From Eledone cirrhosa (taxonomy: Eukaryota): a DNA stretch of 64,000 bases. The stretch covers positions 16,492,001 through 16,556,000 of the forward strand of contig OZ024745.1 in NCBI GenBank assembly GCA_964016885.1, read 5' to 3'. Shown here piece after piece: positions 1-64,000 of this stretch (positions are counted from its first letter, which is position 1; each line of letters begins with the position of its first letter). The notes beneath the pieces were generated by a model. The model was given only the letters and a program-made list of their open reading frames with translations. It was not told the origin of the DNA and ran no database searches. The position numbers were made by a program, and so were the translations under genes.

Positions 1-1326
1 AACAGCAGTAAATAATAACATCCTTAAGTTTCAATAACTGCTTCGATCTAAGCTAACAGAAGCATGTCAAGGGGTCTTGATTACTTTGGAACTCTGTGAA
101 ACTTTGGCAAAAGAAAAACGAAACCACAACAAATTAAGAAAACAAGCAAAATAAGCAACGATCTTAAAGTATATCCTACAGAGACTGACAAGTTAGAAGG
201 CTTGATAGTTTTTGATGTTGTTCAAACATGCATTTATGCAGAAAAAAAAAATCTTGGTGACTGTGGTGATACGTCATGCTGAGTTATGTCTGGAAGGCAA
301 AGACATCTTTCTAGTAATAGAATCCAAACATTTCTTTGTTGAGGGAATGTTCGAAAGTACATATCAACTTTCTCCATAAATCTATGAACTTCTCCATTAA
401 TAACTCTGTTATATCTTATGGAATTTTATAAACTTCTTTCATTATACACAATTTTTGTTAATGCCCCCCCCCCCCCCCCCCTATATATCATGGTGAGGTG
501 TATCTGAGACGAGTCCCTATATATAGTGGATTTGGTTGCTATTTCTTGCAGATCAATAATCACTTAACTTTTCTCGTTGGTTTCTATAGTTTCCGGTTTA
601 TCAGCAAAATATTATTACTCATATTATTCTTGATGCTGCTGCTACTGTCACATTTCTTTGTGTTATTGATGTTGTTGCCGGTCTTGTTATCGTTTCTACA
701 GTGTTTGATATTGTTTAATCTCAGATCAGCTTCGAGCAAGCAAACTTCTTGCTGTCATCACCATTCCACCTTTTCCTGAAGATTACATTATCCACTATAT
801 TACTTTTTTGAATTTTTAATGAAGTAAAGTGTGGCTTGGCTGCTATTTCTAGATAGAGTCTTTCTAGGTGTTATAGAAGTTAAAGAAGTCGAACAAAAAG
901 TAGAAAATGGATAAATATGTGGAAATCTGTGAAAATAAATTCCAAAATTTTGCGTTGGTTCCAGCTGAGACTAATAAGCTGCTTTCATGTATATATAGGT
1001 GAAGCCGTGTTAGTGTCTGGGTGGTGCCTGCAATAGACTAATAGACTGTCTTTCATGTGTATATAGGTGAGGATGAAATTAATGTTGGCAGTCAAATAGA
1101 AGTTTTATACTCTGATGCACTCTATGGGACACCTTTTATATTTGGCAAGGACGTCTCTATAATGTTATTATGGCTGATGGCACCAGCAAAATACATTGTG
1201 AGATGAACGACAACAGAAAACACCGAAGATGGAATCTCACTTGTACAATAGAAAGCTAATTAAATTTCTCAGATTTCCATTCAAAGAAGTAGAGTTGGAA
1301 ATAAGAGAAAACTAGTATGGACGTAT

Positions 1327-1328
<2 letters not shown>

Positions 1329-1418
<90 letters not shown>
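1329..1418. repeat. (GT)n microsatellite
   Basis: Pure GT run seen directly. Confidence 0.98.
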
Positions 1419-1420
<2 letters not shown>

Positions 1421-1902
1421 CAGTGTATAAGTGTGTGTGTGAGTATATGCGTGTGAGAAAATTGGCTGGATTCATTGGAGAAAAGCGAATTTGCATTTAG
1501 AGAAATTATACGAAAATTTAGTCTGTGTTATTGTTTAACACAAGGCAGCTTCTATTGATCAACTTCCTGATTAATGACGTTCCAGCCATGCCAGTTTCCT
1601 GTTCCAGTATTTTAACATTGGTTGCACTATGCCTTGTTCACACTGGGGCCATGTTTGGGCTGGGTTATGACGCCTACTGAATGCTCTTCCTAAAACTAAC
1701 CACATTTACAGTGTGGAATTGGGTGGCACCGTTACGAGAAGGGTCTGGTCAGTGGTAGCGTATGTGTTTGTATGTATGCGTGTGTCGTCACTGCCTCCGT
1801 CTCTTATGCTCTCCTATAAGCAAATGGGGTCCATGCGCTGACCACCCCGCGGCCCCGGGGGAGAGAATAGAGAAGGCATGTGGAATGTATTTACTTAAGC
1901 TT

Positions 1903-2127
1903 TAATAATGGTTTCTTATATAGGTACAAGGCCAGCAATTTTTTGGGGAGGGGAAAGGCGATTAAATCGACTCCAGCGCATAACTGGTACTTTGTTTGAT
2001 CGACCCCGTAAGGATGAAAGGCAAAGTTAACCTCGGCAGGATTTGAACTCAGATCATAAAGGGCCATAACTCTATGCTGCGAAGCATGGTGTCCAACCCT
2101 CTAATGATTCTGCCAACCCACCGCCCT
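1903..2127 (-). mobile_element. tRNA-derived SINE, family A
   Basis: Reverse complement reads TTGGCAGAATCATTAGAG (A-box-like), GAGTTCAAATCC (B box), then TTTCATCCTTACGGGGTCGAT...GTACCAG...GCTGGCCTTGT...ATTATT. Matches the copies at 58186-59040. Confidence 0.85.
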
Positions 2128-2146
2128 TACTTAAACTTTAATAAAA

Positions 2147-2364
2147 GGATCGATCGACTTTTGTCAAATCGGACCGAGGAAACAATGTTTCCGTTGGTCT
2201 TTCCAGTTGCTAGTACTATCTATCGGTCGCAACTCCAGGTAGAATGAGGAACGTGAAATAAAGTGTCTTGCTCAAGGACATAACGCATCGCCCGGTCCAG
2301 GAATCGAACTCACAACCTCAAGATTGTGAATCCAATTCTTTAACCACTCAGCCACACGCCTTCA
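2147..2364 (-). mobile_element. tRNA-derived SINE, family B
   Basis: Head TGGCTGAGTGGTTAAAG...GAGTTCGATTCC plus CCTTGAGCAAGACACTTTATTTCAC core. Near-identical copy at 42255-42466. Confidence 0.85.
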
Positions 2365-2408
2365 TAATAATAATAATAATTTAACATAGAAAGACTTGAT
2401 AATCAATG

Positions 2409-2918
2409 TACTCTCGGGTCTTAAATAATCCCTCCCCCGCTTCCTCAATTAATTTTTCAGATTCCCCCCACAGCCGCTCTCATTCTACCCCCCCCCCCTC
2501 GCTTATTGATTTTCAGATTTTTTCAAACCCACACCACTCTTATTCCAATCACCCCGCTTATTAAACTTTGCTAATCTTTCTTGGGCGCGTTTTTCCTTTA
2601 TACATTAAAAAATACATGACCTAAAAGGTATATTACTAGCAATTCCATACGTTATAAAAATAGGATGGTTTGGGGTCTCAATATATAAACTAAACAACAA
2701 ATTCTGGTTTATAGAACCTAGAAAAATTACCGATTTTCCAAACCTTCCCGCTTATTCCAACCCCCACTTATTCCAACTCCCTCGCTTATTCCAACTTACC
2801 CACTTCTAACACTTCCGCTTACCCCCCCCCCCCCAGCTTATTTCCCCCTCCCCCCTACTATTCCACCCACCACATCCCGCCGCTAATTCCACTCCCCTAT
2901 TATATGGGACCTGTGAGA
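2409..2918. mobile_element. putative non-autonomous DNA transposon (MITE-like)
   Basis: Imperfect terminal inverted repeats (TACTCTCGGGTCTTAAATAA / TTATATGGGACCTGTGAGA) and many subterminal CCCGCTTATT-like motifs clustered at both ends. Confidence 0.5.
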
Positions 2919-3216
2919 AGGCATTGGTTAGCCGGAGCAGTAAGAGATGTTTGCACAGTGGAATCGAAATGCGAAAGCTTGTGGTTGTTAAAGTAAGATT
3001 GTAAGGGCAGGGGTGATAGACAGTGGTTACAACTTAAAAAATTTGCTGACTGTGTTAACAAATGTAAGATATGGCAAACATTTCTAAGAATGACTTCACT
3101 AACATTTATTGTATTAATTATATATTATAATGAAAACGGCGTCGCTAGTCATTGTTCACTTACTTGAAATGTCAAAGTTTAACACACACAAACACACATA
3201 TTTATATATTTTTTTA

Positions 3217-3263
<47 letters not shown>

Positions 3264-3821
3264 AGAGATAGAGATATAGATTTGTAGGTGTATATATAGG
3301 TATAAATATATATATGCATATATGTGTGTGTGTTGCATGAATATATATTTATATATACATATATGTGAACATGTATATATACACATTTTGTGTGTGTTAT
3401 ATATATATTGATAGATAGAGATAGATATAGATATAGATATAGATATAAACACACACACACACGAATACGCACACACACACACACAAACACACAAAAACAC
3501 ACACACATATATATATACATACATATACATTTCATATGATGAAAAAGGAAGATGGAATATATAAGCGCAAGGGGGAGATTCAGAGGAGAGTATTACCAAC
3601 TGAATGGGATTGATATAAACAAAAGGATGGGTGGAAGAAAGGTTAAAAGACATAGAAGGAGAGAGAGGAGAGAGCGAGAGTGAGAGAGAGAGTGAGAGAG
3701 AGTGAGGGAGAGAGAAAATTGACAAATATTTGGATATATTTACGTACACACATATTGGTACATACATATCCATTCATACACACATACACATATATATGTA
3801 TATAAATATAAATATATTTAT

Positions 3822-3998
3822 ATATTTCGTTTCTGAATTTGTTTAGCAAGATTCTTTATCTGAAAACGTGTGTTGAAACCGATATTGTTATACTTTGGGA
3901 GGGTCATGTTGCCAATAAGAAACACACGCACCAGATGCTTTCACTTTAATTTATTATAATAAATTTATAAATTTAGGAATTTATAAATTTCCGGTTGG
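3822..3998 (-). mobile_element. PLE 3'-terminal (pseudo-LTR) fragment, same family as 60155-61076
   Basis: Near-identical to 60155-60253 and to the reverse complement of 60955-61076. Abuts a TA-rich tract. Confidence 0.8.
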
Positions 3999-4180
3999 AA
4001 ATATGCATTATATTATATTATATTATGTAAAATAAAGTACCAGTAACACTGTTTAATTGCTGACCTTGTGCCAAAAGTAGAAACAATTATATTATATTAT
4101 ATCATATATATATATATATAAATATATATATATCCCTTTTGCTTATATCCCTTTTGCTTATATATATATATATATATATA

Positions 4181-4322
4181 TTAGAAAGTGAGGTTTTTTT
4201 TTACAAATTGAAAAATAACCGAGGTGTCCTACACGAGTGAAAGTATAAAGAAAAAAAAGATGAAATCGAAAATGCAACTGGAGTCTTATTTAAAAAATAT
4301 ATATATATTTATTTGGTTCCTT
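4181..4322 (-). mobile_element. PLE pseudo-LTR fragment of the 50121-50427 family
   Basis: Aligns with 50118-50228. Flanked by (TA)n on both sides. Confidence 0.8.
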
Positions 4323-4370
<48 letters not shown>

Positions 4371-4462
4371 CAAAAGGGATATTCAATTTGTTGGTAATTC
4401 AACAAATATAAATGTTTATAACTGATTCAGAGCACTCGACAGTTTTTCTGGAGTATAATATT

Positions 4463-4796
4463 CAATGATATTAAATAAATGGAAACTATATTTATAAAAC
4501 ATATTTATACTATTATATATATTTCAAGGGTACCAACACTTTTGTACGCTTTCAGCAGATAAAATACGAAGTGTGTTTTATAAACTTTGACATAACCAAG
4601 AAAAAATACCTTAACGGTTCACTATACATGGAAAACTTGAACCGTTAAGGTATTTTTCTTGGTAATGTCAACATTTATAAAACACACTTCGTATTTTATC
4701 TGATGAAAGCGTACCAAAGTTTTGGTACCCTTGAAATATATATAATAGAATAAATATGGTTTTATATATATAGTTTCCATTTATTTAATATCATTG
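4463..4796. mobile_element. head-to-head palindrome of an HHR-bearing pseudo-LTR
   Basis: Inverted arms 4463-4621 and 4638-4796 with scattered mismatches. Same family as 29713-29850, 35305-35460 and 39130-39303. Confidence 0.9.
4692..4752 (+). ncRNA. minimal type I hammerhead ribozyme
   Basis: TATTTTAT-CTGATGA-[stem II aagcgtacc...ggtaccctt]-GAAA-T-ATAT-A-TA-ATAGAATA. The mirror copy at ~4507-4567 has a mutated core (CTGCTGA). Confidence 0.85.
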
Positions 4797-4807
4797 TATA
4801 TATATAT

Positions 4808-4906
4808 ATGCCCGAAACGTCCCCCCCCCCCCACTCTCAAGAGCGTGAAACTAATAAACCTTTGTTTGTATTCCCTCTCTGTTTTGATCGCGTTCCATTT
4901 TTCACT
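4808..4906 (+). mobile_element. PLE pseudo-LTR 3' fragment (family of 61668-61800)
   Basis: ATGCCCGAAACGTC...GAGCGTGAAACTAATAAAC...CTCTCTGTTTTG matches the reverse complement of 61668-61776. A related copy lies at 31385-31480. Sits inside (TA)n. Confidence 0.7.
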
Positions 4907-4908
4907 AT

Positions 4909-4989
<81 letters not shown>

Positions 4990-5004
4990 TATATATATAT
5001 ATAT

Positions 5005-5660
5005 ATAAAAGTTTACATATATATATACATATATATACATATACGTGTTTTGCAACGGGTCACTTTGTGGCTCAATGAAAAATTAATAAATTAAATAATC
5101 AGAGCTATATATCATAAAACATGTCTATAAAATCACAAGATAAAATATATACTATTTCCTCTCCCAATTAGCATAATTAACTATATAAAAAATCGAATAG
5201 ACCAGGCTATAAGAATGAGGCTCTATGAAGAAATCTCCGACAAATAACCGAAACTAGCCCTTCGCGTCGGCCGCAACGGAATATTTATCGAATATTTCGA
5301 CAGCGTAATCGCCCAGATACAGTCAACTAAACAGAATTAGGTGTAAAATAAACTAGGAGAAAATAGAATACATTTAAACACCTCTACCATGGTTTCATCC
5401 GCATTTTGAATTTTCCAATAATTATGTAATAATTATATAAACTCGAACACCGGATTCATCAGGAGATTTGCTCTTATCTAGACACTAAATTTTCCAAAGT
5501 GATCGCGCCAAGAATTCATTCAAAATGGCTAAGAATCGTGACGTAGTCGAGGTCAGGTTGGAAGGGGTGTGGTAGTTGCTTACGACTGGTGGCATTTTTT
5601 GCTAGAAAGCACAGCACAATGCAGCCAAATTTGTATCTCAACCTAATGGGAGATTATTAC
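5005..5660 (-). mobile_element. non-coding HHR-bearing PLE terminal unit
   Basis: Ends at (TA)n, and its terminal ~145 bp recurs at 5662-5805. Related sequence at 40815-41160 and 31870-32130. Confidence 0.7.
5380..5467 (-). ncRNA. minimal hammerhead ribozyme with extended stem II
   Basis: Reverse complement: ATCTC-CTGATGA-ATCCG...CGGAT-GAAA-C-CATG-G-TA-GAGGT. Confidence 0.85.
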
Positions 5661-5921
5661 ATATAAAAGTTTACATATATATATATACATATATATACAT
5701 ATACGTGTTTTGCAACGGGTCACTTTCTGGCTCAATGAAAAATTAATAAATTAAATAATCAGAGCTATATATCATAAAACATGTCTATAGAATCACAAGA
5801 TAAAGTATACAGCTAATGTCTCACTACCTAATTAGTTTAAAATCTTCTTTTCTCAAACGCTTTTATATATTTTACAAATATACCCATCTTTCTACCTTAT
5901 TTCAGTATATTATAAGTTTTA

Positions 5922-5961
<40 letters not shown>

Positions 5962-6352
5962 AGTGTAATTTACTACACAAAACGAAGGTTATAGAGAAAA
6001 TTGAGGTTGGTAATGGCACATGGAATATATAAGAGACAGAATACTTTTTTGTGAAAAAACATATAATTTTATAAGGTAAGGAAATAATAAAGGGTATAAA
6101 AAATGACCGGTTTCGATGGGTCTGCAAAAGCCATCTTTTCAAATGTTGATTAATATTAAGAAAAATTAATAATAAGAAGAGTTAAAATTTGAGATTTGAA
6201 AATTCAAGTATAAAATTCATTGTGGGATTTCACAGTAGTTTTCATCTTGGTAGCAGCTCGTTTAGCAGCTCGTTGACTGCTGGGTCCCTTTCTGGTAGTG
6301 AATGAGAAGTTATTTGAGGGTGTGGGTTATTTTATAAAGGTCAAATTTAGCA

Positions 6353-7349
6353 TGATAAACAACATAGATAATAACATACAATTCACAATGGAATCCAATC
6401 CCAAGGAATTAGCCTTCTTGGATATTCTCATCTCTGTAATAGACGGGAAATTAGATACAGATATATTCTATAAACCCACAGATTCCAAGCAATACCTCTT
6501 TTTCACATCAAGTCACCCAAAACATACAAAACTTAACATTCCTTACAATTTGGCCAAACGTATATGTACCATAGTATCAGATCCACCTAAACGGGAGCAA
6601 AGACTAAAGGAACTAAAATACACCCTTATCTTAAGAGCCTTTCCACTTGAAATAATCAACAATGGAATAGACAGGGCAAAACACCTAAATCCCCATCAAC
6701 TTAACAATCCAAAACAGAAAACCACACTCAACACCCTGCCATATGTATCCACTTTCAACCCCAGAAATACCGAAATGTTTGATCACCTACACAAAAACCT
6801 CCCCATCCTACTTAAAGATGTAAAAATGAAGTCTATTCTTGAAACACACAAGATCCTTAAAAGTAAAAGACAACCCAAATCACTAAAACGCATTCTCACT
6901 GGACCAAATATACCCAAACCAATCCTCAACCCTACAGTTACCAAATGTGGTAGAACAAACTGTGGACGTGCCTCTACCTCACTGAAGGACAACAATTTAC
7001 ATTTAAAGATGGCCAAACATTTACAGTAAAAAACAATTTCACCTGCAACTCGGAGAACTTGATTTACGCAATAACTTGCGGTGGGTGCAAACACAACTAC
7101 ATAGGACAGACGGGCACCTCATTACGCAAAAGAATGACCATCCACCGCCAACAAATCCGGGACGCTAGCACAAGAAAAATCCCCTTGAGCAGCCATATTG
7201 CGAACTGCGCAGGAATGACACTACCCAACTTTAAAATCTTCCCCTTCTACAAGTGCTCAGATTCGTTCACACAGCAACAAAGAATAAACAAAGAAAATCT
7301 ATTCCTTAACAAATTTAAACCAAAACTAAACGGGTTATCACCCCAATAG
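6353..7349 (+). pseudogene. PLE RT C-terminus + GIY-YIG endonuclease (frameshifted)
   Basis: IQFTME...FLDILI...TDIFYKPTDSKQYLFFTSSHPKH (PLE RT motif 7/thumb), then a frameshift near 6970-7030, then LIYAITCGGCKHNYIGQTGTSLRKRMTIH...E...KPKLN. Confidence 0.92.
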
Positions 7350-8295
7350 AATTGTCATAAAATATAAACACACATACGCACGGAGTGACAGATATATGTG
7401 TTTGTAGGTGTGCATGTATATAATTATCACTACTATTAAAGACCAGAGACCAATTCTGTAGAATCAGGTTTATTCGTTGACAGACCATGCCTTTGTGTGA
7501 CCAACACATCCATGTTAAACCCTGCACGTGCACCCACATATATCTATATATATATGCGCACACAGAATTCACCACTGTCGGTTGCCGGGCCCAATCTACA
7601 TGAAGAACTCAATGTGATCAGAATGACTTGTATTTTAATTTCACTGTCCTAACTTCTTATATTATGGAAAAAATATATGTGTATGTATGTATATATATAT
7701 ATATTTGGAGGCCATTTCTCTGTGTGTGGGTGTATGTATGTGTATATATGTGTGTGTGTGTGTGTGTTTGTATGTGTGTATGTATATATATGTGTGTGTG
7801 TGTGTGTGTGTATGTCATATATGTGTGTGTGTATGTGTGTGTCTATATATATGTATGTGTGTGTGTATGTACGTGTGTATATGTATGGATATATATATAT
7901 ATATATGTGTATATATGTGTATGTATATGTATATGTATGTATGTGTGGATGAAGGTATGTGTGTATATATAGGTGTAAGTGCACTAAATCCCTTTCTATC
8001 AATCTCCCCTCTCCTACCTACCACAGGAAGATATATGTATGTATATTGCTTCCACCCCCTCACTGACCAGCAGCTGGCCATCTGGCCATTGCTAAATTTG
8101 ACCTTTATAAAATAATCCACACCCCCAAATAACTTCTCATTCACTACCAGAAAGGGACCCAGCAGTCAACGAGCTGCTAAACGAGCTGCTACCAAGATGA
8201 AAACTACTGTGAAATCCCACAATGAATTTTATACTTGAATTTTCAAATCTCAAATTTTAACTCTTCTTATTATTAATTTTTCTTAATATTAATCA

Positions 8296-8341
8296 ACATT
8301 TGAAAAGATGGCTTTTGCAGACCCATCGAAACCGGTCATTT
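8296..8341 (+). ncRNA. hammerhead-like motif with UUGAAAA core
   Basis: ACAT-TTGAAAA-GATGG...CCATC-GAAA-CCGG-TC-ATTT. Stem I is weak. Mirror copy at 6101-6146 (-). Confidence 0.6.
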
Positions 8342-8511
8342 TTTATACCCTTTATTATTTCCTTACCTTATAAAATTATATGTTTTTTCACATAAAAGTA
8401 TTCTGTCTCTTATATATTCCATGTGCCATTACCAACCTCAATTTTCTCTCTCTCTCTCTATATATATATGTATTTATATGTATTTATATCTATAATGTTT
8501 GATATAGAAAT

Positions 8512-8562
8512 GGCTTCTACAGGACTAGAACTGTTTCATTCGGGAGAAATCATCAGGAAGCC
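8512..8562 (-). ncRNA. hammerhead ribozyme
   Basis: Reverse complement: GGCTTC-CTGATGA-TTTCTCCCGAAT-GAAA-CAG-TTCTAGTC-CTG-TA-GAAGCC. Part of an inverted-plus-sense unit at 8500-8660. Confidence 0.85.
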
Positions 8563-9254
8563 CTGTAGAAGCCATTTCCATATTAAATATTTATACTCTG
8601 CTATGTATTGAGTACCTTACTTACTATGGTTAACCCCGATTGAACCCGGGATAAACTTATATATATATATCTTTCTCTCTCTCTCTTCGTCTCTCTCTCT
8701 CGGTCTCTCGCTCTCTCTCTCTCTTCCCCCCTCTCTCTCTCCCCCCTCTCTCTCTATATATATATATACATATGGTAAATGGTTATGTCAGAGGTTAATA
8801 TATGAAAGTAGATACTGGGTTAAACAATAAAAAGAGAATATGTTTCTTTCTAAATTATAGAAACACACTGCAATACACACACACACTTCAACACACACAC
8901 ACACACACTGTCGTCTACGTATGTGTGGGCGAATTGTTAGATGTAAGCAAAAACGTCAGTGGATGAAAGACAATACTGAAGTTGAACATTATGTTTAATA
9001 TAGGAAAGTAAATGTCGAGATGTGAGGTCAAAAGAAGCATTTTCACAGTATCATGGGAATGAAGTTTCAGGCAGTTCTTACTCACACATACACACACCAT
9101 ACAACACACATACACACATAACACGCCCACCCATATACCAGTATCTATATGTGTGTGTATGTGTATGCAGCACATATGAATGCCTATATATGCATATATG
9201 AATAATTATATATATTTGCATTGCTTTATTGTACTACAATAAAACTCACCTCCT

Positions 9255-9310
<56 letters not shown>

Positions 9311-9399
9311 GTAGGAGGTGAGTTTTATTGTAGTACAATAAAGCAATGCAAATATCGGATAAGTAGCACTCAACAGTTTATAGGACTGGAGTACAAATA

Positions 9400-9830
9400 A
9401 TATAAGATGTAATTGAAATTGCCTTGTTAGAACTAAATGTCCTCTTAATAACCAATGTCTTTATAACAATTTAGTGTATAAATGTAAGGGTATAACTGGT
9501 ACTAATTCTTTTACCTATTTTGGTTCCACTTCCACTTCCTTTAAAGCAAGATTTTATAATCACAATTCGTCTTTTAAATACCAACTTAAAAGAACTAACA
9601 CGGCACTCTCAGAACTCATATGGTCCTTAAAAGACAAAAATATTAACTACAATATTTCTTGGAGGAAGGTTTGCAACGCCTCTCCTTACGGTAGCTTCTT
9701 CCCTATCAAGAACATGTAAACTCTGCCTAGCCGAGAAATTTACCATTATCTCTAATTTTAATTCTGTAATAAATAGACGTACGGATTTTCGGTCTGCTTG
9801 CATAAATCCCATAGAACTTTCCATAAAGTA
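9400..9830 (+). pseudogene. PLE linker Zn-finger + GIY-YIG remnant
   Basis: KCPLNNQCLYNNLVYKC...YFGSTSTSFKARFYNHNSSF...TALSELIWSLK, frameshift, then CKLCLAEKFTI. Homologous to ORF 36771-37319. Confidence 0.88.
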
Positions 9831-10604
9831 TACAGCTAATGTCTCACTACCTAATTAGTATAAATCTTCTTTTCTCAAACGCTTTTATATCTTTTACAAA
9901 TATACCCATCTTTCTACCTTATTTCAGCATATTATATTATACAATTTACTCATGTTATGTCGTTAGCAGTCCCCTATTTTTCTTCTTTTTTATCTTTTTT
10001 TCTTTTTTCTTTTTTAATTTCTAATCTTTAATCTGTAACTTTTACTTCTCAATTACTTCTTAATTCATATTATTACTCACTATAGCATTTTCCTTATATC
10101 CTTGGCCATACAACCAAACTATATTTTTAATATATACTAATATTACCATTAGTAAATTTTGTAAACATATTTTTTTGACGTTATATATTTTTTCCATCCG
10201 TAAATTTTCTACTTTCTTCTCTCCTTCCGTGCTCGTATTAAACCTATTATTTACTTTTTCATATTACAATACATAGAAACAAACTTAGACCCTAACTCAT
10301 TCCTCTAAGTTCATAATTCATTTAATTTCTTCTTCATTCACCTTATCTCTTTAATATTTTTATTTTAATAATACATATTAATAAATTACGTTTTCGCACA
10401 TATTATTAAACCCTTCAATATATAAACCTTAAATAAATACTATTCTTAATTCCTTTTTCTTTAATCATAAACATCACCATTCATAAACCTCATTAACTTT
10501 TAATTTCAAACTTTATTTTAAAATTATCTTACAACGGTTTTTTTTAAATTTCTCTCTGTGAGACAGTGTTTCTCAGTATTAAAGGCTATCTCTCTCTCTC
10601 TCTT

Positions 10605-10670
<66 letters not shown>

Positions 10671-10854
10671 CTCACCTTTATTTCTTATACTCCTCCCCGA
10701 CATCCTTTATTTTCTTTCTTCCTCTTCCTTACCTTTCCTTCCCCCTTCCTTCTTTTTTTCCCAATCTCATATATCCATCTTATCTTATTTTTCATATGTA
10801 GATTTAACACTTCACTGCTCGCAAGTGTTTTTTAAACTTCACATCATGTCTTCC

Positions 10855-10925
10855 TATTTTACCTGATGAGAACGCAAGTATCATCCAATGATGATATTTG
10901 TTTTTGAAATGCGCATAATAAAATA
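10855..10925 (+). ncRNA. minimal hammerhead ribozyme
   Basis: TATTTTAC-CTGATGA-[long stem II]-GAAA-T-GCGC-A-TA-ATAAAATA. Confidence 0.85.
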
Positions 10926-10955
10926 CATGGAACTCTTTTAACCATCTTTTGATCT

Positions 10956-13446
<2,491 letters not shown>

Positions 13447-13979
13447 CGTTTGAAGAAACTTCCTTCCTCCCTCAAATCAGACACGGGAGCCATGAAAATC
13501 AATATGGACGCCACTACGCCCTCTCTCTCTAGACGTTTAAAATACAGATTTATTCATTTATTCAATTTAAACGTCCGTATAGAGCTAGTAAGCAATGACA
13601 GACTCGGGGAAGTATCGAGTACTCCTTACAATTGGTAATCAAAAAGAGTTAATGAGAAGAGTAAAATAAAAATAAAAAAATACAAAAAGGGAAAGAAAAG
13701 AAAATTCCAAATATTGAAGGCCAACGGGATGCAGATTATGCAAAAGAAAACGAAAAAGAACAGAGGAAACAAGGGAAGTTGTAAAACAGCTAAAGTTTCT
13801 GTTGTTGAATCTCTTCATAGCTTCCATGTACTCAAAGATTTTGTTTATATTTGGTAGACTTGTAATCATATATTGAACTTCCAAATAGTCCTATACATAA
13901 TGGCTGTCGACTCTCTATCGTATATGTCTATATTGTTCTCTGTTTCTTTCTCCTGTTGGCTATAAAGATGTCAAAACAT

Positions 13980-15035
13980 ACATCATCATGGCAAAACAAA
14001 TATCTCACATCCTACGCCCGACACTTCAATGTGCGACGCAACAATTTAAAGTTACAGTCAAGTTGAAGTTATTTTTATTGTTTGGTGATATACGACCAAA
14101 GTTTCACATACAACAATGAAGATATAAACGTACATCAATAGAAATTCCACGCCGACACTAGAGACGCCCATCTAATTGACAATATGAATCTCTTGCCATC
14201 TTTATACCCGTAATTTCATTGTCAAGAATGTTTGTCATGTTACTTGTGCTGCTTAAATATAAACATATTTCAACAATTTTCAATTTTTTTTTTGCTTTTA
14301 CATAAATGTTAGTTTCATTTAAGTCATTGCCGGAGTAGATTGATATACACCAACCGTTCTAGCCCAACTTATTGTTAGGTGCAACGCCCTGCATGCCTCC
14401 GAAAAAGAATCCACCAGATGATGCAAGTCACTTTCTGAGTGAGCTACAAAACCGCCGTTATCTGCATACTAAAATTCACGTCTTAAAGAAGTAAACATCT
14501 TTGTTTCGGCAGCAAACCCTCTTGTGAAAAACAACTTACACGTCAATCGAAAGCTGATATGAATTTCATACGTGCAATCTTCAAAGTCCATAAGGAAAAC
14601 AGAATGCAGTGTAGGCTGCTTAACTCCATTTTCAATAAACATCGGTTCTGACACCTGTCTATTTATATTGATACAAGCTTGCAGCATACACTCATGGAAA
14701 CCTCTCAGAACTGATACGATCTTGTCAGGAAAACCGAGATTAGTCAGATTCTTTCATAATGCATCCTTATTCATCGTATCAAAAGCTTTTGTCAAATCAA
14801 CAAAAACATGATACGAATTTACCCCCTGCCCAATGCACTTCTGTCGTTGCCTCACAGAGAAGATTATGTCTGTGGTTCCTCTGCAACTTCTAAAGCCACA
14901 CTGTGTCTCTGGAAGATCGTGACCAGCTATGTTATCATGCAAACTGTGAAGCATGATCCTACAGATAGCTTGTTCCACAACTGACAGGCGGGCTATCTCA
15001 ACATAATTGTCACAATCATCCCTTTCATCCTTTCA
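13980..15035 (-). mobile_element. decayed RTE-clade LINE fragment (RT)
   Basis: LPETQCGFRSCRGTTDIIFSVRQRQKC...FVDLTKAFDTMNKDAL, then SEPMFIENGVKQ. (CAT)n-like tail near 13981. Multiple frameshifts. Confidence 0.8.
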
Positions 15036-18000
15036 TTTATAACGTACCACCATCAATGCATCTTTTCAGTTTTGGAGAACGCTTTCTCTCCACAAAGGCT
15101 GCGTGTCGTGGAAGGTGAATTGTGGACATCTTGCGGGAGGAAAATAGAGATAATATAGCAAAGAAGAGTGTTAAAAATAGACAGAAAAACGTCAAGGGGC
15201 GGAGGAACTCAAGAGAGTGAAAACAAACCAATAGTGTGGTGTATGTATATATCATGTGTATGAGAGTATGTGCGTGTGGCTATATGTCGGTATATTCATA
15301 TATATATATATATATATACCGACATACACATATAGGCATATGAAGGCATATAGATTTTGTAGATATGTATATGTATATATGTATATTTATGCGTACGTAT
15401 GTGGGGTTGTAGGAGTGTGTATCTGTAAGTGCTTGGACAAGGATATACAAGGATAGACTTGGTGTCTAATCACGTGGTTAGATTAGTGGGGGTGTAAAAC
15501 ATACATACATACAATCAAGAGGAAAAGTTTAAAGGAACCCATGAACAATAAGTAAGAAATAAACAGACTTATGCCTGAGCAGGCAAGAAATATCAAACGA
15601 GTGGAGCAAAAACTTAGCAAATCAAGTAATCAAACAAATAAATTTCGTACTGAGATCCACAGACTCAATTATCTATTCATACTGGCTGGTCTGCTTGTAT
15701 TCGTACACTTGGCTGCTTCACAAATACAAATTGCCTCACACAAACGCTGTCTGTATAAAAAAAAAAAGATGTTCATAATTATATATTAAGAAGCAATACA
15801 TTTTTCTGTCTGTAGTTTTAACACTGTCCATTGCTATATTATCTTTATTGATTGACGAACAACCGACATGACATGCATTAATGAGAAAATCGATTCTAAT
15901 ATCATAGCCGTGTCTTGAGAGAATCTCTGGAGGTTTCTTACTAAGTCCATTGCTAACTTCATTAATATAGAGATAGATTTTGCTGAACGGTGAAAGTACA
16001 GAGTAGGGGCAGACAAGAGTCACCTTAATGGTAGAAATCACATTTTTTATATCATTATTCAACCAGATTTATTCTAGAAATAAGTAATTTATTTCCTCAC
16101 TGACCTTCTTATTTATATCTATGCATCGTGATACTTTTAACCTAATATAATTGCGGTGTTGTGTATTTTGATATCAACAAAGCTGATAAATGATATTGCA
16201 AGTTTCTAGCTAGACAGAGGAAAAGAAAAATAATTATCATACACCTGTCATGATGAAAATATAGAGAATCTCGTCTAAATTCGATTTACTGTATTGCTTA
16301 TGGGAAGAACATAGATAAGTTAAGAATGAAATTTAAGCCAGATTTGCTTGGAACTGAAATCCGTTTACGTATTCATTGGAGTGGAATTAAGAGTAAGCAA
16401 AAGTGGAACAGTATATTAAAATCAAACAAGCTGAAGACTCTTAAGTATTGTTTAACGAATATAGATTAGGAAAATATATAATTATCTTCCTGTTCGCAAA
16501 CAAATAATTCTTTAACTGATAGACAATCATTAGATGGTTTAATACAAATTACTTAACACATTAATACATACATTCTACAGTTAATGTGGATCCCAGCATC
16601 AGCCATAATAAAGAAGAAATGATTCATTATACGATTGAAAGAAGTAGCCATTGTTGAAGAGTTAAGTAGGATTATTGGGAGATTGAACTTTCACCATGTG
16701 AATCTACAGAAGGTTAAACACTATTTAACACCATAAGACAACAAATTGAAATAAACAATAATAAAATCCCACATAATATTCCAAGTTTACAAAAGTATGA
16801 GTATATTAATAACCCGTCCCATATTGTATTTGTGACATGGCACACACTGCGGCAGTTTTCAAATATTGAATATATGATAAATATATTTGCAGTAAAATGA
16901 GGAGTGTAAGTACTTTTGTTTGTGTAGTTTTTAGAAAAAGAGAAAACTACATACTGCATTTTATTTTTAGATATTGATAAATTGAAATGTCTTCGGAGTA
17001 TGTTACACATTGAAACTTAACGAAAGACCTTGAGGAAAATGTTCATACCAGGAGAAACATAATATAAAAAGTAATGAAATATAATAAAAAAGACCTTATT
17101 AACATGTGAAAACAATAAAACAAGAGCGAATACTATTCTGGAATAATGTTTCATTTCTTTAATAATCTTCTCTTCTCACATAATTCTGATAAGGACGTCT
17201 ACATTACAGTCAGTCAGTCTCCATCTTAAGTCATGCAGCCAAAAATATGACGACACACAAGATATTTTTTTTTACTTCTAAGTTTCTATGCTATTTCTGT
17301 CTTAGATACGCTATCAACAAATATTGGTTTTCTTCAGAAAAAAAGAAGACATGCAACATTTTATGAAACTAGCTATTATACATATACACGCGTAATTTCT
17401 AGTTAAGATTGTGTGATATTTCCACATTGAGGGCTAAAATTAGATTATACCTTGACCAAGGTCACACCCAATTGTGTGTTAAGGTTAATAATTGAAGATT
17501 TGATGAGGCAATTTTGTTCCGTAAAAACTTTCATCTGAATAATTATAGCGAGAAACAGCAATTTTTCTAACCATGGTTACACGTCTTTCTTTGCTATGAA
17601 ATCGATCAAACATATTCACAACATGGATAACGATTCCATATGACTCATTACCACCAACCACGTTCACCAATTTGTTTCTGTTATTCGAAATAGCTGCGGA
17701 AATAATAATGAAAGAAACATGGCGGCCTCCAACTTAGAAACAAAAAGGGAGAAAAAAATACCGAACATTATTCCTTCTTTTCGATGCAATCTAGTTACTG
17801 TAGCAATGATTCAAGTGATATGAAAATAAATTAGCCCAACAGCAATTAGTATAGAAATAAGTTTTATTTCTTCGTTTGAAAATATCATTTAAATTGTTGA
17901 ACAAATGAAAGATGTGAAAGTTGCTGTTAGTAACGAGGATGTTGAGAAATGAGTTGAACCATCAGGGGAAGATGTGTGACACGACTAATTATCTGCTATA

Positions 18001-18453
18001 AAACTAAACGAAAACGGAAAGCAATCAACAAATTAAAAAGAAAACAAGATAGCAAACGTGAATCGAATCGAAAGAGTAATTATGAAGTACACATGATAAT
18101 ATCAAATGACACATGATGATATCAGCTCTATTCAATTCTTTCCTTCTGATATATTCAATAGGGTCTCTCTGATACTATTATTGGTAGTTGAGTAATTTAA
18201 AGTAAATATGAAACCTTTCAAATATATGTAAAACTTTATTGGAAGAAATTTAAACTGAATTCAATTCTTTACATGCAGAGTAATTATAAGAAAGTTTAAG
18301 ATTATATCTAATACAAGATTTGTAACTATATGGTTGTGAGATCGACCGCAATGCGCGGCGCTTTGAGCAAGTGGTTTCTATCAAAGTCTTAGGGCCTACC
18401 CAATATTTTGTGAGGGAAACTTGGTAAACAGCCACTTTTCCACTACTACCTGT

Positions 18454-18528
<75 letters not shown>

Positions 18529-18712
18529 ATTCAGAAAATTAACTCTATTTGATTGTATAAAGTAGAAGGTGTTTTGTTTGATATAAAGATATTTCTATTC
18601 ATATATCAAACATCTGAATCTTTGTGTATATCATATGATGCTGGGTTCTCAATCAACTTCGACGATGAGCATCTAAAACGTTAAATAACGTGTTAGTTAG
18701 TCCTACTTGTGC

Positions 18713-18760
<48 letters not shown>

Positions 18761-18916
18761 ATGGTGTATTGATATGTGATATTTAGTTACTGGTGGTTCA
18801 CCAGGGTCGGGCCGATCACTACCGATCGCACCTTGAGCTCATCGATCGGGAAACACGCGTCACCTGTGAATATACTGATGTTTTATTGATACTCCAATAC
18901 ACACACACACATATAT

Positions 18917-18954
<38 letters not shown>

Positions 18955-19010
18955 GTGTGTGTATGTATGAATATATATATATATAAATATATATAAATAT
19001 GTATATATAT

Positions 19011-19072
<62 letters not shown>

Positions 19073-19145
19073 ATGTATATATATAAATATATATATATGT
19101 ATATATATATACATACATATATATATGTGTGTGTGTGTGTGTATG

Positions 19146-19178
<33 letters not shown>

Positions 19179-19179
19179 G

Positions 19180-19239
<60 letters not shown>

Positions 19240-19390
19240 GGGATACTATTTATTGTTATGTATATATTAAAACTTTTTATATAGTATAGTATAATATATG
19301 CCACTCCACTGTACATCAATATATATATATGTATCTGTATGTCTCTTGCGTTGGAAAGGAGGTCAATTATGTGTACAAACATCGGAAAAT

Positions 19391-19435
19391 GCTCCGAAGA
19401 ATCTAAGCCTAGGTTTGGATGAAACAATTGTAAGT
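19391..19435 (+). ncRNA. minimal hammerhead, CCGAAGA core variant
   Basis: GCT-CCGAAGA-ATCTAAGC-CTAG-GTTTGGAT-GAAA-C-AATT-G-TA-AGT. Confidence 0.7.
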
Positions 19436-19483
19436 GAATAAATGCTTTGAACATAGCTTTGATTCATGTGAATTCTCTTTCTT

Positions 19484-19544
<61 letters not shown>

Positions 19545-19592
19545 TGTTATACTTGGGGAGGGTCATATTTGTGTAATATTGCCAGAATTAAT

Positions 19593-19650
<58 letters not shown>

Positions 19651-20931
19651 GAAGACGGTGTATTCTTATGTAGATTGGAAAATAACAAGACCGGTCAATT
19701 TGCTGTCAACAAAAAAAGAACCAATTTTGAGATGTTTTAGCAATACAATCTCGAAATCAAAAACAAAAGCTTTTAATAATTGAAAGTTATCAAATTGAAA
19801 GATACAGAATAATCTTGTAATTCTGATACGTAAATCTATAAAATACATTTCAAAGACTGGATGTCATTTTAAAACTATCTAATAGGATAGAAATAAAATA
19901 TTTATTCGTTGTACGTTTGTAACCATTAAGTTTTACGTATTCTTCTAAAGAATGTAACAAAATATTTCTTATCTACTTGAAAAATAAATAAATCTAACGC
20001 TAAACTGATTAGAATAAGCAAAGATTTTTCTGTATTTCAGAGAAAATAAGCAAGCTTTGTTTTAGTTTATTCTCCTAGCTTTCTAAACAATTGAATTAAA
20101 AACTTTTAATACGTTATCTTTATTATTTATTTGGAAGCAATTTGGGAGAAAGAGAGAGTTGCCTCCCTAGGCTATTTAGTTCGATCTCAAAATACAAACT
20201 GTTGATTTACCATTAAATCATGACCCTTATCTATTCCCCAGTCAAACACGCGATACATCTCTGTGGCCCCAAGCTAGACTTTCTCTATATCAGTTAGTCA
20301 ATGATATTTACTTGATTCCCATTTAAACTAAAACAAACGAGATTTAAAGATGCAGCTGCTAATCTTTATATCAACAGAGTCTCATTTCTCTTTGGAATAT
20401 ATTGTTACTGTACTGCACAGAAGTTACATTTAATCGCCACTTTCATCATATTCATTATTAATAAAATATGAGATGTTTATTTGGTACCTTAGGAAGGACT
20501 CAATGTTCAGTTGAAATAACAACAGAAGTAAACAACGTTTGAAGTAAGGTTAAATTGATGTTACGACGTTGATACTTCTTAGATAGGTTTACCAGTGTTT
20601 CATACAAATCATATGTTATGTTTATTATAAGGCAAAACAGGCAGCACCCGTGACCCCATCCATCACATACATATCTGGTAGAAAGAAAGAAGGAACTTAC
20701 TCTCCAACTGGGAACAAATACTTGTAGCAGAATGAAGTTTCGTAAATGAACTGAAGGAAAAGGCAATGGTAAAGGCACTGAAGGGTCAGGAAATGATGAT
20801 AAACCGGATGAGAGATCAATTCTACCACTCGAAAAGAAGAAAGGTACGTCTAGTCGGCTCCCACACTGTTTTCGCCCAAGGTGGGATCGAATCCGAAACT
20901 AGTGTCGCCAAACCAACATTCTAATTACTTG

Positions 20932-21173
20932 TGTGTGACAGCTCACACTTTTGCAGGTTTCGCTGGCCTCCCCCAAGGTATATCTCGTTGGAGGTGTTTT
21001 GCGTAATGATAGGGATCCCAGTCCTATCATCTCATTTTTACAGCTGAGTAAACTGGAGCAACGTGAAATAAAGTGTCTTGCTCAAGGAAACAACACATCA
21101 CCCGGTCCGAGAATTGAACTCACAACCTTTCGATTGCAAGCCCAATGCTCTAACCACTAAGCCATGCGCCTTC
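20932..21173 (-). mobile_element. tRNA-derived SINE (family B head) with 16-bp target-site duplication
   Basis: ACATTCTAATTACTTG at 20916-20931 and 21174-21189. Head matches 43327-43460. Confidence 0.92.
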
Positions 21174-21469
21174 ACATTCTAATTACTTGGCTTGGATTGG
21201 CACTGAAATGTGGAAGCAGGTCATGTGATCATGTTGTAGATGGTTGAGTTATCATTGCACCAAAATGAGTTGAAACATTAATAAAACGTTTTAAGAATTA
21301 AATGTATGAGAGATTAATGAGGGTTTACTTCTGCATAATTTACTTGGTTTAAAATCATAACTTGTTTCTTCATAATTTTAGTGGCGATTGCACTGATGAA
21401 CATATTTAGATATCCATATTTTCCCTATAGTTATTGCATTGCAGGTGTATGAAGCTGAGTCTCAGTCGC

Positions 21470-21560
21470 ATATATCACCCAACGGTTGGAGGTTTTTATC
21501 GAAATCCATTCTGTAGTACGCTTTCGGACGAGGTCTCTCTAATTTTCTTTCAACAGATTC
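21470..21560 (-). mobile_element. possible mariner transposase C-terminal fossil
   Basis: Frameshifted reading RPKAYYR..GF...NRWVI resembles mariner C-termini. Weak similarity. Confidence 0.3.
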
Positions 21561-22089
21561 GAATGCTCTGAAAAACGGCCCTGTTCACTCCACCCTGACT
21601 AAATAGTAAAACAATGCCTGGGAAGATCTTCAAATGTAATCATAGCAACTGTTTATTCTCCGCAGAAGTATTAAATAATACCTATATGCAAAGATTTTAA
21701 TCTTATTTAAAGAAGAAAGCAAATTTAAGCATCATTTATTCCAGCTCACGGTGTCTTAAATTAAAATTTCGCCAAGATCAAATTTGCCTGTCATCCTTAT
21801 GTGATCAATAAAATAAAGTGCCAAACCAATGAAATGGATTAAAGGAAGTGTTAGAAACATCAGACGAAGTGTCTTGCGGCGTTTGTTCTGTAACATTAGG
21901 TTCCAAGTTCAAATCTTACAGTAGCCTAAATGCGGGCTATATATAATCCTTCACCTGGTTTAACACCCACTCCTGGTCTTTGCGTAAACTTACCGGAATT
22001 AGATCTGTTGCCAACTTTCAGGACGAATCCTCTAGTTTGAGCATATCTACCATCTTTTCCTCGTCTCGGAGGCTATGGCCACGTTATAG

Positions 22090-22300
22090 TCTCTACAATT
22101 TATGAAAGAGTAAAACAAGAATGAAGTTATAAAAATGCCTGTAAACTATTTCCAAAATGCCCAGAAAGTATTATAAATTATCTTATTAAACTGGTTGACT
22201 AAATGCCAATAATGTAAGAAGCTGTCATCAAACTGGCAAGTTTAAAGAATGGAAATTAGCAGCAAATATTCAATTATTAAGCTTCTTACGTATTTGCGAG
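22090..22300 (+). mobile_element. Tc1-like transposase 3' fossil
   Basis: AAACTGGTTGACTAAATGCCAATAATGTAAGAAGCTGTCATCAAA resembles the KLVERMPRVCKAVIK end of Tc1 transposases. Confidence 0.45.
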
Positions 22301-22542
22301 TGTGCTTCTGTAAAAGTTATAGATTGTTATATATGGTATAACATATTTAAATATTCACTATTACTGCATTGCAAAACGGTAAAATACAGATTAACATGGA
22401 TGTGACTATATTAACAAGCCTATGTGAATGGTTGTTTGTTTGTGTGTGTGTGTGTGTGTATCCGGTGGTGACCACAGATAAAAAAAAAGGTACTCAGTAC
22501 GTTAGAAGAGTATTGGGATATTTATTTTAATGTAGGAATTAA

Positions 22543-22589
22543 TTCTATAGGATTAGAACTGTTTCATTCGTAAGAAAAATCTTCAGGAA
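22543..22589 (-). ncRNA. hammerhead ribozyme (family of 8512/41203), diverged
   Basis: Reverse complement: TTC-CTGAAGA-...-GAAA-CAG-TTCTAATC-CTA-TA-GAA. Confidence 0.65.
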
Positions 22590-22821
22590 AGTCAAGCAAT
22601 GTTTTGTCATATATATATATATATATATATATATGAAGACGGCGTATATATGTGTTGGTATGTATATTTAATCTTGATAGTTTGTATAATTTTGTATAAT
22701 TTTGTACATAGATCTGTTGAATATGCATGCCAACTCTAACACATATATATCCTAGAAACGATCGTTAAATAATGAACTTTTTTTGTTTAATATAAGGAAT
22801 TGTTTATTCATTATTTGTTTA

Positions 22822-22854
<33 letters not shown>

Positions 22855-22862
<8 letters not shown>

Positions 22863-22991
22863 TAAAATAACAGATTAAAGTTTAAGCAAAGAATCGCTGC
22901 TTTCACCCTTAACGGGATCTTCTGAAACTCCCGTTAAGGGTGAAAGCAGCGATTCTTTGCTTAAACTTTAATCTGTTATTTTAATAAATAT
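22855..22991. mobile_element. perfect 63-bp-arm palindrome of a PLE terminus containing a hammerhead-like motif (22879-22929, -)
   Basis: Arms 22855-22917 and 22929-22991. Same sequence as the PLE end at 29627-29700. Confidence 0.92.
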
Positions 22992-23074
22992 TTGCTCTAC
23001 GGTTCTTATATATTTGATATATATTTATCGTTATCGAGCCCTCTTTGGATTTTAGTCTTCAAATTTATTATTAT

Positions 23075-23168
<94 letters not shown>

Positions 23169-23674
23169 GGCTAAATAGCAAAGCAAATATAATTTAATAC
23201 TAATTAAATTCCTAATTAATAAAATTTAATTATTAGTTAATCTAATGCACTAGAATGGCACCTCAATGTAATAATTTATCAATATTATCACCCATAATGA
23301 TCCCCCCCCCACCCACAAAAACCCCCACAAAACCATCGCTATGTGTTCGGCCGGTACTATGTATATTTAACTGGAGTGAAAAGAAAAGAAAACAACAAGT
23401 TTTAGGTGGTTTTATATGATACTACTGGTGTGTTTTGATTGCATCTATGTCCATATATGGACTGTACACCGTGATAAGTTCAGCTAGGTACCGACCGTCC
23501 TAATATATCTGGTTTAGTTCGGATCTAGCTGTCAAAACGGCCGGATCTCAGCCGTCAGTGTCCTGACTTTTTTCTTATTACCTACTCTACTACCCTAAGT
23601 ATCGAGTACTCTGGTGCGTTATAGTCCACCTGGTTCCTTACCACACTTTTTTCGTTATATATGTATATATATAT

Positions 23675-24150
23675 ATAATCAACAACAAAGAACAGAGCAT
23701 AAAGGTTGATTACATATCACACAAGCAATAACAAATCCAAGACATTGAAGAAATAAAGAATAAAAAATAATAAAAGATAAAAAATATTGAGGAAGTAAAA
23801 ATAAAAATAAACATTGAAAAATAAACATTGAAAATGTTTCAATGTTTATTTTTCAATGTTTATTTTTATTTTTACTTCCTCAATATTTTTTATCTTTTAT
23901 TATTTTTTATTCTTTATTTCTTCAATGTCTTGGATTTGTTATTGCTTGTGTGATATGTAATCAACCTTTATGCTCTGATGAGTCCCACTTATAGTGCGGA
24001 TGAAACAATGTTAGCAAGTAAAGATATGCATATGCTATAGGCGTTCTTTGTTGTTGATTATATCACGGCTCTGTCCTCAGACATCGAGCTAACCTTATAC
24101 TGCCTGTTGGATAAGTGGAGTGTTATACACCCCTGATCCTCTCCCTAATA
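23675..24150 (+). mobile_element. head-to-head HHR-bearing pseudo-LTR unit between (TA)n tracts
   Basis: 23675-23835 is inverted relative to 23838-24062. The left arm lacks the HHR core. Confidence 0.85.
23971..24016 (+). ncRNA. minimal hammerhead ribozyme
   Basis: TGCT-CTGATGA-GTCCCACT..AGTGCGGAT-GAAA-C-AAT-G-TT-AGCA. Confidence 0.8.
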
Positions 24151-24167
24151 TACTATATATATATATG

Positions 24168-24237
<70 letters not shown>

Positions 24238-24649
24238 TACGTGCACACAGGTATATAGGTTTATATAATGTCTCTTTTCCAAATCACTTAATCGGTGGTT
24301 TAGAGGGAAATTAATCAAATCATTAATTAAAAGTTTTCCAGTGCTTTTAATTAAATCTGCAATTATCTAATGACGTTATTATTAATGAGTGAACTGATGT
24401 AGAATAAACAAAAGGGAACAGTATTTAAGTGGCTTAAAATATTTAGATGATTTTAATGTGATTGGCGGTCAAATACACCTCAATATTAACTTAGTTCTCA
24501 TGTTGTATTACCTACAATATAAGCGCTTGGTCCCATAACTCCTGAAGGTGTCTTAGGGGTGCCGTATTGACATACGACATTTCTAGGGCATTCTTAAACA
24601 TAGAAAACCATCGTCCCCTGGTCTGAATACAGCAGATGTCTTCCAGAGA

Positions 24650-24838
24650 AGGATAGTGAGTGAGATATATAGAGGAAGTTTCGACTTCAGTAATAGACAG
24701 GTACTTTCTTTTTATCGATTTCGAATGAATGAAAGGCAAATGTGACCTCGGCGGGATTTGAACTCAGTGAGCAGAGAGTCAAAATATATATCGCAAACCA
24801 TTCTCTCCAACTTTCTAACGACTACCAATTCGCCACCT
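24650..24838 (-). mobile_element. SINE family A, diverged
   Basis: GATGAAAGGCAAA..GACCTCGGCGGGATTTGAACTCAG-like segment as at 2010-2052. Confidence 0.7.
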
Positions 24839-25171
24839 ATATCTAAAATATCAATTATGCAATTGAATAAAGACATTAAAACCTTCCAACAATAGAGGAA
24901 ATATTAATTTATTCATAGCCGTTAGAACGAAATAAATATTTATTATATATTGTGAATTATATGTTTATTCATAACCATTGGAACGAAGTAAAACTTAAAA
25001 CATGAAATAGTTTCTGTAAATTGAAACCTTTTACTGTAAACCAATAAGATGTTATACAATATTTCCTGTAGTTCTTACACTCATCATTGCTTTTAGCTGT
25101 TTTTTGTCTGAATATCTCACAAAGAGAATAAATTGTGACCTTGACCTTTCTTCAAGGTATTACCACCTTTG

Positions 25172-25230
<59 letters not shown>

Positions 25231-27240
25231 CATGCGCGTGCATATGTATATATATTATGTGTATATATATATATATGTATATGCATATATATATATATAT
25301 ATTGTATGTATATGTACATATATGTATATCTATATCTATATCTATGTCTATATATATGTATACATGTATTTATGCATATGTATGTATATATATATATATA
25401 TATATACTGTTATATATATATATATATATATATATGTACGCCTAGGTGTGTGTGTTTGTGTGCGTGTGTGTGTGTGTGTGCGCGTCTGTGTGTGTGTCAA
25501 AATAACATTTTATTTTAACAGTGAATATTGATCGATGCAGTGTTCAAACGTACGTATTGTCCATGTAACAAAAAGCATAAATAGAATATACAGTACCAAC
25601 GACAAGTGTAAAAAAAATTGTAAAAAGAATTCTTTTGTGTGAGATATTGAATCAATAATAATTCAAGAACTTTTTTTAGTTTGCTCTTAGAATCACAGTA
25701 TTATATCGCTTTTAGCACCAAACAATGGAACTTGAAGGTAATCAATTCTTGCCATATTTTGACTATTTTAACTCATAGCAGCTTGTAATGGCTGAAGTTC
25801 ACAAAATAATAGTTTAAAACGAAAACTGGCACTGTATGACGTGGGGATCGATACCATATTAATTCAGTTATATTTTGATGTTCTAAGAGATCTAAATATT
25901 AATTTTGCTGAAAGGGATGTTAGAACATAATCTGTAAACACCAAAGTTATTTGGAATATTTCGGAATAAAATAACATAAGATACGTAATGATATTTTTGG
26001 TGAATATAAAAATAGTGTACGAGAAAGGTTCGTAACTCTTCCATGTGACTATAGCTATTCACAGATTATTTCAACTATATGAATTACATACATTACTACA
26101 CAAGGTACATCTATATTATATATACTTGTTGCAGTTATGTAGCAAGTCTTTCTTTGTTGTTGATGTGTGCAGTTGTTCGAATTAACTAAAAGCTTAGTCA
26201 CAACCTCCTTTCTAATGCACATGTAACAAATTAAATTCTATATCATTCTCTATGTCTTGGATGTTAAAACTAAAAGTTTTAGTGGTATAAGTATTAGATA
26301 TTATTTGCATCGAATCTACTCCTTAAAAATATACTATATTATAGTTGTTATATCACAGAAAGAGGATCGAAAATTAATTGGATAGAAAACACGCAGTGTT
26401 TAAATAGAATTCAATATTTCAATCAGTTTTATTGATTCAAAGAAACATTATGAAATGATCTTGCTAGAAATAAGTGAAACTTGTAAATAGATTTCTCTAC
26501 ATGATGCAGAACCGGATATATATATGAGGTCCTTTGGGACATTTCAACATGAAATAGACAAAGATAGATCAAAACAACATGAAATATTTGCAGTATTCAC
26601 CTTGAGAGTAATTCTTATAGTAAACAGACAATTAAGAAGAGGTTAATTTGGTACTATTTGACGACGCCATTCATTTGAAATCCTACGGTCGAATACAAAG
26701 CAGACGTTATAGGTTTCTGGTGAATTGAATCCGTGACTATGTTTTGATTTCAAATTGTTGATTACTCACTTCACACGTTGTTATCTCAATCTCATTCCTT
26801 TTACGGCATGTGTAAAAAGTGCTGGACAAAAATCACTACAGATATTTTAGTGTAGTATAATGGAAGGTAAACAAGTTGTTTCGGTTATGTACATTAATGA
26901 TGTTATGTGATTCCCTTTACTAATAAAATAAAAAAAATATGAAAGCTTTATAATCAAATTTGCTTCAGTATGAAGCTTTGATTTTACATAAAAGCAAAAA
27001 AAAAAAAAAAAACTACCAACAAAAGTAAAGAACAAAAATAGTTTGAGTGGTGACGAGGGCAGATGCGTGTGTGGTTTTTCTATCGTTGATATCTTTAATC
27101 ACGGCTTTTATTGTAACTGTAATCTCCATTTGTCTTTCGTTTTTCTTATCACTTCTACGTGCCAACATCTTCTCTTCTCAATCTTTTCTATGTTTCATCT
27201 ACCTGTCATTCACCTCACAACATTACTTTTCTCCTTACCG

Positions 27241-27421
27241 ACACTGGCCAATGATTTCTGTTCTTGTTCTTAAAATGAACGTCTTTGCAAATACGGGGCC
27301 ATATGAGACTGATTTGAGGAATATCATGACTAAATCCATACGACCCATACCAAGGGTTTCCACACAGGTCCAATTATATTTACAAAATTTCGGTTCATTT
27401 GAAATTCTTGGTAAAATATAA
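27241..27421 (+). other. candidate exon/pseudo-exon resembling a Cys-loop (nAChR-like) receptor N-terminus
   Basis: MISVLVLKMNVFANTGPYETDLRNIMTKSIRPIPRVSTQVQLYLQNFGSFEIL, with a possible GT donor at 27411. Similarity judged by eye only. Confidence 0.3.
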
Positions 27422-27999
27422 TTTCCTAATATTTTACACAGTGGGAATTCCACTCTCTTAACCATATAGCTATATTTGTTTATACATATCTTCCTCTACA
27501 CTTTCTCATATATTTGATGTTTTGCTTACGTTCCTGCAAATAATCATTGACGTTGATAATCCCTAACTAGATTGAGTTTCAAGCTAACTGATGCGAAGCG
27601 GTTTTTTTTTCCATTTCAACATTTGAATAGGATTATGTTTCCCTATAAAGTTGAGATTATAATCGTTACTACATTACAATACCTATTATAAACACATAAT
27701 TCCCGAACCAATGTGAAGCCTCTTATGTGATTCATAGACCTATAAATAATGGCCAAACATCTCTGAAATCAAACCGCACTGTCTTAAACAGGAAAGAAAT
27801 TTGAATTACATGATGTCTAAAACAAGGCAGTAAAATCAGTGCCAGAATAAATTTTGATCATAGGTCAGCTGAGTGAAAGCAGAAAGAAGAATAAATAACA
27901 TCAACAATACGATTATTTCTATTCAATATTAGTGTAGAGGAGCTTTCATATGTACAAGGAGAATTACTATTAAACATTAGTAATACTATGAACAAAGAT

Positions 28000-28212
28000 G
28001 TGGAATTAGCGGATATATTGAAGTGTCGTGTAGAATCCCATGTGGTATTAGCTCCGTCTACTCGGGATTCAAATCTTGTCGAAGTCATCTTTGCCCTCTA
28101 ATATTTTGGAGTTGATAATATAAATTACCAGTCTCCTACTAGGGTTGGTTTAATCAATTATGCCCTTCCAGCAAATATGCTGGCCTTGTGCCTAAGTTAG
28201 AAATCAATATTT
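28000..28212 (+). mobile_element. SINE family A, diverged
   Basis: GATTCAAATCTTGTCGAAGTC...GTTGATAATATAAATTACCAG...GCTGGCCTTGTGCCTAAGTTAGAAA. Confidence 0.7.
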
Positions 28213-28359
28213 AGAAGTTAATAAATTAAATACAAATGAAGAACTGTGCTCGATTCTTTTCTTTTCCTTCTCTTTCCTCTGAATTGGCAACGTTGCATTG
28301 TGGGAAGGGTTTTGAGGGACCTCTGCGATGCCCTCCTCTCCAGAAATAAGAAAGCATAT

Positions 28360-29700
28360 TAACTACATAAGGTTAACCGCCAATAGATTAAAGCAGCGTC
28401 TTTACATGCATACACATTCTTTTCGTTACCCTCTAAGAAGGAATATGACGTCACTTTCAGCTTATATCTGGAGTCTAAAAGACAACCACACCTAATATAA
28501 GTTAAACTGGGAGATCCTAGCTAGGGCTAGATCGTATAACGGAAATAAAAGACCATGTGACCTCTGCGCCGCTGAGGTCCTGGAAATACTCTACGCCAAC
28601 AAAAAATATGAGGCAATTTCGGCTTGTAAACATAAATTGCACAAAACTTTCCAGTATTACAGCCCCACGTTATACCCTAACGAATAGTACGATCTATACG
28701 TGGATATTTTACGTCTTGATGTGGTAGCTAAGTATATGTTTTGTTTATACCATTACTTATTTGCATAGGTAAGTATATATTACCTGTATGTTTTGTGAAG
28801 GTACGTATACCTTCTTGTACGTATATTTGATTGTATATGTTATGGCGTATAATTTTATATATTCTGGTTCATATGGTTTGGTTATGTGTATACGGGAGTT
28901 TTAGGTCTGTGTGAGTATGCACGTTCGTACGTATGTATGGTGTGTGTATATGTGTAATTCATGTTTTGGTTGACTTACGTCTCCGAACAATTGTGTGTTT
29001 ACATGTAGGTATGTGCGTGCGCTTGTTATATAGGTATTTATTTATTTATATACGTTTATTTAATTATTTATTTATTTGTATACACCATACGCACACACAC
29101 ATATTTATATGTGCGTGGTTTTGTATACCTATGGTAAGTGTTTTCGCGTATGCTTGTGTATGTACGTATTTGTATGCGTGTATGTATTCGTTTAATTTCT
29201 ATTACCTCTGTATTGTATTTATTTACTTTGTTCTTAACTCTGAAGCGGAGATTCATTCGGTCTCCGAGTTAGAATCTTAGTCTACGACTTCTGCTATACC
29301 ATTTACGTGGTTTTGTATTTGCTTGCAATTGTTCTCCACGCTCCACATATGACGTATTATCTTCGTTTTTTTTCGTTCATTGCCAGAGAACGTCTCTATG
29401 AACCACCTAAGAGAACATTAGTCTACGACCTCTTTTTTACCATAAACGTGGTTGTGTCTTTGCGCGTAATTGTTTTTCGCCGCTCCTATTAATGACGTAT
29501 TATATTCGTTTTTCCCCGTTCTTTGCCAGCGAACATTTCCACGAACCAAAGTATCGTCTTCCTGTCTTCCTCCGGTTCCAACGTTTTTTGAAATAACCAC
29601 TTCTGCGTTTACAGATTGACTTTGTTAGTTTCAGAAGATCCCGTTAAGGGAGAAAGCAGCGATTCTTTGCTTAAACTTTAATCTGTTATTTTAATAAATA
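28360..29700 (+). mobile_element. 5'-truncated PLE: GIY-YIG remnant, TG-rich 3' UTR, terminal HHR
   Basis: 28360-28650 reads NYIRLTANRLKQRLYMHTHSF...SLSAYIWSLKDN...WEILARARSYNGNKRPCDLCAAEVLEILYAN. Same family as 42575-43300. Confidence 0.85.
29627..29677 (+). ncRNA. hammerhead-like motif, CAGAAGA core
   Basis: AGTTT-CAGAAGA-TCCC-GTTAA-GGGA-GAAA-GCA-GCGATTCTT-TGC-TT-AAACT. All three stems pair. Confidence 0.7.
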
Positions 29701-29748
29701 TATATATACGTTATTAATAAATGGAAACTATATTTATAAAACCATATT

Positions 29749-29813
29749 TATTTCATTATACATATTTCAGGGATATCACTTTAAATTATGGTATGCCTTC
29801 ATCAGACAAAATA
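29749..29813 (-). ncRNA. minimal hammerhead ribozyme (family of 4692/39197)
   Basis: Reverse complement: TATTTTGT-CTGATGA-AGG...CCT-GAAA-T-ATGT-A-TA-ATGAAATA. Confidence 0.8.
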
Positions 29814-29865
29814 CAATATATAACAGTTTTACAAATAGCTTTGACGTACCCTTTTAAAATGCAAC

Positions 29866-30097
<232 letters not shown>

Positions 30098-30224
30098 ATG
30101 TTAACTAGTTTAGAAGGACATAAAAATATGATTAAAAAATCAGAAAAATGGGATGCAAAAATGGCGGAGGAAATAACCTAATACTTGAAAGACGAGTATG
30201 TATTTCAACAAATGTATGAGTGGG

Positions 30225-30272
<48 letters not shown>

Positions 30273-31000
30273 CTGTAATATGAATTTCGGATTATAATAG
30301 TTTGTAAATTATATATAATTTTGTTGTATTAAAAGAAAAAAACGAGTGCTTCTGAAATTATATATTTTTAATGCATTGTTGTCAAATATTCATTTATTTG
30401 CTGATAAGCAACATAAATGTCTCATATTAATTTTGAAAATATATTTGAAATTCTATTGTTGTTCTCGTTTATACTTAAGTACGTGATTCTAACAGAAATT
30501 GGAAGCATAATAGAAATTTCTTGAAATATACACAGCAATCATAGCGGATGGTATCGTGCCTGTACAAAAGAATATAAACTACTTAAGGCTTAAAATATGT
30601 AGCTTCATCGCTTTGTGTTTCAAGCTTCAACAAGCCTGAACAGTTTTCCGTTTAAATGTGGCTTAAGTATTAGGTGTCCTACCATGTTGTGACGGTAAAA
30701 CCACTGTACGGTTGCTAGGATTCCCAGAAATACCTGTTCCCATCAAGTCCTACTTTTCAGGCTGAAAATGTATATCTAGATATTTATGAGTGTATCGATT
30801 TGATAATAGGTGAAAAATAGCTGACCTGGGCATAACACCAATAACAAACACAGGAGCAGCAACTGCAGCAACCGATGTTGCTATTTCCACTATGTACTTT
30901 GCTCATTCTACTTCGTGACGTCATATCGTCTCTGCTGTGAATAACTGTTTATAGACATTAGGTTTCTAATGGAGAGATATCATCACACTAGACTGGGCAG

Positions 31001-31275
31001 TAGGGCGGTGGAGTGGCAGATCTATTAGAGCGCTAGATAAAATAGTTTTCACTTTCCGATCGGAGTTCAAAATCTGCAAAAGTCAACTTTGTGTTGCCCC
31101 CAGCCAGGGTCGATAAAAAGTCGTACCAGTCAATTACTGGGGTCCATAATATAATCAGCTTCTATTTTCACCCAAAGGTGAGGAGGCTGCTGAAATGCAT
31201 TACTGTATTTTGCTTCGATCCTCTTCGATCCACATTGATCTTTATCATTCTTAGATTGATAAGATAAGGTACAAA
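31001..31275 (+). mobile_element. SINE family A remnants
   Basis: GGGCGGTGGAGTGGCAGA...GGAGTTCAAAATC...GGGTCGATAAAAAG..GTACCAGTCAATTACTGGGGTC. Confidence 0.65.
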
Positions 31276-31301
31276 TCATGAACAGCGATCCATTTAATCG
31301 G

Positions 31302-31336
<35 letters not shown>

Positions 31337-31473
31337 TGTATGTATGTATGTATGTATGTATGTATGTATGTATGTATGTATGTATTTCTCTCCCCGCCCC
31401 CTCTCTCTCTTTAAACGTGAACCTAATAAACTACCATTTGTACTGCCTCTGTTTTTTGTTCCTGTCTAATATT

Positions 31474-31523
<50 letters not shown>

Positions 31524-31654
31524 TATGTGTGTTTAATGGTAGCTATGATGTGTCCATAGGCGGTATGCCAGTTGAGCACTCTATGTTGTTACAGAGCAGA
31601 GTGTGATATAATATAAAACGAAAAATCAGTGATGCATCTGGACTCAGTTTATCG

Positions 31655-31744
31655 TGTATTACAATTGATTTGCCGGCAGATAGCTCGAGACACGATCATT
31701 GTATGGATCTGTCTGATTCTAGATCTGCAGGTTCTTCGGACACA
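31655..31744 (-). ncRNA. degenerate hammerhead, CCGAAGA core
   Basis: Reverse complement: TGTGT-CCGAAGA-ACCTGCAGAT...ATCTGCCGGC-AAAT(decayed GAAA)-CAATTG-TA-ATACA. Confidence 0.5.
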
Positions 31745-32408
31745 TGCAATACTTTCGGAACAAATTTTCTCACTGAGGTGTTAGCTTCAAAAAACATCTC
31801 CCTATCTTGTCTTGCTATTGGCTGTTGTTTTTCTACGTCATCATAAATTCTGGTCAATATTCTACTATATATATATATATAGTAGAATAATCGAGTATCG
31901 AAAAATCGGCGCACGAGTTCACGATAAACAAAATTCGACATGAGTGGCAGAGGGCTCAATAATTCAGATAAATCAGAGCTATAACTATCGTTAAAATACC
32001 AACACACAAAGATTATGTCTAAAATCACCCATACAACCAAAAAATTACGATCAGGAAGATTCGGGTCACTCAGATAAAATATCAATAAATCAATAAATCA
32101 TATGAATGTAAAAAGCTTACCCGGACCCACTAGAAAGATGGTAAATCTAGCTTCTTGGGTTTCTGTAATTCCTTAAACCGCTCCCTATCAGCCCACATAA
32201 AAATATATAAGACTTCTAGAGAGCGGCGGACAGGAATACTTTATCAACGGGCTTTGTCCAAACGAATAAAAAAGCCAACCCTAGTTGAAACGCACATGGA
32301 ATCCAGCAGTGGAGATAACCTCTATATCTTCGAAAGATATTCGGGAATGTGGGAAATCACATATCGAATAAGAGTGCTCAATAGACATGTTAAAATAAAC
32401 AGGAGCTA

Positions 32409-32409
<1 letters not shown>

Positions 32410-32452
<43 letters not shown>

Positions 32453-33203
32453 TATATACATATACATACACTCATACATACACACACACTCATATATACA
32501 CACATATATATGTGTATATAAATACACACAAACACATACACATACACATATATACATACGCACATAAATATCAACACATCCATACATACACATACATATA
32601 TACAACCACACACACATATATACACACATACAGACACATAGAAACATAAATATAAATACATATACAAACACACATATACATACATATATATACATATATA
32701 TACATATACATATATATATATGTTTGTACAAGCATACACATACACAAACATAGCCATACACACATACATATACATACATACATACATGCACACAATCATA
32801 CATATATACACACGTACATACATACACATACATAAATGCACTCCTCTACATATTCACACACGGAAATAAATATGAGAAAAAAAATATATATATATATATA
32901 AAAAAAAAGAAGACATTTTTGACAGCTATACAAACTGAAGTAACTGGACAGACACGCGTGGTAAGTAATACACACAAATGCACGTATACATACGTACGAA
33001 ATAGTAAATACATACACACACTCTCGCACATAAATATACATATACAAATACATAAACACATACATACACATACACAAATACATGCACAAACACGCACACG
33101 CACACGTATACAATTATACACACACATATACACACACATATGTATATGTAATTATATACACATACATATATATATATATATATACATAAATATAAAAATA
33201 CGA
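32410..33203 (-). repeat. third copy of the low-complexity element body (matches ~34170-34867 and ~39707-40480)
   Basis: Shared unique islands such as CATAAATATCAACACATCC, AATGCACTCCTCTACATATTC and GTAACTGGACAGACACGCGTGGTAAG. Confidence 0.9.
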
Positions 33204-33486
33204 TAAACGAACATCAACGGCCCTCGCAAGTAAGGTGTGGGAACTCAAGGATAGTAACATCCCGTACTCTATTGATTGGTCTATATTAGACCATTCGAGG
33301 GAGTACCAAAGGGGCACAAAGAATCGTTCTTTGTGTACCACAGAAAAGTATAGGATTTTGCTAAACTGGAGAGCCACTTCCGCTTGCCTTAACTCAAAGA
33401 CTGAGATCTTCAGATGCTGTCTTCATCTGAAATCGCATCTGATCTGTAACTGGATTGACACTCCTATGATAAATCAACCGCCCTGA
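33203..33486 (+). pseudogene. PLE GIY-YIG C-terminal remnant
   Basis: TSTALASKVWELKDSNIPYSIDWSIL...SLCTTEKYRIL...LNSKTEIFRCCLH. Confidence 0.85.
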
Positions 33487-33663
33487 ACTCCCTCTCTGCT
33501 CTTTACTTCTGCTACGGTTTTTATTTTGCTGAATCTACGTTCTGTACTCTTGTATATATTATTTTTTCTCCCTTACCTCCCCTTATATTTCACCTTTTCC
33601 TATGCCCCCCCCCCCCATATATTCTCTTTACCTTGCCCTTCACATACCTATGTATATGTGTGT

Positions 33664-33695
<32 letters not shown>

Positions 33696-33696
33696 G

Positions 33697-33760
<64 letters not shown>

Positions 33761-33787
33761 TGTAATAAACAACATAAGGCAATTATT

Positions 33788-33843
33788 CCATTTACCAGTG
33801 GTTTCTTAAAAGCAAAAGATTTTGCTTTCAATCCTCAGAATGA
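33788..33843 (-). ncRNA. hammerhead ribozyme (mirror of 40671-40726)
   Basis: Reverse complement of TCATT-CTGAGGA-stem II-GAAA-CC-ACT-GG-TA-AATGG. Confidence 0.85.
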
Positions 33844-34003
33844 AAAAATCCTGGTCTGTTTATTGAATTTGGATTTTAAAAACAAAAATGCAATATATAT
33901 GAAAGTGAGGCTGGAGAAGGAAGAAGGAAAGGAAAAATAAAATAAAACTACACATGCAAACACACACACAAAAACACGCACACTCACACACAAATACATA
34001 CAT

Positions 34004-34186
<183 letters not shown>

Positions 34187-34976
34187 CATACACTTATACA
34201 TACACACACACACATATATACACACATATATATGTGTATATAAATACACACAAACACATACATATACACATATATACATACGCACATAAATATCAACACA
34301 TCCATACATACACATACATATATACAACCACACACACATATATACACACATACAGACACATAGAAACATAAATATAAATATATATACATACACACATATA
34401 CATACATATATATATATATACATATACATATATATATATGTGTGTACAAGCATACACATACACAAACATAGCCATTCACACATACATACACATACATAAA
34501 TGCACTCCTCTACATATTCACACACCCAAATAAATATAAGAATAAAAAATAATTATATATATATATAATAAAAAAAAAGACATTTTTGACAGCGATACAA
34601 ACTGAAGGTAACTGGACAGACACGCGTGGTAAGTAATACACACAAATGCACGTATACATACGTACGAAATAGTAAATACATACACACACTCTCGCACATA
34701 AATATACATATACAAATACATAAACACATACATACACATACACAAATACATGCACAAACACGCACACGCACACGTATACAATTATACACACACATATACA
34801 CACACATGTATATGTAATTATATACAAATACATATATATATATATATATACATAAATATAAAAATACGCACACACACATATATGTATACATACACACACA
34901 CATAGACATACATAGCTATACAATTATACACATACAAATACGTACATATCATAAACACGCACAACCAAATACAAAC

Positions 34977-35029
<53 letters not shown>

Positions 35030-35148
35030 CATATACATACACATATACATGTGTGTGTCTGTAAAACTCAGTCTTAGATTATTCATATGAACCTTACATA
35101 TATATAGTAGTAAGGTAATAAAGTTATAAGCAACATAAAGCAATTATT

Positions 35149-35204
35149 CCATTCACCAGTGGTTTCTTAAAAGCAAAAAATGTTTCCTTCAATCTTCAGA
35201 ATGA
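35149..35204 (-). ncRNA. hammerhead, probably inactive (UG cleavage site); mirror of 39379-39434
   Basis: Core CTGAAGA and GAAA are present, but the site reads TG and stem II is eroded. Confidence 0.6.
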
Positions 35205-35244
35205 AAAAAACCTGGTCTATCTACATATACATACATATACACAC

Positions 35245-35311
<67 letters not shown>

Positions 35312-35348
35312 ATTAAATAAATGGAAACTATATTTATAAAACCATATT

Positions 35349-35414
35349 TATTTCATTATATATATTTCAGGGATAACATATCAACAATATGCCATGCCTT
35401 CTTCAGACAAAATA
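35349..35414 (-). ncRNA. minimal hammerhead ribozyme (mirror of 39197-39262)
   Basis: TATTTTGT-CTGAAGA-AGG...CCT-GAAA-T-ATAT-A-TA-ATGAAATA. Confidence 0.85.
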
Positions 35415-36770
35415 CAATATAAACAGTTTTATAGATAAATAGATTCGACATACCGTAACAACATCGACTTGCATTTGAGAAGGTTGATTTGGCAGCGAAA
35501 AAATTGTACACAGAGAGAAAGAAAGAGAGAAAAGGCAGAAAACGAAGAAAAAGAAGAAAAAGAAGAAATGCATGGAACAAAATAGAGAGATAGAAAGATA
35601 GATAAAGAGAAGAACTTCATGTAAAGAAACAGAGAGAGATATATATATAGAGAGAGAGAGGAAATAGAGATAGATACATATATATAGAAAACTAGGTAGT
35701 GGGACGTCTGTTGAGTAAACGTATCAATGATACATTTATTTATTTATTTATTTATTTAGCTCTAGTATTAATGTAAGGGAGATATATGGAGAGAAACCAG
35801 CTGTTATATAGAGAGAAAAAAATATATAGAGAGAAAAAATTTAAAAATAACCAGACATAGGCGAGGCGTAAAAAACCCTATGTTTTAATGTAGAGGTATT
35901 AGTATTTATAAAAACCAGCCACTATATTGTAAATATCAGTATTCCTGAATGAGACATGTATCCATAAAGTGTGAAAATTAATGATCTTATGTTTAGTTTT
36001 TTAAAAAAATTCATATGTTTATGTGATAACTACAAACATCTATGTGAATTTACATGATCAACTCTGCAAACCCTAAGTTCACGGAAAACATTCTCATTGT
36101 GGCATAAAAATTTAAGTATACATATATGTGTATATATATACACACAAATATATATAGAGTCAATATTACTATTCCTGTCTTTACTCTACAAGATTATCTA
36201 TCAAGCAGAAATAGAGAGCAGATTTCAATATACTAATAAAAATATATATCAGAAACAAAACTAAAAAATAACAATAATAATAATAAGTAATAATAAAATA
36301 GAAAACTAAAAAAATATTACGAAAGAATATTACATATTAAAAATATTACATATTAAAAAATATTAAAAATAAAAATATTAGAAAATACTACAATAATAAA
36401 AATAAAAATAAAAATAAACCACAAAGATCAACCCTTCAAAATCAATTGACAATATATTGCCAAGTTCATTATAAGCATCAGAGTCGAAAAACAGATAAAG
36501 CCAAAAATTATCTATCAAATCGCATCTAGCAAAGATCATTTCAAAAAGTTTAGGATGCCCATTTGGTCTACATGTGTTCTTATATTTAATATAGAAGTTT
36601 ATCTAGTGTAACGTTTATTCGAAATATTTGGAGCATCAACTTTTAGGGTAGCTTAATTTTTCATGAAGAATGTTTAAATAAAAATAAAAATAAAAATAAA
36701 AAGAATAAAAAGAAGGAATCAAAGATTTATCGGCTTGTTTCCCATATAATTATAAATCAAACTAAATATA

Positions 36771-37301
36771 CTACATTTTAAATTTAAATTTATATTTAAA
36801 CGTTGAGTTTAATCTATGTTTGCAGCAACTGAATAAATTTGTCCGTAGATTAAGGGAATTTTTAGATTTTAGTATAAAGAATATCTCCTCTGCGCAGAGG
36901 TCACATGTCTCAGAGGATGAATTAAAAGGAATCCCTCTTGAGACTATATTCCAAGCCGTCGAATATCTAACGTTATCTAGCTTAAGTTGCCAGAGTACGC
37001 CTGATAGTGCCGTTGAAGATTTTTTGCTTGGATCTGTGAAAGAATTCTTGTGGTTATTATAGCGAAGTTTAAATTCCGTCGATGTGGAACCGACGTAGTT
37101 AAAAGAATTAGAGTCAGTATTAACATTACAATTGTATACTATATTTTTAACTAAGCAGTTGTTATTTAACGGACATTTAGATCTATCTCTACAGTTACAT
37201 TTGTTAACTTGTATATTATTTATGCTATTATCACTAGGTTTTAAGTTCCTATTATTTATTCTATTAATATTTTGTGCTAAATTTTTGGTGGATGAGTAGG
37301 T
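36771..37301 (-). pseudogene. PLE linker Zn-finger + GIY-YIG endonuclease, uninterrupted but 5'-truncated
   Basis: CNCRDRSKCPLNNNC..NIVYNC...YVGSTSTEFKLRYNNHKNSF...CDLCAEE...LNLRTNLFSCCKH. Confidence 0.92.
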
Positions 37302-37304
37302 TTG

Positions 37305-37844
37305 CCCCCCCTTTCTCACTAAACATTAAAACCCACATCGCTAAACTATTTTTTAAAGCTCTTGATAATCGCTTCCCTAGAACACATAGGTATCACTCAA
37401 TTTTCAATAGACATACAATTAAATTAACCTACATCTAAATGTCCGTTAAATAACAACTGCTTAGTTAAAAATATAGTATACAATTGTAATGTTAATACTG
37501 ACTCTAATTCTTTTAACTACGTCGGTTCCACATCGACGGAATTTAAACTTCGCTATAATAACCACAAGAATTCTTTCACAGATCCAAGCAAAAAATCTTC
37601 AACGGCACTATCAGGCGTACTCTGGCAACTTAAGCTAGATAACGTTAGATATTCGACGGCTTGGAATATAGTCTCAAGAGGGATTCCTTTTAATTCATCC
37701 TCTGAGACATGTGACCTCTGCGCAGAGGAGATATTCTTTATACTAAAATCTAAAAATTCCCTTAATCTACGGACAAATTTATTCAGTTGCTGCAAACATA
37801 GATTAAACTCAACGTTTAAATATAAATTTAAATTTAAAATGTAG
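37305..37844 (+). pseudogene. PLE linker (PPFSLNIKT...IFNRHTIKLTY) joined across a deletion to the GIY-YIG domain
   Basis: Manual translation of 37305-37432. 37433-37844 mirrors 36771-37182. Confidence 0.88.
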
Positions 37845-39196
37845 TATATTTAGTTTGATTTATAATTATATGGGAAACTAGCCGATAAATCTTTGATTCC
37901 TTCTTTTTATTCTTTTTATTTTTATTTTTATTTTTATTTAAACATTCTTCATGAAAAATTAAGCTACCCTAAAAGTTGATGCTCCAAATATTTCGAATAA
38001 ACGTTACACTAGATAAACTTCTATATTAAATATAAGAACACATGTAGACCAAATGGGCATCCTAAACTTTTTGAAATGATCTTTGCTAGATGCGATTTGA
38101 TAGATAATTTTTGGCTTTATCTGTTTTTCGACTCTGATGCTTATAATGAACTTGGCAATATATTGTCAATTAATTTTGAAGGGTTGATCTTTGTGGTTTA
38201 TTTTTATTTTTATTTTTATTATTGTAGTATTTTCTAATATTTTTATTTTTAATATTTTTTAATATGTAATATTTTTAATATGTAATATTCTTTCGTAATA
38301 TTTTTTTAGTTTTCTATTTTATTATTACTTATTATTATTATTGTTATTTTTTAGTTTTGTTTCTGATATATATTTTTATTAGTATATTGAAATCTGCTCT
38401 CTATTTCTGCTTGATAGATAATCTTGTAGAGTAAAGACAGGAATAGTAATATTGACTCTATATATATTTGTGTGTATATATATACACATATATGTATACT
38501 TAAATTTTTATGCCACAATGAGAATGTTTTCCGTGAACTTAGGGTTTGCAGAGTTGATCATGTAAATTCACATAGATGTTTGTAGTTATCACATAAACAT
38601 ATGAATTTTTTTAAAAAACTAAACATAAGATCATTAATTTTCACACTTTATGGATACATGTCTCATTCAGGAATACTGATATTTACAATATAGTGGCTGG
38701 TTTTTATAAATACTAATACCTCTACATTAAAACATAAGGTTTTTTACGCCTCGCCTATGTCTGGTTATTTTTAAATTTTTTCTCTCTATATATTTTTTTC
38801 TCTCTATATAACAGCTGGTTTCTCTCCATATATCTCCCTTACATTAATACTAGAGCTAAATAAATAAATAAATAAATGTATCATTGATACGTTTACTCAA
38901 CAGACGTCCCACTACCTAGTTTTCTATATATATGTATCTATCTCTATTTCCTCTCTCTCTCTATATATATATCTCTCTCTGTTTCTTTACATGAAGTTCT
39001 TCTCTTTATCTATCTTTCCATCTCTCTATTTTGCTCCATGCATTTCTTCTTTTTCTTCTTTTTCTTCGTTTTCTGCCTTTTCTCTCTTTCTTTCTCTCTG
39101 TGTACAATTTTTTCACTGCCAAATCAACCTTCTCAAATGCAAGTCGATGTTGTTACGGTATGTCGAATCTATTTATCTATAAAACTGTTTATATTG

Positions 39197-39262
39197 TATT
39201 TTGTCTGAGGAAGGCATGGCATATTGTTAATATGTTATCCCTGAAATATATATAATGAAATA
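39197..39262 (+). ncRNA. minimal hammerhead ribozyme
   Basis: TATTTTGT-CTGAGGA-AGG...CCT-GAAA-T-ATAT-A-TA-ATGAAATA. Its core differs from the mirror copy only at the free N7 position. Confidence 0.85.
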
Positions 39263-39299
39263 AATATGGTTTTATAAATATAGTTTCCATTTATTTAAT

Positions 39300-39338
<39 letters not shown>

Positions 39339-39378
39339 GTGTGTATATGTATGTATATGTAGATAGACCAGGTTTTTT

Positions 39379-39434
39379 TCATTCTGAAGATTGAAGGAAA
39401 CATTTTTTGCTTTTAAGAAACTACTGGTGAATGG
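39379..39434 (+). ncRNA. hammerhead, probably inactive (UG site)
   Basis: TCATT-CTGAAGA-...-GAAA-CT-ACT-GG-TG-AATGG. Confidence 0.6.
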
Positions 39435-39557
39435 AATAATTGCTTTATGTTGCTTATTACTTTATTACCTTACTACTATATATATGTAAGGTTCATATGA
39501 ATAATCTAAGACTGAGTTTTACAGACACACACATGTATATGTGTATGTATATGTATG

Positions 39558-39598
<41 letters not shown>

Positions 39599-40206
39599 GT
39601 TTGTATTTGGTTGTGCGTGTTTATGATATGTACGTATTTGTATGTGTATAATTGTATAGCTATGTATGTCTATGTGTGTGTGTATGTATACATATATGTG
39701 TGTGTGCGTATTTTTATATTTATGTATATATATATATATATATGTATTTGTATATAATTACATATACATGTGTGTGTATATGTGTGTGTATAATTGTATA
39801 CGTGTGCGTGTGCGTGTTTGTGCATGTATTTGTGTATGTGTATATATGTGTTTATGTATTTGTATATGTATATTTATGTGCGAGAGTGTGTGTATGTATT
39901 TACTATTTCGTACGTATGTATACGTGCATTTGTGTGTATTACTTACCACGCGTGTCTGTCCAGTTACCTTCAGTTTGTATCGCTGTCAAAAATGTCTTTT
40001 TTTTTTATTATATATATATATAATTATTTTTTATTCTTATATTTATTTGGGTGTGTGAATATGTAGAGGAGTGCATTTATGTATGTGTATGTATGTACGT
40101 GTGTATATATGCATGATTGTGTGCATGTATGTATGTATGTATGTATGTATGTATATGTATGTGTGAATGGCTATGTTTGTGTATGTGTATGCTTGTACAC
40201 ACATAT

Positions 40207-40240
<34 letters not shown>

Positions 40241-40459
40241 GTATGTATATGTGTGTATGTATATGTATTTATATTTATGTTTCTATGTGTCTGTATGTGT
40301 GTATATATGTGTGTGTGGTTGTATATATGTATGTGTATGTATGGATGTGTTGATATTTATGTGCGTATGTATATATGTGTATATGTATGTGTTTGTGTGT
40401 ATTTATATACACATATATATGTGTGTATATATGTGTGTGTGTGTATGTATGAGTGTATG

Positions 40460-40510
<51 letters not shown>

Positions 40511-40670
40511 ATGTATGTTTTTGTGTGTGAGTGTGCGTGTTTTTGTGTGCGTGTTTGCATGTGTAGTTTTATTTTATTTTTCCTTTCCTTCTTCCTTCTC
40601 CAGCCTCACTTTCATATAGATTGCATTTTTGTTTTTAAAATCCAAATTCAATAAACAGACCAGGATTTTT

Positions 40671-40726
40671 TCATTCTGAGGATTGAAAGCAAAATCTTTT
40701 GCTTTTAAGAAACCACTGGTAAATGG
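40671..40726 (+). ncRNA. hammerhead ribozyme
   Basis: TCATT-CTGAGGA-TTGAAAGCAAAA-TC-TTTTGCTTTTAA-GAAA-CC-ACT-GG-TA-AATGG. Confidence 0.88.
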
Positions 40727-40753
40727 AATAATTGCCTTATGTTGTTTATTACA

Positions 40754-40812
<59 letters not shown>

Positions 40813-40814
40813 TA

Positions 40815-41157
40815 TAAATTATGTCCTTAGAATCATTTCAACATAATCTCCACATCAACATAATAAACCACACAAAAAAACAATTAAACCAGGCTATAAG
40901 ATTAAAAGGCACCTATGAAGAAATAATAGATAAATAAACGACAGCCATCTATTCGCGATCAACAGCTATAGAATATTTACCCAGCATTTCAATAGCACGT
41001 GGAAATCGATTAAATATATCGTCAACCATACACAATTCGGTATAAAATTATAGTATATTGCTCTGATTATTTAATTTATTAATTCATCATTGAGCCACAT
41101 CGTGAATGTTTGCCAAAAACATATCTATGACTTTGTCTAGTTTGTGTATATGCGCAT

Positions 41158-41160
<3 letters not shown>
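40815..41160. mobile_element. PLE terminal unit with internal inversion (family of 5005-5660)
   Basis: 40885-41050 aligns with 5195-5350, and 41058-41125 aligns with the reverse complement of 5045-5106. Confidence 0.65.
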
Positions 41161-41199
<39 letters not shown>

Positions 41200-41202
41200 A
41201 AT

Positions 41203-41253
41203 GGCTTCTACAGGATTAGAACTGTTTCATTCATGAAAAATCATCAGGAAGCC
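41203..41253 (-). ncRNA. hammerhead ribozyme (family of 8512)
   Basis: GGCTTC-CTGATGA-TTTTTCATGAAT-GAAA-CAG-TTCTAATC-CTG-TA-GAAGCC. The sense 3' end follows at 41400-41470. Confidence 0.8.
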
Positions 41254-41464
41254 GACTGTCCAAGTAATGTGGTGGTATTTATATCTTTTCTGGTGGTAGG
41301 TGAGGATGGTGATTGGGATGAGTAGAGGTCATTGGTTGATGGGTTTAAGGAAAAGGGAAATCTTTAAAAACTATATTTAGAGTAACAAATATAGTTTTAT
41401 TCTATATTAAATATTTACACTCTGCTTTGCATTGAGTACCTTACTTACTGTAACACGGGATAAA

Positions 41465-41531
<67 letters not shown>

Positions 41532-42203
41532 CTCTGTGTGTATATATATATATATATATATTGGATAGTTTGTTCCCTCGTATATAGCAGTAGAAATGTG
41601 AAAGATGCCTCTGCCTATATTCTTGTTACTTAAATGTGAATGAGTTTCGTTTGTTTATATATACATTATTACATTTTAAACTTGATCCAATGAAAATCAA
41701 ATAAGAGGTCGTTGATATGTCTCCATTTGTATGATTACAGATTTGAATATTAAAATGGAAGAGCTGTTTAATTCATTACGAAACAACAACCACAAACAAA
41801 ACAAACGAAAAAAAAACCAAACAAACAAGAAATTAAGCAGATATATATTTCCATTCTATTGTGAAATGGGATTTGCAATTCTGTAATAAAACTAATCTCT
41901 GGGGTAATATCGACGTAAGCGAAATAAGATGTCTGCCACCTAGAACTGTAACTAAAATGGTCACAAATCTAACTGACAACAATGATTTATTACTAACACA
42001 TAACGTGACCCGTTACAAAATGGGGTGGGACTCTATTTGGTATACGTTTTTCTCAAGAGAATTAATAGGCTAAATGTAGTGTTAATATCTCAACTAGAAA
42101 GATACCGAAACCTGTACATCTACGCATATGTAGTTATATACGTACATATTCCCTGCTTTGTGTGATGAAGTTTATAAAAGTTGTTATTTTACGAGTTTGT
42201 GCA

Positions 42204-42252
<49 letters not shown>

Positions 42253-42254
42253 TA

Positions 42255-42466
42255 GACAATCGATAGACTTTCGTCAAATCAGACCGAGGAAACAATGTTT
42301 CCGTTGGTCTTTCAAATTGCTAATACTATCTATCGGTCGCAAATCCATATAGAAGGAGCAATGTGAAATAAAGTGTCTTGCATAACGCATCACTCGATCA
42401 AGGAATCGCATTCACAACCTCATGATTGTGAATCCAATTCTCTTACCACTCAGCCACGTGCCTTCG
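42255..42466 (-). mobile_element. SINE family B
   Basis: Collinear with 2147-2364. Confidence 0.85.
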
Positions 42467-42501
<35 letters not shown>

Positions 42502-42574
42502 GTATGTGTGTGCGTGTGTGTGTGTGTGTGTGCTATTTCGACCACCAGTATAAACCTGATAAACACCAGGAAAA

Positions 42575-43300
42575 GTTAGGATTAAAGACTTACAATAACC
42601 CCCCAAGCAACCCAGCTTTATTACATTTGAAAAATGATGTACGTGAACTCATACAGAGTATCAAAGTTTGAAAGAGAAACAACTCCTTCCAAACATATTT
42701 GAAGATTTTTAATAGAAACAGGGTCAAATATCCTATTCTCACTGCATCTAACTTTGGTAAATTACGTAGCCGTAGTAATATAAACAATCCAGAAGTTGCA
42801 ATTGTGTCAATAGAGGCTACTGCCCTCAAGCCGGGATATGTCTATCAAGCAATATTGTTTACAAATGTAAGGGTAACCCACCCAGTACTAGTAAGATTTA
42901 CATAAGGTTAACTGCAAATAGATTTATGCAGCGTCTATACATGTGCTCGCATTCATTTCGAAAACTTTTAAGAGAGAATATGACTTCAATATCAACCTAT
43001 ATCGTAAGATTAAAAGACAATAACATCCGGTATAGGTTACACTGGGAAATCTTTACTAAAGCTAGATACTATAACGGAAATGAAAGGCCGTGTGACATTT
43101 GTGCCGCTGAAGCACTGGAAAACCTTTACGCCAACGAACGAATCTTAAACAAACACTCTGAGGCAATTTCGGCTTGTAGCTTGTAAGCATAAACTGTATA
43201 AAACATTACTATATCCTTTACCACGGATGGTAGGGACACTTTGCTGATGATATACGTCATGATGTGATAGCTAAGGACGATCTACATTTATACTCAATAT
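42575..43300 (+). pseudogene. decayed PLE linker + GIY-YIG
   Basis: KIFNRNRVK...QRLYMCSHSF...ISTYIVRLKDNNIRYRLHWEIFTKARYYNGNERPCDICAAEALE. Confidence 0.85.
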
Positions 43301-43326
43301 ACATACACACATATATATATATATAT

Positions 43327-43722
43327 AGTGGTTAGTGATTAGAGCAGTAGGCTTGCAATCGAAAGGTTGTGAGTTCAATTCTCGGACCGGGTGATGTGTT
43401 GTTTCCTTGAGCAAGACACTTTATTTCACGTTGCTCCAGTTTACTAAGCTGAAAATGAGTACCAGCAATAGCTGGAGGTTTAACCCTGCGATGGACTGGC
43501 TTCCTGTCCAGGGGGGAGTCTTGTACTCTCAGTCGCTTCACACCATGAAACCGGGATAAGCACCGGCCAAGTGAGCCTTCTGGTTTCAGACAGACTTTAG
43601 ACTTACGGCCTGTCCGCCCAGCCAGTGGGATGGCGTCATCGTATGGCTAAAACAGCACGGGCTGTGATCAGCGGCGCCGAATGGCGCCCGACAGACTGGT
43701 CGGTCAAGGTGATCAAGGTGAT
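43327..43722 (+). mobile_element. tRNA-derived SINE with longer body and tandem (CAAGGTGAT) tail
   Basis: A/B boxes, CCTTGAGCAAGACACT core, AACCCTGCGATGGACTGGC..CCTGTCCAGGGGG segment, and a 3' repeat tail running into (TA)n. Confidence 0.85.
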
Positions 43723-43734
43723 ATATATATATAT

Positions 43735-44567
<833 letters not shown>

Positions 44568-44774
44568 GGCGACCTACGTAGTAAATCGTATCATCGTGAG
44601 CTCCGCAAAGGTTTGTTATTTCCGTTTGTTAAAAATTGTAATTTATGGAAAATTTTATTGTTAACTGTTTATAAGCGCACATACATTGTTTTCCGAAAAG
44701 GACACCCAAAAAGATTGGGGCCTTGTGCCCAAAATTTAAACTTTTATTATTATCAAAAAATTTCTTTGAAAAAA

Positions 44775-46391
44775 ATGGCTAATTCACCTCTGCACCAAGC
44801 AGCTGAAAGCCTTCCTCACAAATTAACACCTCACACCGACACCACCATTGTAAATGTTACTACGTTTGCCAACACAAAAATAAATATAAGCAGTAGCAAT
44901 ATTTTAAATTTGTCTCAGGCAGACATTCATTTCCCGCCATTACCAATGACTGCAGGTGTTAAAGCCTCCACCACCACCACCACCACCGCGACAACCACCA
45001 CCCCCACCACCACCGCGACAACAGAAACAAAAGAAGAAAAAAATAAATTAACTCGTGATGTCGAAATGAAATCAAGCAAATTGGACTCTTCCCCACCAAA
45101 GACGACTGACGTCACCACCACCACAACTGAAACTAAAATTAATATTAACACAAATAACGATAGCAACAACAACAACAATGACATTATAAAAACGACCCTC
45201 AGTTTTGCAATAGTAGCAAAACAGTTCGAAGCATTTACGGTAACTCAGGAGGATTTAGAAAATGCCAAACAAATGGTAAAGAAAGATGGGTACACGGTCA
45301 GCCTCACCCCCCCACCTAATAAAATGGAGCATCGGCGCCTATGCACCGTGTCGTATCGAACGATAAATGTAAAATCGCGCCGAGTGGAACGGGCATCCGA
45401 GTCCCAAATCCAAAAAGCTTTGGGACATGTGTGGGCAAGAAAAACCCACATCAGACGTAGGCAGAAGTATGGAACCGTGGACGTGTTCTTTGAAACACCA
45501 GAGGAGGCTAGAGAACACTCCATGACCCCATTAAGAAGTGACGACTTCACACTCGTCCCAAGCTTTTGTGGCCAGAGACTCGTAAAGCAGCAACAACAGA
45601 AGCAACTATAACAGCAACAACCCCAGCAACAGTAGCAAAACCAACACCACCACCACCACCAGCAAAACCAACACCACCACCACCCAACGCTTCAGAACTA
45701 GCACCAGCGCCTACACCATCCACCACGCCACAACCAAAACTAACGCCTGTGGAGGATTTTCCACTCCCCGGCCTATCACAACTGGCGACAGATTGTGACG
45801 ATGAGGAGTGGGAAACGATATCCGGAAAAAAAAAGAAACCAAAAAAGAAAAAGTTCTCTTCGTTCCCCCTCCAAAAACAAAATACAGAGGGAAACAAATA
45901 AACTAAGAAACAAAAAAGTTAGGACAGATATGCCACCATCCACACCAGCATCACCAACCCCATCAACCCAAACACCAACACCATCACCATCATTAACTCC
46001 AACACCACCATCACCTACACCACAAAAGTCACCAAAATGCGAAACAGAAACAAACCCACAACAAACGCAAACAAAACAAAACAACCAAAACGATACACAC
46101 TACACAGCATTAAATTTGAACAACAAGCAATTATTACACTACATCCAACACAACACCAGCATCACAGAAAAAGACTACACAATAACCCCAAAATTCACAC
46201 CACCTCCACACATACAAATCACTCGCATCACACAGAAAACGTACATGACACTAAAACAAAAATTCAACAAAGACATCGGAGACTTCCGACAAGCACTCTC
46301 CAGGAGGATTTATAAGGACATCCTTCCTGAGGAGGCCACAAGCAGTGAAAAGGATGGAAAAACCTTCCTTCCCCTACGAGAAGTAAGGTAA
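44775..46391 (+). pseudogene. Tx1 ORF1 (Thr/Pro-rich, RRM-like segment), frameshifted
   Basis: Three overlapping ORFs upstream of ORF2, with GTVDVFFETPEEAREH in the RRM-like stretch. No zinc knuckle seen. Confidence 0.7.
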
Positions 46392-46425
46392 GTGGTCTTT
46401 CCCATCTTTTCCACTCCTTTTCAAC

Positions 46426-49400
46426 ATGACCTCACTCAGAATAGGCAGCATAAATGCGCGTGGCTTGGGGTCGTCATGGAAGCAGGGCCACCTGCTTAAC
46501 GACCTCAGGTCACTAAACATAGATGTAGTGGCCATCAGCGAGAACAGAATCTCCGAAGCACAGGCCTTCGCACCGATCTTCGGCGGCTACGATGTGTACG
46601 CATCTCCCAGCCGTCCGGGATCGGGGGGAGGAGTTGCTGTGCTTTTTCGGAGAGGTTTGGATCTTGCCATACGGGCCATCTTCCTGGACCCAGAACGTAA
46701 GTTGGTGGTGCTGCACGTGACCAGCGGAGACGGGCAAGCTTTCAGGTTAGTGGCCGTCTATGCCCCGACAGGAGCAGGGCGGCCTGATTTCTTCCGGCGT
46801 CTGGAGACCTTTCTTGGAACGTCCCGCTCTTTAGTGTTAGTGGGCGACTGGAACGGGATCTTAGATGCACGCTGGGATTGTGTGGGATTAGTGGATAGGG
46901 AAGGAGGGTGCAAGAGTCTCACCAACCTGCTCAGACGTTTTGAACTGTCTGACAGGTACCGAATGGATTTCCCGAATGTACCAATGTGGATGTGGACAAA
47001 TCGCATAGGGTCATCCAGATCATATCTAGATAGAGTATTTTGTAGGGAAATAGATAGGTCTAGCATAGGCTGTCCACAATTCAAGATATTCAGCTACACG
47101 GACCACAAATTCGTGATCTGTGTGCTTGACTTAGATAGGCTTCATAGGCGAGGACCCGGCTACTGGAAGCTAAACGCGTCCTTACCAGCGCGCAAGGCCT
47201 ACAGAGACCGGATTAGCGAACTAGTTAAGCGGGCGTTGACGGGGGCCATCGTCAACAACAAGTGGTGGTTTGCTCTGAAAAGAGCAATTAGAATAGAGTC
47301 CATTAGGTTTAGTAAGACTTTAGCAATAGAGAAAAATAGAGCAGAGGGAGAACTAGTTAGAAAATTAGATGAGGCGCTTAGCAAAGGCATCGCGACCGAC
47401 GTACTTGCGGCGAAATTAGCCCTTGACCAATTCTTCAATGCAAAGCACGAAGGCTGCGTTGTCAGAGCTAGGGTGCGTGCTCTCAGACACGAGGGGACGA
47501 AAGCCGTTCAATGGGCCCGAGTGGCGGAGGCGCGTCGTGGCAACAAAGCCACGATCCGGTCTTTGGTGGACCACGACGGGCGCATGCTACTCGATCTCGG
47601 GCAAATGTGTGAAGCTTTTCAGCGACACTTCGCTCAACTGTTCGGGGGCAGTGGCGGGCCGGATCGAGGGATGGACTTTAGTGTCTACCTCGACGGACTG
47701 CCGCGGCTTCCGGCCACTGAGGCGGAGTGATGCGAAAAGCCGATAACAACCGCTGAAGTACGGGATGCAATGACTAGTTGCACAAGGGGTAAATCGCCTG
47801 GTTTGGATGGTCTGCCCTATGAACTTTACGTACAAATGCCAAACTTGTTCGGAGGCCTCTTGGCGGACGTCTACTGCAACTGGCAACAGAACGGGAGAAT
47901 TCCCAGCTCTGTGAGCCGAGGAGCGGTGGCGCTGCTGAGAAAGGATCCGAACAAGGGGGATAACATAGATAATTTTAGGCCCATAACTCTGCTAAACACA
48001 GAGTTCAAGATTTTGGCCAAGGTGCTAGAAAAGAGGTTGGCGCTTGTCGTTGGTGGTCTGGTGGGAGAGGCATAGACATGCGCCATTCCCGACAGATCCA
48101 TCCACGACAACCTCCACCTCATGCGATACATCGTAGAGAGGGTAGCTAGGGAACCTGGCACGGGTGGGTCTTTGATCAATTTAGATCAGTCGAAAGCCTT
48201 CGATAGGGTCGACCATCGTTACCTAGAGGAAGTCCTGAGGGCGGCTGGCTTTGGGCCCGTCTTCAGAGGCTGGATCGCTGCCATGCACTGCAACATCTGC
48301 TCTGTAGTGAGAGTGAACGGTCACCTTTCGGAACCGTTCAACATCATGCGCTCGGTCCGCCAAGGATGTCCCCTCTCGTCCCTCTTGTACGTATTGACTC
48401 TCGAGCCATTACTGCACAAACTGGAGACGTTGAGGGGTATCCCGCGCGAACTAGGATGCGGAAGATCCGTGTCAGCATATGCCGACGATGTCACCGTAGT
48501 GGTGTCGAACGCCAAACACATCGAGGCGATCGGCACTACACTGAGAGAATACGAAGCGGTGACAGGAGCAATGATCAACCAGGAAAAGTCAGTGGGCCTG
48601 CAGCTCGGCACCTGGAGAGGCAGGTCCATGCCGTCCAACAGCGTCGTCGGGCGCTGGACAGACGGACCGGTTAAATTGCTAGGGGTCTGGTTCGGTCCAG
48701 ACCTCCAGACGGACAAAAACTGGGACGAGGTGACGAGCAGGGTGGCTTCTCTCACCCAGAAATGGGCCGAGAGGAAGCTATCCCTGAAAGGTCGAGCGGA
48801 GGTAGCTAACGCGTATATCGCGTCCGTCATCTACTACCGCCTGACCGTCGTACCTTGTCCTAAGCCCCGCCTGACTGCGCTGGAGCGTTTGCTCTTTCGC
48901 TTCTTGTGGAAGGGACGCGCTCCGATGGTCAGGGGGTCCATTTGCTGTCAACACCCGCTACGTGGAGGGCTGGGCATGCCGTGGCTGATGATGCGCAGAC
49001 ACGCGCTCAGGCTACGACATCTCCACCTCTTCCTCGACGGTGATCAGGTGTGGTCACCGTTTGCTAGACACGTTTTTCCCCAGCTCGTCTCCTTGACGGA
49101 GCTGCAGTCCTGGGTCAAGCGAAAACCGAGAGGGAGCGCTTGGAGACTGGAATGTCTTCAGGCGCTCACAGCCCTCGACCAATCGGGCAATGTGATCGGT
49201 GGAAACTCCACCTTGGCGTTCTATAGGGGATTAATGGAGTGGAAGAACGACGACGTACTTGGAGAAACTCTAGGCATCGACGAAAATCAACTAGCCAATC
49301 TCTTCGGAAGGACTTTCGGGCCGGGGCCTATGGACAACTTCCAGAAATCCCTGACCTGGCAGTGCTACCGGGGTGCTTTGCCAGTTCGGGATAAACTTTA

Positions 49401-49845
49401 CAGGCATGGAGGTGCCGTCAGCCGGGCATGTCCGAGATGCGCACAGGGCGACGAAACCGTCCTGCACGCACTGGTCCAGTGTCCGAGCATTGCTGACTTG
49501 TGGGTTTATGTCGAACACCTGCTGTCACGCGTAGGACGGATCCAGCTATCAGCTGAGTCCATCGTGAGGATTGCCCCGCCCTCTTCCTTTAGCCGGGAAG
49601 GGCAGGCAGTTTTTATCTGTCTGGTGGCCATGGCGAAAGAGATAGTATGGTGGACACGTTTGAAAGGGCTGAAGACGAGCACTTACCTCTTCGGTGATGC
49701 CCTGATTAACTTTTTCAAATTTCATCTGAAAAGGAAAATCAGGGTAGAGAGGGAAGTGCTCTCTTCCCAGCATTTTGTTGAAAGATGGGTGAGAGAAGCA
49801 AGTATGGCCCGAATGAATGGGCCTTCTCTGAGTATGTGTCTGTAA
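46426..49845 (+). pseudogene. Tx1 ORF2: AP endonuclease + reverse transcriptase + zf-RVT; single frame with two premature stops (47728, 48073)
   Basis: GSINARGL, VAISEN, VGDWN, SYLDRV, YTDH (APE); KSPGLDGL, FRPITLLN, DQSKAFDRV, VRQGCPLS, AYADD (RT); CPRCAQGDETVLHALVQC. Confidence 0.96.
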
Positions 49846-50088
49846 ATTAAAGGTGGAAAACTGGGAGAGGGCACTTGCCCTGGTGGTCAGGGCCACTGTG
49901 GTCTTTTAATGTGCTTTCTCCACAAATGTCCCTCGGAAGTCTCCCCCCTATTGGGGAATTTTTCTTTGTTATTTTATTTCATCCTCTGTTTTTTTTACAC
50001 GCAGAAATGCTCATTTGTTCCGTCCTGTATTGTCCTGTACTGTCCTTAATGTATACTTTATGTAAACCCTTGTGGTTAATAAAGAAAA

Positions 50089-50120
<32 letters not shown>

Positions 50121-50427
50121 GAAAGTGAGGTTTATTGTTCCTACATGAGTGAAAGTATAGGGAAAAAAGATGAAATAGAAAATGCAATTGGAGTCCTTTT
50201 AAAAAAAAAAAATTTATTTGGTTCTTTTACCGGTTTCGCAGTTCTTGTGATTTTCAATAGTTGAATTGAAATGGAGGGTTCGTGGTTTTTCTTTTGAAAA
50301 GCACAAGAACTGCGAAACCGGTAAAGGAACCAAATAAATATATATAAAAAAAGACTCCAGTTGCATTTTCGATTTCATCTTTTTTCCTTATACTTTCACT
50401 CATGTAGGACAAAAAAACCTCACTTTC
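50121..50427. mobile_element. head-to-head HHR-bearing pseudo-LTR palindrome
   Basis: Arms 50121-50257 and 50294-50427. Confidence 0.92.
50284..50331 (+). ncRNA. minimal hammerhead with UUGAAAA (U3-A8) core
   Basis: GG(TT)TTTCTT-TTGAAAA-GCA-CAAGAAC-TGC-GAAA-CCGG-TA-AAGGAACC. The mirror arm (50220-50257) also has TTGAAAA. Confidence 0.75.
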
Positions 50428-50475
<48 letters not shown>

Positions 50476-51430
50476 GACGCACGAGGTGACGGAGGTCATG
50501 AAATCGCTCCCGTAAGTTTTGAATTTTTAACATATTTAAATCATTTGTGAAATAACAACTCTTAGTACAAATGCTACGTAAAGCACCCGGCTTGAGCCCC
50601 CAAAAAATTCGGACCCAAAATATATTGTTATAAGGCTCAAATATTCAAATATTCAACTTTGTATTGTACACTGTATATCCAAAAAAAAAATGGCTATAAA
50701 TGGAAGAAGAAGAACCCCCCCCCTCCTCTCCTCTGGCTACACTATATAGGACAGCTAAACTCACCAACACCAGAAACTAGATACACCACCCACCCCATCA
50801 TCTGTGTACACTAAACACAACAGCATTTTCACCTTCACCGCCACCGCTCACTACGGCCATCATTACCACCACTATCCCATCACCGCCGCCACCACCCCTT
50901 GACTCCTTCACTGCTGCTGCCACCGCTACAGCACCATCACTACAGTAATACGGCTCAAATATTCAAATATTCAACTTTGTATTGTACACTGTATATCCAA
51001 AAAAAAAAAAATAAAATGGCTATAAATGGAAGAAGAAGAACCCCCCCCCCCTCCTCTCCTCTGGCTACACTATATAGGACAGCGAAACTCACCAACACCA
51101 GAAACTAGATACACCACCCACCCCATCATCTGTGTACACTAAACACAACAGCATTTTCACCTTCACCGCCACCGCTCACTACGGCCATCATTACCACCAC
51201 TATCCCATCACCGCCGCCACCACCCCCTGACTCCTTCACTGCTGCTGCCACCGCTACAGCACCATCACTACAGTAATACGGTCGCATCACCGCCACCACT
51301 GCCTCGGTATCGACATCACCACCACCACTGTCTCAGTATCGCCAACGCCGCCAGTCTCTGCTGGCTACCATTTCCACATTATAGAATTCCTACTACTAAC
51401 AAAGAGGAAGGCATCAAAATATATACATAG
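50476..51430 (+). mobile_element. possible 5' end (UTR + ORF1 start) of a second L1/Tx1-like element, or an extended 5' region of the Dong element
   Basis: Starts right after (TAA)n. GCTCCCGTAAGTTTTG...AAAAAAAATGGCT and the C/A-rich continuation parallel the Tx1 5' end (GCTCCGCAAAGGTTTG...AAAAAAATGGCT). Confidence 0.45.
50634..51279 (+). repeat. tandem duplication, ~320 bp x2
   Basis: 50634-50951 is near-identical to 50952-51279. Confidence 0.95.
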
Positions 51431-51675
51431 ACTCAAAAGAAAAAAGAAAAAAACAAACAACAAAAGCAGCACAGCAACAACAGTAAAAAACGAGAAAAAC
51501 AGAGAAAAACAAAAACAAAAAAAGAAACCCCAAAAACGTAAAGAAAATAAGAATGAAGAGAGAAGCAGGCGGACGGACAGAGAAGAGGGGGGAAAAAGTA
51601 AAACTTAAAAAACAAAAACTAAGTCAGACATTCGAATACTACATTACAATGAAACTTATGCTTATTCATTTTTGG

Positions 51676-54600
51676 GGCCCTTTCTGCCCGTGTGTTTGTT
51701 TGTTTATGTGTGTCCGTATACAGCGTGGTGATAATGCCACACAAGGGCCAAGTGGGATGGCGGATCCACAGATGGCTATGTAAACATACATTCGCCAATC
51801 CTCGATAAGAGTGTTTAAATATCGAACATAAACAGTTCGAATAACGGTGAAATGGAGACTAGAACGTCATGTGACAGACTCTCACCCAACAGGTGCCCCC
51901 TGGATCAGCAGCAGGAACCTGACTGTCAACCAAATACTGCTGATGTTGGAGGAAGAAGAAGAAGGAAAGGGGCCAGAACCAACTGGACGAAAGAATTGAA
52001 TAGAACTGTTATGCAATGCTACCTGAAAAGTAACCCCAAGGAGAGGGGCTACAGGAGACGGATGCATAACATCTGGAACGAGATTGGTTTATTTAAATTA
52101 GATGAACAAAAATTGGCCGGGCAGGCTCGGGTAATAAGAACTAATGGGTGGATAAGCGAGCTGGAACTGGAGGAACTGAGCAGAGAGAATGGCTTGGAGA
52201 TGGCGGGTGTAGTATGCCAGACAAGCGAGCCGGCGGGAAAAGAAGGTGAGGAGGTCCTGAGAACGGAGGAACCACCCGAAGCAGACAATGATCTGAATAC
52301 TGAGATAAATAATACCTGGAACAGAGATACGGCCACTGAGGAGATGAATGCTGACGGGCTAGGACAAGATTCGGTTGACATCCTAAATTTAGTGGTAGAT
52401 GAGTTGAACAATGATAGTGGGAGACCTATGAACCTAAGATTTGTAGACAGGAAAAAGTTAAAAGAAACAACAGCTAAGGTAAACAAAGTCATCCCATACC
52501 TTGAGGCGAGGAGTCTTCACCAGTGCAACAATATCCTCAAAGCAACAGCAAATACGGTGAGGAAACTACTTGGTATAAAAGCGAGAGGAAACAACAGACA
52601 AGAAAGAGCAGAGCCGTGGTGGAAGAAGCGACTGAGTGGGCAAATCGGGGAAATGAGAAATGACATAGGAAAGCTTGAGTCACTACTGAATGGGACACTA
52701 AAAAACATAGGCACTAAAAATAGACTGGAAATAAAATACAAAACTAGGAGTAAAAAGCTAAATATTATCATAGAGGAATTGAAGCAACGCATTGTAGCAA
52801 AGAGTGCCAAAATCAGGCGATACGAGAACAGAGTCAGTCAGTATAAACAGAACCGCATGTTCGACAACAACCAGAAGATGCTGTTTGGACAGCTTGAGGG
52901 GAAAGAAAGAGGCAACGACTTGATCCCTGGGGCGGAACAAGCTAAAACATTCTGGAGAGGAATATGGGAGCAGGATGTTAGACACAATGCCCAGGCAGGG
53001 TGGATTGAGACAGTACAGAGGGAGATCGGTGAGCAGGCACAGCAACAGACTGATTTGAGTATCACAGTTGAAACTCTTAAGGGGCAAGCCAAAAAACTAA
53101 CCAACTGGAAATCACCAGGCCCAGATGGTGTGCAGGGGTATTGGATTAAACATTTAACATCCCTCCACCCGAAGCTGACGGCCATGTTCAATGACTGCTT
53201 GGTGTCGGGTGAGGTGCCAGAGTGGTTGACAAAAGGTACCACAGTTCTGATAATGAAAGACCGAATCAAGGGTAATGATGTTACCAACTATAGACCTATC
53301 ACATGTCTGCCCGTAATGTGGAAACTGTTGACGAGCATTGTGTCTGAGGAAATCTACCATCACCTCCACACAAACAACTTGTTGCCGGACGAACAGAAAG
53401 GATGCCGAAAGAAGTCACGTGGTACAAAGGACCAGTTGCTTATTGATAAGATGGTAATGGGGAATTGCAGGAGGAGACACACTGATCTTGCCATGGGATG
53501 GATAGACTACAGAAAGGCATTTGACATGGTGCCTCATTCCTGGATCACCAAAAGCCTGGAGATCTTCAGGGTGGCAGATAACATCAGACAGTTGCTGGGC
53601 AGGAGTATGGGGTCCTGGGAGACAGAGTTGACATCAACTGGAGTATCCTTGGGAAGCGTGAAGATCAAGAGAGGTATCTTCCAGGGAGATAGCCTGTCCC
53701 CTCTGTTGTTTGTCCTTGCCCTGATGCCCTTGACCATTATGCTGCGAAAAGTGTGAGCAGGATACAAGTTGGGAAGTGGAGAGGTTACCATCAATCACCT
53801 CCTCTTCATGGACGATCTTAAGCTCTTCGGGAAAAGTGAGAAGGAGTTGGATGTGCTTGTTGACACTGTCCGTATTTTCAGCAGTGATATATGTATGCAG
53901 TTTGGTATTGGTAAATGTGGAGTCATTGTGATGAGGAGGGGTAGGTTGAGCAGAAGTAACGGGATCCAGATACCAACAGGTGAGATGATAAAGGAAATTG
54001 ACTCTGAGGAAGGATACAAGTATTTGGGCGTTCTGGAGGCTGATGGCATAAAGAACAAAAAAATGAAGGAATTGTAAAGAACTGAATACATTCGGAGAGT
54101 AAGGAGCGTATTGAAGTCACATCTGAACAGCAGAAATGCCATAAGCGCAGTAAATTCCCGAGCTGTGTCTATTATTAGGTACAGTGCGGGAATTCTGAGA
54201 TGGAATGTTGCTGAACAAAAAGAAATGGATAGGAAGACTAGGAAGCTATTGACTATCTACAACATGTTCCACAAGAGGAGTGATGTCGATAGACTCTACC
54301 TAAGGAGATCTGAGGGTGGAAGAGGTCTTATCAGCATAGAGGACTGTGTTCAGATGGAGAAAAACAACCTATACAAATACGTGACCTATAGTAAGGAGCC
54401 AATGCTCAGAGCTGTACTGGAGGAGGGGACAGTGGGCCAGGGGATACCCAAGGAGGAAATAACATCAAGGAGGAAGAGCAGCCTTAAGGGAAAATCCCTT
54501 CATAGTACCTTCTTTGAGAAAACTGAATTTGGAGATCCACAGACATGGAACTGGTTGAGAAGAGGAGACCTCAAAAAGGCTACAGAAGGAATGCTAATGG

Positions 54601-55317
54601 CTGCGCAGGAGCAGGCCCTCAAAACGAAGTGGTTGAAGCACCATATCTACAAGGAGGAGGCTAGCCCACTGTGCAGGATCTGTGGAGAGAGGGAGGAGAC
54701 TGTGGCTCACATTGTGTCCGAGTGTAAACACCTAGCCCAGACCCACTATAAGGGCTGGAGACACGATGTGATGGGCAGGGTGATCCACTGGCACCTGTGC
54801 AAAGTAAACAATCTACCACATTCTGAGAAATGGTATGAGCATAGGCCAGAGGCGGTGATGGAGAACAGTCAGGTGAAGGTGCTGTGGGATTTTAGGATAC
54901 AGACGGACAAAAAACTGGAACACAATAGACCTGACCTGGTGGTTGTGGACAAAGAAAAAAGATCGTGCCTGATTGTGGATGTGGCCTGCCCGTTCGACAC
55001 GAGAGTGCAAGAGAAGGAGAGGGAGAAAATTAACCGATACCAGGACCTAAAGTGGGAGGTGAAAAGGATTTGGAACTGCCATGAAGTCAAAGTGATCCCG
55101 ATTGTCATAGGCGCACTGGGGACTATCTCCAAAGGTTTCCAGGGATGGTTAAAGAAAATCGGCCCCTTCACGCTTTTTGGAACGCTTCAAAAGGCATGCT
55201 TGCTTGGAACGGCAAGAACCCTCCGATACGTCCTGAATATCTGAGGCTGCAGGTAGTGGCTTGATATTCAATCCAACGGACTTTCCAGTTAACCAACATC
55301 AATGACTGAGATTCAAG

Positions 55318-55320
<3 letters not shown>
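51676..55320 (+). mobile_element. Dong/R4-clade (R2 superfamily) non-LTR retrotransposon ending in (TAA)n
   Basis: Single ORF with RT, CCHC and RLE domains. 3' end joins (TAA)n at 55319-55372. The 5' boundary is uncertain. Confidence 0.92.
51852..55244 (+). pseudogene. RT + restriction-like endonuclease ORF; one frame, two premature stops (53754, 54075)
   Basis: WKSPGPDGVQGYW, NYRPITCL, WIDYRKAFDMVPH, GIFQGDSLSP, LLFMDDLKL, YKYLG; CRICGEREETVAHIVSEC; RHD, RPDLV, DVACP, EKINRY. Confidence 0.96.
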
Positions 55321-55362
<42 letters not shown>

Positions 55363-55370
55363 TAATAATA

Positions 55371-55404
<34 letters not shown>

Positions 55405-56355
55405 GGGATAACAAATTATCGTTATAGGTAATCCAGTTGGTAAATACTCTGTATTGTGGATAGTTTTGACGCACGGCGTTGTTTGACTCAACAAGAGGTT
55501 TCCTTAATTAGGTGGCGAGTTCCCGGTAATTCCTATGCAGGTTAATCTTGGAGTAATAATAGTGAAAGAGTGAAGAATAACATGGGCAACAGTACAAAAA
55601 GGGTTTTATTTACAGTATTAACAATTGTTTCATTGATTAGGATGTCTAAAGATTGCTAATCACTCGAAGTTGTGTCACTAGATCTTAAATACAATATATG
55701 CCTATTCAAATCATCGGAATAACTGACAAAATTACACTCGATATTTGTATTTTTACTACGGAGAATTCAAATATCAACATCAATAATAAAGAAAGAAAAA
55801 GAAAAAAAGAAAAAGAAAAAGGAAAAATAATAAAGAAGTTAGAATGAAGATGATAAAAAATGTATAAATAAAAAAATATATATACGTGAAAAAAATATAT
55901 GAACATAATATGATTGTTGAAAATAGTGGTGGTGGTTAAAGTTATAGTGGTGTGTAAGTATAAATATGTGATGAGTGTAGGAATATTATTAATATGAAAA
56001 TAAATATTAAATATATACATATATGTTTTGGTTAAATCACAGATGGTTAGACTATAATGATATTAGAAAGAATATAATGATAAATAACTTATAAAATATA
56101 AATTAATAAATTAGTAGTTAGGTTAGCGGTTAAGAGATACAGGATAGGATACAAGGGAACAGGTGAAATAGCTTTAGGGAGAGAGAATGAAAGAAAGTGA
56201 AAGAAAGGTTAGGAGGTTTATGATGTTGATTTAGTGGTTAGTTGGTTTATTGACAGTTAATATTAGTGAGTTGGTATGTAGTTATTATAATAGACTCTGG
56301 GTGGTTCAGCCCCATAATTCAAGCTGAACCACCCAGTCATTCTTTTCTTTTTTTT

Positions 56356-56360
<5 letters not shown>
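55405..56360 (-). mobile_element. PLE 3' UTR/pseudo-LTR unit between (TA)n tracts, with a short 5' inversion (56297-56336)
   Basis: Contains the HHR at 55613-55725 and a 14-bp inverted repeat CTGGGTGGTTCAGC/GCTGAACCACCCAG at the distal end. Confidence 0.65.
55613..55725 (-). ncRNA. minimal hammerhead, CCGAUGA core, long stem II
   Basis: Reverse complement: CAGTTATT-CCGATGA-TTTGAATAGG...CCTAATCAAT-GAAA-C-AATT-G-TT-AATACTG. Confidence 0.7.
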
Positions 56361-56397
<37 letters not shown>

Positions 56398-56834
56398 CAT
56401 CATTTAATAGGCGTTATGATTACATCCAATCAATAGAGAACAACATAGATATATCAATATTTCAGAACAAGAGACCGATATGTATATATACATTCATGAG
56501 ACTATGTGTCATGATCAATCCACCATGTACACTCCGATTTAAATATCTACTCATACTTCTTTCAGCCTTAATTACATCACGTCTTTTGACCGATTTGTGT
56601 AATTAGATTTATTTCTGTAAAACCATTTGCAGCTCAGATTAACTGGGATAATTTCAGACGTTATTGTTTTATTTTCTTACATCCATTATATTTAGATTTT
56701 GCTTTTCATTTCGCCAGTATGTCTCTAATTATCCACAATTTAATGTCTTGCTAACTAGCTTGAATAATTTCCTTGGCATCTCTATAAACATAGTAAGTAC
56801 TAGTTCAACATCAGATTATCTGAAGAAATAATAT

Positions 56835-57180
56835 GAACCATTATTCTACCCACCCTCCTTCTATGATCAAGCATCTAATTTAGAATAACGTCTACTCTTA
56901 TTAACTATATCCTCAAATAGGTCCTCTTATGCTGGATTATATCAATATTATATCAATACACTGATAATAAGCGGCTTCACGTACAAAATGCAATACGCCC
57001 AAAGCCTCAAAAGAAAGTCGAACTATCGTAAATATCGTAAATCTAAAATATGTTTCCCTACCGCGTTAGTCATAATGCATGAATGAAAGTTGCTAGAAAT
57101 ATTTTCACAAAAATATTTCACTAATAATCACAGAAGCCATAAAATATAACAAAGAACAACGTTAAAACATCAGCAACGAG
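56835..57180 (+). pseudogene. old PLE thumb/linker remnant
   Basis: HYSTHPPSMIKHL...YYINTLIISGFTYKMQY...KYFTNNHRSHKI..KNNVK, heavily disrupted. Confidence 0.6.
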
Positions 57181-57499
57181 ATAATGGAAACCTGGTGATA
57201 ATGTAAGACACATATTTGACGATCTCATCTTAACCGGCCGTATCCGGCCAGAATTATCGCACCTCTTTCTGTTCAAACCGGCTGTAACTTGCCGCTCATA
57301 CTGACGTTAAGTTATTGTTCTCAAAATACATAACATCAACATCTCGTAGATTCGATATTATGTGAGATTATGTGCCTTTACCAGAAACATACTATAAAGA
57401 GTAATGTAACTGCTAAAGGTAGTGAAGCAATGATTGAACGGTTGTAAATCTCTAACTAACGATGGTAGTGCTCATTTGTAGCTATTACCTGTAACATAA

Positions 57500-59200
57500 A
57501 TAGCAATATTAAAGAATTAGTGAACTTCACAACACAGATTCGAAACCCCTCGGTAACATTTCAACATTTAATTATATTTCTACAATCTTCACGAAAGTTA
57601 ATATCATGTAACTATTGCAAGGAATTTTGCTACGTCTTGTCTATAACAACTGTTTTCTATATACCAGTTGTGTTACCACTATTACAATTAATTTCATTGG
57701 TTTGAACTTCCATAGTAATCTTTGAAGCTGTATTGTGTTGGAATCTAATAAGACAGCAAACTTCTATCATTGTTGTGTTACCATCTTTTACTTTCAATGT
57801 CTGAAGTAATCTTTACAATATTCACTAGACTTTATTCTTTTGAGCCATTAATCATGTCTCTTTTTTACATTCAACAACATTTTAATCCCACCATTCTCAC
57901 ATTTCTATTTCCTTTTTCATCTGCCATACATACTTATATGTTAGAAGATATTTCAACAATGCTTTTGTTTCTCTTCCCATAATCAACACTCATTTAAGCC
58001 AACAGAGTTCTTCCCCTATAAGGTTTCTCTGACGACATTAACTTATTTAACATATTTATCCTGTCATTCTCTTTCTTCCATTTTCATATTTATTTGTACT
58101 TGAATCAAGCATTAGTTTTATTTGTGGAATAATATAATTTTAATATATTAGAAATAATCATCTTCATTATTATTATTATTATTATTGTACGACATGAGTT
58201 CAAATCCCGTCGAGGTTAATTTTGTCTCTCATCCTTACGGGGTCGATAAAATAAGGTACCAGTCACGCACTGGGGTCGATTTAATCGACTTTCCCTTCCC
58301 CCAAAATTACTGGCCTTGTGCCTATATAACAAACCATTATTTTACAATAAAGTGGTTTGGCAGTATCGGTAGAGGGTCGGACACCATGCTTTGCAGCAAA
58401 GAGTTACGGCCCTTTATGGTCTGATTTCAATTCCCGCCGAGGTTAATTTTGCCTTTCATCATTACGGGGTCGATAAAATAAAGTACCAGTAATTGCACTG
58501 TGATATTGCTGGCTTTGTGCCAAAAGCAGAAATAATTATTTTATTGTAAACCACCATTGTCCGTGTCTTTGTATTGTCCCCTACATGTCGGCCCTTGTGG
58601 CCAATAAATGAAATTATTATTATTATTGGTGGATTGGCAGTATCGGTAGAGGGTCGGACACCATGCTTTGCAGCACAGTTACGTCCCTTTACGCACTGAG
58701 TTCAAATCCCGCAGAGGTTAACTTTGCCTTTCATCCTTACGGGGGTCGATAAAATAAAGTACCAGTAATACACTGAGATAATTGCTGGCCTTGTGCCAAA
58801 AAGTAGAAACAATTATTATTATTATTGGCAGTATCGGTAGGGAATCGAACAACATGCTTTACCGCATAGAGTTACGGCTCTTTATAGTCTGAGTTCAAAT
58901 CCAGCCGATGTTAGTTTTTGCCTTACATCCTTACGTGGTCGATAAAATAAAATACCAGTAACGCACTGCGGTAGAATTAATCGACTTTCCTCTTCCATTC
59001 AAATTTCTGGTCTTGTGCCAAAAGTAGAAGCTATTATTAAAACCCCGTCACTAGTGTTTTATCATAATTCGCCTGGTTTTGCTGATATAGACAGAAATGC
59101 CGATTTGTCATATAAATCTTTGTATATTTCCTTCAAACAGCTCCTAATTATACCACAATCTTCTTACTGCCATGTTAGTCAACTAGCATTCCTTCCAACA
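57500..59200 (-). mobile_element. possible ancient pogo/Tigger-like fossil interrupted by SINEs
   Basis: Only faint motif echoes (GKNS..L...WKRNK-like; IEV...NT...QPM-like). Confidence 0.2.
58186..59040 (+). mobile_element. tandem cluster of four family-A SINEs
   Basis: Units ~58186-58340, 58350-58520, 58625-58820 and 58825-59040, separated by (ATT)n tails. Confidence 0.9.
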
Positions 59201-59877
59201 TACCTTTATTATTGTTATCATTATCATTAATGTGTTGCTAGACGCTTTTGTTTATATAATATTTCCTGTTTTTTTGTTTGCTAAATCTCTACAAAAGTTT
59301 TCTCTAAACATTTCACAAGCTCCATCGACTCACATCTCTATCAATATGCCATATCCTAATTTTTGTTTCTTTAATTTGTCGTCTTTGGAAGTAATTTTTC
59401 ATTGTTTTTACATTTTGTGATCTAATATTATTATACTATATATCTATTGTATTCTGTGACAGTAAAATTATTCCAGCAGTAAAAAAAAAAGATAAATTGG
59501 TTTTGTACGACAATACATATTATATGAAAAATATTATTTTCAGTGAAAAAACAAACAAAAAAACAAACAAAAAAACAAACAAAAAAAAAACAATGAATAG
59601 AATGCAATAAATCTAAAATAAAACGAAAATATGAAAAAGTGCAAAATGTATTTATTTGCAACATATAACATAATTCCTGAGTAACATACAATATATATGC
59701 CACAGTTAAAATAGCATTTTAGAGAAGGGAAGGATAAGATTCACTATGATTAAAGTCGGAATATATATTTCAAAAAAACGGAAAGCAAGTAATTTCTGTT
59801 TCATGTTATTCCAATGTGAGTCATGTTCATGATATATGGGAAACTTTATAGATTCAGTATAATAACTAGCAGACACG

Positions 59878-59955
<78 letters not shown>

Positions 59956-59960
59956 ATATG

Positions 59961-60053
<93 letters not shown>

Positions 60054-60253
60054 TACATATATATTTGAATATATATATATATACATATATACGTATATAT
60101 ATATATATATATGTATATATTATATATTCATGTATATATGAATAAATATATATACATATTTCGTTTCTGAATTTGTTTAGCAAGATTCTTTATCTGAAAT
60201 CGTGTGTTGAAACCGATATTGTTATACTTTGGGAGGGTCATGTTGCCAATAAG

Positions 60254-60676
60254 AGTTCAATATACATTATACATTTCTTATCTATACCCTCATGTATAGA
60301 TAAGAAATGTATAACCTGTAAAATAAGCCCCCATATTAATTGTAAAACTAGAAATGTAGTGTATAGCATAAGATGTACTGAAGGACAATGTAGAGACAAA
60401 AATATAGTGTACATAGGTGAGACAGCTCGTAGTGTAGGGGAACGGATAAATGAACACTGGCGAGACCTTCAAGATAATAAAGAATCATCTGTACTCTACC
60501 AACATGCTAAAATAGAACACAAGGGTAAATTAGAGAACATAGAAGTAAAAATAGAATCTACACACAGAAAAGACGCAATGTTTAGACAAATTACAGAGGC
60601 AATAAACATAAAAGAATTACAACCAAAATTAAATAGAAAATATGAGTGGAACAGCAACATCACAACTTATAATTAA
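60254..60676 (+). pseudogene. PLE linker Zn-finger + GIY-YIG
   Basis: CIDKKCITC...NCKTRNVVYSIRC...YIGETARSVGERINEH...SVLYQHAKIEH...RQITEAINIKELQPKLN. Confidence 0.92.
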
Positions 60677-60876
60677 GGACAAAATGAAAACACACACACA
60701 CATAGAACAAACAACCAACCAGTAACATGTAAATAAACAAATAAATAAATGAACATAAACACACACAGACACCCGGATGTGGCGCATGCGCAGACTGAGC
60801 ACACAACACACACACAGAAACAAAATGGCGTAGGACAGAACAAAGGAGAGGCACAGAAACAAAGAAAGGAATGCCC

Positions 60877-60921
60877 AGTCACTGAAGAGGTCACAGAGTG
60901 TGTCACGAAAGAACTATGACT
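60877..60921 (+). ncRNA. hammerhead motif, partly decayed
   Basis: AGTCA-CTGAAGA-GGTCACAGAGTGTGTCAC-GAAA-GAAC-TA-TGACT. Confidence 0.7.
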
Positions 60922-61127
60922 ATATATAAACAACTATCTTGTTGTGGAACCAACCAATCAACCAGAAATTTATAAATTTATAAATTTATTATAAATTTAT
61001 TATAATAAATTGAAGTGAAAGCAACTGGTGCGTGTGTTTCTTATGGGCAACATGACCCTCCCAAAGTATAACAATATATATATACATATATATATACATA
61101 TACATATATATATATATATATGAATAA

Positions 61128-61162
<35 letters not shown>

Positions 61163-61500
61163 TGGTGGCTGCCAACTCGTTTTCGAGTACGGCCACTACT
61201 TTATATCCATGTAGGATAACCCCTACCGAGACGCTGAACGAGTGTGACTTTTTAGTCCAGCCAGCGACTTGAAAACTCTGGCACAAACACGACACTTGTG
61301 ACAATTATTGACACATAGTGTACATAGTACCATGTGACGACAATTGCAGAGAGATCTCCAGATACAAAGCAACGCCTGTGCCGTGCAGCTTTTATAGTGA
61401 GCAAAGGCACTGCACAAAGCCAGTCCCACTCTCTTAACCAAGATGATATTTACCAAAAAGAAGAACAAGTCAACATCATTGGATACCATCAGGGTTGCAG
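61163..61500 (-). mobile_element. RTE-type LINE 3' fragment
   Basis: C-terminal CRVCARVFKSLAGLKSHTR zinc finger and a short 3' stem-loop (CTCG-AAAA-CGAG) before (TA)n. Confidence 0.65.
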
Positions 61501-61601
61501 GTGTTATATCAGAGTTTTCCTTCTCCTAGAATTCTGCCTTCACAAAGGCTAAGGGGTCATCTATATATATACATATATATATATATATATGAATAAATAT
61601 A

Positions 61602-61667
<66 letters not shown>

Positions 61668-61671
<4 letters not shown>

Positions 61672-63290
61672 GGAAAAATTTGAACAGGGACAAAACAGAG
61701 AGGCAGTACAACAAATGTTTATTAATTTCACGCTCTGGAGAGTGGGGTGTTGGTGGGGGACGACGTTTCGGGCATAAGCCCTTCCTCAGGTGGGAAGTGT
61801 GTGGGAACAGAGTTCAAAGGGTGTGTATGGGAGTGGTGGAGAGACATATAGTGAAAGGAAACGGTGCGAATGAAAAAATAAAAAATAAAGATAAAAATAA
61901 AAATAAAGCATGATCAAAATACAAGGAATGAGATAAATTTAAAAATAAAGGCATGATCAAAATAAACTGAAATTAAAAGGGGGTTAAACAGGTGGTGGAA
62001 GGGTGTGGGGTGTGTAGGGGTTGTGGCGGGTGGAGTGGGGAGAGAGAGACGGGGTGTCCGAGCGGGGAGGGCTGAAGGTGGTGTGTGTGTGTGTGTATGT
62101 GAAAGTAAGGGTTGGGGGAAGAACGGGGTTGCATGTTGAGGAAGATGTGTGTGTAGGGGGGGGGGGAGTTTGTGGGTCGGAGTGTCTGTGCGTGTGTGGA
62201 TAGAGGTGTGGGGAGGAGAGGAATCAGGAGGCTGAGGGTGTAGATATGTGGTGGAAAGCACGTGTGTGGGGTTTAAGCGTGTTGTGGGTGTAGGTGGCGT
62301 GTGGAGAAAAAAATTTTTTGGGTGTGTGTGTGTGGGTGAGTTATATAGGTGATTACGTAAGAGGATGGTTGAAAAGTTGGTAAATTCCGAAGATGTTTAG
62401 TGGATTGGTGGCTGGTCAATTTCTGCGTGTGGGTATTCCATGAAGCGATGGTCGGAAGAGGAGAGATGTGGGGTGCGCGCGCAACAGGAAGTGGTCAGCA
62501 GTGGGAGTGCTGTGGTCTGTGTGTGCTGGGAGGTGGTCAGAGGGTATAGCAGCAATCGGTGGAATGGTAAAGGGGCGAGGATGGGTAGGTGTGAAAGTTG
62601 GAGTGAGGAGGGTGTGTGTGTGTGTATTAGTAGGGGTGTTAGTGGGATGAGTGAGTGTTGAGCGAGGGTGTGGGTGGAGCGGGGAGAGAAGGGTGTGTGT
62701 GGTTCTATGAAGGGAGTGTGGTGTACTGGTGTGTGTGTAGTTTGATGAAGAGGTGTTAGTGGGTGTTAGTATACGGGAGGTGGGGACGGGTTGAATGCAG
62801 GTGTGAGTGGAGGTTAGTGGTGGTAGGGTGTGTAGAGTTGGTGGTGTACGAGGGTGTGTGGGTACGTGTGCGTGGGGTTGGGGGGGGTGTTAGTGATGTT
62901 AGTTGCGTGTGGGGTGGGTGGTGTAAGTGGGTGCGTGTGTTCGTGTGCTTGGGGTTAGGGGGTGTTAGTGAGGTTAGTTGCGGGGTGGTGGGATGGAGGT
63001 GTGTGGGTGAGAGGTGTGGGGCTGAGGGTTAGTGGTGGTAGTAGGGTGTGTGTTTAGTGTGAGCGCGTGTATATATGTGCCGGTGGGTGTGTGCGTGTGA
63101 TAAGGAGAGGGGAAGAGGAGAAGAGGGGAGGGAAGGGATGTTAGTATGTTAGTTGGGGAAGGGTGGTCAGATGAGGGGTGAAGTGGAGGTGTTAGTATTG
63201 TTAGTTGTGGGGTGGGCGGTGAAAAGGAGGGGTGTGTTAGTGGTGTTAATGAGGGATAAGTGTGAGGGGGAGGGGGGCGGTCGAAGGGTA
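61668..63290 (-). mobile_element. PLE-type 3' region: CA/C-rich body ending in an HHR pseudo-LTR at (TA)n
   Basis: HHR at 61760-61791. The terminus matches 4808-4906. Confidence 0.6.
61760..61791 (-). ncRNA. ultra-minimal hammerhead motif
   Basis: Reverse complement: AC-CTGAGGA-A-GGGC-TTAT-GCCC-GAAA-CG-TC-GT. Stem I is very short. Confidence 0.65.
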
Positions 63291-63933
63291 AAGGAATATA
63301 TACATACATACAAACATACATACATATATATATATATACATGAATACATATATATATATATGTGTGTGTATTTGTTTGTCGAGAGGCTTTAGTAATATGG
63401 GTACGAATTTATTTAGGTCATGAGTCTCGCAGGTTAGAGTCTGCTAATATGGGTTTGAGTTGTAATGCAGCTATGCTAGAACATTATGAAAAATCATTGT
63501 CTCTTGATAGAACATAAGGAGGTGGTGCCGGATTAGCGTTCGCACGTCTAACTAGACCGCCTCGGTATCACTGGTTCTTTGTTTATACTTTCCTATGCTT
63601 CAGTAAGCATTACTAAATCTATTAAGTTCATATCATATGATGCCGTCAACTATTGTTTTGCGCCAAGGTCTGATGACATAAATCGGCACCAGGTATACGT
63701 ATTATGCAACAGTAAAGGTATATTGGAAACTGGCTTATTTATGCTTTTCATTGATATATATATATATATAGATAGATAGATATTATTCAATTGAAGAAAG
63801 TTGGATGATCAAAAATCTGCCGACTTATTCTTAAAGCACTGCCCGTCAGGTAAATAAGAGAGACGGTTGTACGAATAAAATCGTCTCTCTTATTTATTAT
63901 AATACATAGATGGATAGAGAGAGAGAGAGTGTA

Positions 63934-64000
<67 letters not shown>

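Follow-up and report, generated by a model that had tools for sequence, protein, structure and literature searches.

Minimal hammerhead ribozymes in which the C3-G8 pair is replaced by U3-A8 are a class already in print (2011, 2014). Perreault et al. (2011) reported that C3-G8 covaries to U3-A8 in several natural hammerheads, the U3-A8 pair having earlier been proven active in vitro (PMC3088659). Cervera & de la Pena (2014) described ~1,300 U3-A8 minimal hammerheads in the pLTRs of Schistosoma Penelope-like elements (PLEs), which their own first descriptor had missed; in their Fig. S3 the Schistosoma families include Sm3, with the core UUGAUAA, and Sm4, with UUGAAAA, and there is no cephalopod among the molluscs of that figure (PMC4209133). 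PLE minimal hammerheads cleave weakly and as dimers only, according to the same paper (PMC4209133). The excerpts of a 2026 retrozyme preprint and of PMC6155905 used here add nothing on U3-A8. A second point of comparison is the hammerhead of the anole Poseidon element PAc, which cuts only with protein, and whose 3-8 pair was probed by compensatory mutation (Frangieh et al. 2024, PMC11167929). Hammerhead cleavage was not needed for insertion of the anole PLE in vitro, and hammerhead mutants were unimpaired (PMC11167929). The motifs that we describe from Eledone cirrhosa are an ordinary further example of the U3-A8 class.

The 64-kb stretch of Eledone DNA analysed (the window) contains four such motifs. 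An earlier note on this DNA had read TTGAAAA in the slot for CUGANGA at 50294, at 50257 on the minus strand, at 8300, and at 6142 on the minus strand, and it is present at all four, each time followed by a stem II and then GAAA-CCGG-UH (T-A at 50 kb, T-C at 8.3 kb). All four fit a minimal type I core with a Watson-Crick 3-8 pair, and U3-A8 is their sole departure from the strict hammerhead consensus. They belong to two families, A and B, and the family B copy at 50.1–50.4 kb has the following features.

50090 to 50120: (ATT)n microsatellite, left flank of the insertion
50121 to 50293, minus strand: left arm, an inverted, slightly longer 5'-truncated pLTR stub, from the comparison of the arms
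50257 to 50228, minus strand: damaged mirror hammerhead inside the left arm
50284 to 50290, plus strand: junction-derived bases, reverse-complementary to upstream sequence of the left arm
50291 to 50427, plus strand: right arm, a 5'-truncated family B PLE pLTR stub (full-length relative, L192)
50294 to 50323, plus strand: family B minimal hammerhead motif, UUGAAAA at 50294–50300 (U3, A8), H17 being A50323
50428 to 50475: (TAA)n microsatellite, right flank of the insertion

The segment 50121–50427 thus consists of two inverted 5'-truncated pLTR stubs that meet head to head, with (ATT)n on the left and (TAA)n on the right, and alignment of the two arms gives 122 identities, 15 mismatches and 3 gaps. 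In the right arm, the core is followed by a 3 bp stem II (GCA/UGC, 50301–50313), GAAA at 50314–50317, and an ACCGGU palindrome at 50317–50322 suited to an intermolecular stem III; UA follows CCGG, and the predicted cut is at 50323/50324, in agreement with the cut before 50324 proposed earlier. The extent of stem I has to be revised. Upstream similarity to the rest of the family ends at 50291, a junction confirmed in four contig runs (with loose ends there in runs X1–X3), and positions 50284–50290, previously assigned to stem I, are junction DNA foreign to the family hammerhead. Because these bases derive from the inverted partner copy, the native stem I is only 3 bp, CTT (50291–50293) with AAG (50324–50326). 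In the left arm the mirror core TTGAAAA is at 50257–50251 on the minus strand, G10.1 is T, stem I is 0 bp, and stem II is broken.

The whole 307-nt stub pair folds as a single hairpin (−181 kcal/mol, z −24). Folded as a dimer, the window family B motif has predicted helix probabilities of 0.01, 0.08 and 0.49, and it is predicted to misfold because the U-tract of the junction pairs with the core and sequesters it. On these models, the copy at 50.1–50.4 kb is likely to be an inert, dead-end insertion in which self-cutting is not expected. Many other family B insertions (L001–L030 and other loci) are also short inverted pairs. In an ungapped comparison, 28 of 113 distinct family B copies retain fewer than 8 native nucleotides on the 5' side of U3, and there is a hint of frequent truncation right at the 5' edge of the hammerhead in this family.

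The family A element occupies the 6–8.4 kb region of the window and retains part of a coding region.

5956 to 6352, minus strand: family A inverted pLTR copy at the left end, ending 149 nt past the predicted cut
6105 to 6142, minus strand: family A mirror hammerhead in the inverted pLTR, TTGAAAA at 6142–6136
6340 to 7349, plus strand: family A ORF, 5'-truncated and frameshifted, with RT thumb/linker, C-x4-C-x2-C and GIY-YIG
8090 to 8449, plus strand: family A 3' pLTR, ending about 110 nt past the predicted cut
8300 to 8337, plus strand: family A minimal hammerhead motif, with UUGAAAA at 8300–8306, GAAA, CCGG and UC

Here stem II is 5 bp (GAUGG/CCAUC, 8307–8327), stem I is just 2 bp, and the predicted cut is at 8337/8338. 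The ORF, whose GIY-YIG portion matches PF01541 (E 1.4e-6), is followed by a microsatellite-rich 3' region, and the left arm runs ~40 nt beyond the right arm as a one-sided tail. One-sided tails of 30–40 nt, inverted 5'-truncated copies and microsatellite targets are PLE traits (PMC8557442). Full-length relatives of both families are present in the genome. L154 is such a copy of family A: its two motifs, separated by 4,986 nt, enclose a 1,138-aa RT-EN frame that is frameshifted early on and whose start codon follows the predicted cut by 176 nt; L192 is a family B copy with a pLTR-ORF-pLTR organization and two motifs 4,979 nt apart, and the family B motif is downstream of RT and GIY-YIG in L142, L191–193, L195 and others. 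Proteins of both families match PF00078 (RT), and that of family B matches PF01541. Families A and B are C-terminal EN+ PLEs with pLTR hammerheads. In both proteins a C-x4-C-x2-C linker precedes GIY-YIG, and a CX2-5CxxC linker is common to Neptune and Nematis (PMC8557442); by this linker motif the two families would be of the Neptune/Nematis type.

Several other features of the window are of related kinds. Canonical CUGANGA hammerhead-like motifs of other repeats are at 4700, 10863, 23975, 35406/39205 and 33838/40676, with TATATA or TGCGCA palindromes or a 7-nt stem-loop III, and several are in inverted pairs. The region 32408–40811 is a set of nested inverted repeats, with arms at 35738–37185 and 37430–38877 that are 100% complementary over 1,448 nt, and which surround a GIY-YIG-like ORF fragment (37428–37841) and its mirror; the structure is either an inverted insertion of very recent date or a fold-back created by the assembly. 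Additional GIY-YIG-like ORF fragments at 42779–43183 and 60146–60673 appear by eye to be from other PLE lineages. Judged on translations alone, 46387–49842 (an endonuclease-like and RT-like pair) and 51819–55241 (RT-type) are fragments of two LINE-type elements. An Rfam scan of the window gave no hammerhead family among the best 150 of 287 matches, and those 150, microsatellite and hairpin matches to miRNA models, were rejected.

The helices of the hammerheads differ considerably in their predicted stability. Stem II adjoins the core (3 bp at 50301, 5 bp at 8307, 4 bp in L193) except in the 50257 mirror, where it is broken, and the ACCGGU self-duplex is worth −8.3 kcal/mol. When eleven motifs were folded as dimers, stem III had a probability of at least 0.49 in ten, and 0.01 in family A. 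Stem I is 4 bp in the L193 subfamily, 3 bp in the native window copy of family B and 2 bp in family A; it is just 2–3 bp in most families and weak in A, C, D, F and G. Its probability is >0.5 in two of the eleven motifs, L193 (family B) and the C3-G8 family H, and it is absent or <0.05 in the other nine. The native family B motif of L193 has helix probabilities of 0.74/0.94/0.97, and its double hammerhead (−21.1 kcal/mol) lies 1.4 kcal/mol above the dimer minimum (−22.5 kcal/mol). The family A double hammerhead is 16 kcal/mol above the dimer minimum, and another fold is preferred. The modelled folding support for a double hammerhead across the families is therefore mixed.

The two families had been described as unrelated, with no obvious similarity of their flanks. 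The flanks are indeed dissimilar: those in the pLTRs of A and B fail to align, the best blastn match (E 0.19) being at the motif itself. The families are nonetheless related, with a protein identity of 59% across 498 aa and an ORF DNA identity of 64% across 1,680 nt. Relatives were collected with a GIY-YIG search, in which 150 of 10,597 candidates were scored and 40 loci with long frames were taken, and used in a quick tree (43/77 protein pieces, each at least 240 aa) and in a more careful tree of 19 rows (LG+G4), in which long branches joining families G and H are flagged. At most loci of families D, F, G and H the motif escaped a strict descriptor and came to light in relaxed scans and by reading. 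Families A, B, D and F group together in a single clade (98/99 support in the 19-row tree; 100 SH-aLRT in the quick tree), and U3-A8 is present in all four of these sampled families, with UUGAUAA in D, UUGAAAA in F, and CCGG in both. The sharing of U3-A8 by A and B is explained by inheritance within one all-U3-A8 clade, and since they are related they represent one origin and not independent evidence; the U3-A8 of A, B, D and F was likely inherited from the clade ancestor. Two families are outside this clade. Family H has a canonical CUGAAGA core and a GUAC palindrome, and family G (L190, L198, L231–L236) has the core UUGACAA, with 459 matches and U3-A8 in 97 of the first 100, a stem III (AGGUCU) that is palindromic only via tandem G-U, and no clear stem I. 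Family G groups weakly (74/73) with family H, and a single clade of all U3-A8 families including G is neither established nor rejected (p-AU 0.137); a second origin of U3-A8 in the Eledone cirrhosa genome, via family G, is possible.

We scanned the Eledone cirrhosa genome (3.0 Gb) with the pattern TTGANAA-N8-30-GAAACCGGTH, using the reversed pattern as a control. The U3-A8 form has 23,342 matches (control 63), and the same pattern with single changes has 201 (U3-G8, A8G; control 50) and 249 (C3-A8, U3C; control 30), each ~1% of the U3-A8 count. The C3-G8 form has 115 matches, below its own control of 162, and most of those listed belong to a single different repeat family whose stems are poor. 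The excess of the double over the single mutants anticipated in the earlier note is thus present, but it gives no sign of selection. The control mutation A6G has 206 matches (the pattern also catches some U4 changes), and because A8G and U3C are as rare as A6G the counts reflect the decay of dead copies; we rejected the rarity of single mutants as proof of selection. The C3-A8 count is also inflated by a local tandem duplication at G000:C1:348863669-348949714, where there are eight listed C3-A8 family B copies, six of them ~9.6 kb apart. The C3-A8 matches also include small repeated sets (e.g. L137, L140), examined at the level of the motif.

A second census was anchored on the 3' side of the motif only and counted distinct family B copies in two sets of loci. 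TTGAAAA is present in 47 of 48 and 19 of 22 of these, so that U3-A8 is the state of the source elements and the norm in the family. Across families the core is kept, with position 7 being A, U or C, and the sequence and length of stem II and the flanks diverge; even between families whose proteins are only 45–59% identical, the 3-8 pair, G5, G12, A14, A15.1-U16.1 and a non-G H17 persist. Position 7 is a spacer in the hammerhead core (PMC4075628). This cross-family conservation, seen at the level of sequence, is better evidence of constraint than are the single-mutant counts.

Family F (L185, L209, L225–L230) carries a further change. Its motif reads UUGAAAA ... GCAA-CCGG-UA, with GCAA replacing GAAA, and the family pattern has 10,815 genome matches, with C13 in 97 of the first 100; a general GCAA pattern has 12,674 matches (control 48). 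The repeat at L237–L239 (UUGAGAA ... GCAA-CCGG-UU) is a candidate second A13C family, accounting by eye for ~44 of 100 listed rows among 296; the three loci examined have neither a PLE ORF nor a stable stem II. Judging by its title, an article by Lunse, Weinberg & Breaker (RNA Biol 14:1499) deals with many small hammerhead variants that are linked to PLEs and cleave as dimers. Our literature search found no paper on an A13C hammerhead, with Lunse 2017, the likeliest source, falling outside it, and the fixed A13C of family F may be new. The G8-A13 pair probably belongs to the hammerhead ground state. It is a known pairing (PMC6257768), and changes at A13 cost 10–100 fold (PMC4075628). Either the family F core tolerates a third change or its elements spread without cutting. 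We consider it unlikely that this is a still-active triple-variant core in which the loss of G8 removes the G8-A13 pair and so frees position 13.

The best explanation for these motifs, and one that we hold to be quite probable, is that they are U3-A8 type I pLTR hammerheads inherited within a clade, for which slow cutting as a double hammerhead, probably helped by protein, is predicted. In hammerhead cleavage G12 serves as base and nucleotide 8 supplies the acid through its 2'-OH (PMC6257768); this chemistry, with a Watson-Crick 3-8 pair, tolerates U3-A8. Two motifs in tandem or read-through RNA would pair via the self-complementary ACCGGU as stem III and swap stem I strands, with each cutting the other after H17, and this mutual cutting would excise the RNA of the element from a tandem or read-through transcript. 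Such cutting is predicted to be slow, to occur as a double hammerhead in full-length element RNA, and probably to be helped by protein. The anole PLE protein cuts and extends both strands and prefers ATT (PMC11167929), and by analogy the paired inverted stubs are likely to arise from priming on both strands of a cut microsatellite. The catalytic step is the weakest part of this explanation. The weak predicted stem I (>0.5 in only two of eleven dimers) and the modelled misfolding of family A count against double-hammerhead cutting, and the presence of family F at >10,000 copies in spite of a fixed A13C suggests that cutting may be dispensable.

In another account, improbable in our estimation, the motif is a hammerhead relic that no longer needs to cut and persists because, close to where reverse transcription starts, it binds protein or serves in dimerisation; U3-A8, the weak stem I and A13C would then be marks of relaxed catalysis. 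The weakness of stem I in families A, C, D, F and G is as this account would have it, as are the fixation of A13C in a family of >10,000 copies where A13 changes cost 10–100 fold (PMC4075628), the insertion of anole hammerhead mutants in vitro (PMC11167929), and the proliferation of Naiads without hammerheads (PMC8557442). Against it, retention of the 3-8 pair, G5, G12, A14, A15.1-U16.1 and a non-G H17 with position 7 free is the pattern that catalytic constraint would be expected to leave.

The remaining accounts concern the origin of the motif. Separate origins of U3-A8 in two families without common descent, and with them a new class, are very improbable: the non-aligning pLTR flanks of A and B and the weak grouping of the distant family G with the C3-G8 family H point in that direction, but A and B are in one clade composed only of U3-A8 families, which refutes independent origins for these two, and the class is in print (PMC4209133, PMC3088659). 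The earlier proposal of a natural U3-A8 class of minimal hammerheads consequently holds for the natural covariant and fails for its novelty. We assign almost no probability to the motif being a product of chance in AT-rich DNA or an artefact of fold-back in the assembly, even though the window has a high AT content and abundant inverted repeats, and TTGAAAA is a low-complexity word. The 23,342 matches (63 in the control) and the fixed pLTR position argue against chance, and the two arms at 50 kb differ at 15 of ~137 sites, which is not expected from fold-back of a read; both forms of this account are refuted by the counts, the pLTR position and the divergence of the arms.

A hammerhead census based on CUGANGA and GAAA can overlook motifs by the tens of thousands in a single animal, and in Eledone these comprise 23,342 U3-A8 motifs and 12,674 GCAA motifs. 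That standard CUGANGA searches overlook U3-A8, as the earlier note expected, is stated by Cervera & de la Pena of their first descriptor (PMC4209133). The need of PLEs for ribozyme cutting has been called unclear (PMC8557442), and the clade offers a natural series (C3-G8, U3-A8, U3-A8 with C13) in which to ask this question.

Among the closest known systems are the Schistosoma mansoni Cercyon PLEs, with which the Eledone elements share a type I minimal pLTR motif, U3-A8 and a palindromic stem III; in both, truncated elements have also left motifs that stand singly or in closely spaced inverted pairs (PMC4209133). They differ from Cercyon in having a stem III palindrome of 4 nt (CCGG) rather than 2 nt, a shorter stem II (3–5 bp), mostly without an extra base after A9, a stem I of 2–4 bp, a C-x4-C-x2-C linker of the Neptune/Nematis type, and a motif copy number that is ~20x higher (PMC4209133). 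In the section of Perreault et al. drawn on here, the natural U3-A8 hammerheads are not tied to PLEs and no A13C is named (PMC3088659). The elements also resemble the anole PAc, in which the pLTR hammerhead is similarly ~100 nt upstream of two element ends (the tail), and AT-rich or ATT targets are common to both (PMC11167929). The PAc core is canonical C3-G8, unlike the U3-A8 of Eledone, and its ORF starts inside stem II, whereas that of family A starts 176 nt past the predicted cut (PMC11167929).
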